Assembly (NCBI GenBank): GCA_026026165.1
Contig: JAPEUD010000087.1
Coordinates: 1-64,000, forward strand
DNA from: Sarea resinae
Lineage: Eukaryota
Direction: 5' to 3'
DNA length: 64,000 nucleotides
The notes beneath the pieces were generated by a model. The model did not search any database and was not told the DNA's origin. It was given only the letters and a program-made list of their open reading frames with translations. Position 1 is the stretch's first letter, and each line of letters starts with the position of its first letter. Below, piece after piece: positions 1-64,000 of this stretch. The position numbers were made by a program, and so were the translations under genes.

Positions 1-364
1 AGTGAGATTGGGACCAGAAGGCGTCATGCCTCATCCACCGATTTTGTAACCGCTCCAAGCCTTAGAACACACTGGCAGCATGGTGGGCTTCTAGGAAAAA
101 TATGCTTAGTCAGCAATGCCAATGCTGGACTTCTTCCAAATTCATGGACATCTACACATCGCAACCAGAGTAGTCAAATTACATTTTCTACCAGAGGAAA
201 CAATCTTTTGAAAGAGCATTCTATTACTCATTTTCAGACCTAGCCTGACCTGGTGCGCCAATCTGAAAGAAAAAGTGCACACCCAACCTTAGAAACCATA
301 AGGAATACTTTACAGAATGCAAAGATATAAGAATGGAGAAAAGAGGACCCTGAGGAAGAAAATA

Positions 365-2278
365 CTAGTCCTTGCTCTTCTTCTTCTTCTTTTTTTCCGA
401 CTTGTCACCGTCCTCGTCTCTCTTTCTCTTCTTCACACTTTCTCCATCTGCCTTCTTGGCCTCCTTGTCGGCCTTTTTGGCTTCCTTCTTTGCCTTTTTG
501 ATATCCTTCTTGCTGGTGACGATTGGCTTTCCGTTCTCGATGGTGATTTCGCCTCGTTCTAGCTTGCGTCTATACCGTGCCACGCTTAGGCCGGCTAGCT
601 TGGCCATAGCCTCCTCCTCGTCAAGCTCCTCGGACGACTCTTCATCGCTGTCGTCTGATGACTCCCCGTCGACTTCTTCGATCATCTTCACGTCACCCTC
701 CTTGTCTTTCTTCGCCTTCTTTGATGATGCAGGGGCAGCAGCCACCGGCTCATCACCAGCAATACCGTCGGCATCGGGATTGTATTTCTTCGCTTCCTTG
801 ACCTCCCATTTGCTTGGTGTAGTGGGAGCGTAGCCATTGGGAGCGTAGCCATTGGGACCAATGGAGACGCCCTTTGACGGCAGAGCTTTGCCTTCCAATG
901 CTGCCAGTCTTCTCTCGATTTTTAGCCGTGACTCGACGCCCAGAGCTGCCTTTTCCTCTTCGGTGACATCTGCGCCTTTGCCTTCACCTTCAGCGCTCCA
1001 TTCGGCCAGGGCATCAACCCTGAGGCCAATCGCAGCTTTGGTAGCCAGCATACGCGCAATCTTGCCCTTGTTCTTTCCACTTGCCTGACCAATGAGGGAA
1101 GCGTGGTAGATGAGACCGTACTTGGGTGTGTCGTGCTTGGTCTTGAGCGCTCTGAACAGAGCTTTCTCGGCACCAAGAATTTGGATAGTGGACGCCGGAC
1201 TCTTGGCCAGGTTCATCAAACTGCCAGCGTGGGCGATGAGTCGGGCGCCCACGAGCTCTCCAACAAGCACGGTCAAATTTGGAGCGATCGCAGTCATCCG
1301 AGCCGAAAGGTAGCTCGAAAGCTGTTGTCGGTATTCCGTGAAGCCGACCACCTGCTCCGCAAGCGCCCTAATGTTCTCCAAATCTTCCAAACCAATTTCA
1401 GTGCCCATGGAAACCTCAGCCGCGGCCTTGACAGCGGTCTCGATCTCTTCGGGAAGGACCTCAGCAAGATCGGCGTCATGCGCGCTTGACCGGAGACCCA
1501 TTTTGAGGATGACTTTCGCGTACGCCAGATTGTCGTTGACGATTCTTCCCATCTCGGGGAAATGCCAGCCATACCATTCCTTCACACGCATCGCGTAGGT
1601 GTTGAGCTCCTTGTCTAGATCATCCAGCAGCGAGATTGCCTGAACAATCATAGTATCGACTTTGTCGGGCGAGAATTTCAGTTTATGACGAGACAACGAG
1701 TGCGACAGACCGAGCGACATGGTGGAGATATCCTGGGGAAGCAGTCCGGGGATCAAGGAGGGTAGATGACTGCGAATGGCACGGAAGAGGTCGTTGGTGG
1801 ATGCATCGGAAACGGGCTTGATCGAGAGCTGAGGCAGCTTATTGATGGAATTGCCTACAATTTGGTCGGATGAGTATTTATTAGAGAAGACGAAGTCGGC
1901 AAGGTACCATACCGAGTTTTGGGTCGGCCACAGCCAGCGAGACTTTCTTCTCATCCTTGATCGAATCCAACAGCGAGGCGAGCAGAGGCGTGACCTTGCC
2001 CTCGATCAAAGAAGAGACTTCCTCGAGCGCAGTGGCAGCGCTGTCGAACTTCTGGAACTGCTTGAGCTTCAACCTGTCGTCCATCTTGTCAGTCTTGCGC
2101 GATGTGGGGATCTCTCTGCGATGGCTCTCAGGAGGAGGACAGGATTCACTGACAGACTGCAAACGCCCTCAGCTGTTTCCGTCTCGGCGGCGAGATCATC
2201 CCGTTGTAGAAGCTTCTTGTCTTTCGCCTTGAGTAGCGCATAGCCCGCGCTGGTCTCGGTGAGAATGAACAGAGTCAT
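365..2278 (-). CDS. NOP58: Nucleolar protein 58, box C/D snoRNP core protein; exons 2278-2154, 2073-1913, 1854-365
   Basis: N-terminus [17 protein letters not shown]; Nop domain motifs [26 protein letters not shown] and [29 protein letters not shown]; Lys-rich tail; introns GTCAGT..CAG and GTATGG..TAG restore the frame. Confidence 0.96.
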
Positions 2279-2440
2279 GTTGGCAATTACCGTAGCAACG
2301 TCGAGACAACAGGGAGCCCAGAGGGGAAAGGTGATGTGCGGTTGCTGGTCGTTCCTTCCACGGCGAGCTGGTCGTCGAGGGCACAGGAGCGAGCGGTTCC
2401 TTCTGGATGGAGTTCTGGGGCAGGTAGCCGGAGCTCTTCG

Positions 2441-2450
2441 TGAAATTTTC
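2441..2450. promoter_or_regulatory. RRPE-like element TGAAATTTTC in the NOP58/VMA6 divergent promoter
   Basis: Resembles the ribosome-biogenesis RRPE motif, ~160 bp upstream of the NOP58 ATG; motif match only. Confidence 0.35.
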
Positions 2451-2795
2451 TGAGAAAGTGCAAGTCACTGGGCGGAGGCCAGTTCGCTCCGTCGAGCCAA
2501 TTCGGCCACTGGTCCCAATCATTGTGCGCCGCTAGAGGGCGGGTACGGGGCGCGACGCACGCCACCAGTGCCCTGCTCGGCTGCGCTGCATCTCCGGCCC
2601 TCTTCGCGCCCTCTACGGTTGATTATGTCAGCCGTCGTCGGCATCCAGACGCAGTTGACGGCATTGGCTCCCTCCACGCTGCAGTACTCGCAGTCGATAT
2701 CGTGAGAAGCAGGTCGACATCCTTCATCTGTCACCTCACATATCGCATCATTCACTCAGCTTCCTCTCTCTCCTTGGAGAGACATCATCGTCAGC

Positions 2796-4083
2796 ATGGA
2801 GGGGCTTTTCTATAACGTGGACAGCGGGTATGTGCAATTCAAAGGGTCGTCTTCGATCATGCTCACCCTATGCAATCTAGCTATATCGAAGGCGTCGTTC
2901 GTGGCTATCGGAATACTCTCTTGACCGGCCAGAACTATAGCAACCTGACACAATGCGAGACCATCGATGGTATATCTTCTTCAGACTATTGGAGACTCCA
3001 AGCTTCAATCAGCTCTAACGAAGCCCGCAGACGTCAAGCTACAGCTCGCGCCAGCTTACGGCGACATCCTGGCAGCCCTACCCCCGAACCCCTCAACCTC
3101 TTCTCTTGCCGCCAAGACGACCGAAAAAATGGTGGCAGAATTCCGCTATCTACAGGCCAATGCTGTAGGCTCGCTGGCAAAGTTCATGGAATTCCTGACC
3201 TATGGCTACATGATCGACAACGTCGCCCTCCTCATCACCGGCACTCTCCATGAACGCGATACCCGAGAACTGCTAGAGCGATGCCACCCACTTGGCTGGT
3301 TCGAGACCATGCCCGTTCTCTGCGTAGCCACCAACATCGAGGAACTCTACAACTCCGTTCTCATCGAGACCCCATTAGCGCCGTACTTCAAGGGCTCCCT
3401 GAGCCACCAGGACCTAGACGAGCTGAACATTGAAATCGTGCGCAACACCCTCTACAAGAACTATCTCGAGGACTTCTATAACTGGGTCAACACGCATCCG
3501 GACGTCAAGGGCACCCCGACGGCAGAAGTCATGTCCGAGGCGCTCGAGTTTGAGGCGGATCGAAGAAGCATCAACATCACGCTCAACTCGTTCGGCACGG
3601 AACTGTCCAAGGCCGACCGAAAGCGGCTCTATCCAAATTTCGGCCGACTATACCCAGAAGGCACGTTGATGCTCTCGCGAGCCGACGATATCGAAGGCGT
3701 TCGTATAGCCGTAGACGGCGTGCACGACTACAAGACCTACTTCGACATGACGGGCCTTTCCCAGGGTGGCTCCTCTGGTGGACTCGGGAACATGTCTGGA
3801 GGAGCAGGCGGTGAGACGAAAAGCTTGGAGGATCTGTTCTACCAGAAGGAGATGGAGCTATCGAAGACGACATTCACGTATCAATTCACACATGCGGTCG
3901 TGTACGCGTGGGTCAAATTAAAGGAGCAGGTACGTTCTGATTCATCGAAAGCCTTACAACGGCCTTTCCTTCCATGCTAATCGCACTGCCTCTCTCTAGG
4001 AAATCCGCAACATCACCTGGATCGCCGAGTGCATCGCCCAGAACCAAAAAGAGCGCATCGGCAACTACATCAGCGTCTTCTAG
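2796..4083 (+). CDS. VMA6: V-type H+-ATPase V0 subunit d; exons 2796-2827, 2881-2969, 3031-3929, 4000-4083
   Basis: MEGLFYNVDSGYIEGVVRGYRN start; YMIDNVALLITGTLHERD and FEADRRSINITLNSFGTEL motifs; C-terminal EIRNITWIAECIAQNQKERIGNYISVF; three canonical introns. Confidence 0.96.
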
Positions 4084-4904
4084 TCTCCCTTTTGTCCCTG
4101 GCTCTCCTTCTCATCTCCATGCTTTGTTTTCATTCTTTGACACGTCTCCAACATCTTCGGCCCACGGTGTTTCATTCAGCTCTGTACTATGCCATTGCCA
4201 TTTCTCATTTTCCACAGCTCGGGGGGTTTCAAAACATCTGTCCTTGTCATCTATTCTTTTTCGGGAGGAGAAGGGAAATGTTGTTGTTGTGTGGGTATGA
4301 AATCCTTGTCTTGTCTGCTTTCTGCGTCTGTAGATACCGCATACCCCCGAATCTCATGCGCATGCGCAAACGCACACAAACACAAACACAAACACACATG
4401 CAACTTCTTTTCCGTGGAGCATCTTCCGAGTAGTCTTTTCCGCGTAATGCGGTAGTGATGGTACAGGGTATATAAATTTGTATGACAGTTGTGGTTATAT
4501 ATGTGCTAGCAGCACCCCATGGTCCCATTCTCCACCCAGCACCGACCCATCTAATCTATGACCAGCATTAACACGGACTTCGCCATTCGCCACTGCTAGA
4601 CTAGCCTCTGAATAGTGAGCATTATGTGCGCTATGCTGTACCAGCTCCTCGTATATTTAAAAAGAAGGTAGGAGAAGAAGCGAAAGAGAAGGGGAAGCAA
4701 GACTCAGAACGCCCAAGAGCGGCGCGACGTCTCGCCTGACTTCCTTCGCCTGCTCCGCTCATGCTCGTCAAATCACCATGGCGACAAGCAGCTCCGGGTT
4801 TCATCATAGACGCCGAGTATAAGAAACCCCCCCAAAAACCATAGCATAACAAAGAAGCCTTCATGTGGTATCTCCATATATATATATATATATCTCAATC
4901 CAAG

Positions 4905-5928
4905 TCAGAGGATGACGCACGAGGTGCCGAGACTCAGGCCGCCGCCGTCCGTGGTCGTGCCGGCAGCCATGCGGGCCAGGTCCTCGAAGACCTCGAACAT
5001 CAGCTCGCCGGTCGCGGCCGAGCACTCGGCGTACCGGTCGCAGCGCAGCGATTGCGCGACCCCGACCGCTTCGTGCGGGTAGATGATGTGGATGTCTGTG
5101 GTGGGGTTCGAGGGGCCGGGAGGGGGAGGGGCGGCTTGTTGGGCTCCGCCTCTGCTACCCATGGCGCTGCTACCGCTACCTCTACCAATACCACCGCCAC
5201 CGCCACCGCCGGTGCTGGCTGCACCGGCGTCGATTTTCCCCCGTAGGTCCCGCTTCAGGCCCAGGAGCATCGTCGGCACGTCCCGGTTGCTGGCGAAGTG
5301 GAGCATGATTTCCTTTTTCCATCGACTCGTCACGCTGTCGAGGCTGGCGCGCGAGCTGATGTCGTAGCAGACGACCAGCACGTCTGGGACTAGGAGTGTG
5401 TAGGAGGTCGGCGAGGAGGTGTCGTAGAATTGGAAGTGGTAGGCGCGGTTGAAGAGGCGGATTGTGAAGATGAAGGGTTGGTCTAGGTCGTGCAGGTGGG
5501 GTAGGGAGGAGAGGGGTAGGGGTGTGGGTGGTGCTTGGGAGGGAGGGCTGTAGGCGGGCGGGAGCGTGGTCGTTGATGTGTAGGCCGGGGGGAGGGTGGT
5601 GCTGGAGGTCGTTAGGTTTAAGGGGCTCGTTGAGGCGCCGGGAGAACTTGTAGGGTTCGATGTGGAGGTGGGACGGGGAGGGCGAGTATCGTGGCCCTGG
5701 CTGAGACGGCTGTTGGATATTGATGGAGAGAGGGTCAGCTATTGTTCTCCTTCGTGGTTCATCCTTATTGATATCCCTCTTCTTCCTGAGGGTCTTCAAC
5801 GCCCCTCAATGAATGGAACATAGTAGAGTATGGGGAGCAATAGAAGGAACTACCTACGCTAGAAATGCAGACTTCCCACACTCTGCATCGCCGAGTAGTA
5901 GAATGGTGATCTCGGGTGGATCATCCAT
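4905..5928 (-). CDS. Atypical Rho-family small GTPase with CAAX box; exons 5928-5858, 5709-4905
   Basis: P-loop GDAECGKS; degenerate G3 (YDTSSP); G4-like GLKRDLR; G5 ECSA; C-terminal CVIL; one intron GTAGGT..CAG gives a continuous frame. Confidence 0.85.
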
Positions 5929-6442
5929 GGCTTGTTATTCCCTCGGGTTGGTTCCGTGGACATCTAGGTTCTGGGACACCCCTTCTTCTCCAAAAGAAGA
6001 GTCAATTGTACGTCTATATTGAGATTGTCATAGGGCGACGAACCTGATATGAATGTCTCATATTATCTTTGCTTTGTGTGACAAAATTCAAGGCTTGCGG
6101 GTCAATTCGAGAGGCCGTGATGTGTGTTTATCCTACAGAAGATCGTCATGACGAAGCTGGCGCTGGCGGGGGGCTAGAACCCGCGCCGCCGGCTCCAGCA
6201 AGCGAGCGCTTGGGTCGCCAATCGAACAAAATGTCCGATACTGCAACTCTGGACTGCGATCTGTCGCATCGCAAACATTGAGCATCACACAATTATACAC
6301 ATTTCTTCGAGTACCAAGGGACTAGCCATAGCTGCCCTCTGTCTTACTTAAAACTGGGCCACTGTGCCTCTTCACTTATCTCCTCTGCGCACTGAAATCT
6401 TGGGGCAACACATCACTATCATAGCCCACCTCTACCACCAAG

Positions 6443-7160
6443 ATGAAGGTCAGTCTCCTGTCCCCCCACTACCCTTTTTTCAATCCTCCAGAGCCTCGAA
6501 AGATAGCCCCGCAGATTTGTGGCTGACCAAAAAGCTCAGATCCTAGAAACCCAATCCGCGACCTTGACAAACTACGAAGTGCTCACGCACATCCAATTGA
6601 TGCGGTCGCGACGACAAAGACCCTCCACCAGGAACCCCACGGCCGAACAAAAACAGCAACAGCAACAGCAGCAGCACCAACCATCGAAAGCACAAGAGCT
6701 CAAATCGCCCAACCTAGAAACCATACTCAAAGAACTCTCGGAATACCTCCTCTCGCCCCCCTCTCCTCTTTGCGCATCCACCCCAAACGCTCCAGCTGGG
6801 CAACAAGAAGAAGGAGAAGAAGAACAGGAAGAAGAAAAAACACCCGCGATAACCGCGTCCACAGAAATCAACGGACGGTACAGCGCCGAGGCCATTCGCA
6901 CGCTCCTCACGCAGCTCAAACCCTACCATCTTACGAAACCCGAGACGCTCATGATACTAAACCTGCGGCCGACGAATTCGGGCGTGCTGGATACCGTGGT
7001 CGAGGAGATGGAGATGCGGTTCCCAGACTCGGCGGACGTGGACGGTATCATTGGTACAATCGTCGAGGTCTTGGGTGGCGTGGAGGGAGAGGTTGGGGAG
7101 GAAGAGGATGAGGACCTTGTCGATGTGGATGGGGATGGGGTTGCGGAGGGGCGGAGCTGA
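6443..7160 (+). CDS. RPC17: RNA polymerase III subunit C17 (Rpb4/HRDC-like family); exons 6443-6448, 6540-7160
   Basis: Spliced N-terminus MKILETQSATLTNYEVL and C-terminal LTKPETLMILNLRP..LDTVVEEMEMRF are typical of Rpc17/CRCP. Confidence 0.85.
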
Positions 7161-7560
7161 TACTGCTGTTCAAATGGCTGGACTGGTCGCAAGTGTGGAG
7201 AGGGACTTTCTCAAGCTTCTTCTCAATCCGTGTCCATTGACATCAGGGAAAAAATTTCTAGTTTGGATTCACGTCGGAGTAACACGAGCGCATCGCAGGC
7301 GTTGGGTTGAGTGACTTGATGGATGGATCACTGGGCATTTTAAAGGAGCATGGGGCAATACTAGACTAGAGACGAGTTGGATGCTAAAGGATGATGTTTT
7401 CATGAGTGAACGGATTCGAAACCAAGCAACGGCTTGATAGGAGTTGTGAGTGGAGTTATTATATAGACCACCTAGCATGGCAATAATACAACACATGACC
7501 GACCCATCCGACGCCCGTCCGAACATCCATGGCACACAAGAACACATCGTTCCCCGACTC

Positions 7561-8993
7561 TCACTCCCCAGCCACACTCTCCCTCCCCTCCCCCCCCTCC
7601 TTCTCCACCAAAAGCCCCCCAACAGCACCATCGACCCCACTCATCCACCTCACAACCCTCTGCACGCCAACCGGCAGCACGCCCATCAACTGAATCCAGC
7701 GCGCATAAAACGGCAGCGCCAAATGCCCGCCCTCGCCCGCGTCCACGGCCGCAATGATGCGCGCCGCCACGTCCACGGGCTCTAGCACCGGCGCGAGAAA
7801 AGACGAGGGCGTCTTCACGTGCGCGAAAAGCGGGGTTGCGATTTGCCCGGGCGTGACGAGGAGGGTCTTGATGTAGGGGTGGTGCGGGGAGAGTTCGGCG
7901 GTTAGGCTGGCGTGCAGTGCCAGGAGCGCGGCTTTGGAGGAGGTGTAGTCGGCTGTTTTGTTTTTGGGAGGGAGCGGCTGTTAGTGGGTTGGTTGTGGCG
8001 ATTTGGTGGAGTGGTAGGGTGGGGAGCTTTTGCAAAGTGGGGAAAGGGGAGGGGGGAAAGGAAAAGGGAAAAGGGAAAAGGGAAAGGGGCAAGGGGGTCT
8101 TACAGAGGTTTCGGCAGCCTAGGTATCCCAGCACGCTGGAGACCGTAACAATCGTGCCGCCTTGTTTGCGGATCATGCCCGGGAGGAATGTCTGGATCGT
8201 GTAGAAGTGCGATAAGAGGTTTGTCCGAAAGGTTCTGTGGGGAGGTCAATAGGAGTTCTCGAGGCATATGTTTCACCAATAGATAATTTCAGGGCCGGGG
8301 TGGAGAATGCGCACTTTTCGATCTGCTCGGGAGATAATTTGAGTAAGGGAAGTCCGTTCACAATGCCCGCATTGTTGATCAGAATCGTAGGTGCACCGAG
8401 CTTTGGACACAAACACGTAGAACACCAGCATCAGCTTCTCGTATTTCCCGGATAATTCGAACGGATGATGTTGGTCTGTAGCTATTGTGAAAGGGAAGAA
8501 GACGACAACTACATACATCTTTCTCTATCCTCTTCGCAGCCGCCTCAACTTGTTCCCGATCCCCGACGTCGCATTTGTAGAATTTGACCCCTCTCGCCTC
8601 CGCCGTGTCCGTGTTCTCCTTGACGTCTAGCACCGCTACACTGGCACCTCTCATGCCGTAGGTCTGCGCGATGAGCAGGCCCAGCCCGCCAGCTCCACCC
8701 GTTATTACGATGACCTCTTCCTCCAAATCCACCTCGCGGGGCGCACCGAATGCCACGCGCTCATTGAGAAGGGACAATAGCCACAGTAGCGTCACCAGTG
8801 AAGCGTAGGCCACCGACACGCGCATCGATGTCCATTCGTAGGGCGTGGCTTGAGCACGAAAGCACAAGGGCACCATCCATGCGATGAAGGGGGAGAGGAG
8901 AGTCGTATTGACAACGCGGACTACGAGGTCGAGCGTCAGATGCGTGTGCCATGGCTTTCGCGGTGCCTGTCGTGGTGGCGGTGGGGGGGCCAT
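7561..8993 (-). CDS. Membrane-anchored short-chain dehydrogenase/reductase (retinol dehydrogenase/DHRS3-like); exons 8993-8517, 8400-8315, 8234-8104, 7952-7561
   Basis: Two N-terminal hydrophobic segments; TGGAGGLG, INNAG and catalytic YTSSK motifs after splicing three introns. Confidence 0.9.
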
Positions 8994-9823
8994 GGTTCTC
9001 GTCGTTTGTTTGTTTGCGAGATCTGGCCTGCGGGCTTTGAAGGGACAAAGGAATTGAGGGTGTCACGGCAGGATTGAAATGCGGCAATCCGGTGCATTCA
9101 TACTGCTGCACATGATGATTGCCGCCTCTTCTCTCTGTATTGGCCGCTTCTGGTCAATGGCGATGGGCGCACTGCGCAGGGCGTTTAGGATGCGTTTGTG
9201 AGTGGTCCGTGGGCGATCGCGTAGATCGGCGGCGTCATCACCGCCGCTTGTTGACGATGCGCGCGCGTCGCATCGCTTCTCCTTTGTCCAGACCGCCACA
9301 CCGCTCCAGCAAAGTTGGTCCTGATTCAATTGATCATATCTGAGCATTTCCACGAGTCAACTCAGTAGACTCTGCTCTTTGAGTGAACCCTATATATGAT
9401 GGTTAACTATACAAGTTCCGAAGCTCGCGGCACGCGGAAACTGGAGACGACACACATTGACGACACTAGTACAATACCTGACTATATATTCTTTATTTAT
9501 TCTATCAACTGGCAATGGCCAGTCCCCACTAATATATCATGGCTGGGTGGGTTGAGTCTTTGTTTTGGATTGCGAAGGCCTCATCGAAGCTATTTCCGGC
9601 TTCTCGGCGCCCCTTTTTCTATCCTTTGTTTCTGTCATTCATATAAGCCAGTGAATTCCATCTCTTGATGGATACTGGATTCCTTTCCTTTTCACCTTCT
9701 ACGTCTACTCCAACTAAACGTATAATTTCCTCCAATACCGTCACACCAGGTCTTTCAGCCTCAAAGACGCTTTTATAAATAAGACGTACAAAAAGCTCTA
9801 CATCTGCCCTACCAGACCTCATC

Positions 9824-10447
9824 ATGTCTACGGAACCCATCATCCTCAAGTTCTACACCGAACCTCAGAGCGCAAAAGACTTCAAGGGCCGCACCCTAGA
9901 GGCCATCCTCGGCTTGTCCGACAAGGATCTCGAGTACAGTCATGATTTCATCCAGATCCTCTTTCCACTCCCCGAGGGCTCTCCCTTCAACCTCAGGGCC
10001 CCAGTGATCGACCGCCAAGTCTTCGAGGCCTTCCACTCGCGTCCCGAGCTTCGTGCCCAGCTCCATTCATCCTTTGTTCGAATGCTCAAGTTCTACGGCT
10101 TCGAGACCCACGAGACCGCAGAGGGTAAAGCCGAAGTCACCATCTTGCACGTCCAGACTCTTGGCTTCAACAACCTCAACAAGCGCTTCGACCACAATCA
10201 TCTCCGCATTACCCGCATCATTCGTTCTCTGCGTGTGCTTGGCTTGGAGGAAGAGGCCTTGGCATTCTATAAGGCACTGAAGAAGGTGGCGGAAACGAGT
10301 GGTAAGATCAGTGCCAAGTCGATTATGTTTTGGGGTAGGGCTGCACATAGGCCTCTTCACCTTGCGCCGGAGTTTGAGGATGATCAGGTGGAAGGCGGTG
10401 CGGACTTTCTGCGCGAATTTGAGGAAAGCCGTGGCTTCAAGGAGTAG
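9824..10447 (+). CDS. Opioid growth factor receptor conserved-region (OGFr_N-like) protein, copy 1
   Basis: Intronless 207-aa ORF with LEYSHDFIQILFPLPEGS and DHNHLRITRIIRSLRVLG motifs. Confidence 0.85.
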   Translation: MSTEPIILKFYTEPQSAKDFKGRTLEAILGLSDKDLEYSHDFIQILFPLPEGSPFNLRAPVIDRQVFEAFHSRPELRAQLHSSFVRMLKFYGFETHETAEGKAEVTILHVQTLGFNNLNKRFDHNHLRITRIIRSLRVLGLEEEALAFYKALKKVAETSGKISAKSIMFWGRAAHRPLHLAPEFEDDQVEGGADFLREFEESRGFKE

Positions 10448-11462
10448 AATGGTCGACAAGGTACGGACTTAGACTAGTTCCTTGATTATTCATGGCCAAT
10501 TCTTTCATTACGCCCAATTCTTTCGATATGTCAATTTCTCAAGCGTCTCCTATCTTGTGAACGTACACGTAATATCGGCTCCAAATCGAAGGGAAGCACT
10601 ACCCTTTTCAGCTGGCCTTGATTACTCGGACTTGTTTATATACAGATTCAGTATGTGAATTCTTTATTTGATTCTAAGATCGGGACGGTTCGCCTCAATA
10701 AACGGATGAATACTTTCTAGCTTAATCCGGCCATTTTGTCCTTGATCCCTAAAGCATTGTTTTGTATCTCATTACCCTTCGGGCTAGCCTATACCTCTCT
10801 TCCTTTGTTCCCTAGCTTTCCATATGCTATTCGGCTTAGACATTGAAATCAGAGGGCTCGCTCTCTTTCCTCCGCTCGCTTCAATCTACTGTCCATTGTT
10901 CTTTCAACTTCATTGTGTTGCTGGATCTTTATGTTCTAAACGATGTTCAGGTTCTAAACAGTATAGCTTGACCGGCATCTCTTCTGCTAGATCAAGCTGT
11001 ATCCAATCTTTGTTCTTCAAGCTTTGTTAGGCAGGCCTGTCTTTATTATCTTGCAATACGCTTTCCAAGCTATGTTCAACCCGATAGCTCTCCAACACCT
11101 GTCGTCCTGCCTTTATGTTTACCCTCACTGTTCTCCAGTCTGAAGGGGCTGTCCAGTCTTCATTCTCTTGCACTGCTATGCTACTTGGCTCTTGTCTTCT
11201 ATCTTGATCGCTGTTCTGGCTCCCTTTGGCCGCTTTGATGCATTGTTTGGTTTAAACAAGTCCTTTCGACTTGGCTTTGCCTCCTCTCCTGTAAATTGCT
11301 CGGTGTGTTCAAAGTATCTATATAAGCCCCTCAATCCTCGTCGAATAATTCTCTTTCCAGCTTTAAACTGTCTGTCTTCAGTATTAGTCATTTCATCCAC
11401 TTGTTTTCGACCCTTTTATCTCATCTTTTATCCCTGAGCTAATATCTCATCAATCAATAACC

Positions 11463-12164
11463 ATGGCACATGTATGGCAGTCATCGCCGCCAAGCAGCCC
11501 GAGTCAACCTTCCCAGCGCCACACTGATACGGAGAGGATTCTCTCCTTCTATGACTACACGCAAGGTAAAGATTTCCTCGGCCGGACCTTGGAAGACTAC
11601 CTGAGCTGGACTAACAGTCAAATCGAGCACAACCAGTCATTCTTCTGGAAAGCGCTTTTCCCGATCCCCGAGCGATCCAACAGCTGCCCCCTTGCCCCCG
11701 TCGTCACCGAGGAGGTCTTTGACGCCTTTCGGGCACCCACCCTTCAAGGCGATCATCTTCGCTACAACCTGGGACGGGCGGTCTTGCGCATCGTCAGGTA
11801 CCTGGGATTCAAGCAACATCCCGAGCGCGCGGAGATATATTTCGTCATGACGAATAATGCCGGATTCGGGGCGCAGGGCTGGCTCAATCGCTACGATCAC
11901 AATCACAGGCATATCAGTCGCGTGCTTCGGTCCCTGAGGGTGCTGGGTGATGACGGAGACGCCGGGGCTCTTTTTCTCGCGGTGCTGCAGGTCTTTATTG
12001 CTCTGTATCCCAACGAGACCGGGCACCCGGCAGAAGGATACATAGAATCCGAGGCCCTGGTGCATTGGGCACATGCTGCACGTAGACCCTTGCACTTTGG
12101 TCTCAACCAGCCGGACCATGATGCTGAGGACAATTGCGTACAGTGGATTAGATGTAGGGTATGA
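11463..12164 (+). CDS. Diverged OGFr_N-like protein, copy 2
   Basis: 233-aa ORF sharing DFxGRTLE, LFPxPE, FxAFxxxxxxR, DHNHxxIxRxxRSLRVLG and WxxAAxRPLH motifs with 9824-10447. Confidence 0.75.
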   Translation: MAHVWQSSPPSSPSQPSQRHTDTERILSFYDYTQGKDFLGRTLEDYLSWTNSQIEHNQSFFWKALFPIPERSNSCPLAPVVTEEVFDAFRAPTLQGDHLRYNLGRAVLRIVRYLGFKQHPERAEIYFVMTNNAGFGAQGWLNRYDHNHRHISRVLRSLRVLGDDGDAGALFLAVLQVFIALYPNETGHPAEGYIESEALVHWAHAARRPLHFGLNQPDHDAEDNCVQWIRCRV

Positions 12165-13128
12165 TACGATGCTTTCTCGACGATCTGTATATGAGGAAGG
12201 TGGCTAGTGATGTAGGTGAAATGTACGAAGTATAGGTGTGCCCAGTGACAGAAATATACCAGTCCCTTGCACCCCAAATATTATATACCTAAATTGAGCT
12301 CTCATCTTGCCGTTTTTAGCCACTGGTAAATTCTACAATAACTACCCAAAATCATGCCAAGCTATCAAGATCAGTGCATCAGTGCACGCCCGACTGTTCT
12401 TGCCCCCCCCCAACCCCCTTCTTGGCGTAGATCTCTTTTTCAAGCCCAACTGCATAAGGGCCCCCACCCCTATACGTTCGATCTTCGAGATGGCTTTCAT
12501 TTCTTGTCACCGATTTTTACGCTTTGTTACTGAGCTACTGTTGCTCGGTTTGTCTCCCACTTCGCGGTCGTGTGGTTCACTTTACGTAGGAGGCCCGTTT
12601 CCTCTCGGTCGCGCATCTTCCCATGGTTCGGGCTGGGTTGGGTTGGTCGGTGTCGGGCGTTTTTGTGGTGATGGGCTCGTATTGGAGAGGGGAGGTGTAT
12701 CGTGCTGTCTAGCAAACTCATGTCGGCCGAGGGCGAATGTTGATCTGGATTCGAGGATTGTAGGAGGTACCGTATACGGATCCCGGATATAGAAATCAGG
12801 TTCCCGCCACTATCATTCTAGCCTCTGGGAGGTCTTGGGGACTCTTTGAACCTTTGAGCACATCAAGGGGATCCACTGGCAAACTTGACAACCAAGCCAG
12901 GAAGAGCAGAAAGGGGAGAGTTGGGATGACAGCAACTATAACTGTGAGTATTGCCTTGTAATGAACCCACTCATGTGATGGGACGATGGTGAGATGGATG
13001 TCAATCAACCTGCTATAGATCTTGCAAAACAAGCTCGAACCTATGATACATACAAACATGCAGCCCAATCCCTTCCTCCCTCGATTCCATCCATTTGCGC
13101 TAAAACAAACCATGACGACAACCTTGAT

Positions 13129-14459
13129 CTATTCCAGCAGTGAAGCCTGATTCGTATAGAGCACATCCACGACACTGCTGAGCTTCTCCAGCGTAGTCAA
13201 TGCAGCATCGTATCCCTGATCGCGCTCCGCCTCGTCGAAGATGATCAAGCACCCGGTACCCTGGTCCAGCACGCCGATGATGACCTTATCCAGAATCATC
13301 TGCGAGAGCTTCCGCTCGACTTGCTGCGTGTCGAGACCTACCATCTTGGCGATGTGCTCGATTTCGACGCGGCTGAACGGTTCGATCACTTTGATCAGGT
13401 TCTGCTCCAGCATGGCGTCGTAGAGGCGTCGGAGGTGGTTGCGGATGAAGGTGTCGCTGCCGAGCTCGTAGCGGTAGTCCGAGAGCGCCTTTTCGTATTC
13501 TTCGAGACTGCGGTTCGAGTGTGCGCGCGCCACGGCTTTCATGGCCTCGAGGTTCTTGCCTGCGTATTTTGTGGCGTGCTTCGAGGTCATGAGCTGGTTG
13601 ACGTCGTCGCCGAGGTTGAGCATAATCTTGCAGAGGAGCATGTACTGCAGCGCCGAGGTGGCCTTTTGAGTCTCGTCCTGGGAATGGTAGCCCTCGAGGG
13701 CCTCGATGAAATAGGAGAAGGCGGTGTTGAAGTCTTTGTCTTCAGCGTGTAGCATTCCTGACTGCATGTCCAGACCAGCTTGGAGCAGTGGCGGCGTATA
13801 TACTGATGCTGCCGACGTTCGGGCTGCTGTCAGGGCTGCACGACCCTTAGGGACGTTTCCAAGGGCATGGTATACCCGGGATTCGAGAAGCTGCACTTCG
13901 ACGAGGACGAGCTTGTCATCTAGGCGTTTGAGCTCCTTCAGTAGGCTGTTGATAAGGGTGAGGGCATCGTAGTAGGACTGCTTTGCCATGTATAGAGAAA
14001 CGAGGCGAGTTTCAAGATTCTGCCGGAGGAAACCTCGACGTTCGGAGATGGCCCACTCGATACATGATTTCGTGACGGAGATTTGGGTTTCCAAGGTGTT
14101 GGGGATGGCCGAGAAGAAATCTAGGAGTTGGCGCACTGGAGATATTGTAAGCTCCTACACAGGGATGGTATGGGGCAATGGTATAACATACCCAGCTTCG
14201 CAGTTTTTGCCTTTGCGAAGGATGACAGCTCTGATCGACTTGTTCGCACCAGCTCCGCGAGCTCATCTGGCTTTTTGTTGTCTCGGTACAGCGCCCCCAG
14301 CCCGGTCAGAGCAGCTTCATAAGTCCCCAGCGCAGCTTCGCTCGAGCCTGGGCCCTTGGATAGTAGGTCCTTGTAGACAGCTTCCGCCTTTGCTGGGTCG
14401 GATTTTGCGAGCTTCTGCGCCTCTTCTATGCGGGCCGCATGTTCGGGCACAGGCGCCAT
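13129..14459 (-). CDS. RPN6: 26S proteasome lid subunit Rpn6 (PSMD11); exons 14459-14192, 14135-13129
   Basis: KAKTAKLVRQLLDFF; LLKELKRLDDKLVLVEVQLLES; PCI domain IEPFSRVEI..VERKLSQMILDK. Confidence 0.96.
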
Positions 14460-14723
14460 GATGATATTAAAGGTAATTCGGGAGGTTTGAAGGTGGAAAC
14501 GGTGATATTGCTGGAGGAGTTGAGCAATCACTGGAGAGCTGTAATGGCGTTGACGTTCGTTACCTCAAAGTTCCAGCGTCAACTTATCGTCCCGGCTGCC
14601 GTAGTCGTGATAGCTTACATAACCACCTCTTGCCGATCACAAAAATATTCGATGCGCAACACCAAAGCTTATCGACTGGGAATCAGAACATCTTCCTACC
14701 AGCAACAGGATGAGAAGCTCAAG

Positions 14724-16166
14724 ATGGTAAGCCACAATATAGCCAGCGATTTGGTCAACTCTCCTAACCTCTGTCTAGAAAATAAAAGCTCTCTCACGCT
14801 CGACGTCCTCCGCCCAGGAGCCAGGATCTAGTGTTTCTCGGCTCCCCCGCAACCTCGATCCTGCCCTGCATCCTTTCGAGAGGGCACGGGAGTATACTCG
14901 AGCTCTAAATGCCACCAAACTGGAGCGCATGTTTGCTGCGCCTTTCATCGCTCAGCTAGGGAAAGGTCACGTCGATGGCGTTTACACTATGGCCAAGGAC
15001 CCGGGGTCGCTGGAGAGATTTGCGAGTGGTAGCGGAGACGGTGTGGTGAAGGTCTGGGACTTGACAAGCAGAGAGGAGATCTGGAATGGCCAGGCACACG
15101 AGGGCATTGTCAAGGGAATGTGCTGGACGAAAGACCAGAAGTTATTGTCATGCGCAAGTGACCGTACGGTCAAGCTCTTCGATCCATACAACACACCCTC
15201 TGGCACGGCTCCTATGGCCACATACCTGGGCAAGACTGCCTTCACTGGCGTCACGCATCATCGATCCCTCCCGACGTTTGCAGCCTCTTCCAGTAATATC
15301 TCCATCTACGACCTTTCCAGACCGTCATCTAGTCCGATGCAGACGCTTGCGTGGCCCACCTCGACCGATACGATCAACACCGTTGCTTTCAACCAGACCG
15401 AAACCTCCATCCTCGCTTCGGCGGCGACAGACCGATCTATCGTCCTATACGATCTCCGAACGTCGTCTCCTCTGTCGAAAGTCGTGCTCTCCTTGGCATC
15501 CAACGCCATCTCGTGGAATCCTATGGAGGCTTTCAATTTCGCCGTGGCGAACGAAGATCACAACGTCTACATTTTCGACATGAGAAAAATCGATCGAGCT
15601 CTGAACGTGCTCAAGGACCATGTGGCAGCGGTCATGGACGTCGAGTTTAGTCCGACGGGAGAAGAGCTCGTGACAGCTTCGTACGATCGTACTGTGCGAC
15701 TGTGGGATCGATCTGGCGGCCACTCTAGGGATATCTACCACACCAAGCGAATGCAGAGGTAAGTTCCCAAACACCACTTTTGGCTTGCTAGATCTAACTT
15801 CTTTCCAGGGTGTTCTCAGCCAAGTTCACGCCCGACTCGCGCTTCATCCTCTCTGGCTCCGACGACGGAAACGTGCGACTCTGGCGCGCGAATGCGTCCA
15901 GTCGAGAAGGTATCATGTCGGCGCGCCAGCGCCAGAAGCTCGAATACGACGACGCGCTCAAAGAACGCTACAAGCACATGCCGGAGATCCGTCGGATCCG
16001 TCGCCATCGGCATCTTCCCAAGCAAGTCAAGAAGGCGGGCGAGATCAAGGGCGAGGAGCTCAAGGCGATCAAGAGGAGGGAGGAGAATGAGAGAAAGCAT
16101 ACGAAGAAGGGACTGCGCAAGAGACGCAGTGAGAGAGAGAAGATGATTCTTGCCAACGAAAAGTGA
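14724..16166 (+). CDS. SOF1: U3 snoRNP/SSU processome WD40 protein Sof1 (DCAF13); exons 14724-14726, 14779-15758, 15809-16166
   Basis: Spliced start MKIKALSRS; RNLDPALHPFERAREYTRALNATKLERMFA; HSRDIYHTKRMQRVF; Sof1 C-terminus MPEIRRIRRHRHLPK. Confidence 0.96.
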
Positions 16167-16700
16167 AAAGTGAAAAGGGGAATATTGTGGTCTTTACGTC
16201 GAGGCCGGGCGTCATGTGTATGACAGGCGTTTGAGTACTTAGCTCGGTGCATTGGTAGGCGTTCTTCACATATCCCTCATTTAGATCAAATCAACAGGTG
16301 AGGCTTCACTTCCCGCTTTACTGTGCTGTGTCTTTTGTTGTTTGCTTTGACAATCGTGGAAGTGATCATCTAAGATTGTTGAGGTGGCACTCCCACATGA
16401 CCGCCAGATAATGTCATGATGTGATGAGAGCAAGGGGCACTAAAAGTTGCGTCGGAGCACGGCAGACTATGGTCAAAAGCTCAAAATGTTGATAGAGGAC
16501 CATTGATGCACAAAGAGGCAAAACTGGCGGATGGGAATACCATCATCACTGAGAGTGACAGTAAAACACGGTCATGACGCGTGACATGGAGGACAGAGCA
16601 AACACGCTCCGCCGTCCAACACCAGCCCCCCAAAATTTCCCTCGAAGCACAAAAGTCACCGAATAGCTTCACAGAACGCCAGGCCCCTCGTACGCAGCCC

Positions 16701-16707
16701 ATAAATA
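16701..16707 (+). promoter_or_regulatory. TATA-like element ATAAATA upstream of the tRNA-like gene
   Basis: Lies 33-39 nt 5' of the predicted mature 5' end at 16740, a position typical for TATA-assisted Pol III genes. Confidence 0.4.
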
Positions 16708-16739
16708 CCAAGTTCAATGAAGACCCAATAACCAAAACA

Positions 16740-17040
16740 GCCAGCGTGGCCTAGTTGGTAAGGCATCAGCGGGGTATAACATCAGGCAAGGTAAAGTAGG
16801 GTTCGTGCAGGCGCATCGTGACGAACAGAGGGTTTGCTTGTACCATTGCTTCCTTCCTCGATCGCTTTATCCTTTCATTCATCGCTTCTTTCCTTCATCG
16901 CAACTTTGCTTGGCTCGACTCCCTCTCTCTCTCTTCCCCCTCTGTTCGAGTGATCAGTGTTTGTCCCCGCCCTGCTGAGCCTTTGTCCTGGTGTTCTCTC
17001 TCGAAGCTGAAGATCGGAGGTTCAAATCCTTCCGCTGGTA
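16740..17040 (+). tRNA. tRNA-like Pol III gene (Thr-like body, nominal anticodon GGT, aberrant G32/G33) with a 228-nt intron at 16777-17004
   Basis: Acceptor stem GCCAGCG/CGCTGGT plus A73; D stem GCCT/AGGC; anticodon stem TCAGC/GCTGA; variable loop AGATC; T arm GGAGG-TTCAAAT-CCTTC; A box TGGCCTAGTTGG; B box GGTTCAAATCC. Confidence 0.85.
16777..17004 (+). ncRNA. Structured tRNA intron: long hairpin with a box C/D-type kink-turn (candidate stand-alone ncRNA)
   Basis: Helices AACATCAGG(16778-16786)/CCTGGTGTT(16987-16995), GCAGG(16807-16811)/CCTGC(16971-16975) and CGAACAGAGGG(16822-16832)/CCCTCTGTTCG(16938-16948); k-turn formed by AGT-GATC(16949-16955) and GTGA(16818-16821). Confidence 0.6.
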
Positions 17041-17044
17041 ACAC

Positions 17045-17050
17045 TTTTTT
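17045..17050 (+). terminator. RNA polymerase III terminator (T6)
   Basis: TTTTTT beginning 5 nt after the discriminator base of the tRNA-like gene. Confidence 0.75.
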
Positions 17051-20000
17051 GGAATGTTCTTTTTCTTCTCTTTCTCGGTCTTGATGGTTCAATGGGATTC
17101 CTTTCTGGGGTTTCTCGCAGGAAGAATTGTCATTGTTTACTAGAATTTAGCAATCTATTTGACTCAATGGCACCGAGCCATGAAAGAAGAGTGGCGATGA
17201 ACAATGCACTGCACTTGTCAAAGTGGCCCGTATTGGGGCTCTATTGGGGTGATCCACATCCGGAGTATGCTGAGGCACGAGCAGGCTGGTGAAGAAACAA
17301 CTGATGTAGTAGTGATGGCGCCATGTCGTTGGCGATGAATACCATCGTGCCCGCCAGCGGGGGAATCTGATGAGAGAGCGAAGCGGGGTGACTTCTCACG
17401 AGACCATGATGGACTCAAGACATTACCAAGAGGTACTTGCACGACATCTGCGGTCGCACGTTCGAAACTCGGCATTGGCGATTGTTCTTTATTGTGTCTT
17501 CTGTTCGGCCATTTGGTTAGACTTATGTGGACGTGATCGGTGAATCTGTGTTTATATTTCTGTGCGGTGACGGCGGGTGTCCTTGGTGTTGGCTTCAAGG
17601 TTGTCTGCTAGCATAACTTTCCTGTCCACTTTCCTACCAAATCACCAGGCCTGCTTTCTCCTTGCTTCTCCACTCAGGAAAGTTTCGATAGAAGGAGTGG
17701 AGTGTACAGCATGACATGATGCCTTCCGTTGTCAACTTTTACAGCTGCGAGTGTATCCATCTCCTATCATATCCGTCGTCATAGATTTGGCGCGACGCGC
17801 GCTTAGCCGCCTTCCGCGCAATCGCACCTCCAAAACCCGAATTCAAGGCCTTGGAGCGCACTTCATCCACTCCACTGCACAGAGTGGCACACAGGCTCTT
17901 TAAATTTATACCGCTCGCGTAAGAGTGTAAGTCTTGTCTTGTAAGAATCAAAAGGCCATAATTGAACACACTTCAATAGTAGAAAATGTGGGCACTCGGT
18001 TCACGTCTCACAGAATCTCTTCTCAGGGGCAGGTCTTCTTCCGAGATAGGCTGAGGCTTTTCTAGAATATGCCCGACCTTTTGACTTCATCTGGCTTTTT
18101 TTCTGTGCGACCATGCCTCACCAGGTGACGCTGGCATGCAGGAACGTTATATTAAAAGGGACTTTGGTCGACAGGCACAGACATTTCCAGATCAAAGAGC
18201 CAATCAAAAAGGACATCGAATGCGCCTATCAGAATTAGCGGTTTACAATAGCTCGCCAGACCCTGAATAATAGTCCGAAAGCTTAAGGGGAGGGGGTGTG
18301 CTTGGACTTTTGATGGTCTCTTAAGGGATTGAGTTTGGGAATTGGGTTTCCAAGTGTGTCGATCTCTGGATTTCATGCAGAGAGCGGGCCTTCTCTTCCG
18401 CACATCGTCAAACATGATGAGGATCTTCATCGACATCAAGCCTCCTAGCAAAGGCATGCTTCTGTGCGCAGGCAGTTCGAATCTAGGTGCTTAACGCGAC
18501 GAGGGTCTTTTGATATCGCTTTGGAACAAAGCGTCATCACGACAGGCAATCTCGATGCAAATCTCCTGTCATGACCTCCTCAACAACAGACAATACGGAG
18601 TACGAGATGCGGAGAACCTGGCCGACGTCGCACAGAGACGCAGAAACGGCGTACACAACCCGCTAAGACCTCCGATTGTTTCTCTATTTCGATGCTGTGC
18701 CGCCGCCAGTATGCAATCCTGCATCAAGAAGGAGGTCGCGCCGTCGTTGACGTGTTGTATTAGATGAATGCGACATGATGGCGTTAACTTGGACTTTTAT
18801 AGATGTTCTTCACGAATCAATCCTTATGGAATAGCGCTCTCATCCTCCAGCGAAGCCACTGCCCCGTGAGGAACTATTCTCATTGGCAGCCACATGCTTC
18901 GACTTCCAAGCTGGAGGTTCCTTCGCGTCTCGTCTCGTTCGTCTCATAGGAGCTGTTCCACGGGGACCTGATGCGTCGCGTACCAGACCAAGCTAGGCGG
19001 CCAAGTACCAGGGACTTCTGATAAGGCGACTATCACATGGAGATCGTCGCCCGAAAGCCATGGCCGGCAGGTATCAGGATGATAGCCACTCGACCCATCG
19101 TCATTCCAATCCCACTCGGGACACTTTGCCACTTCCAGGGCTGTCGGCTCTAGGACGGAGTTCCGATAAGCAGCAGGACCATCAATCCGCAACCCGGCCA
19201 CCCACAAGATGACTCGAAGCCGGATGAGGTGAGCGGCTTGGTGAGGTGGCCGTGGAGGCGCCGGATATTGATGGATGCCTTTGCTTTAGCTTCCGTCACG
19301 CTGTAGGAGGGTCCAAACGTTTCCTCTCTCGGACCGACTCGATGGTCCATGATTCACGCGAGTAGAGTACTAGGTGTCGGCCATCGTACGGCGCAGGCGA
19401 TAGAGTGGCAATCATGTTGCAGAGAGACGCGAATACTATGCGCAAGGATGGGGGTCAAGATATGCACCGTCGCTGTGCCAGAGCAGTAGTGGGGATGATG
19501 GATGAAGTGGTGGAGGAATGATGATGATGATGCTGATGATGATGGAATGATATCAAATATGGCCTTCCGGTTTCATCGATCATAAATACCTTCACCGTCG
19601 CGTTGACTACCTCACTACTGTGGTACTTCGTACATGCGACGCCGTAGATCCCGATCCAAGGATCAAGACTGCCTGCAACCAGGCATGTGGGGGGTTTGAC
19701 GATAGGGGGTGATCACCATATCACCATGTTTGACGCAAGCAAGATGACTCGCCTGGACAGCAGAGTAAGGTACCTTGAGTAAGGTACCTTAAGGTAAGGC
19801 ATGTACTTCGTACTAGACAACTACTACCATAGTATACTGTGCAGGAGGATGAAGCGACTACTCTACGAGGGTCCTGATAAGAAACTCTACTCGAGTAGTC
19901 GGTACCGTGAGGATAATTGCAGAGCGCCTCCTTGCCCGTCGCCGTCACCCGTTGGCTTTTATCATTACATGCTGTGTCCGTACAGAGTCGAATAGAGTAG

Positions 20001-20741
20001 GGTAGGTCGCACCGTCGAAATGGCCGTGCGTCGACTGACGGTTGGTTGCCTGGATCGATGACTCGGTCGGGATCCATCTCTTTGTGTGTTTCGTCTTCTC
20101 TCTAGGCCAAGGCTTTCGAAGGTGGGCGACGTCAAGGTTGGCTGCTTGCTTGCTTGCCTGCTTGGATTGCCCAATTCCGCCTGCTATCACATGCTTGCGT
20201 CCTGACCACCACGTAACGCCCAATTATCCCCATCACGCAAGGCACCCAGGGCTCCCAATGCACAAACCGGTATCCCATCTCTCTCTCTCTCTCCCTCTTG
20301 ACGATAATACCACACCTTCATCATCTCTCCATTACACAATCTCATCCATATCCCCCTCCATTCCGTGCAGCCCACTCACCAGTCACCGACACTCAATCGC
20401 GTTGGAATCCACCTAGTCACTACCTCGAATACTTGGGACCCGGGAACGGTTTTGTTGGAGCAGACATAACACTACAAATCATTGAATACGAGTAGGTAGG
20501 TAGCTAGCTTCCCATGTGATTTCAACCGCGTGAATCCTTTCCCACGTCTCTTTCTCCTGCACATGCACAGCTCTTGCAGAATCTTCTTCTTCTGATACTC
20601 ACACCTTCCTACCGCACGACTGAGAAGAGACGAAGATTGTAAGCCGGATCCATCATCTATCATGATACCGAAGCCCGACTCAACTGCTGCAGCAATGAGG
20701 TGCAAAGCTAACGTGCTTTTCGATCTTATCACAGATCACAT

Positions 20742-21388
20742 ATGCCCCACGCCGAGGACAGCACCATGAGCGGACCAACTGTCAACGGCGAGAAGCCATC
20801 TTCTCAATTCATCTCCGTAAGTCCTGGTCCGGCGACTTGTCTCTTCCCCAAGCTACGTCTTGTTCCATTCAGGACAGCCGCTGACTTGATCAACAGCATC
20901 TGGCATCACTTCCCGTTGTCTCCGACTCTATCTCGACCTTCAAGTCCAATCCTTATGGAAAGAAATCCATTGAGCTCGCCGATACGGGTTATGCCAAGTT
21001 TGCCAAGCCAGTCCTTCCGTATCTTTCCGGTCCTTATGGATACGTCTCTCCCTATGTCCACAAGGTCGACTCCATCGCCGACAGTGGTCTAGGCAAGGTC
21101 GAGGAGACTTTCCCAATCGTCAAGGAGGACACTGAGAAACTCAAGGATAACGTCATCAGCGTCGCTTTCTTCCCTCTCCATATTGCCAGCCAGGGTCAAG
21201 AATACTTGTTCAACACCTACAACAGCGAGTATAAGAAGGTCGGCGGAGAAGGCATCGTGACCACCGGCAAGACTGTCGTCTCCACGGGCCTGCACGTCAC
21301 CTCGGACGTCCTGGGGTGGCTGGGCAGCTGGCTCGGTCCGAAGAAAGAGGCAGCCAAGGATAAGATCAACGAGAAGACCAACAACTAG
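20742..21388 (+). CDS. CAP20: CAP20/MPL1-like fungal perilipin (lipid-droplet protein); exons 20742-20816, 20897-21388
   Basis: Spliced product VNGEKPSSQFISHLASLPVVSDSISTFKSNPYGKKS..PYGYVSPYVHKVDSIADSGLGKVEETFPIVKEDT matches my recollection of the CAP20/MPL1 family; intron GTAAGT..CAG. Confidence 0.8.
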
Positions 21389-22842
21389 CTTGGTTGAAAC
21401 ATCGGAGGTGGCAGATTACGACTCAGCTTCTCGAGGCTCTCGAAGCCAGTCGGTGATGAATCTAACGGTAGTCGGCATGGGTCGAAGATGTTTAATGAAA
21501 TCGAGGACGGACGATTGCAATCATGAACGGGCATTATTCGGGAGCTTTGTCTTGTTGTCTTCCTCTCTAGTTCGAGCGTGTCATTCGTGGCCTTTACTTT
21601 GTGTGTTTTCAAGTACTCTGCGTATGGGAACCCAGTTAGCACATCTCAAATAAGTTTTGCACTCGCTGCCCATTCTTCAGTGCTAATTCTCAGTCGATAG
21701 CTCCCCTCAGTTTGTTTGATATATGCCATGATGAATCGTTTGCCATTGCTTTTCTGACGATCCACTGCGCTTGCAAGTAATCCATCCGTCCTTGACTCAC
21801 GTCCAGAGCGACGCCCAACTGGTTTATAATGTCTAGCTTGTCACGAGTATATTACGTGGTACCCACGATGCCACTCTTCGAGCCCAGAAAACCGAAGCTA
21901 GCGGGGGTCCCACCGACCTGAGGTACTCTTAGCTGAAGTGCCAAAAGCCACCTCATTAATTATTTTCGCCATTCTCGCTGACACCCACCACTAGGGCCAC
22001 ATTACTCGACTACCTTAACAGCGCTGTCGGCCGATACGAGGCAATCTCTCTACCATAGACTAGAGAAGGTAGGGAGAAAGCCTTGATATGTCCATGTCCG
22101 AATCATCGATTGGTAAATACAGATAGAGAGGTGAATGTTGGTCGTGTGCCCGGGGCCAATTCGTCGCTATTTCGGGCGAAGCTTCATCCATCCGTGCATG
22201 GTGTGCACATGGCGTGCGCCGTGGCGAGTTGAGCTGCATGAGTTGGGTATCAGACATCTACCCCAACAGTACCTTCTGCTGGTCGAAGTTTTTGCGGGGT
22301 TGGAGGTACTTGGCGGTTCACATCTGCCCTTCCGCATCGCCAACAAACGACCTTCTTCTCATCTCCAGACTTCATTGGTGGCCCGCGACAAGCAAATCTC
22401 TGTCTTGAGCTGTTAGCGACATATCTTGCACCGCTGGCTGCTCTCCTGGCGGCTGTGCCGCCGCTGGTTCCAGGATGATGTGCAAATACGTACCTGTCAG
22501 ATTAGAAGGCATAGATTCCACCTCGCGAGCTTATAGCTCGCTCAGAGCATGACTCTATCTGATCTTCCGTGGAAATGCGCCAAAGAATGGTCATGCTTTG
22601 GTGAGAGCAGCGTTTTGGGGGCATTAGTTGAAAGGACCTCTAGATACGGCTCTTATCTACTTGTGCGTTACATTGCCCTGTACGTCGACCATGATCGAGC
22701 CAATGGAGCAGGATAATGAAGAGCTTCTCAAGCAGGACAAGCCTCGCAGGTAGGCTTCTAAGGCTCAATCGCAGGACACCGCTCACTGTTCCTCAGATTT
22801 TTCAGAATCCGCCGTTGTACGTGGATATATTGCCCGCCATGG

Positions 22843-25305
22843 ATGACTGCTTGGTTATGGACGGTCCAAAGAGCTTCCAGTGTTGTTGCGCGCGCGCTCG
22901 GCCTACAATTGCTTGTCAGTTTTATTCGAAGAATCACGGATCGGCGATTCCAAGAACCGCCAAAGATAGCCATCTCTCGGAGCCGGTCTATTGCCCTGCT
23001 ACGAGCTCTTGTACACGTTGTGCCCCTCGGAGTCGCTCTGGCAGAGCTCTGTTTGAATTGGAAAGGCATCTACCTCGGGCCTAATTTCGACCATTCCAGC
23101 TATCTCCAATTTGCCGCGAAAGCTCATGAAATGACGATGCAAGCATCACTCGCGGCTATCCTATTCACTTATTTGCGACATGAGATATCCATGGGGGGTG
23201 GAATTCCCTTTGGTGCGCTCCTTGCTGGGCTGCAACTCAATCAGCTGAGCTATCTCTGGTCTATCGAATTCTGGGGGTCGGCCTTTGCGGAGAAGATTCG
23301 TCTCCGAACCAGGATTCGGCTGGCGATAGCGATAGCAGTTTTTACCAGCTTGGCTGCTTGCGTCGGGCCTTCAAGTGCCATTCTTCTCATTCCTAGGCTC
23401 GAATATTGGCCTGCCGGTCATGTACACCTGTACATGAATATAACCGCTCAGGAACTTTGGCCAAGTGGCATCGATGAATCGCTGGTACCTCCCGGCTGCT
23501 CATTATCCGAGGGCCCCGGATTCACCAGCTCGTGTCCATCAGCACAATGGCAGACGATTCAAGCCTACATGGCGGCGCAGACCCTTGGGCTACCGGGAGA
23601 TCTTGAAAACTTTCTGCCCAGGGTTGAATTATGGGACTATAATTGGGCCAAGGAGAGCTTATTCCCCTTTGCTGTCCAGTTGGCCGGTGCAACTTCACGT
23701 CGACAACTACAGGGTACTCCAGCCAGTGCATGGGGTGAAGGTGACTCGGAGATTCACACGATAGCTACGACTCAGCAGTCCTCAATCGCTGATGCTCTTG
23801 TGACCGTGGCTGATCTATGGGGAATGGAAGCCAACGTTGACCAAATTAACCGGGATGCCAATGCAGATCCAGACAACAATCCTTATTGGCGTGACGCAGT
23901 CCATACGATCTCTGAAGGCTACTATCAGCCATATACGACAGTATCTTGTGCTTTGTTGGCGCTAAATACCTCTTACTATTGGACAATAAGAGAGGAATAC
24001 TCCGGACGATACGACGCAACTTATCGAAAAGTTGCGGGTATACCTTTGGAAGATTTCATGGACACTCCAGGCAATGTCTCAGATATTCGGATCAGGTGGA
24101 TAGATCAGATGCCTGATTTGTTCAATGAGGATATTAATTTGAACGAGACGGGAAACAGCTCACTCGGAATTGCCATCTTCTTACCGAAACCGCCATCTGG
24201 TGTGCAGACTGATCAAGACGCAGGTCCCGGCGATTATTATGATGAGGAGCCCGCCATTGAGTATTGCTATCTCTGCTCCCTGACTGCGGCTTGGGGGTCT
24301 TCTTCACTGAACACATCATTGGTGCACAGCAGCCTGGCTCAAGTCTTGAGTAGTCCTAAACCCTCCAACGGCGCTTCCAGTGTGGGTTATCCCACAAATG
24401 GGCCCGAAGCGCTGCAGTATATGTGCTATAACATCTGGAATCAAGAACCCGATTGGCTTGGAGATCCAATAACTATCGCGTCTACTTGGGCAGAATATAT
24501 AGATCCCGTCTTACCCGAGACAAATAAGAGTATTCTTCAGACGCTCATATCGCCAATCATCCAGTCTGATACCGAAAATAGCACTGGTGCTTGGTACAAC
24601 TACACCATGCTATCAGAACTCACCTTGGGCGATACGAGGATCCGCGTGGAACAGCTCCTGAGTCTAATGTTTGCCAATGGACTTTCGAGGATTGGTCACT
24701 CCGCCAAGTTAGTAGGGGATCTGAAAGCGACTACTCGCTCAATAGATGATGGGGAGGAGATGGAAGGGCTACAATATGCACTTCCACCGCTTTCTGATTG
24801 GATCGCTGGGAAGGATGTCTTCACCATTCCCGGGGACGAGAAAGAGTTTCTCAGACTCCGAGTCTCATCACAGCGTGAAGGCTACGCCTTCAGCTCGCGC
24901 GGCGTCCCTGCCAAGCTTGCCACTGTGGCCTTGTCGATCTACTGCGCTCTTGCCATAGCCCATCTCATCTACTGTGGAATCGTGGGCGTCAGCTCGACCA
25001 GCTGGGATTCCATTGCCGAGCTTACGGCGCTAGCAGTGAATTCGTCTCCGACCGATTCCCTCCGAAACACGTGCGCGGGCATCTTCGGCCTCCAGGTCTT
25101 CAAGACACCCGTGAGGATTGCGGAGGTGACTAGTGAATTCAACGACGACGGCGACGGCGACAGCGACGAAGCTGGCGCCGAAGCCGGACACCTGGAGTTG
25201 GTGTTTGGAGACTTCTATGCCAAGGGCAGCGACGTCAAGCCTGTAGCGATGAACGGGGCGTATGGCACGATGGCGAAAAATCGGCTGAGGTCTACCTACA
25301 GCTGA
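22843..25305 (+). CDS. Hypothetical multi-pass membrane glycoprotein, 820 aa
   Basis: Long intronless ORF with several N-terminal hydrophobic helices, a large Cys- and N-x-S/T-rich middle region and a C-terminal TM helix followed by SWDSIAELTALA. Confidence 0.8.
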   Translation: MTAWLWTVQRASSVVARALGLQLLVSFIRRITDRRFQEPPKIAISRSRSIALLRALVHVVPLGVALAELCLNWKGIYLGPNFDHSSYLQFAAKAHEMTMQASLAAILFTYLRHEISMGGGIPFGALLAGLQLNQLSYLWSIEFWGSAFAEKIRLRTRIRLAIAIAVFTSLAACVGPSSAILLIPRLEYWPAGHVHLYMNITAQELWPSGIDESLVPPGCSLSEGPGFTSSCPSAQWQTIQAYMAAQTLGLPGDLENFLPRVELWDYNWAKESLFPFAVQLAGATSRRQLQGTPASAWGEGDSEIHTIATTQQSSIADALVTVADLWGMEANVDQINRDANADPDNNPYWRDAVHTISEGYYQPYTTVSCALLALNTSYYWTIREEYSGRYDATYRKVAGIPLEDFMDTPGNVSDIRIRWIDQMPDLFNEDINLNETGNSSLGIAIFLPKPPSGVQTDQDAGPGDYYDEEPAIEYCYLCSLTAAWGSSSLNTSLVHSSLAQVLSSPKPSNGASSVGYPTNGPEALQYMCYNIWNQEPDWLGDPITIASTWAEYIDPVLPETNKSILQTLISPIIQSDTENSTGAWYNYTMLSELTLGDTRIRVEQLLSLMFANGLSRIGHSAKLVGDLKATTRSIDDGEEMEGLQYALPPLSDWIAGKDVFTIPGDEKEFLRLRVSSQREGYAFSSRGVPAKLATVALSIYCALAIAHLIYCGIVGVSSTSWDSIAELTALAVNSSPTDSLRNTCAGIFGLQVFKTPVRIAEVTSEFNDDGDGDSDEAGAEAGHLELVFGDFYAKGSDVKPVAMNGAYGTMAKNRLRSTYS

Positions 25306-25859
25306 TGATGAAAGGCCGTCAGTATCGATCAAATCCCGTCGGTCGATCTCCCTGGTGCCAGCCACAAATCTACCCGACCGATCGGCCATGCTTTACCATA
25401 TGAACGTTGGGCATCCGACCAGCGACCAAATCAACCGGTTCCATCGCCTTCTTTGTAGGCAGAAGGACTGTCGGAAAAGAGCAGCTGCGTGTCGGGCACA
25501 TCACTTCCCTTGCCGGCGTACAGACTCTGAGTTTCTCTCGCCAGTCTGCCGCGTCTAGCTAGGACCGTGGAGTTTTCCATTCACTCACATCCACCTCCTC
25601 CTCCCCCCCCTTTTTTCCCTAGCCCCCAACTTCCGGTCCGAGCAGCCGGCGTCCTCGGCCTGATCGTCTGATCGCTGAGATTGTGGGCCGTGGAAGAAAA
25701 ACGCCGGCAGGTTCGTTCTCATGAGACGTCCGAAGCCCATCGAGCCGATCAGCAGCCTTGCTTTGATAGTCGAGACGGTGAAGAGCACACACGGGGGTTA
25801 GACTCAGTTGGTTCTAGAAAGAGAGAGAGAAAGACGGAGAGGGAGAGGGAGACAACAAT

Positions 25860-25981
25860 GCTGTCTCTCGATGCATACCTTATAGACGTGTACATATACA
25901 CATATACACATATACACATATACACAATTCTTTATCGTGTCTCTTTCCTACTCTTCTTTGATGATACTTGAATAGTAGTAA

Positions 25982-26025
<44 letters not shown>

Positions 26026-26420
26026 ACTATAAAGTAGTAAATCTCTACTCTATCTATCTACCTACTCTGTCTACCTACCTACTTGAGGTAGGTATAGTCA
26101 GGAGATAGGAGATAAATAAGTAGATATACCTCACCTTATCTAGTAGGGCCAAGGTATATATATACATAGATGGATATAGGCTGTATACTACATCTAAATA
26201 GTAGTAGTAAATAAACCCTCAGCTAATTAAATGCCTTAAATACCTCAGCCTTAAATACCTTAGCCTTAAATACCTTAGCCTTAAATACCTTACCTTTAGT
26301 ACCTACGGTAGGTATTATATTATACTTTTTTTTGGTACTTGATGTGAGGAGCGCTGCGCTATATAGGTAGGAGGCAGATAGGCATAGCCCGGACGGACAA
26401 GCCGGGTTGGTTCTAGTAGT
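25860..26420. repeat. AT/TpA-rich island (RIP-like) with a (TAG)n microsatellite at ~25983-26025 and a 15-bp tandem repeat GCCTTAAATACCTYA x4 at 26233-26292
   Basis: Visible TpA excess and CpA/CpG depletion relative to the flanks; repeats read directly. Confidence 0.6.
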
Positions 26421-26864
26421 CTTTTTAGATGGCTGATGTAGGAACAGGGTTTGCCTATTTACGGGTCTTTACAGTATATGTGTGGTGAAAAAAGGCCCTT
26501 TGATACGAAAGAGGAAAGAGGAAGAAGGAAAGAAGAAGAACCAAAGAGGAAGAAGGAAAGAGGAAAGAGAAAACAGAGAGAGAGAAGAGAAGAGGAGAGA
26601 GAGAAAAAAAAAAGAGAAGAGAAGAGGAGAAAGAAGAAGGACTAGACTACAGATCTCTAGCGCGCGGTCTAGCCTTTGCTTTTGTCCTTCTCTTTCCCTC
26701 TCGGTCGTTCTCCTCTGTTTTTTTTTGGGTTTTTTTTCTAGATCAATGCCAGCGGAGAGTGTTCGGTGTGTATGATTCTTTATCTCTTGAAACCCCCTTC
26801 CTCGAGCCTGGCTCGGACTGTCTTGTTCTCTCTTATGCTTCTCTCGCCCTCTCATCATCCTTCT

Positions 26865-27322
26865 CTAGTCATCCGTCGGTGGAGAGGCTGCAAACGAGAT
26901 AGGATACGAGCGTTTCATGCCGAGGTTATGATTGGAGACCTGGATCACGGGGCCGTCAGTGACCCATATTTTGCTGAGCGGTACGCTGACGGAATACGTT
27001 CGGGAGACAGGGCGGGAAAAGGAAAGGGGGGGGCATGGCTTACATCCGGATCAGCATCGCACTGGTCCGTCTTCCCGCACGAAAAGCCATCGGTCTGCTG
27101 GACGGCGCAGCCCACGGGCCCGTAGGTGGGGTGGCGCTGCATCTGGCCTTCGCAGACGAAGGTGCGGCCGCCCTTTGCGGGCGTCAGGGTGAAGGCCGTG
27201 GGACACGAGCATTTGCATGCGGTGTTCTTGCCCGACGAGTCGACGCATTGGATCTTCGCGGCCGTGAGGAGCGGCAGGAGAGAGGTTGCGAGGAGCAGCA
27301 TGGAGGTGGTGGGGAATTGCAT
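26865..27322 (-). CDS. Small secreted cysteine-rich protein (117 aa, 8 Cys), effector-like; exons 27322-27044, 26939-26865
   Basis: Signal-peptide-like MQFPTTSMLLLATSLLPLLTAA; 8 Cys including CxCxC; GC3-rich codons; intron GTAAGC..ACTGAC..CAG gives the tail VSNHNLGMKRSYPISFAASPPTDD*. Confidence 0.75.
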
Positions 27323-30300
27323 GGTTGTGGTTTGCTGGGATTTGAGATGGATTGAAATGAGCGGTGGTGAGATTTGCTTGAAGCTTGGGAGCGACTGTGT
27401 GAGAAGGATCGTGTGAGACGTCTCGCCGGGAGATGGGTCTCTGTTGATGATCGTGTGCTGAGGCTGATTCTGATGCTGATGATGAGAACAATGAGAGGTG
27501 ATGAGGGAGAGGGGAGGGGAGATTTATATGTGTTCTCTCTCCCTTTCTCTCTCCCTCTCTCCCTCGCTCCTTGTTTCGCCGAGCCAGAGCCAAAGGATTA
27601 GACGAGGCGCTGGAGAAGAGATCCACGGACGACTGGATATTGACGGAGGGATCGAAGAGCGAATAGGGGTGTATGAAGCATAGTATGGAGTATCATGGAG
27701 CAGACTAGAGTATGGAATAGAGCATGGAGTAGAGCATGGGCGGGTACGGTGGAGTATGGTGGAGTATGTTAGAGCATCGCATGACGGTTTCCTTACCTTG
27801 CTCGTCTCACAGTACCTTACCTTGACCTTCCTTCGCCTTGCCTTGCAGTCGTGGAGCTTTCCTCACCATTCGATACCAATCACGGCTCGCCAGGAGTTGT
27901 GAAGCGTACGATACTGCCTGAAAGGCTCACCCCGTTGGTCTATGAATCCTTAGGCCCGGGCATCTTTCCAGTTGGCAGAAGAACATGATACTCCCATCAG
28001 ACCGAACGGAACGGTGAAACAGGAACGCGAATCTAGTAGATGGGCCAAAGAAAATAAGTATGCGTGTGAGCAGCCGAGTGAGCAGAGTGGAGAGAATTAG
28101 CGAGTCGGTGAGTTCATTTGGTCAAAGAAGGGGAAAAGTAAACAAGATCGTCAACGCTCGGACTCCTTCGTATGCTGACAGCGTGATGATGGGTCCAGAA
28201 TAGACGCTCCACCCCTATGAAACCGCATAAGGCAGGTCGAGCACGACTCTACATACTCGAATCATTGACCAAACGATCAAATGATGGGAACGAGCAGACA
28301 GGCGGCCCAAATATAGGCCTCGGCGCGGTTGGTCAATAGGTGGATGGGTCTGAAGATAGTCAACGGTGTCGCGGTTGAAAGGAGAGTAATGTCCAGAAAC
28401 AAATGCGCCAAAGAGTTTCAGCCCATTATTTTTTATTTTTTTTCAAAAAGATCGTCATAGCGGAACACGTTCCTCCTCCTAGGAGTGATTTTCTCCAGGA
28501 ACCGAGATTCAATTGCTGGATCCAGACGCCCCTGCTGTGAGCCGAACATAAGGCTAGCTTGTCGAGAGGTTGCTGTGCCACAGACTGGCATGCGGTCTCG
28601 CGATCGAAGGATTTGGTCTGCTCGCGGCCCCAGTCTTGCCGAGCAGTGGCCTCTCCAGCAGGTGGCGCGTAGACTGCCATGTCATCGACTTGTGCGAGAT
28701 GGAGACAGCGAGGCGTCGATCTGAGACGAATGAGGTCAACTGATCTTGATGCAGGGTTCTACAAAGCTGCATCTTCGGACGATCGAGGGTTGGAAGTCAT
28801 CATTTCTCGTCGAGGATCTTGGTTCCGCTTGGTCGGTGAGCCGTTACCACGGCAAGGAGGATGCAAGTGTTGATTTTCGCCCCCAGAGTCCGGGCGCGGG
28901 CGGTTCGATATTGGCGCTGAGTGGCTGAGTTGGTGGCCCGGTAGCCTAGATCGCGTCTATTAAGTTCATGCAGAGGCGCAATGCCGGGGGTTCGTAGACT
29001 GCAGTAGAGTCCTCCTCGGTCGTCCCATAGATGATCGTGCTGGCATCAAAGAGCTATCATTGAAGCCTCGATGATTTTGATTGATGACGGCTGAAAGCCA
29101 CCTCACTTCACTTGGTCTGCCGCATTTACCTGTTGCACTAGGGCATTCTGTGGGATGGTAGTAGATACTTCGCGACCGAATCAACCGGCGAACTGCGTGC
29201 GACAAGAAGCTGTTGCAGATAGCTTGAGCGGCTATCGTGATGAATGAGCATGTCGGTCAGTCATTTCATCCCTCTCACCGAGCACTGAGCACTGAGCTTT
29301 CCTCACCCGTGAGGTGGTTGCTGTTGTTGTTGATGTGGGAGGGTGGTGGATATTCGCTTCTCGATCTTTGGCTGTCGACGTGCGCTTCCTATCAACAGAG
29401 AGCCCAAGAAAGCGCAGAGACAAGATGCCCACACAGTGGATGTTGTCATGTGTCCTTCCGAGAAGATGCAGATAGATATCGGGCATTCAAGGTAGACGCA
29501 AGCAAAGGAGATTGCTGGTACTCGCCCTCCCAACAAGGCATCTCTCTCTAGGATGAGGCTCGACGGGCGGCGTCCTGTTACTGCAACTCCTCGTCCTACT
29601 TCTACACCGAGGCTTCTACATGCGCGTCTCGAGCATCGCACGCATCTCGCGAAGAAGCCAACTGATGGTTCCATGTCACGGATGATCATATAAGAAGAGG
29701 ACCGTCCTTGGCACTGCCCAGCGGCCCCAGCCTGTCGGCGGTGATCTGTAGTACCTCTTGGCGGGCGACGTTTGCACCGTCTGACGATGTACTACGATGT
29801 AGATCCGAGAGGAGCGCAGTGTCGAGAGTGGAGCTCGCTCGACGTTGGACCCTGAGGGCAGAGACTCGGAGAGCTTTACTCGGTACCCTCACGTATTCTT
29901 GCTCGGTACTCTAGCAGGTGAAGTACCTCGAGCTACTTACCTCCCCTCGTATGTACTCTACTTCGTAGGTGTCTCGGGTACGGGTGGGGTGGAGTGTGGA
30001 GTGCCCTGGGGAGTGGAGGCCAAGACGAGAGTGAGGTCATCGCTCCGCGGCCTTGTGCACTCTGTGTTGGACCGAAGGAATTACTACCAGGTATACACAG
30101 TAGAGTAGGAGTCCAATGCAATCTTACTGCTCTCGACAAGGCTCAAGGCTGCGAGGCTGTGCCCTGCTACCAAGTACGGCCGAGGAGAAATACGGACGCT
30201 ATCATGGCGCATCTGTCCCGTGAGGCATTTCCGCTGCAGAGCCCCGACGCCAGAGACGGAACAGAGATGGATCTTCAGTCTCGTTTCCCCCGAGCGCGAT

Positions 30301-30702
30301 GGTGGTGCAGGAGGAGGATGAGGGATTGCGTCCTTGATCCCTCGCGTCAGCCACCGTGAAGCAAGACGAGCAGAGAGAGCAGAGCAGAGCCGGGCAGTCC
30401 CATGCGGTGACTTTACTCGAGAGTAGAAGTCTGGGGACGACCTGGTATCGGTGACCTGCCGCGACCGCAGGCGTGGCGGGCGCGGCGAGGTAGAGGCACG
30501 AGGGCTTCCCCGCGAGGCTAGCAGACTAGTGCATTCTCGCAGTGCTTCCATGCCATATTTGGCGACCGAAAGGGACGATCATGGACGGAGTCAGCATTGC
30601 CATGCAATTAATCCCTCTCGAGAGAAAGACCACGGTCGCTCATAGCCATCGCAAACGAGAAAGAGAAGGAGGCGGAGCATTGGAGGGTGGAGGCTCTCGT
30701 GC

Positions 30703-30771
30703 GAGAGAGAGAGAGAGAGAGACAGAGAGAGAGAGACAGAGAGACAGAGACAGAGAGACAGAGACAGAGAG
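30703..30771. repeat. (GA)n/(GAGACA)n microsatellite upstream of the stomatin gene
   Basis: Read directly. Confidence 0.85.
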
Positions 30772-31074
30772 GCGTATAAAGAAACAAGGACGTCACCACT
30801 GTCGTCCATCCACGCCATCCCCCTCTCTCCTTTCTCCTCTCCTTGTCATTACTGTCATCTCGATAAGACGCAGCCGTCAACCGTCAACCGTCAACCATCA
30901 GCCATCGTAGTCATCCCCTCACCATCTCCATCTCTTCTACTCGTCCATCGCATAAAGCCTTCTCTCTCCCCGACCTCGTCGCAAGATAATTCACACTTCC
31001 ATCGTAACAAACCTCGCGTCGCAGACAACGACCAACGTCGCCATCATCATCACATTCACGCCACCGAATCCAGC

Positions 31075-32303
31075 ATGAACTCCGACCTCGACACCAGCGG
31101 CAAGCCCGCCCCCTCGGCCGCCAACACCAACGGCGGCTTCCGCCCCACCGTGCCGCGCACCGAAAACGGCCTCGTCCACGTCGAGCCGCCGCGGCGCGAG
31201 GACCTGCAGCCGTCGTACGCATCCGTGCTGCGACCCGACAGCGAAGATGCGGGATCGCATGGCTGGTACGGGGGAATGAGTGAGTTTGCTTTCTTGTCAT
31301 TATCGTCATCAAATCTACATTCTTGTCGTTATCATTATTATCACCATCTCACCATCATCATCAATCGACCATCTTGTCCATCCCCTTTCATGTGTAAAGA
31401 CCGACACTGACAAATACAGTCAACACGCTGGGCTCCTGCATTGGTTGCCTCGGCGCGATCCCGTGCTGCTTAGTCTGCCCGAACCCGTACAAGCCCGTGT
31501 CGCAAGGCAACGTCGGCCTGGTGACGAAATTCGGCCGCTTCTACCGGGCCGTCGACCCGGGTCTCGTCAAGATCAACCCGCTGTCGGAGAAGCTGATCCA
31601 GGTAGACGTCAAGATCCAGATCGTCGAGGTGCCCAAGCAGGTGTGCATGACCAAGGACAACGTCAACCTGCACCTGACGTCGGTCATCTACTACCACATC
31701 ACGTCGCCGCACAAAGCCGCTTTTGGGATTAGCAACATCCGGCAGGCGCTGGTCGAGCGCACGCAGACGACGCTGCGGCACGTCGTGGGCGCGCGCGTGC
31801 TGCAGGACGTCATCGAGCGGCGCGAGGAGATTGCGCAGAGCATCGGCGAGATCATCGAGGACGTGGCCATGGGCTGGGGCGTGCAGGTCGAGTCGATGCT
31901 GATCAAAGACATTGTCTTCTCGACGGAGCTGCAGGACTCGCTGTCGATGGCGGCGCAGAGCAAGCGCATCGGCGAGTCCAAGGTCATCGCCGCCCGCGCC
32001 GAGGTCGAGAGCGCCAAGCTCATGCGCCAGGCCGCCGACATCTTGAGTTCGGCGCCCGCCATGCAGATCCGCTATCTCGAGGCCATGCAAGCCATGGCCA
32101 AGACGGCCAACAGCAAGGTCATCTTCTTGCCCGCGACCAACCAGACCGTGAGCCAGCTTAACAGCAGCATGGCCACGGGTGGGGGGGACAACAATGGTGG
32201 GGAGGGATCCAGCGGCGGCGCTTTCGGTGGCGGCGGCGCGGGCACGGGCACGAACGACGAGTTCCAACGGGCCATCAACGCCCGGATCGTCGAGCAGATC
32301 TGA
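31075..32303 (+). CDS. Stomatin-like SPFH/Band 7 protein; exons 31075-31279, 31420-32303
   Basis: Cys-rich membrane segment GSCIGCLGAIPCCLVCPNPY; SPFH motifs QVCMTKDNV, QTTLRHVVG and AMQIRYLEAM. Confidence 0.92.
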
Positions 32304-32879
32304 GTGTAAAGTCAGCGTGACGGTGACGGAGTGCGCCGAAGCGACGGTGTGACGAACTGATGCAGTGAAGGACGAAAAACGAATCACAGACGTGAGCAAA
32401 CGGGGACATCATAATAAAAAGCCCTTTTCCACGAAGAATCACTCAGAAAAGAAAAAGACAAAAAAAATGAGATACCCCCCACTGGCCCTCCGCCGTGGCC
32501 CCTCTTTCTGTCACTATAGCACTAGTACTGTATGTAATGCGCACTTTGTCTGTTTGTTTGTTTGCTTCTTTGTCACTTTTAATTCATCCGCTCGTGTATG
32601 TATGTTTCTTGGTGCTAGATTTGGTTAGGGACTTGGGATGTTTGGATTAGGGGGTAAATTGGGATTTAACTTTGAAGGTTCAATCAATCAATCAAAATCG
32701 TTAATTGTTGATCGTTAATAGTTGATTGTTGATTGTCATCGTCGTTCGCACGAGGCAATCAGCTTCAGCTTCGGCTTCGGCTTCAGACTGGTGATAAGAG
32801 TTTAACTTTGGCATTTGGCCCTCTTCTCTCCTGTCCTCTCCTCTCCTCTCCTCTCCCCTCTCTAACCTCTGTATAGATG

Positions 32880-33600
32880 TAAGGACCAGTAAACAGGCAA
32901 ACCCGTTCCAACATGCGCCTGAGACACTACTATAACCCAGCTTATCTAGGCCACGCCTACCTCATTTCCCTACTAAGGTACTATATAAAATAGTAGCGCA
33001 CCTTAGGTATATATGTAGACTACAACCTAAGTAATTAGATTAACAATTTAACAGGTTTCTCTTTCTCCTACCACTTCCTTCTCTTTACTCTACTTTACTT
33101 GATAGCCCTCTGCTATTTATTACTACAGGCAGTCCTCTTTAGTTTGCTATAACCCTAACCCTAGCACTCACTCACTATGTAGCCCTATCTATCTAGCACC
33201 ATTATCTAGCCCTATCTATCTAGCACTATTATCTAGCACTCACTACCTAGCACCCACTATAGTACCTAGCACTCCCTCTCTATCTCTATTAAGGTACCTA
33301 GACTATTACTATAACCAGTATTGAACCTTAGTACTAGTACTAGTAGTAGTAGTATACTTACCTGACATCAATCAACTCTCTCTCCCTCACTTTCAAAATT
33401 GGATTTTCCTTTTTGAAAAAAAACAAAAAAATATCGGTATGTACCTGTTCACTCCTATCAGTTTCTCTTATATATATATATATATATATAGGTCTCTCTC
33501 TCTCTCTCTCTGTGTCTGTCTGTCTGTCTCTGTCTCCCTCTTGTCTTTTCTTTTCTTTTCTTTTCGTCCTCTATTCTATCTACCTTAGGTAGTCTTCCAG
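32880..33600. repeat. Second TpA-rich (RIP-like) island with a 27-bp tandem duplication at 33180-33233 and (TA)n, (CT)n, (CTGT)n microsatellites
   Basis: TAG/CTA-dense sequence between convergent genes; unit TAGCCCTATCTATCTAGCACYATTATC x2. Confidence 0.6.
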
Positions 33601-34085
33601 CCTCCTCGTCTTCTCGTCTTCCAGTCTTTCAAGAAAAGGAGCACCTAGTTTTGATCCCCCCTACCGATTACCATCACCAACCGCAGTCCCTCAGTAGGTA
33701 CCTAGGCAGCCTCCGTGACAGTGACAGTGACAATGACACGACATGATAAGGTTTTTCATCTTTCATTCTCGAGAGTAGAGGAATCTACAAATGTGATCGA
33801 TAAAGTACGGCAGAAAGAAAAGTAAACAAGCGCCAACGTCATCACAAGTCCATCCATCCATCCATCCAGTCAGTCAGTCAGTCAGTCAGTCAGTCAGTCC
33901 CACGGCGAGTCGTCCCGTCGTATGCCAACAACAGAAAGAAACAAGAAAATCCCCCGGAACAAAAAAAGACAGGACACCCCCCAAGTCATAACACGGTCAT
34001 AAAAAAAGAGACTCCTCAGCATCCAAGCACGTCCCTCCAATCCATCACAAACCAATCTGACCCCACTACCACCACTTATTGCGCA

Positions 34086-37000
34086 TCAGTCTCCAAAGTA
34101 ATCACTGGTACCGCCCGCCGTCAACGTGGCGGTAGGGACGTCAGTGCCCAGGCCGCTGTCGCTGGGCGCATTGTACAGGATAACCTTGCCGGTGCCGTCC
34201 TCGTCACCACCCTCGGCGCGTTGATATTCCTCGTGCTGCTCGCGCTCGTGCTCGTGCTCTTCGTCCATCCCATCCTCACCCTCCCCGTCTTCCTTCTCGT
34301 CGTGCGAATCTTCTCCCTGTTGCTCACCATCCACATCGCCATCATCGGCAACGTCATCATCGTCGTACCCATGCCCATTCTCCGGCTCATGTTCATGCTC
34401 ATGCTCGGCGGCCTCCTCCTCATCTTCAGGGGAGACCTCTAAAACAGCACCGGTACCAATAGTACTGGCATAGCTAGTCCGTCGATCACTGCCCGTGACT
34501 TCGCTCCTGGGCGCCCCAGAGTAGGTAAGACCGCTCTCGGTGCCCGAATAGCTGGTGCGCCTATCGCCAGAGAGGTCAGAGCCGGTACCGTAGGTCCAGC
34601 GACTACTGCCATCGGTGAGCGAAGACCCATTGCCATAGCCATAGCTAGTGCGCCTCTCGGTGCCCGTGTCGCTGCCGCTCTCATTCGCATCCCCGTCCCC
34701 TTCCTCGTTTTCTTCGCTCTCACCTCGCTCGTCCAGGATCTCGTTCTCCTTGTTCGCAGTTTCGAATTTGGTTTTCGCGCCGCCCCAGGACTCCTTGCGC
34801 AGGTAATTGGACTTGACGCTGTGGCTTCTCTTCAGGTTCCCCAGACCCTTCTCGAGGCCGGCGGACGAGAAGGCTTGGCCGCCCGTCGGCACGTTGTGCG
34901 TGATTTGATTGAGGGAGAGGATGCGACGGCTTGTGTTAGCACCAGCACCGGAATTACGAGCGGCAGCGGGTTGGCGAGTCTTCAATGCCATGCCGAGGCC
35001 ACTACTCATAGTCCTTGGAAGAGCCGAGATGGTGCTTGCGGAGGCGTTGCTGGGCACACGCTTGAGACTCATGCTGTTCGTATCTCGGGAAGGTCTCGCG
35101 ATGAGAAGCGCTCTCGAATGATCAATGACACCCTCAACGATCCGACGTTCTAGGCTCTCGGCCCGGGACTCCATCGTCTGCAGCTCTTCACGACGAATCT
35201 TGAGAGCCATCTCCAAGGATGCGACGTCAGCGGCGAGATGCACCTTTTGATTAGCCAGCTCCTCCTTCTCTGTTCGAAGCGCAGTCACTGCGGACAGCAG
35301 CGCATTCTTTTCTTCACTCAGACCCAAGAGGTCAGATTCGACATTCTCCTTTTCGGCAAGCCTCCGCCCAAGGGCAGCTGCGGCTTCCTCGGCTAGTTGC
35401 TGCTTGTTCTCGTGGTCCTGAGTAATGAGCTTAGCCTGCGTGGCCACGAAATCCGAGACTTCAGCCGCGGTTGACATGACCTGCTGATGGATTTGGTCGA
35501 GAAGATCGATTTGCGCAAAGGACTTGCCAGAAGCGGTCGCATGGTTGATGAGACGATCCAGTTTATTGTGGACTTCGGTATCGTCATACTTTTCTGGGGG
35601 CTCCTGGACGACTGGAGGTGGAGCCTCTATAGCGCGAAGCTCGAGCTCCCTGCTCTTCTCCTCTTCTGCCCGGCTCTTTTCTTCTTCGGCCCGGCTTTTC
35701 TCCTCCTCTGCTCGCTTCTGCGACTGTTCGTAATGCTGCCCGACGATCAAAAGCACATCCTTGATAGAATCCAGAATCTTCGGGTTATATTCCGTCACTT
35801 GACCCTGCACGTCTCCAACGGCTGCTAAGGTCTTCGCCACCTCATCCCGTGTCTGTTGATGCTCTGCTTTGTCGTCAACATGGTTTTCCTCAATCTTGCC
35901 AAAGGTCTGATCGACGCGGCTGAAGACTGTCTTAGAATCATCCTCCATCTTTTCAGCTGTATTTGTAATTGTCGAACCCAGGGTATCAATGGATAATTTG
36001 AGTTCCTCCGCAATGGCTTTGGAAGCAGCTAATATCTCGTCCTTTTCTTGGTCCTTTTCTTGCGCAGCCTTGGCCTTCTCTTCGGCCGCGAGCTGAGCAG
36101 CATCGTACTTGCTCATCAGGTCGTTGAATCTGTCGTCGATCTTTACGGACAAATCGCCGACTATCTGTTCCCGATGCTCCTCGTGCTTCTCGATCAAAGA
36201 CGCAGTCTTGTCGTCGCCATCGAGTTTGACTCCATCGATCTCACCGTGCATCCGTTCAGACTCACGCGCAATGATCTCCATGAGCTCCTTGACATCGGCA
36301 GCAAGAAGTGCATTCACGCCAAAGTTGTCCTCGAAGCCTTTGAGCTGCTCCCCAATAGAGTCAAAGCCTTGAGATCCCTCTTCCAATTTGCTCTTTAACT
36401 CGTCTTTCAACTCCTCGAGGAAGGTCTTGACTTCGCCCACCTTCTCCGCCATGCTTTCATTCTGTACCTTTCGCTCTTCCATGGCTTCCATTGTTGTCTG
36501 AACGTCCGCATCGTGCTTTTCCTTGAAACCCAACACGAATCCGTTGAGCTCAGCGACTTCTACTTTAGTTGGAAGATTTTCTGGATCCGGTAGAACCATT
36601 TGTTCAAGCTGGGTCTTTGTGTCCAAGCATAATGCTTCAAGAGCCTCGATGTCGGTTTTGGTGACTTTCTCCTCTTCGTCTCCGGAAGCAGCCTTGTCTT
36701 TTATCTCGGTGATCCCATCTTTGATATCGACAAGTAATGTGTCTAAAACGCTGAGATCTTCCTTGGTCGGTGCCTCGGTGTCCATACGAGCGTTAATGGC
36801 ATCGACAGCGTCCCTCGTCTCTCTGATCACACCCTCGACAATATCGAGATCTTCCTTCTTCACAGAAGTTTCCGGATCAGGGAGAATCATCTCATCGAGC
36901 TTTGCTTTGGTGTTTAGGAGTAGTGTCTCGATCGCGTCAGTGTCTTCTTTCCTAGCAGCACTTTCATCCTGATCGCGTTCGCGGCTAGCGAGGACTACCA

Positions 37001-40000
37001 CAGAAGCCTGGACATCCTTTAGCATCTCTTCGATCCCGGCTAAATCACCCTTCAGCAAGGAATCCTGGACATCCTTGAGCATCTCTTCGATCCCAGCCAG
37101 ATCCTCCTTCGTCAAAGATGGCTGGGCATTCCTTAGCATTTCTTCGACCCCAGCCAAGTCCTCCTTCGTCACGGATGGCTGGGCATCCCTTAGTATCTCT
37201 TCAATTCCAGCCAGATCCTCCTTCATCAGTGTCCCTTCGGCTGGCTCCGCTGCCGCTTGTGGTGGAGGAGGTGGTGGTGGCATAGACTCGAGAGCCTCGA
37301 CTTTAATGCGTAATTGAGTGATGAGAACTTCGAGGTTCTCGATATCGTTTCTTTTGAGGCTGTCGCCATCTGCGACAACCATTTCACCACCCTTCGCCTC
37401 CATATCAATCTCCTTCTCGTTGTTTTCCCGCAATTTGTCGAGGTCGGCGCGAACGGCAGCCAAGCCGTCTTTGAGAGTATCCAGAATCTCATATGATACG
37501 GTCATATCGACTGGCTTCTCGATAAGCTTCTCCAAGTCGGAACGAAGACTGTCGAGACCGTCATTGAAGGCATCTAATAATTCTCCAGTATTGGAAATAA
37601 CGCTTTCTGGTCTGTCTCCCATCCTATCAGTTTGACTGCGAAGCCCATCGATGCCTTCCTTTAGAGCCTCGATAATCTCATCCTTGTCTGCAGAAGAAGA
37701 TCCCGGAACAATGCTGGTAGCCATGGTTTCCCGGAGCTGTTCAAACTCCCCTTTCATCGCTTCAAGCATACCAGCACTCTGGCCATGTTGAGAAATTTCG
37801 CTGCGAAGAGTGTCGAGACCTTCGGTGAATGCATCAATGATCTCGTCCTTATCTTCGTGGACGCCTCCACGAACGATGCTGGTGGCCAGAGTCTCGCGTA
37901 GATGTTCAAACTCCTCTTTGACCATGTCTAGCACCTCACCGTTGACTGTACCTGCATCATCTTTCGCATTTTCACCTCGGAATCCATCTAGGCCCTCCCT
38001 TAACGTCTCGAGAATCTCCTCTTTCTCCAATGGAGCTCCTCCGCGGACGATACTGGTTGCCAAAGTCTCGCGTAAATGCTCAAACTCTTCCTTGACCAGG
38101 TCGAGCATCTCTCCGCTAGCAGTCCTCTCGTCGTCCCTTGGAACTTGAAACGCATCCAAGCCTTCTCTCAATACCTCCATAATCTCTTCCTTGTCCATGT
38201 TACCGTCACTGCGCACAAGAGATGATGTGAGAGACTCGCGAAGGCGATCGATCTCCTCTCGCAGAGCATCCAGCACTTGACCAGATGACATGCCATTATC
38301 ATCTCGGCCGAGCTCTGCACGGATACCATCAACGCCTTCACGCACAGCTTCGAGGATCTCTTCTCTATCCAGAGGTCTACCTGCTCGAAGAGCGGTATCT
38401 GCAATAGTTTGTCGGAGCTGTTCGAATTCGTCTTTCATTAGCTCGCCCATTTCGTCGCTGGTGGCGGGATCCGTATCGCGTGAGACACTCGAGACGTAAC
38501 CTTCCACGTCGGTCCGTAGGTGCGCAAGGCCATTCCTCACGGTGTCGATGATCTCGTCCCGTCCTGTAACATCCGCCGCCCGATCGACATATGATTCGAT
38601 ATCCGAGCGAAGAGACTCAAGACCGTCCTTTACTGCGTCGAGAACCTGTTCAGTGTCTCTTCCATTGGCCGCGGAGTATTGCTTGAATTCGGTTCTCATT
38701 CCTTCAAGAAGGTCGTGCAGTTGCTCCAGAACTTGCTCTCCTAATCCTCCCATAGGTGTAGGGCCTCCGTCCAGGCCAGCCTTGACGGCATCAAAGAGGT
38801 CATCACGGTTGATCTCAATCTCCCTGATATTCCCGGGAGCATGAACTGCGAAACCCTCTTTGACGGCATCCAAGACTTCATCCCTGGTAATATCCTGATC
38901 CCTTGGAGCTGAAGAAGCTCCTGTGGGAAACTCAAAGGTCTCCAAACACTCCCTCACAGCCGTCAGGATTTCTTCTCGGGTGACGCTAGCTTCTGTCTCG
39001 ACCGCCGGGGGTGGAACAAAGCCTTGCAGACCTTCTCGCACGGCATCCAGTACTTCATCTCTGCTGATACCCGAAGGCTCTTTTTCTTCGCCGATCGATT
39101 TGTATTCCTCAAGGCCTTCCCTCAAGCACTGCAAGATCTCATCTCTCTCCAACCCGAAGTTTTGGAGTTCAATGTCAGGCTTGTAGGTTTCCCATGCCTC
39201 CCGGATAGCTTGAAGGATGTCTTCTTTTTCGATACCGGGGTACTGGGCTTGCTCCGAATTCATTTGCTGGAGAGGCAGATCCCGAATTGCATGTTTTACC
39301 ACATCGTAGACTTCCTGGCTGTCGACCGTATTGCGTGATATCGACGATGAAGACGATTGTCGACGTTTTTCGTGATAAACACGATCCATTTGCTCTTTCA
39401 GCTCTGCGAGACCTTCTTGCACGATTCGAGCAACCTCCTGACGGCCGAAATCGTCATCGGATCCACTTGGATCCTGTGATTTCTCCGCCTCGTCAATTTT
39501 CCGACCTAATTCACGGCCCATGCCAAGAACTTCACCCCGTAGTTCTCGGACCAAAGCCTTGACCTCTGCTGTCATGCCGCCATTTTCTGTGACGCTATCC
39601 TTCATCTTGCGCAACAGTTTCAGGATGTCTTCGCTAACGAAGTCGGCGGCACGAGGGCTTGAATACGCCTTTGGACCTTCGCTGTTACTAAACGTTCTAC
39701 CGCCAGGAGTTGCAGCTTGGTGCGACGACATATCCCTAGTCGTTCGAGTGAGCGGTCCGGAGGGAGAGTCCTCGAAGCTATAGTCCATCTTTGGAGGGCC
39801 GTTAGAACCATTGCCGTTGCCATTTCCATTCCTGATGACAAGTGCACGACTTCCTGAGTTTTCTTTGATGAAGTCAAGAAGCTCTTCAATCTTTTTCGTA
39901 GTTTCAGTGGACTTTGCATCAGCTTTTTCGAGGACCTCATGGAGCGAAGATAGGACACGTTCTTGGCCATCCTTTGTTCCCATTTCTCGGAGAATCTTCT

Positions 40001-41256
40001 CCAGCAGAGCCAGGTTCGCGGCACCGTCCATCGAGTAAGGTGAGGGACTGTTTGAGAGTTCTCGCTCCAGGGTAGCAGCAAAGCTATTGGGGCTTGGAAT
40101 TCGAGGTAATGCGAAATTCTTCTTGGACGTCGGCGACGTATGTGAATTCTTGTCCACGAAAAGGGATCCGCTTCCGTCCTTGCTGTGACCTCGAGGCCCT
40201 GCATCAAAGCTAAGGCCTGGAATTCCGGTTGAAAGGTTTGCGACTAGCTCTCGGAGACTCTTTCGAATATCCTCGTCACGGGTTCTTGTAGCTTCTTGCA
40301 ACTTGACCAGGTCACCGGCATTGTCCTTGCTTCGTCGACTAAGCTGGGTCATTTCTCGCTGCAAATTAGTTGATATGCTGATGAGATTAAGTATTTGCGA
40401 CGAAAGAGCATCGAAATTTTGCGTATTATGGGCGAGGGCTGCCGAATTTGTCGCAGTTGATCCAGACTTGTCACTTTCTTGTGGCGTGGGCATAGACTGG
40501 AGAGCGAGCATCGTAGCTGAAGTAGGAGTGCTCTCTCCAAGGATTGCCTTCGGGGGTTGTCTTGTTGAGGGACGGAGACTCGGTGTATCTCGTGCAAAGT
40601 CCCTCGTGTTAGTTGTTGGAGTACCTGTTCGAGAAGGGCTCTTCTCTGGTGATCTCGAACCATGGTCCTTCTCAAAATCTTTGGAATAGGAAGAGGTATA
40701 AGAAGAGGTATGGGAGCGTGCCGATGGTCTTTCTGGAGATCTCTCAGGAGAGCGCTCGGGCGAATTTGATCCACTTTCGAGGTAGCTTTGAAGCGACTGC
40801 ATCCGCTTGTGATATTGGCCTTTGAGCAGAGACTTTTCTGGCGACTTATTAGGCATTGCGTTGGTGGTATACGGACTTGGTCCGGCGCTCTCTCGAGCTC
40901 GCTCACTCAGAGCGGCTGCGGCTGCAGCGACAGTCGCGGATGTGCCCGCACGAGTAGTAAGACTTGGTGATCCGGGATTCAGAGGTAATGGAGGTGGAGC
41001 GCGTTCAGGGTCAGAGCTGTCCCACCTGTGGTTGTGGTTAGCAATTTGCCGGGCGCGACTTAATAGCGAGAGCATAGGATCGGTGACCAGTATGAGGTGG
41101 GCCGTGAAGTGCAATGTACGCGACGTGTCGAGTCATGAGCAGTGAATGAATAAACGCAACATACATAGGAATTGACCGGCCAGAGTCAGAGTATGACGGC
41201 TGATGTTTGAGGACCATGTCCCGGTCGCGAGACTCCTCTCTCTCAATAGACGGCAT
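34086..41256 (-). CDS. Very large acidic coiled-coil/helical-repeat protein (~2,340 aa), function unknown; exons 41256-41165, 41025-34086
   Basis: 6.9-kb open frame; intron GTATGT..CAG joins SIPM to WDSSDPERAPPPLP; many EEILEAVREGL-type repeats; no Walker motifs seen. Confidence 0.88.
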
Positions 41257-41818
41257 CGTCAAGAGTTGCTGTGGCTGTGGATGTCCCCACTGCCGGCGAT
41301 GAGGAATGTTATGAGGAATGGAAGTCGTGTTTACACGACGTAACGGGTCCCGCTGGGGACCACACACACGATGGAGAAACGCCTAGGGGGTATCAATCGA
41401 GTAAAACGAGCCCAAATATGCTAGACAATGCACAACAGAGCTTCGAAGGAGGTTTTGAAGCTATAACATGGGGGGGGCAGAGATGGTGATGGTGATAGAG
41501 ATGTGTGATGGGGACTATGCGAAGCGCTGGCAAGTTGAGTAATGGGGGATGGTTTGTTTACATTGTCTTACGGGAGGCTGCAGACTCGGGAGATGCGCAA
41601 AGTCGCTCGAGACGAACAAGGCCTAGCGTAGCGGGACCATGGCCCGCGACTGAAGGTGCGAGCTGGACGCGAAGTCACGACGTACTACTCCGAGTACATA
41701 GTATGTACAGAGTAGGCACTAGGTACTTTCACAGCCGGTACGTACCTTGCCTGGAATCGCAGGATGAGGGCTGATGGGGCTGAGCCCTATTCTCACACAA
41801 TCGGCAACAAGCGAATAC

Positions 41819-41825
41819 CAGTCAC
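41819..41825 (+). promoter_or_regulatory. Homol-D-like box CAGTCAC in the RPL27 promoter (AGCCCTA motif nearby at 41783-41789)
   Basis: Matches the fungal ribosomal-protein promoter element CAGTCAC(A) ~100 bp upstream of the ATG. Confidence 0.5.
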
Positions 41826-41926
41826 CCGTCATTTCTAGGATCGCGAAAGAGTTGAGGTAGCGATCCAGCGACCAGCGACCAGCGACAAACGACCAACGCC
41901 CGACTTCATCACCACCAACGATCGCG

Positions 41927-42599
41927 ATGAAGTGTGAGTTTCTCTCGAGCACTGGCAGCTCAGGAGTATGGCATGCTGATTGATCTGCTACAGTCCTCAA
42001 GGTGGGCCGTGTGGCCATCATCACTCGTGGAAGATACGCCGGCAAGAAGGTACGACGAATGCTTCTATCCCCTCGGCACGAATCTAGATGAGGATCTACG
42101 GACGTGTGCGGTGGCAGTCGCTTTGGGGGAGGCTCAAAACTGGGAACAAAATGGACAGGGTTGACTTTGGATTGTATAGGTGGTCATTATCCAACCTCTC
42201 GACACAGGCTCGAAATCTCACCCCTTCCCTCACGCTCTCGTCGCCGGCATTGAGCGATACCCATCCCAGGTCACTCGCCGCATGTCCAAGGCCCGCCAGA
42301 CCAAGCGCAGCAAGGTCAAGCCATTCATCAAGGTCGTCAACTACAACCACTTGATGCCCACCCGTTACACTCTGGAGCTGGAGGGTCTGAAGGGTGTTGT
42401 GACCAACGACACATTCAAGGAGGTCTCGCAACGGGAGGACGCAAAGAAGACGGTGAAGAAGGCACTTGAGGAGAGATACACTAGCGGGAAGAACCGGTGG
42501 TTCTTCACTCCATTGAGTAAGTTTGTTCGGTGTTGATCTCGTGGGAGGCGATCAGGAAAATCTATGAGGACAACGACTGACTTTAATCCAGGATTTTGA
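41927..42599 (+). CDS. RPL27: 60S ribosomal protein eL27; exons 41927-41933, 41994-42049, 42180-42516, 42592-42599
   Basis: [54 protein letters not shown] after three canonical introns. Confidence 0.97.
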
Positions 42600-44429
42600 G
42601 CATTTCTGTTAGATATGTCGTCCCGGTGATTCGGAGTCATTGCTCATAGTGCAACCGCTGTCATCACGGGTATTATAGTGCAATGGAACCATCTGATGAA
42701 CTATTATGAGCCTCGTGGCATTCCTGAAAGCTTTGCATCTTGTGAATTAATTGTCAGGACACTAACAACGAGCTACTGCGTTACCGTATTGATAGATTGT
42801 CAATCGGAGCCGACACAGAGCTCGTGCCTTTGAGCATAGATGTACGCGGAAAGTCCTCTAGTACGGACTCTGGGATATGCATGGACGATCATGAACTTGG
42901 CATTCTCACAGCGACTTAAGAATACCGAACCGAACTTTGTTGGATCGCTGACTCGAAATGACATTGGCCAAATGGCGATTCATTCTTCTCCGGTTCGGAT
43001 GATTCTATCAAACTAGGAGAAGCCACCAACCCCACACTGTTCGACCTGCGATTGTCCAGTCTTCGTACAGATCATCTATCGCATGGGGACACCAAGACCT
43101 GCATTAGCTATCACTCCAATCCCATTTCCATTGACGTCGTCCCTCAAAGGCATCAAAGCGCTTCCCACCGCTGGTTCCTCGGCTACCCCTTGAACTTATC
43201 CTCTGGCGAGCGACTGGATCACGAGTCAATTCAGCATTGAGCTGAAGGGCAAAGAAGTATGCCTGATTGCTATTCCGTCGTACCCTGCTTCTCCACTCGT
43301 CTGCTCCAGCTGCTCGTCTGATGCTCGCTTGCTGTATTGTCCTTTGACGCCGCGGAATGCGGTAACCCGCGTATATCGCAACAAACATCCAACGCGAGAA
43401 GCTTGATTCCTATCGACGCCGTGAATCGATCAGATTGCTGGAACTCTTCGGACTGTATGGTGCATGACTGAATCTAGGTCTTCCTCTAATGGTTCAGTCA
43501 GGTGGTACCAATACGTGGATGGCCCGCTGCTCTGAATCCTTGCATGGAAACCAGTCCAATGATGCATGAGGGTTCCCTCTGTCTCTTTCTCTTCACTTGG
43601 ATCGTGCTCTGGTCTCAGTGTTGATCTCGTTTGAGATGCGTGTGGCTCTCGTACATCGTATGCAGGTTTGATTGATTGACTGGCAACATGCCTTCAGCCT
43701 GCCGGTTGATTTGCGAATCTCGGCAGGCAATTGGGAGCAAGCAAGCAAGCAGGCGAAGCCATCCCATGTCCTGCCGGTGATGGCTGCTGACCATCCAGCC
43801 ATCCAACTACGGAGTCAGGTATTGGACAAATGATCCTTTGGATCCGTTCGTTGGTGCCTCGACCAACAAGATCGGAGGGCGAGCGGGACCATGGGGCCGA
43901 TCTGCACTAATCGCACTAATTGCACAATCCTCGGCTATGCACCAGTCCCGTGACGTCGTCCGCGTCCGGGCTTAGCCTGGAGAGGAGAGCGAGCTGGAGC
44001 CCCATCGGCAACCTCCATCCTCCATCCTCCATCCTCCGTCCTCCAGCCTCCAGCCTCCTCCACTCCATCGCATCGCGTCCCGTTCCAACTCTTCCCTCCT
44101 TCCTCCTTCCTCCTTCCCCTTCCTCTTCCCATCCATCATCTGCCGCGGCTCCTTTCTTCTGCAGTCCTCTCACACCATTCACTCGTCCGTATCATCTTAT
44201 ATACCTCTCTCTCTCCCTCCCCGTCTTATCACCCACCTCCTATCCACTCATCATCTTCTTTATTCTTCCTTCTCTTCCCATCGTGCTCGTGATCCTCTCC
44301 TCCGAGCTTCTCAGCTATCCCCCTTCTCCTCCCTCTTTTCTCTCCTCCACCTCGAGATCATCTCAGCCCGGCGATACTTTCCACTCACTGTGGTCAAGGT
44401 ATTCATGCTAATTCTTGTGAATTGCTAAT

Positions 44430-45344
44430 ATGGCACCTTTGAGCTATACCCATTTCTCATCCTCACCCGTCCTCGCCCTCCCACGCCAGCACGCGCCGCA
44501 TCATCTCGCAGATGTTATGGCTTCTTCGCCCATCACCAGAACTTCGCCTTTCGATCATGCCTCCTTTTCGGCCACACCGACACGAGTTTCGCCAAAACCC
44601 ATCGCGCCCTTCACCAACCCGTCCCGAAAACGCTCACGCGACGAAACTCTTTCCCCCGTAGACGCACAGCCAGCTGCATCATATTTTGATCGTGCTTCAA
44701 CCCATTCATCCTCTGCCACAACAGTTATCAATGGCATGAACACTGGTCCTAGCCAGCCTCGGAAAATCTCTTTCTCCCGAACCAATCCTCCAGATCACAT
44801 CACACTGTCGTCAGAACATCCGCGACCAGTGATTACACCTCGCAAGTCTCAGCGATTAGACCTCGCTGCTGCCTCGTCCGCCTCGATAAGCTCTATATCC
44901 ACCGGGAGCCCGCCGAAGTCTGGTACTCCCACAGACCCCTTCGCGAACGACTTCACGCTCGTCCTAGGCATCGGCTGGACGCGCCTGAGTGACGACGAGA
45001 GCATGCAAGCCGCAGCACGAGGCTGGGCAAAGTACATCGAGAACCACTACCCGCTGTCAGACGCAAATATCCTTCTGCGCAGCAACGGCCTCAATTCATA
45101 TCTGGTGCGCGCGACGCAGGGTTTCTTCCTCTTCTCGGACGACCTAAGCGAAGGCCGTTTCGTAGGCGCTACGTGGGAGAAAGCCCTGCCCAATCTCCAG
45201 GCTCGCCCTGTAGTCTTCGAGGGTGACGTCCTCAGGGCCGTTCGATCTCCGATCCTCCAGCCAGCGAAGAATGACGGCTCGAGTGATGTCCCAGAGCAGA
45301 CCCATGTTGCCGCCGACGGTCATCATGCCATGGACTTGGATTAG
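44430..45344 (+). CDS. Hypothetical protein (304 aa), disordered N-terminus plus a compact C-terminal domain
   Basis: Intronless ORF downstream of a CT-rich leader; basic RKRSR motif; globular-looking LGIGWTRL..AAARGWAKYIENHYPL..GFFLFSDDL segment. Confidence 0.8.
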   Translation: MAPLSYTHFSSSPVLALPRQHAPHHLADVMASSPITRTSPFDHASFSATPTRVSPKPIAPFTNPSRKRSRDETLSPVDAQPAASYFDRASTHSSSATTVINGMNTGPSQPRKISFSRTNPPDHITLSSEHPRPVITPRKSQRLDLAAASSASISSISTGSPPKSGTPTDPFANDFTLVLGIGWTRLSDDESMQAAARGWAKYIENHYPLSDANILLRSNGLNSYLVRATQGFFLFSDDLSEGRFVGATWEKALPNLQARPVVFEGDVLRAVRSPILQPAKNDGSSDVPEQTHVAADGHHAMDLD

Positions 45345-46065
45345 CCGCTTTCCACTGATCTTTTCTAAAAGCTCTTTCGGTGTACTCGTTTGTATTACGG
45401 TGCTGGGTCGGGTTGAATCATTTCGGATGGCTTTTTGCTTCTCGCTTGCACGCATGCATTATTACAATTCATTGGTAAGATGGCGTCAGAGTCCATGCTT
45501 TCTAAATAAACCAACAGAAATACAATCGTCAAATTTATCAACACCTACGAACGTGGTTTTGGCCAAGCCAGCGTAGATATTTTAGTCTGTGTTCTCATGA
45601 GTTTATCTTGTAGAGTTGTGAAAAGTTAGTAGACTGTAATTTACGCTTCATCGACATTCGTCCTCTGATCATCAATCCAAATGATGTCCTATGCATTTTC
45701 AACGACAGAACATTCAATGGCAATTGAATCCAGAATACTACAATCATCGGCATATAATTCGAATTGATCTGATGCCAGAATAGACGGTCCTTTTCGTTTT
45801 GCTCCCAATGACCCTCTAATGATGGCTCTGGATGATGCTGTACCACCACTTTCATCAAGGTCAGAGGTCTCCCCTGTCGAGCCATATCGGCAATAAGCCC
45901 TACCTCCGACCGAACGTCATGGCCCTGCCCCGAAGTCCTCTCCGACCCCACCTCCACCCACCAACTCAATTTCAACTTTCCCCCGAATACCAAAGACCAA
46001 AGCAACCTGCGCTATAGACGTCGAGCCAGCCAGCCAGCCAGCCAGCCAGAGAACCACATCAAACA

Positions 46066-47172
46066 ATGTCCGTCTTCGCGCCGAAAAACACCGCCCTGAT
46101 AACGGGTGCGGCGTCCGGCATCGGGCTCGCCATCGCGCAGCTCTGCCGCTCGCACGGGATGAACCTGGCGCTCGTCGACATCAACACGGCAGCACTGGCC
46201 GAGGCCAAGAAATCATTCACCTCGTCCGCTCCCAATCCCACTCTCACCACCAGCACCACCACCAGCAGCTCAACAACGGAGGAGCCAAGACCGATAACAG
46301 AAGCATACACGATGGACGTCAGCCAGCTCGAGCAATGGCAGGATCTGCAGACGAAAGTGGCCTCGACGTTCGGCGGCATCGACCTCCTGGTCCTGAACGC
46401 CGGCACGACGGCCCGCGGCTCGTGGGGCGACAGCGAGTATTTCAGCAAGATCCTCTCGACGAACCTGATGGGGCCTCTGCACGGGCTGAACACGTTGCTG
46501 CCGCTCGTGCGCGCTCGCTCCACGTCCACATCTACTGCCACAGCCGCCGCTACCGTCGCTGCGCCCAAAAAGGAGGACGAGAAACCCACGGCCGTGGTGC
46601 TGACGGGCAGCAAACAGGGCATCACGAACCCGCCGGGCAACGCGGCCTACAACGCGTCCAAGAGCGCGCTGAAGACGCTGGCGGAGCACCTGAGCTGGGA
46701 CCTGCGGGACACGGGCACGGCGGTGCATCTGCTGGTGCCGGGCTGGACGCATACGGGCATGGTATGTCTTTCTTACTTTCTTTCTCATCTCCCCCTTTCC
46801 CTTCCCCTCCCCCCCCCCTCCCTCTTCTAATCCTCCCCCTCTCATCCCCACCAACTAACCAACCCCCCCTTCTCCCTCAATCCACAGACCTCCTCCTCTT
46901 CCTCATCGAGCTCACCCGCCCCCAAACCCCCCGGCGCCTGGACCCCCGCCCAAGTAGCCTCCTACATGGTGACCAAGATGGCCGCGGGCAAATTCTACAT
47001 CCTGTGCCCGGACAACGACGTCGACGAGGTGACGGACAAGAAGCGCATGCTGTGGAGCGTGGGCGACGCCGTGCATGGGCGGCCCCCGCTGAGTAGGTGG
47101 CGCGGGGAGTGGAAGGATCGGGCGGCCGAGTGGATGGCGCAGGTGGATGGGGAGCGGTTGGCCGATTGGTGA
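46066..47172 (+). CDS. Short-chain dehydrogenase/reductase; exons 46066-46761, 46888-47172
   Basis: TGAASGIG, LNAG, TGSKQGITNPPGNAAYNASK and LLVPGWT motifs; intron GTATGT..ACTAAC..CAG. Confidence 0.9.
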
Positions 47173-48079
47173 GGGTGAAAAGGGGTGAAAGGGGAGGGGA
47201 GGGGACAGCAGGGAAGGGGTTGATTCTAGATGGATAATTCTTCTTATTTCTTTCTTGGGGGTCTACGCAAAATCGCCTCACTCACCCACTCAATCACTTA
47301 CTCACTCAGCTTACTCACTCAGCGCAACCAAGAGCGCAAACAAGAAAATACAAGTTTCCCTCGATGGGACTGAAAAGCCTAAGAGTACCTACCAGCTGAT
47401 AGCTACCCTCAGTCCTCGGAAGAAGTTTCTCCTAGGGAAATGAAAACCAAAACAAAAAAAAGAAGACGAAGACGAAGAAGAAGAAAGGGCCATGTCTCTT
47501 TTCTCTTTTCTCTTTTCTCCTCTCACTCTAGTTTCGCAACACCCAAACACCCGCACTGTAGACATCGATGCCATACACCATACGCAAGCAGCAAGACGCC
47601 ATACGCAAGAAACAAAGGTGCACGCCGGCACACCCCAACGAACCCCAAGACCCCCAGACCCCAAGGACCCCAAGACCCAAAGACCCCAACGATCCCAACG
47701 ATCCCAAAACCGGCCCGTGTCTTTCTTTGCCTTATGAACAAACATAGCAGAGAGAGAGAGAGAGAGCCCAGACTCGGAAAACGAAAGAACGAGCCAACAA
47801 AGTAACGAAGAAATGAATGGCGGACCGCTCGCGACCCAGCGGGTCCCTTGTCCATAACAACCATGCATGACCTCCCACCGTAAAAAAATATACCCGTTCG
47901 TCTAGTCTAGTCTTATGCTGAAAAAGTCCTTGATCCGGTCTGTCAGTCCACCAGTCCAATCATGCACGCACGCATCCATTCATCCAAACAAAACAAAACC
48001 CAGCATCCTCCTCAGCCGTGGTGGCCGCAGCCCCCAAATCCCCTGATGAATGAGCCACGTTGACCCATCCCTCAAGGAC

Positions 48080-51000
48080 TCACCCGAGAGAGTACGAAAA
48101 CTCGGCATCAGCTCGCCCGTGATCGTGTTCATGATCATCGTCGCTGGGGCTGAGGCGCAGATCGCCGTCGCCGCCGAGGCCGATGCCGTTCCTGCTGTCA
48201 TGGCCGTCCTCGTCGTCGGCGGCATCGCTATTGTGACGAGAGGGAGTGAGCTCAACACCACCACCACCTGCACCGGGATTTTCAGAATCAGAGCTAGTCG
48301 TAGAATCAGCCTGAACACCACCCTGAAGCTCATCCGCGACCTGGTGTCCCTGCAGCATGCCGAGCAAGAGGGCACTCCGCTCCTGAGGATCCGTGACGCC
48401 GAATCTGGTCCTGACGATCTCGTCGGCCTGTTCGAACGAGACGCCACGCATCGGCGGCGCTGGAGCCTGCTCATCCGTCGTGCTCATCAATGCCGCCGGA
48501 GTGGCCTCGTCGCCGCTGTCGCCGGCTGCATCTTCCGCCACAGTAGCAATTGCCGTCGCGATCGCGGTGGCGGTGGCCACGTCACGACCAAGTCTCTCGT
48601 CGGCCGCCGCCGGAGAAGAGGGAGAGGAGGGGGAGGATCGCAGGATGGCGGCTATGCTTTGCCGGACGCGCTGTCTCATCCTTTCGCTCTCGCGGGCCCG
48701 GCCCCGGGCCATTGCGCTCTCCCTAGCCCTTGCGCGCTCCTGCTCACCACCAACACCTTCGACCGATCCATCTCCACGTACCGTCACGCCCTCCTCGGTG
48801 AAGCGACTGCTCCTGTTCCGCTGAATCGGACCCCGGAGCAGACCAGTGCCACTCCCAACATGAGACATCCTCCTCTCCCGATCACGTTCGGCAGACTCAG
48901 TCTCATGGCCCTCGTGACGGCGCGCCTCGCGTTCAGCCGCATCCCTCTCCATCTGCTCTTCCCTCTCGCGTTCGGCGGCAAGAGCTCGTTGGCGAGACTC
49001 GGGGACAACCAGGTAGTCCTGCTCCACTTCTACCGTGGCCTGTGGATGATCAGAGCGTCGGCGGGCGTTTCTCAGTTGGCGGACATGTGATGCCGACATC
49101 GACGGCGGTGGAGCACTAGGAAGGGAAACATCGCCGTCCCCTTGAGCTTCTGCGTCGTCTCGAAAAGGATTGTCGTCATTGATTTCTTCTTGGAGACGTG
49201 CAATATTTGAGGCGTCAATACGGTTCCCAAGGAAATGCGAATCACCGTTCGTATACCCGCTCATATAGATATCCCCAGAACCGTCCGCAGAGGTAGCGAC
49301 GCCGATCATGCCATCAGCAGCACCATCCGTACCACCAGCACCCACTTCATTCATAGCAGCACGACCAGAGTCACCAGGAGGATTGCGAACGGCGTGCCGT
49401 AGCCTCTCGGAAGCCCGAGTAGGACTACTGCCCTCAGACCCGCTCACACGACCCAACATCCTCGCGAACAGGTTCCATGCAGATGCTGAGCGCGCTCGTG
49501 GGTTCCTGCTACCGATGTGATGGTCGCGCGAGTACGGAGTTCGGCTGAGGTTTCGCTGCTCGTGGGATCGGCGCCTCCTACGAGGATTGGCGATAGTAGG
49601 GCTGGGACAAATGCCGGCCATGGATGAATCAGTCGGTGACGCGGTGACGGTCAACCCCGGCGCAAAAGGGGCGCTTCGTACGCCAATCTGACTGCTGACC
49701 TGACCACGATCCTGAACATCACCATCGCCGCCCCCAACACTTTCCCTAGGGCGAGCGAAGAGGTTGAAAAATCCTCCATGATGCGGACGACGTGGTTCTA
49801 GATTCGCCGGTGTTTGAGGCTGCGAGTCCGGAGGTAGAGAGTCATTGTAGACAGCCATGCTGTGGTGCGGCGTATTAGGTGGCGGAGGGTCAGGTGAGGG
49901 GGTATAGTGTGGAGCTGCGCGGGCTGCTTGAGGGTGGTCAGGGGGCGCGGGCGGTCGTTGGTGGCCTTGTTGGCCTTGTTGACCTCGTTGACTTTGATGA
50001 CCCTGGTGAGGTCGTGCATGTCGCTGACCTCGCTCCCATCGTTGACCGTGCTGACCCTGTTCGCGACCTTGATGCCGTCCACGCTCATGATGAGTCTGTT
50101 GCCACTGTTGCTCACCGGACGAAATTAAACCCGAGGTCTGGCTGGAAGGATTTGGCGATACTCTGGGATGATATCTGTGCGCTGGAGGTGCCAGGACATC
50201 GTGCATCGATGGCAGGCTATACTGGCTAGAAGGTGAGGCTGTAGCGTAACCCGGGTATGGGCCAATTCCGTGATGATCATAAGTCGAGTGCATAGCCGTC
50301 TGGGCACCATCCACAAAAGGAGAAGCCATTGGCTGGTAAGGTTCTTCTGATAGCCACTCGGGTTGATCATGGAGGATATTGTCCGAACTCCACGGCGTCG
50401 AGGAGGACATTGAGAACAGGGGCGCGCGGGCGTTGAGATGTGGGTTCAGTACATGCAACCGTGAAGATGGCACGCTGCTTGTTGCATCTGTAGAAGCTGG
50501 ATGACTCTGTTGTCGAGGAAGGACTGTGGGAAGACGTTGGTCGGCAAAACGAGAGGCTTCGGATGGCACGAGCGGGGTGGTGCTTTGCTCAAGCTCGACA
50601 AGTGTGCGTTGAGGGCTTGTCTCTAGGGATTCGGGAGCACTGTTGCCCATTTCGCCGTGTCTCAGTACTGCTCGGGCGGGAGAAGACGAAGCCGAAATAG
50701 GGTATGCATTCACAATCGAGGGATTATCGTCGGCGGCGCTGAGGCTTCGATTCGAGCTGTCATCAGGCTCAGACTCGACGTATGAATAGGTATGGCTTCT
50801 TTGTCGATAACGACGGTTTCGAACCCACCTTCGATCAGCGGTTGATGGATGCGGTATCGGTGACCGAAGTGGCCCTTCACAAGTCTGACTAGCATCATCC
50901 TTTCCAGGGGAAGTTGAAGCTGCTGATTGAGAGATATGGAGGGATGACCGAGGAATGCCAGCCTGTACGCGCTGTCGTGGCTGTCGCGTCAGTTCCAAAG

Positions 51001-51841
51001 ATCGATGTGGGCTTGCAGCTGTTGATAGCGATTCCGGTGGTGACAGCTCGATGCCCCTCAAATTTGTCATGTAAGGAAACGTTTGATGTTGAGCTTGTAG
51101 CTGTGTATCAAAAGGCTCGTCGATGTCCATGAACTCTGGAAAAGGCTCAAGGCTGCCATCATCTCCTTCTCTCGCGACATTACTGGTAAAAGCTGGGTCT
51201 AGGAGCTGATGGCTAGGAGGGGAAATGTTTTCGGGATCATCGACTTGAACCCGCTGGTCAATAGGACCGATGATTCGAGGCGGACTCGGGAGAATAATAG
51301 CATCGTCAGCGAAAGGATTCACTAGGCTATTAGAGTCATAGATTGCTGGCGTTCTAGGGCTTTCTCCTCCATGAATATCATGAACATCGCCTTCTCTTTG
51401 CGCTGAGGACATTTCCTCACGAGGACCCCCGTCGAAAATGTCTTCCTCAGCGTTGAAGTATTCGGTACTGTTGTCCTCGCTGTTGGTAACGTCAGCTACA
51501 ATAGTCCGACGAGCACCGTGAGAAGTCTCTCGAGGCCGTGGTGACGGTCCATGAATAGCAAGGGAACGTAGAGCAGTCCAAAAAGCTCCTGTTCTTCGAG
51601 GTATTGTGGTGCGAGGTGGCGAAGTTACTCTTGGATTGTCCGTTGGGCTAGATGATTGCTGATCTGGACGCGTCGGCGCGACACGCTGCTGGGTTCCTTG
51701 AAGTTCGGCGTCTATTCTTTGGATAATGTTTACTGCGCGAGTATGAGCTGCACGATTAAGGGAAGTTTCATGGAGACGCCGAGCGGTCAAGTTGACTTCA
51801 CCCGCCGTGAGTATGATCTGAGACGGAGGCGGGCGAATCAT
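48080..51841 (-). CDS. Large intrinsically disordered protein (1253 aa) with a possible Cdc26-like N-terminal peptide
   Basis: 3.76-kb uninterrupted ORF rich in P/S/R/Q; starts MIRPPPSQIILTAGEV; 3' end could be extended by splicing (GTGAGT overlaps the stop). Confidence 0.75.
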   Translation of the reverse strand: MIRPPPSQIILTAGEVNLTARRLHETSLNRAAHTRAVNIIQRIDAELQGTQQRVAPTRPDQQSSSPTDNPRVTSPPRTTIPRRTGAFWTALRSLAIHGPSPRPRETSHGARRTIVADVTNSEDNSTEYFNAEEDIFDGGPREEMSSAQREGDVHDIHGGESPRTPAIYDSNSLVNPFADDAIILPSPPRIIGPIDQRVQVDDPENISPPSHQLLDPAFTSNVAREGDDGSLEPFPEFMDIDEPFDTQLQAQHQTFPYMTNLRGIELSPPESLSTAASPHRSLELTRQPRQRVQAGIPRSSLHISQSAASTSPGKDDASQTCEGPLRSPIPHPSTADRRWVRNRRYRQRSHTYSYVESEPDDSSNRSLSAADDNPSIVNAYPISASSSPARAVLRHGEMGNSAPESLETSPQRTLVELEQSTTPLVPSEASRFADQRLPTVLPRQQSHPASTDATSSVPSSRLHVLNPHLNARAPLFSMSSSTPWSSDNILHDQPEWLSEEPYQPMASPFVDGAQTAMHSTYDHHGIGPYPGYATASPSSQYSLPSMHDVLAPPAHRYHPRVSPNPSSQTSGLISSGEQQWQQTHHERGRHQGREQGQHGQRWERGQRHARPHQGHQSQRGQQGQQGHQRPPAPPDHPQAARAAPHYTPSPDPPPPNTPHHSMAVYNDSLPPDSQPQTPANLEPRRPHHGGFFNLFARPRESVGGGDGDVQDRGQVSSQIGVRSAPFAPGLTVTASPTDSSMAGICPSPTIANPRRRRRSHEQRNLSRTPYSRDHHIGSRNPRARSASAWNLFARMLGRVSGSEGSSPTRASERLRHAVRNPPGDSGRAAMNEVGAGGTDGAADGMIGVATSADGSGDIYMSGYTNGDSHFLGNRIDASNIARLQEEINDDNPFRDDAEAQGDGDVSLPSAPPPSMSASHVRQLRNARRRSDHPQATVEVEQDYLVVPESRQRALAAEREREEQMERDAAEREARRHEGHETESAERDRERRMSHVGSGTGLLRGPIQRNRSSRFTEEGVTVRGDGSVEGVGGEQERARARESAMARGRARESERMRQRVRQSIAAILRSSPSSPSSPAAADERLGRDVATATAIATAIATVAEDAAGDSGDEATPAALMSTTDEQAPAPPMRGVSFEQADEIVRTRFGVTDPQERSALLLGMLQGHQVADELQGGVQADSTTSSDSENPGAGGGGVELTPSRHNSDAADDEDGHDSRNGIGLGGDGDLRLSPSDDDHEHDHGRADAEFSYSLG

Positions 51842-52129
51842 GCTGTTCGAGTGATGGTGTAGAGGGAGACGCTACCTGTGAATCTCCTGAGATGGGAGAA
51901 AACGCCATCGCCGGAGCATCTGCTATGTTGAACTAATGAGTGTTGTTAGAGACTACTATGAGTAGACGCGAACAGATCAGGCAGTGACGGGATGTTAAGA
52001 AGCGACTGCCGCGTTTGGCAGGACCCGCCATGACTGAATTTTCTACCTAATCGCGATCAACACAGAATTGGGCAGAAACATTCTTTTATAGAGATGGGAT
52101 GTTCTCTGATCATCGTCCCTCCAGCTTGT

Positions 52130-53243
52130 CTAGATGTACGTCAATATCTCAGGCAGATAGTTCTCATATGCAACCCCAGACGGCGGCTCCATATTGAACA
52201 TGTAGTCGCCCCACCATGGCCCTCCACCCCACCAAAGAGCGCCCGCCCAAACATCCGTGTTGCTCTTCAGGTACGAGAGCATATCCTTAACTGCAGACTG
52301 GCAGACGTCATTGTTGCCTGCTGCAAATTCTCCGATGATACCCTTCTTGCCGTTCTGTTGCAGCCATTGCGTCGCGGCCTGCAGACGACTTGAGCCAATA
52401 GTAGAGTTCACGCATTCAGCGTTCGTGCCACTGCTATCGCTATCCAGGTACTGGTGCATTTCGTATACGAGATTGTCGTTCGGATCGGTCAGTTTCAATA
52501 GACTGTCGCCATTGCCTGAGCTGACCCAGCTCCAGGCGCCCGTCCACGCATTGCCTTCGATAAGGATAGTCTGACTCGTCGCTCCGGCAGCTCGAATGCC
52601 ATTGATGGCCGCTTGGTTGAGTTCGACTACAAGAGACTGGTCCATGTCGTGGTACTCGTTGTTGGTATCGAAAAGGACGCGAGTGTTGGAAGCAAACTGC
52701 GTCGCGACCGTCTTCCACCAGGCCTGGAAGCCTGCAGTATCGGTGATGATATTGCTGTAGTAGCGACCATAGTTGTGAGGATCAATGATGGCATAGGCCG
52801 ACTTGTCATTGGTGATATGATTCACAAGCTAGAGGTGAGTCAGATCAGCACGAAAGTGTCTTCGAACCATCCCACGTACGCTGGTGAGACTAGAGAGATA
52901 GGTCGCATCGAGAGATCCCGTCAGATTGTTGGGGATGAGTCTCTCCATGAGGAAGGGAACCCGGAAGATGTTCAAGCCTTTAGAAACGAGGGTCTGTGTA
53001 TATCAGTCAGCTCTTGATCCTTGGTCGTGCGTGTTGACTCATGTGTTCTCATACGTCAATGCTGCTGTCCACCGGCCAAGTATAATCAGTTCCCAGGGTC
53101 CCCGGGAGGTTGCTGGGACCGAATTCTGCTCCAGATTCGTCCACGCCGAAGTATTGGAAGTTGGACACACGCTTGTGCTTCAGAGGAACCGCAATTGACA
53201 ATGCCACTGTGCCAGCAGCGGCAAAAAGGGAGAGGAAACGCAT
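52130..53243 (-). CDS. Secreted GH5 (subfamily 5-like) endo-beta-1,4-glucanase without CBM1; exons 53243-53055, 52993-52880, 52828-52130
   Basis: Signal peptide; FGVDESGAEFG, FRVPFLMER, IIDPHNYGRY; acid/base NNEY; HQYLD; nucleophile GEF; WWGGGPWW. Confidence 0.95.
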
Positions 53244-53394
53244 CGCTGCGGCCTGAAAGAGAGACAAGAAGCCAAATGAGTGAAGTGAGATGTCTAATCT
53301 CGAGGATGATGGTAGGAGAAGATATATTCCCAGGCTCTGGCAGGAGAACTGGTCAGCTATATAGTAAGAGATTAACCGCTCGGAGTCCGGGTTT

Positions 53395-53411
53395 CGGCCA
53401 TGAACAGGCCG
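53395..53411. promoter_or_regulatory. CGG-N11-CCG Zn2Cys6 site upstream of the GH5 gene
   Basis: CGG-CCATGAACAGG-CCG ~150 bp upstream of the ATG and ~30 bp upstream of a TATA-like CTATATAG (53357-53364). Confidence 0.45.
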
Positions 53412-54778
53412 GCTCGACGATTCCTCTCACGATACGAGTGTTCGATCCTTGGGATCCTGGAAACCCTTGGATTCTCGCACGACCAAAGGCCTCGATCGGT
53501 GTCTCAAACTCGCTAGCCAGGAATGTCGGCGTGGTCTGCCAGACCCGGGAACATGCGGCATGAAGTCTGCATTGCAGAAAAGAGAGCATGGAGTGATCGC
53601 CGCCTTCGAGAATCAGCTCAGCTGTGCTTGAAGACAGGTCTCGAACGAGCGGGAGAGGGGAGAAGCAGCCATGCGTTTCGCAGTTTAGGCAGAGCAAGGA
53701 GGAAGCCTGCAATTAACTGATGAAACGTTGGCGATGTCTATGAATCTTCGGAAGGTCTCCCGAGAAGAGCTAGGCGTAAACCCGGACGACAAGGCAAGCA
53801 AGCCATGGCTCAATCACACGCCACGATGGACAGCTACTCCGGAGTACTATGTAAGATGCGTGTCGCTGGGATCGTGAGTAAATCTCGCCAAGATGCCATT
53901 GATGCGATCGATGACTTTCTGGTTCGGTTCTAAACTCCACATGAAACCGTGGAAGGGTACCTTAGGGTCGGCAATTAGAGTATTTCGTGGGTGCTAAGCG
54001 TAGCCCTAGCGGAGGTAGCTTATGAGCCTAAATGCATATAGCTTCTTACCTAATATTTAATATTTACCTATTAGAGATGATGCTGTCGATGCATTCATTG
54101 TACTCGGTCAATCACACAGACTCAAACGAACAAGATCTTAGATTACTTCCATTTCCCATCCTACAAGACTCCGACTCGCGGAATATATGAGTTGAAGTTC
54201 GGTTTAGGTTGATCGCGTAGAATCGGAGAGAGAACGAAAAGAAGAGGACCAGTTTGGAGAGAGACGCTATGAAAGAAAGACTGCAAGGAAGAAGATGCCA
54301 GTCCAGTCGTAGGCTCATAAAGGAGGATCGAATAGAGACACAGAAGATAAGAGTTCCGCTCGGTGAACTTCAACTCGCTTGCTCATATGATAAGGTATGT
54401 ACACTACTAAGAAGATGGATTGAAGAAGATGGACCCCACCGCTCGCTTGATGAGTGCATGCCGTGATGAACGTGAAAGGAAAAATTGGTGTATCCGAAGG
54501 CGAATCAGATGAGTATGGGACAGTAAAGGAAGGCGTTAAAGAAGAGAAGATAGGTCGACGTCATGCTCGCGTATGCATCCAAACAGAGAAACAAGAAGAG
54601 ACAGGACGGATGGAACAAAGCCTCAGAAATTACGAAAAGGCTCGATACGCATATGGAGATGCCCAGTGGTAAGATTCATCAAGACAACGGAAATAGCAGG
54701 AGCAGTATCCCCAACCCAGCAACAATGTCCCCGAGCCTCCAAACACAAAATCGAGAGCAGTCCCCAACCAACTCAGTC

Positions 54779-57498
54779 TCAGAAGACAGCAGCTAGCCCA
54801 CTCTTGCTCTGTCTCTTGCTGAATCTCTTCCTACCTTTTGGACTCTCCTCCCCCAGTATCCCAGCTATCCCCCCACCCCCAGGATTCTTCGTGAGCATAT
54901 GTCTGCCGCCACCGGATCTACTTTCTCTGTCCCTTTCGCCCTCGAAGGGTGCACCACCTCCTCCAAACGCGGCGTCTGCGCCCTCGAGCGTGCTAGCGGG
55001 ACTGGACTCGGCGGGCTGCAGGTCGCGAAATGCGTCGTCGCCAGAGTATGAGTTGGAGATGGTTTGGGAAAGCGCAAGATCTTTGGCGCGGTCGAGCGTG
55101 TCGAGCCATTCTTCCGCCGAGGCTTGTGAGGTGGTGGGCGAAGGCGAGGAGGAAGATGAGCTCTTAGGATCTTCGAAGGTGTAGTGTTTGTCGCGCTGTT
55201 AGTGCGGACCAGTTAGCCGACATTGAGAGATGGAATCAAAGGCGTGGGCGATAGACATACCGTATCGACAGCCCAAGAGACAATGCCCTTGGCGTCAGTC
55301 ATCGTCCTCCATGAAGTCCCAGGAGCGGAAAGAGAAACCTCCATCTTCGTCTTTTTCTCATCGCCTCCTGCTGCAGCCATGATGATGCGGGCGCTGGACG
55401 TGACCATGACCAGACGCTGGCGCTTCTTTGTTCCACCACCCCCAAAGAAACGTGAGAACTTTCGCGGATGCTCGAATGGTGCGTCACCATGTCCGGATTT
55501 TGAAGTAGGACTATGCGGCGCAGGGGCAGCTAAGACGAGTAGATTTCCTAGTTTCAATATCCGCTCGTTCGATCGCGTGAGGACGGGTGACCATTCGATA
55601 TCAAGCTGGGTGGGTGGCGGTAGCTCGGTCACGAGCCTTGGATGCGGTCGTACCGCACCATTCGGCACCAGCGCTGATGTCGAGACGCTTTTGGAATGTG
55701 ACGAGATGTTGGGTGGGAAGCTGCTGCCGCTCCCATTGCCATTGAGCTTGATCGGTTCCTGAGCTGGGGGAACATAACTCCTCAGTCGAGGCGCCTTTTG
55801 CTTCCACAAGCCTCGTCCCCAAACAATCCCGTCGAAGAATTGATGGTTCTTGATGTGCTCGATTTGTAGTCGTTTTGCCGGATCTAGAACAAGGAGTCGC
55901 TCGACGAGATCTCGGGCAACGTCGGGAAACCCGATGGGAAACTCGTAGTCCAAGCCCACAATCTTTTGAAAGGTTTGGTACTCATTGCCAGCTTTGAAAG
56001 GCGGTCTGCCAGCTAACAATTGATAGATGATGCAGCCGAATGCCCAAAGATCGCTCGCTTTGCAAGCATTCTTATCTGTCAGTAACTCTGGGCTCACATA
56101 CTCTGCCGTACCCACGAAGGAGTTGGCCCGATCGTCGTCAACACCGTCTAAAGGATCTCCCGAGAAACTAGCGCCGGAGCCATCGTTTTCTCTCGGCTTA
56201 GGTGGATCGAGAATCTTGGCAGTCCCGAAATCCGTGATCTTGACGTGCATTTGATCATCCAGGAGGACATTCTCGGGCTTAAGATCACGATGTATGACCC
56301 CTTTCGAATGCATGTAATCTATTGCGTCCAAGATCTGGGCACCATAAAACCGGGTGCAATCCACGTCAAAGGTCGTCATCCTCTTAAGGACACCTAAGAG
56401 TTCCCCACCGCTTGCGAGGTCCAAAACGAAGTACAATGAGCGTTCGTCTTGAAACGTATAGTATAGCCGCACAATGCCAGGATGATCGGTGAGCCGGTTG
56501 AGCGTGTCCTTCTCGATGTTGACATACTTGACCTTCTTCTCTTTGATTATATGTCTCTTGTCCAATACCTTGATCGCGTATTCTCGCAGTGTCTGTCGAT
56601 CTGTTGCGGCCAATACGGTACTGTATGACCCCTCGCCCAACGTTCGACCAAAATTGAAATCTTTGACGCCCTTCTTCACGAACTTCGACACTGGATTCCC
56701 ATTCCCATCTACAGCTTGACGGACCCCCACAGCCGCACCGCGCTCTTTCCACTCCTCGCTACTTGGTAATGGCCCTCCTTCGACGCCATAAGGTGCGGTA
56801 GGTATTCCAGCCACCGTGGCCGTTGGTGGCAATCCACTCGTGTGTCCACCGCCCATTCCTCTTGAGCTTCTCCGTGGCGGCAAAGGCGCAACTGGCTGAC
56901 TTGTTCGATAGGATCTATCACTATGGCTCCCTTCTCGACTGAGTACCCCAGCCTGCATTGCCGACGCCGCTCCTCTCGAATCACTTCTCCGCGGAGTGCC
57001 CGATATTGAAGACCGTGAGGATTCACTCCTCAGACGGTACGATCCCTCTCTCATGACCCCTGGTGCGGTTGGCACACTCGGTCTATGCGGATATATCGTT
57101 GAGTTTGGCCGCGGGGGCATGGGGACAGGGTATCGTTGTGGCTGTTGTTGGGCTTCGTAGTTGTATCCAGCCTGACTAGCGGACTGTAACGGTTGTTCTT
57201 GGAGGAGCGGCGGTGAAGCGTTGGGGGTGCCTCTTGAATCTAGCGATGCCGAGTCGAGGTAGTTGAAGGCAGAAGGTGAGGGCGAACGGCTGGAGCCTTC
57301 CATCGACGGTGGAGGCATTAGATGAGGACTGTAGCCATCATCCAGCGTGTTGAGCAATGAGCTCGAAGACGTCCGTGCCGGATTCGACGATGCGAGCGGA
57401 GCGGAGCTATCTCTTGCAGGTGGAGTCGAGCTGACGTCGTCGGGATTGGCAATACGCAGACCACCGAAGGACTGAGATAGGCTCAAGTCGCCCTCCAT
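54779..57498 (-). CDS. PKH1: PDK1-family AGC Ser/Thr kinase (Pkh1/2, Ksg1-like) with a C-terminal PH-like region; exons 57498-55261, 55195-54779
   Basis: LGEGSYSTV, YAIKVLDKRHIIKEKKVKYVNIEK, HRDLKPEN, DFGTAK and RANSFVGTAEYVSPELL; intron GTATGT..CAG; ends KSGLAAVF*. Confidence 0.93.
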
Positions 57499-59885
57499 GC
57501 CGTACGGCTAGGGCTAGGAGTCACTGGGACTCCAAGCCTCACGAAATGGAGGATAGATACTGGGTAGCTCGTCGAGCAAGAGCGATTGGGAAGCTTCGAG
57601 AGATCGAGATGGGTAGGAGCACCTTGGGTACCAGGGTTTGTGTCAATACCGGCCTAGCTGATGACGGCGGTGGTGAGACTGAAAGACCAGCTAAGGTTGT
57701 TTGATGGAGGGCTATCAAAGAGTGTAGATGTGGCATTCACGATCAAATGCCTCGAGGAAGCTGATGCATCAAGGGCAAGCGTGATCGGGTCGTTGTGGGG
57801 GGCCCGGGAGGAGCGAGTGGGTAGTAGTCGTTGGTAGTGAGAGCCCTGGAGTGTTGTGTGGTGGTCTCTCTCTTTCGGGAAAGGGGAGTGAAGCGAGTGA
57901 TGATGGCGATGGGGATTTGGGTCGACGAGATTGACGTATACGATGATCGACGATGAATGAGGACAAGGGAATGCCAATGAACGCAACGATTGCGGTGGTC
58001 CAAGAGACGTCCAAGATACCGTACATACGGTAGGCAGGTGGAGCGGGTATAATTGAGGCTCCAGGACGCTGTTACAATGGACACCATGGACACCATGGAT
58101 GAATATTACGACTGCTGGCCTCTACTTCCATCCTCTACGAAGTGACTTCGGACAATGGCACGAATGATCGGCGGAGGCGGGAGGAGGCGAGGCATTCGAG
58201 AGCTAAAAGAGTCAGTCAGTCAGCAGCACCGTACACGATAGGTAAGGTAAGGTAGCCACCTAAGTAATCGTGGTACGAAGTGACTACCTTACCATCACCA
58301 AGTTCAATTTGAATGTTGGCCATGAACCGTCAGGCGAGCGCGGGAGCTTGTCGACCAGGTTGGAAAGAAATCTTGGGGTGAGTCCCCAGTTCGAATTCAA
58401 TTACTATATTCCCTGCTGCCCCACGATCGCCGGACAAAGAAACAGATATACTCGGAGTACTTCTACTCTGCTGGCAAGCTTGGTCTCTGTTGGGTCTTTT
58501 GATCCTATTTTGACACTGTGTGAGTTCTTACTAGTATCATTCACTATATACCTATCTAGCTGTATCCTTCAGTGATAAATGATGCCTCTTCATGGGAGAA
58601 GCCTCCTGCCCCCACACAACGGTGCAGGGAGCAAGGAGCAGGGAGCAGTGCGCGCAGTATCAATTTAACAGAACCTGAAATATCATCTACAAATTCGCCA
58701 AGTCCAATCTACTCCGATACTGCGCAGTACGAAGTATACTTTCCCACTTTGCTGCGCCGAGCTCTGTGATCGACCAGTCCCACTTATGAGGTATGGAGTA
58801 CGCAGCACAGTACAACGAATCCACCCGTGATCGGTACTCTTACCTGAGGCTGGGGACGATATCAAACTGAATGGGTGATGTTGCCTCACCAAACCGAAGA
58901 CGGATCGTCAGTGGGCGAGAGCGGTGGCCAAAAGGTGACGCGTAATCGAGAGGGCACGCGGACGAGTGGGTGAGTACTATGTAGTATATCTATCCGTAAG
59001 TGAGTAAGGTAGGTAGTAGGTAAGGCAGGTATCAAACGTATTCATCTCTAGGTACTCGTACCGTACGCAGCAAGTCTGTTAGGCATTATTCACGTATTCA
59101 CGGCCGCGCCTCACTCACCTTACATATCCAGCCATAGCGTCGGAACCCTTGCATGAACGATGATGCCATGGTGCGCGGGCCAAGATGTTCGATTCGAAAA
59201 TAGAATCAAGATCGGCACCCAGAGAGGGTGTACTCCGTATTCATCGATCCCTCGATTCTCATCGTCGTCTCTTTTGAATGATCTCTTACTACCTAAAGTA
59301 CCTATAGATATCGGATCGATCCGCTCTGCCATGCTGACTCAGTCAGTGGACAGGTGTGATTCTTCCATACCTGTCGGCCAGCTCAGAGAGAAGTTGGACG
59401 GGAGCAAGAAAGAAGTGGAAAAACCCCGGGCCACCGCCAGCAAATATGATGGTCATGTCGTCGGTTGCACCCATAGCTTTCACTTGATCCGTTCAGGCCA
59501 ATCTCTGGGCTAGATGTCTGGTCAAGTGAAAAGATGCACAAGGTACAAAGTGTGAAGAGATTTCTGAGTCACATGCTTGGAATTCTCTTCGTTATTTACC
59601 ATGGCTTATTCATTCCTTCTTCTAAAACGTAAGACTGTTGTTTCACATCATCTCTACTTCCTCGCCCTGAACCACCCTGCCAATAGACCCCTCGCCCGTT
59701 CTACAACGGTCCAGCCAGCCAGACAAGGCAAGACAAGACAGCAGATCTAAATCAGCAAAACTGGCATCTCTAGATGAGCAACCAACAATAGCCCGATCCA
59801 CCCGCATTGTGGAACGCCTATAAGCAGCCTGATATGGGGCAGCCAGAGAGGGGAGGAAGGCTTTCATCTCAAGAAATTTCCCCAT

Positions 59886-61709
<1,824 letters not shown>

Positions 61710-64000
61710 CTTGCCTTGGAGAATGTCTTGGAAGCTGGGTACTCGGTTGAGAGTTCTTCTGGCCAAGTTCAACATGAAAAAGACTCTGGAGCTTGCTGAA
61801 TCCTGGCAGGGGAAAAGAGCAGGGCAATACAAGGTAAGGCCTGAGAGAGTGGGACGTGGTGTTGAAGGTACTCGTAGTAGTTAAGGTATGTGGAGCAGCG
61901 GTAGTCACCAAAAGTCAGGATCTAGTTGAATTGGACACCTGGGAGTCTCAGTCGGTGTGAAACGAGGCGAGGTTGTTGTGGTGACGGCGACGACGGTCGG
62001 AATAATAATGAGAGGGACAGATACAGGTACTTGCCTATTTGCCGTCCGTTGGACCTTGACCGCTGTAGAATACCTACCTACAGCTATGATTTCACGAATA
62101 TAACTCTCGAGTCCTCTTGTCGACAATGAGAATCCTCAGTCGCTGGAAGGCGCACTGCGTAAAGGGGAAAAGGAGGGATCGTCAAATAAAATTAGGTGCG
62201 TTACAGGACTATCTCCGGACAAGGAATAGCGCCCCCACACTACATCTTAGGAGCTTCGTAGCCCTGAGGGTGCCCCACAGAATGACCAGCATGTCGAAAT
62301 AAGACTCGACTCTACTTGCACCTCAAGTAATAGCTTGCGCGACGACGAAGTCATGGCGAAATGATGGCGAATCAACAAGTACGTGCAGGCAAATGATGAC
62401 TGCCATCGTCTCTATCGGTCAGACCGCCTGTACTCCTAGCCCACGTACCTGACATGCCCGACAGATATCAGTGACGATCCCCCTTTACCTTACCCCTAAG
62501 TTGTCCTTCCGTCCAGCCTTGAATGTCAGTCCTCCGTAGTTGGCTACTCTCCGAACAATCTCCTGTTCTCTTCAACCGGTCCCTTTCGTTGGCGGGCCCC
62601 CTATTGAACAAGCACGCGCAAGAAATGCTACAATCCACCCAACAGCTGGCCCTGCATGCGAACGTGCGCCTTGCCGAACCTATGTCGACATTGTCGAAGA
62701 CGCGGAATCGGCAATCGGACAGAGCGTACGCTGCAGGTAGGACAGCCAACGCCACATCCAAGTCCCTGGCACCTGGATTAGATCGGATACATACTACCTA
62801 CCGTTTCCGTATCTGAGGAATGTGTACTACGAGTAAGTGCATTGTCGGGACTGAACGCCTCAGGTCACACACGGATTCCAGATGGTAGGGCCCTTGAAGT
62901 ACATGTACTTGATCCTATTGTGTGGATGCGAGGTCTGAGAAGTATGAATTCTCGTCTATGCCTTTGATTGAAGCTTCTATCAGGCTAATGACGTCTTATG
63001 GGGCTGAAACCATGCGATAGCGTCTGATCCAATTCATAGCTGTCAAACTACAGGATGTATCCGCACGAGAAATCTTACCTGTCAAAAAATAGTGATTCTT
63101 TGATCTTTAGCTGCGCGACCAGCAGCGGCATTGCATGTCTTGTGCCCCTGTTCCTGGTGTAGCGGTTGTGCAAACCCTTCCCGTGGATGTGGGCACCCGT
63201 GGACCTGTCCATGGTGAGCCTGGCCAGTAGCAAACAAACTCTTATTTAGGAGGGAGGGACGGCCCACAATTCGTGCCCTCCGATCTTCGTAGACTAATGT
63301 ACACTTTAGTAGCGGATGCGCTGTAACGCGAGAACAGATAGGGACTGTACCTTTTATCAATTCTGATTGCGTTGAAACGCAGATCAGTTGTCTTCCACAG
63401 CGCACCCAGCCGTCCACTAGCGAAGCTGAAACGTCGTTTCCGGCTGGATGCAGACGAACGGATGCGTGACTACCAACCTTAGAGCAAACCGGCGCGCCTA
63501 GAGGGCGAGTAAACCGGCTGGCTTCAGGTTCCACATGTTGAGATGGATGTGTGCGGGCATTAAGCGACCAGGAAGTACAAAGTCCCTTCTGGGTCTCTAT
63601 CCACCGTAGGAGGTACCCAAGGTGGGTAGCTATCACGCAACGAGCAACTTGGAATTTGGCCTACACCATTCAAGACCGACGAGGTGAGGGTAAAGAGGCT
63701 GAAGCTAAGAGCTGGCCTCCATCTGGTAGGTCCGCAGAGTACCCAGCTAGGTAGACATTGCTGGAGATTTACTCGGAGTGCTCTAGAGTTACTCGTACTC
63801 ATAGAGTAGAGCAGGTACGAGTACCTAGTAGACTTGGACAGAGGTACCTGCCCATGCACACGCGTCAGCGAGCGGGGATGAATCCATGGGATGAATCTGG
63901 ATGAAGGCGGGAGGTAGCCAGGTGGTGCCTCATCTACTGTGTCTAATAGGTCAATACATCCAGACCGATGTGTGGTTTTAGGTACAGCCCCGGAACGAGG

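Follow-up and report, generated by a model that had tools for sequence, protein, structure and literature searches.

Canonical nuclear tRNA introns interrupt the gene at 37/38, a single nucleotide past the anticodon on its 3′ side, have no conserved ends and are cut by the SEN/TSEN endonuclease (PMC4090602; excerpt of the 2023 review PMC10275265). According to the same excerpt, the tRNA introns of budding yeast measure 14–60 nt and those of other organisms reach at most 133 nt; loop nucleotides N33–N35 form a helix with the intron, and a further pair, which joins C/U32 to the purine at the antepenultimate intron position, lengthens this helix and yields a bulge-helix-loop, so that the position 32 partner in this anticodon-intron pair is C32 or U32 (PMC10275265). 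For fungi, no tRNA intron longer than 100 nt is known according to an excerpt of a paper on A. niger (PMC6108506). Other RNAs associated with tRNA genes include, as described in excerpts of the respective papers, Neurospora crassa milR-4, which RNase Z and Dicer produce from a tRNA-Ala precursor transcribed by Pol III (PMC3547838), Drosophila tric31905, a stable circle of 113 nt derived from a tRNA intron (PMC4536317), and yeast free tRNA introns, which regulate mRNAs (bioRxiv 10.1101/2025.11.19.689297). In archaea, the tRNA-Trp intron encodes a box C/D guide (PMC4090602).

The locus analyzed here lies in a 64,000-nt stretch of fungal nuclear DNA (hereafter, the window). Like canonical nuclear tRNA introns, its intervening sequence is inserted at 37/38, one nucleotide 3′ of the anticodon, and lacks conserved ends; loop positions 32–35 can form a helix with the intron, and the 3′ and 5′ splice sites can occupy a 3-nt bulge and a loop, respectively. 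Unlike these introns, it is 228 nt long, outside the range catalogued in the excerpt of PMC10275265, contains a 47-bp hairpin, would rely on a G32–C pair, and leaves a loop without pyrimidine-32 and U33. With milR-4, as it is described in the excerpt, the locus shares an origin in Pezizomycotina, the combination of tRNA and hairpin in a Pol III transcript (a putative one in the present case), and the use of a tRNA-processing enzyme that would free the hairpin. However, the strands of the milR-4 hairpin are located between and after two normal tRNA genes, with release by RNase Z, whereas in the present case one tRNA-like gene that does not decode harbours the hairpin in its intron, from which the splicing endonuclease would release it. 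The resemblance to tric31905, within the scope of its excerpt, consists of an unusually long, structured intron at 37/38 with the excised form as the notable product; in contrast to the present intron, that of tric31905 is half as long and becomes a circle through metazoan RtcB-type ligation. The host of tric31905 is a tRNA-Tyr gene with a usable anticodon. Fungi ligate with Trl1 (excerpt of PMC10275265), and therefore a linear intron is favoured here.

If the locus were a scaffold for an RNA product, it would resemble the archaeal tRNA-Trp intron in being a tRNA intron with a separate RNA (PMC4090602). This precedent, invoked in an earlier note on the same DNA, turned out to be inapplicable: there is neither an exact C box of the form RUGAUGA nor an Rfam snoRNA match at the locus, and the sole D-like CTGA (16975) is 18–24 nt away from the nearest C-box-like hexamers, so that a box C/D guide RNA was rejected. 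The pseudogenes and discarded models of A. niger, as far as the excerpt of PMC6108506 describes them, are similar in that they were found only when long introns were allowed and have an unusable loop; the present locus, by contrast, has an intact tRNA body, both boxes, a terminator and a strand-specific hairpin, and the discarded models are not described in the excerpt, which precludes comparing them directly. As functional analogues, milR-4, tric31905, the yeast free introns and the archaeal guide come closest; none of them has a hairpin within the intron of a non-decoding tRNA-like gene.

Anatomy and identity of the tRNA-like locus

The tRNA-like locus spans positions 16740–17040 of the + strand and consists of two halves, 16740–16776 and 17005–17040, separated by 228 nt at 37/38 (Table 1). 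On direct reading, 21 of the 21 stem pairs are formed in the complete cloverleaf (19 Watson-Crick and 2 G·U), and the stem lengths (7/4/5/5 bp) are those of a tRNA. The conserved tRNA nucleotides are all present, namely, T8, A14, G18 and G19, A21, C48, T54, T55 and C56, A58 and C61. Matches to the A box and B box were identified with general consensus patterns; since chance alone would give roughly one match per 64 kb to either pattern, only their joint placement, with a spacing of approximately 270 nt, is informative. Yeast TFIIIC tolerates a spacing of this size. The T6 tract downstream of the discriminator is the first run of at least four Ts on the + strand since position 16333. The earlier note had described four paired stems, intact A and B boxes, a first acceptor pair G1–U72, a TATA-like element upstream and T6 downstream, and the present reading agrees with it on all of these points.

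Table 1 Features of the tRNA-like locus and its surroundings in the 64,000-nt window.
Feature	Positions	Strand	Remarks
RPN6/PCI gene	13129–14154	−	
SOF1 gene (WD40 repeats and Sof1 domain)	last ORF ends at 16166	+	Pfam PF04158, E = 4.3e-34; upstream of the tRNA-like locus
TATA-like element ATAAATA	16701–16707	+	33–39 nt 5′ of the mature 5′ end; from sequence reading
5′ exon (tRNA positions 1–37)	16740–16776	+	loop nucleotides G32 G33 G34 G35 U36 A37 at 16771–16776
Acceptor stem	16740–16746 with 17033–17039	+	includes G1·U72
A-box match TGGCCTAGTTGG	16747–16758	+	2 matches in the window vs. 0.94 by chance
D stem	16749–16752 with 16761–16764	+	D arm 16749–16764
Anticodon stem	16766–16770 with 17006–17010	+	
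Intervening sequence	16777–17004	+	228 nt; spliced form called tRNA-Thr(GGT)
Hairpin 5′ arm	16778–16832	+	67% purine
Apical region	16833–16937	+	105 nt; 80% pyrimidine; mostly unpaired in the centroid
Hairpin 3′ arm	16938–16995	+	pyrimidine-rich
Intron nucleotides able to pair with G35–G32	16999–17002	+	C17002, the antepenultimate intron base, opposite G32
3′ exon (tRNA positions 38–73)	17005–17040	+	starts with A38; discriminator A at 17040
Variable loop AGATC	17011–17015	+	
T stem	17016–17020 with 17028–17032	+	includes G50·U64; T arm 17016–17032
B-box match GGTTCAAATCC	17019–17029	+	3 matches in the window vs. 1.1 by chance
T6 tract, candidate Pol III terminator	17045–17050	+	5 nt past the discriminator

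A default ARAGORN run made no call, and neither did a run with the intron fixed at 37/38. When introns were allowed, a long-intron search that the earlier note had proposed, ARAGORN recovered exactly 16740–17040, albeit in a Glu(CTC) model that places its 226-nt intron elsewhere than at the canonical 37/38 site (score 105.0). Removal of 16777–17004 by script, that is, of an intron at the canonical 37/38 site, leaves a 73-nt tRNA, which ARAGORN with its default thresholds identifies as tRNA-Thr(GGT) (score 112.7). We attribute the lower-scoring Glu(CTC) model, with its shifted stem closed by a G·A mismatch, to the CT run and rejected it as an artefact. In block-shuffled versions of the window, the intron mode of ARAGORN yielded 4 matches in 9.6 Mb, or about 0.03 per window. 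Given this low rate of false positives and the Thr(GGT) call for the spliced form, the locus is tRNA-derived. The Rfam search reported no family at the gathering threshold in the window and none at E-values up to 10 in the region 16600–17200, the tRNA model included; the search covered the unspliced form, and silence of this model is expected for a gene divided by an insert of 228 nt. The D arm and the AGAUC variable loop appear threonine-like.

A chance resemblance, that is, an ARAGORN-type false positive without tRNA ancestry, could appeal to the matches found by the long-intron mode in shuffled sequence and to the silence of the Rfam tRNA model, although the latter is expected for a split gene. 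Against this explanation, the expected number of false positives is far below one per window, and the 21 stem pairs, both boxes, the tertiary positions and a T6 tract 5 nt past the discriminator all coincide. We consider such a resemblance very unlikely, to the point of being scarcely credible.

The start of the tRNA-like locus is 574 nt from the SOF1 stop codon, and no Pfam-detectable ORF is present across the approximately 4.7 kb 3′ of that stop. A protein-coding interpretation was rejected, the ORFs across the locus and downstream of it having no Pfam match. The only sequencing run listed as containing the stretch is a DNA run, the probable source. A single assembly contig of this probable source run spans the entire locus with a depth of 351, compared to 347 in the flanks, which argues against a young multi-copy family. 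Neither a second copy nor a complementary target was found within the 64-kb window, and the two candidate boundaries of the insert show no target-site duplication. Sequencing contigs of two other organisms from the same study (80% likeness) align over the SOF1 coding sequence only and supply no orthologue of the locus. A 31-nt segment (17003–17033) is also matched by a contig of one of these organisms (X3) and by a low-depth X1 contig, the match belonging to another tRNA. A metagenome scan with an 18-mer from the 5′ half returned 20 loci, 0 of 20 being relatives, and scans of prokaryote genomes and viral contigs with a 23-mer from the 3′ half gave 0 matches. A literature search by topic retrieved no paper on a long tRNA intron, and in a literature search with a 12-mer from the D arm only unrelated primers were matched. 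A tRNA-derived SINE was rejected as well: the two halves lie on either side of the insert and together form a full acceptor stem, an A-rich or repeat tail is lacking, and the window contains no other copy. The locus is no recognisable mobile element, matches no Rfam family and is non-coding by Pfam.

Anticodon loop and splice-site geometry

Canonical splicing would produce the loop G32 G33 G34 G35 U36 A37 A38 (GGGGUAA), in which purine-37 is present and both pyrimidine-32 and U33 are missing, so that a normal anticodon loop is not formed. No combination of exon ends around the insert yields a 7-nt loop with pyrimidine-32 and U33. In tRNAs, U33 is near-universal and position 32 is occupied by a pyrimidine; the usual U-turn of the anticodon loop is incompatible with G32 and G33, and G34 is not the usual eukaryotic means of reading ACC/ACU. 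Because the spliced loop is without pyrimidine-32 and U33, normal decoding is excluded, and the description of the GG-GGU-AA loop as non-decoding in the earlier note stands. The conclusion that the spliced product is unable to serve as a normal decoder is based on these general rules and on the C/U32 rule in the excerpt of PMC10275265.

A helix between 16771–16774 and 17002–16999 is possible, with the pairs G32–C17002, G33·U, G34–C and G35·U; in the anticodon-intron pair G32–C17002, the identities are reversed relative to the usual C/U32–A/G. When 16999–17002 pair in this manner, the 3′ splice site GA^A is in a 3-nt bulge, and the 5′ splice site UA^U, opposite CUC, is in a loop that ends at the 9-bp basal helix of the hairpin (16778–16786 with 16987–16995), which the earlier note had described and folding confirmed. 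However, the minimum free energy (MFE) structure of the precursor prefers a register shifted by one (16998–17001). Both this shift and the ease of chance pairing with the G run arise because the intron partner is located in a CTCTCTC run. Hence, of the preserved splice geometry claimed in the earlier note, the 4-bp helix, the GA^A bulge and the TA^T loop can be drawn, whereas the MFE register differs and such pairing may arise by chance. As judged from sequence, the bulge-helix-loop geometry is compatible with splicing, at a level that chance pairing could also produce.

The hairpin within the 228-nt intron

Folded on its own, the + strand of the intron reaches −66.7 kcal/mol (z = −3.3; 1 of 200 shuffles as good), compared to −49.8 kcal/mol for the minus strand (z = +1.03). 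The earlier note had described the intron as structured, and it is strongly so on the tRNA strand only. The two arms (55 and 58 nt) are joined by 47 pairs, 37 Watson-Crick and 10 G·U, and among the mismatches there are 0 A·C oppositions. Because the arms differ in composition, the 5′ arm being purine-rich and the 3′ arm pyrimidine-rich, each was shuffled separately in the null model (1000 shuffles). The native arms exceeded the shuffles on the + strand (z = −7.35, 0 of 1000 as good) and, less strongly, on the minus strand (z = −3.66, 1 of 1000 as good). The arms are therefore truly complementary, and a large part of this complementarity is confined to the RNA made from the tRNA strand. A stable hairpin on the tRNA strand is the structure expected of a milRNA precursor.

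In a neutrally decaying DNA palindrome, A·C oppositions are expected as often as G·U. The observed ratio of 10 G·U to 0 A·C points to selection on an RNA helix or to strand-biased C-to-T change linked to transcription, and either cause implies that the + strand is transcribed now or was transcribed formerly. In the full 301-nt precursor, the MFE and centroid structures both retain the whole cloverleaf; all 21 cloverleaf pairs are present in the MFE with the native intron, and the same is true for only 23 of 300 shuffled introns. The apical region includes a (CT)n run and short tandem-like repeats (16872–16887 and 16888–16903). Four or more consecutive Ts are absent from the transcribed unit, though the intron is 35% T; as a sign of T-run avoidance in the intron, this was rejected as too weak, given that TTTT is also missing in 8% of the shuffles and in 120 of 440 T-matched + strand windows. 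A direct repeat (16757–16769 and 16773–16785) and an 11-nt repeat (16638 and 16997) were dismissed, both being at chance level by our own estimate.

Taken as a whole, the observation made in the earlier note, namely, the anatomy, the loop and the hairpin, is confirmed; the box C/D precedent and a splice geometry beyond chance are not. The interpretation given in the note is thus supported in part: its proposal that selection maintains the transcription and processing signals would depend on orthologues, of which the contigs and scans covered here supplied none.

Origin and possible products of the locus

From these sequence features, we tentatively read the locus as a single-copy tRNA-Thr paralogue that no longer decodes, has kept its Pol III and splicing signals, and carries an expanded intron; this reading is adopted because the GGGGUAA loop, without pyrimidine-32 and U33, cannot decode normally. 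The ancestor would have been a working, intron-bearing gene of the threonine type, from which the transcription and processing signals were inherited. Its intron at 37/38 may have grown to 228 nt as a 47-bp imperfect hairpin with a 105-nt CU-rich, slippage-prone cap, and loop positions 32–34 may have turned to G, which together with G35 can pair with CUCU at the 3′ end of the intron. The A and B boxes, some 270 nt apart, would be bound by TFIIIC, and the resulting Pol III transcript of about 305 nt would end at the T6 tract. This RNA is predicted to fold into a cloverleaf with the anticodon stem extended into a long rod; the tRNA splicing endonuclease could then cut at the possible bulge-helix-loop, and the ligated product, with its GGGGUAA loop, would be incapable of normal decoding. 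We infer that the locus is transcribed and spliced and that it lacks function; no selected function is assigned to it today.

The interpretation as a relic is suggested by the aberrant loop (G32 G33 G34 G35 U36 A37 A38), for which no splice register restores a normal 7-nt form, the Glu(CTC) solution scoring lower; by G1·U72 and G50·U64, which fit C-to-T decay; by the low-complexity CT cap with tandem-like repeats, such as unconstrained slippage would give; and by the singleton status of the locus, with no relative in the window, the metagenome (0 of 20) or the prokaryote and viral scans. Furthermore, ARAGORN models with introns longer than 100 nt (n = 14) were routinely thrown out in A. niger as spurious, according to the excerpt of PMC6108506. 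A close rival, which we regard as possible and somewhat less probable, is a tRNA-scaffolded non-coding RNA, in which the tRNA-like ends provide the Pol III promoter, end processing and stability, and the RNA under selection would be the 228-nt intron set free by the splicing endonuclease or else the unspliced rod (about 300 nt). Several features that favor such a product weigh at the same time against a relic: the body shows no decay other than two G·U pairs, with all 21 pairs, the conserved nucleotides, both boxes and T6 kept; independent neutral change at three neighboring loop positions predicts a far more damaged body; the 47-bp hairpin has 10 G·U and 0 A·C, whereas neutral decay of a palindrome should give both; this hairpin is far more stable on the tRNA strand in arm-wise shuffles (z = −7.35 vs. 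−3.66; 0 of 1000 as good) and in the folding of the whole intron (z = −3.3 vs. +1.03); the native intron leaves the tRNA fold undisturbed, unlike all but 23 of 300 shuffles; and G32–G35 are complementary to the 3′ end of the intron, where G32 opposite the antepenultimate C maintains an anticodon-intron pair, reversed in identity, despite the loss of pyrimidine-32. The absence of a run of at least four Ts from the transcribed unit adds a weak point (8% of the shuffles are alike), and milR-4, tric31905 and the yeast free tRNA introns are precedents. In a specific form of this alternative, also possible and no more probable, the locus would be a Thr-derived Pol III scaffold with a rebuilt G32–G35 loop, from which the splicing endonuclease frees the CU-capped hairpin as a stable regulatory RNA or a Dicer substrate; the freed intron would be a long hairpin with a 1-nt 5′ overhang that might resist 5′–3′ decay or be diced. 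Against a scaffolded RNA, the scans recovered no relative and no RNA run is listed for the stretch, the 105-nt apical region looks unconstrained, the 64-kb window contains no complementary target, Rfam has no matching family, and each signal might be a legacy of a tRNA gene that worked until recently. Every point against the relic likewise fits a recently retired gene descended from a working long-intron ancestor. A non-decoding relic is at least as likely as a functional intron or unspliced RNA.

That the gene still works as a tRNA-Thr, either decoding ACC/ACU poorly despite G32 and G33 or being charged with threonine for a non-ribosomal use, appears unlikely. Such activity would agree with the Thr(GGT) call for the spliced form at default thresholds, with the fully intact tRNA body, and with the presence of G35, U36, A37, A38, C2–G71 and the discriminator A, which we take to be features of threonine tRNAs and of recognition by ThrRS. 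However, G32 and G33 clash with the usual U-turn, G34 is unusual for ACC/ACU in eukaryotes, and G1·U72 weakens the first acceptor pair; moreover, we know of no fungal non-ribosomal pathway that depends on threonyl-tRNA. That a foldback or miniature inverted-repeat element (MITE) killed a tRNA-Thr gene by inserting into its intron or anticodon loop seems decidedly improbable. The insert of approximately 220 nt does have complementary ends, and its arms beat the arm-wise shuffles on the minus strand, too (z = −3.66, 1 of 1000). Nevertheless, no target-site duplication is found at the candidate boundaries, the arms are weak at the DNA level (37 Watson-Crick pairs over 55 and 58 nt), a repeat search yielded nothing beyond one perfect inverted repeat of 11 nt and one repeat of 13 nt at 77%, the element would be single-copy in the window, and the insert is placed exactly at 37/38.

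The locus is real and unusual: it is a canonical-like intron-bearing tRNA gene that fails the anticodon-loop rules and falls outside the length range. If it is transcribed and spliced, its intron would exceed every recorded canonical nuclear tRNA intron by a wide margin (228 vs. 133 nt in the excerpt of PMC10275265) and would also contradict the statement, in the excerpt of PMC6108506, that none longer than 100 nt is known in fungi. Models of this kind are discarded by gene finders and curators, so a whole class of tRNA-like Pol III genes with long introns may be overlooked in filamentous fungi. Should the hairpin be the product, fungi would have, besides RNase Z, the splicing endonuclease as a means of turning tRNA precursors into regulatory RNAs; if the locus is a scaffold, it would represent a naturally occurring 'tRNA-scaffold' expression cassette, and its RNA would be the first with a function known from the intron of a fungal nuclear tRNA. 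Were it no more than a relic, as we tentatively prefer, the locus would be ordinary, yet it would show how far the intron of a tRNA gene can grow through inverted duplication and CT slippage after decoding is lost.

Contigs resembling part of the tRNA-like locus

The segment 17003-17033, which spans the anticodon-stem and T-arm region of the tRNA-like locus, shares 30 of 31 nt with one contig from sequencing run X1 and one from run X3 (a different organism), the X1 contig having a depth of 14 vs. ~350 for the main genome. The flanks of both contigs are unlike those of the locus, indicating that the match represents another tRNA, from another organism in the samples; neither contig is an orthologue of the locus.

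Isolated promoter-box matches

The isolated A-box-like and B-box-like pattern matches listed in the table are not accompanied by a tRNA call, and their count in the window is consistent with chance.

Coordinates of isolated box-like matches and of the neighbouring ORF pair
Feature	Position	Strand	Basis
A- or B-box-like match	28922-28933	+	pattern match
A- or B-box-like match	3298-3308	+	pattern match
A- or B-box-like match	50815-50825	-	pattern match
ORF 1	9779-10447	+	Pfam OGFr_N
ORF 2	11388-12164	+	paralogue of ORF 1

Other ORFs in the window

ORFs 1 and 2 are adjacent paralogues (35% identity across 204 aa); ORF 1 matches the opioid growth factor receptor conserved region (E = 5.6e-19), and a Pfam search with E values of up to 0.001 gave nothing for ORF 2. 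With the exception of the tRNA-like locus, no Pfam-detectable ORFs were found on either strand of 16167-20880, the ~4.7 kb located 3' of the SOF1 stop codon, a gap that is long for intergenic spacing in an otherwise gene-dense window. The next gene downstream is likely the ORF at 20885-21388 (+), with a weak Pfam match to Perilipin_2, below the cut-off (27.1 vs. 30.1 bits).
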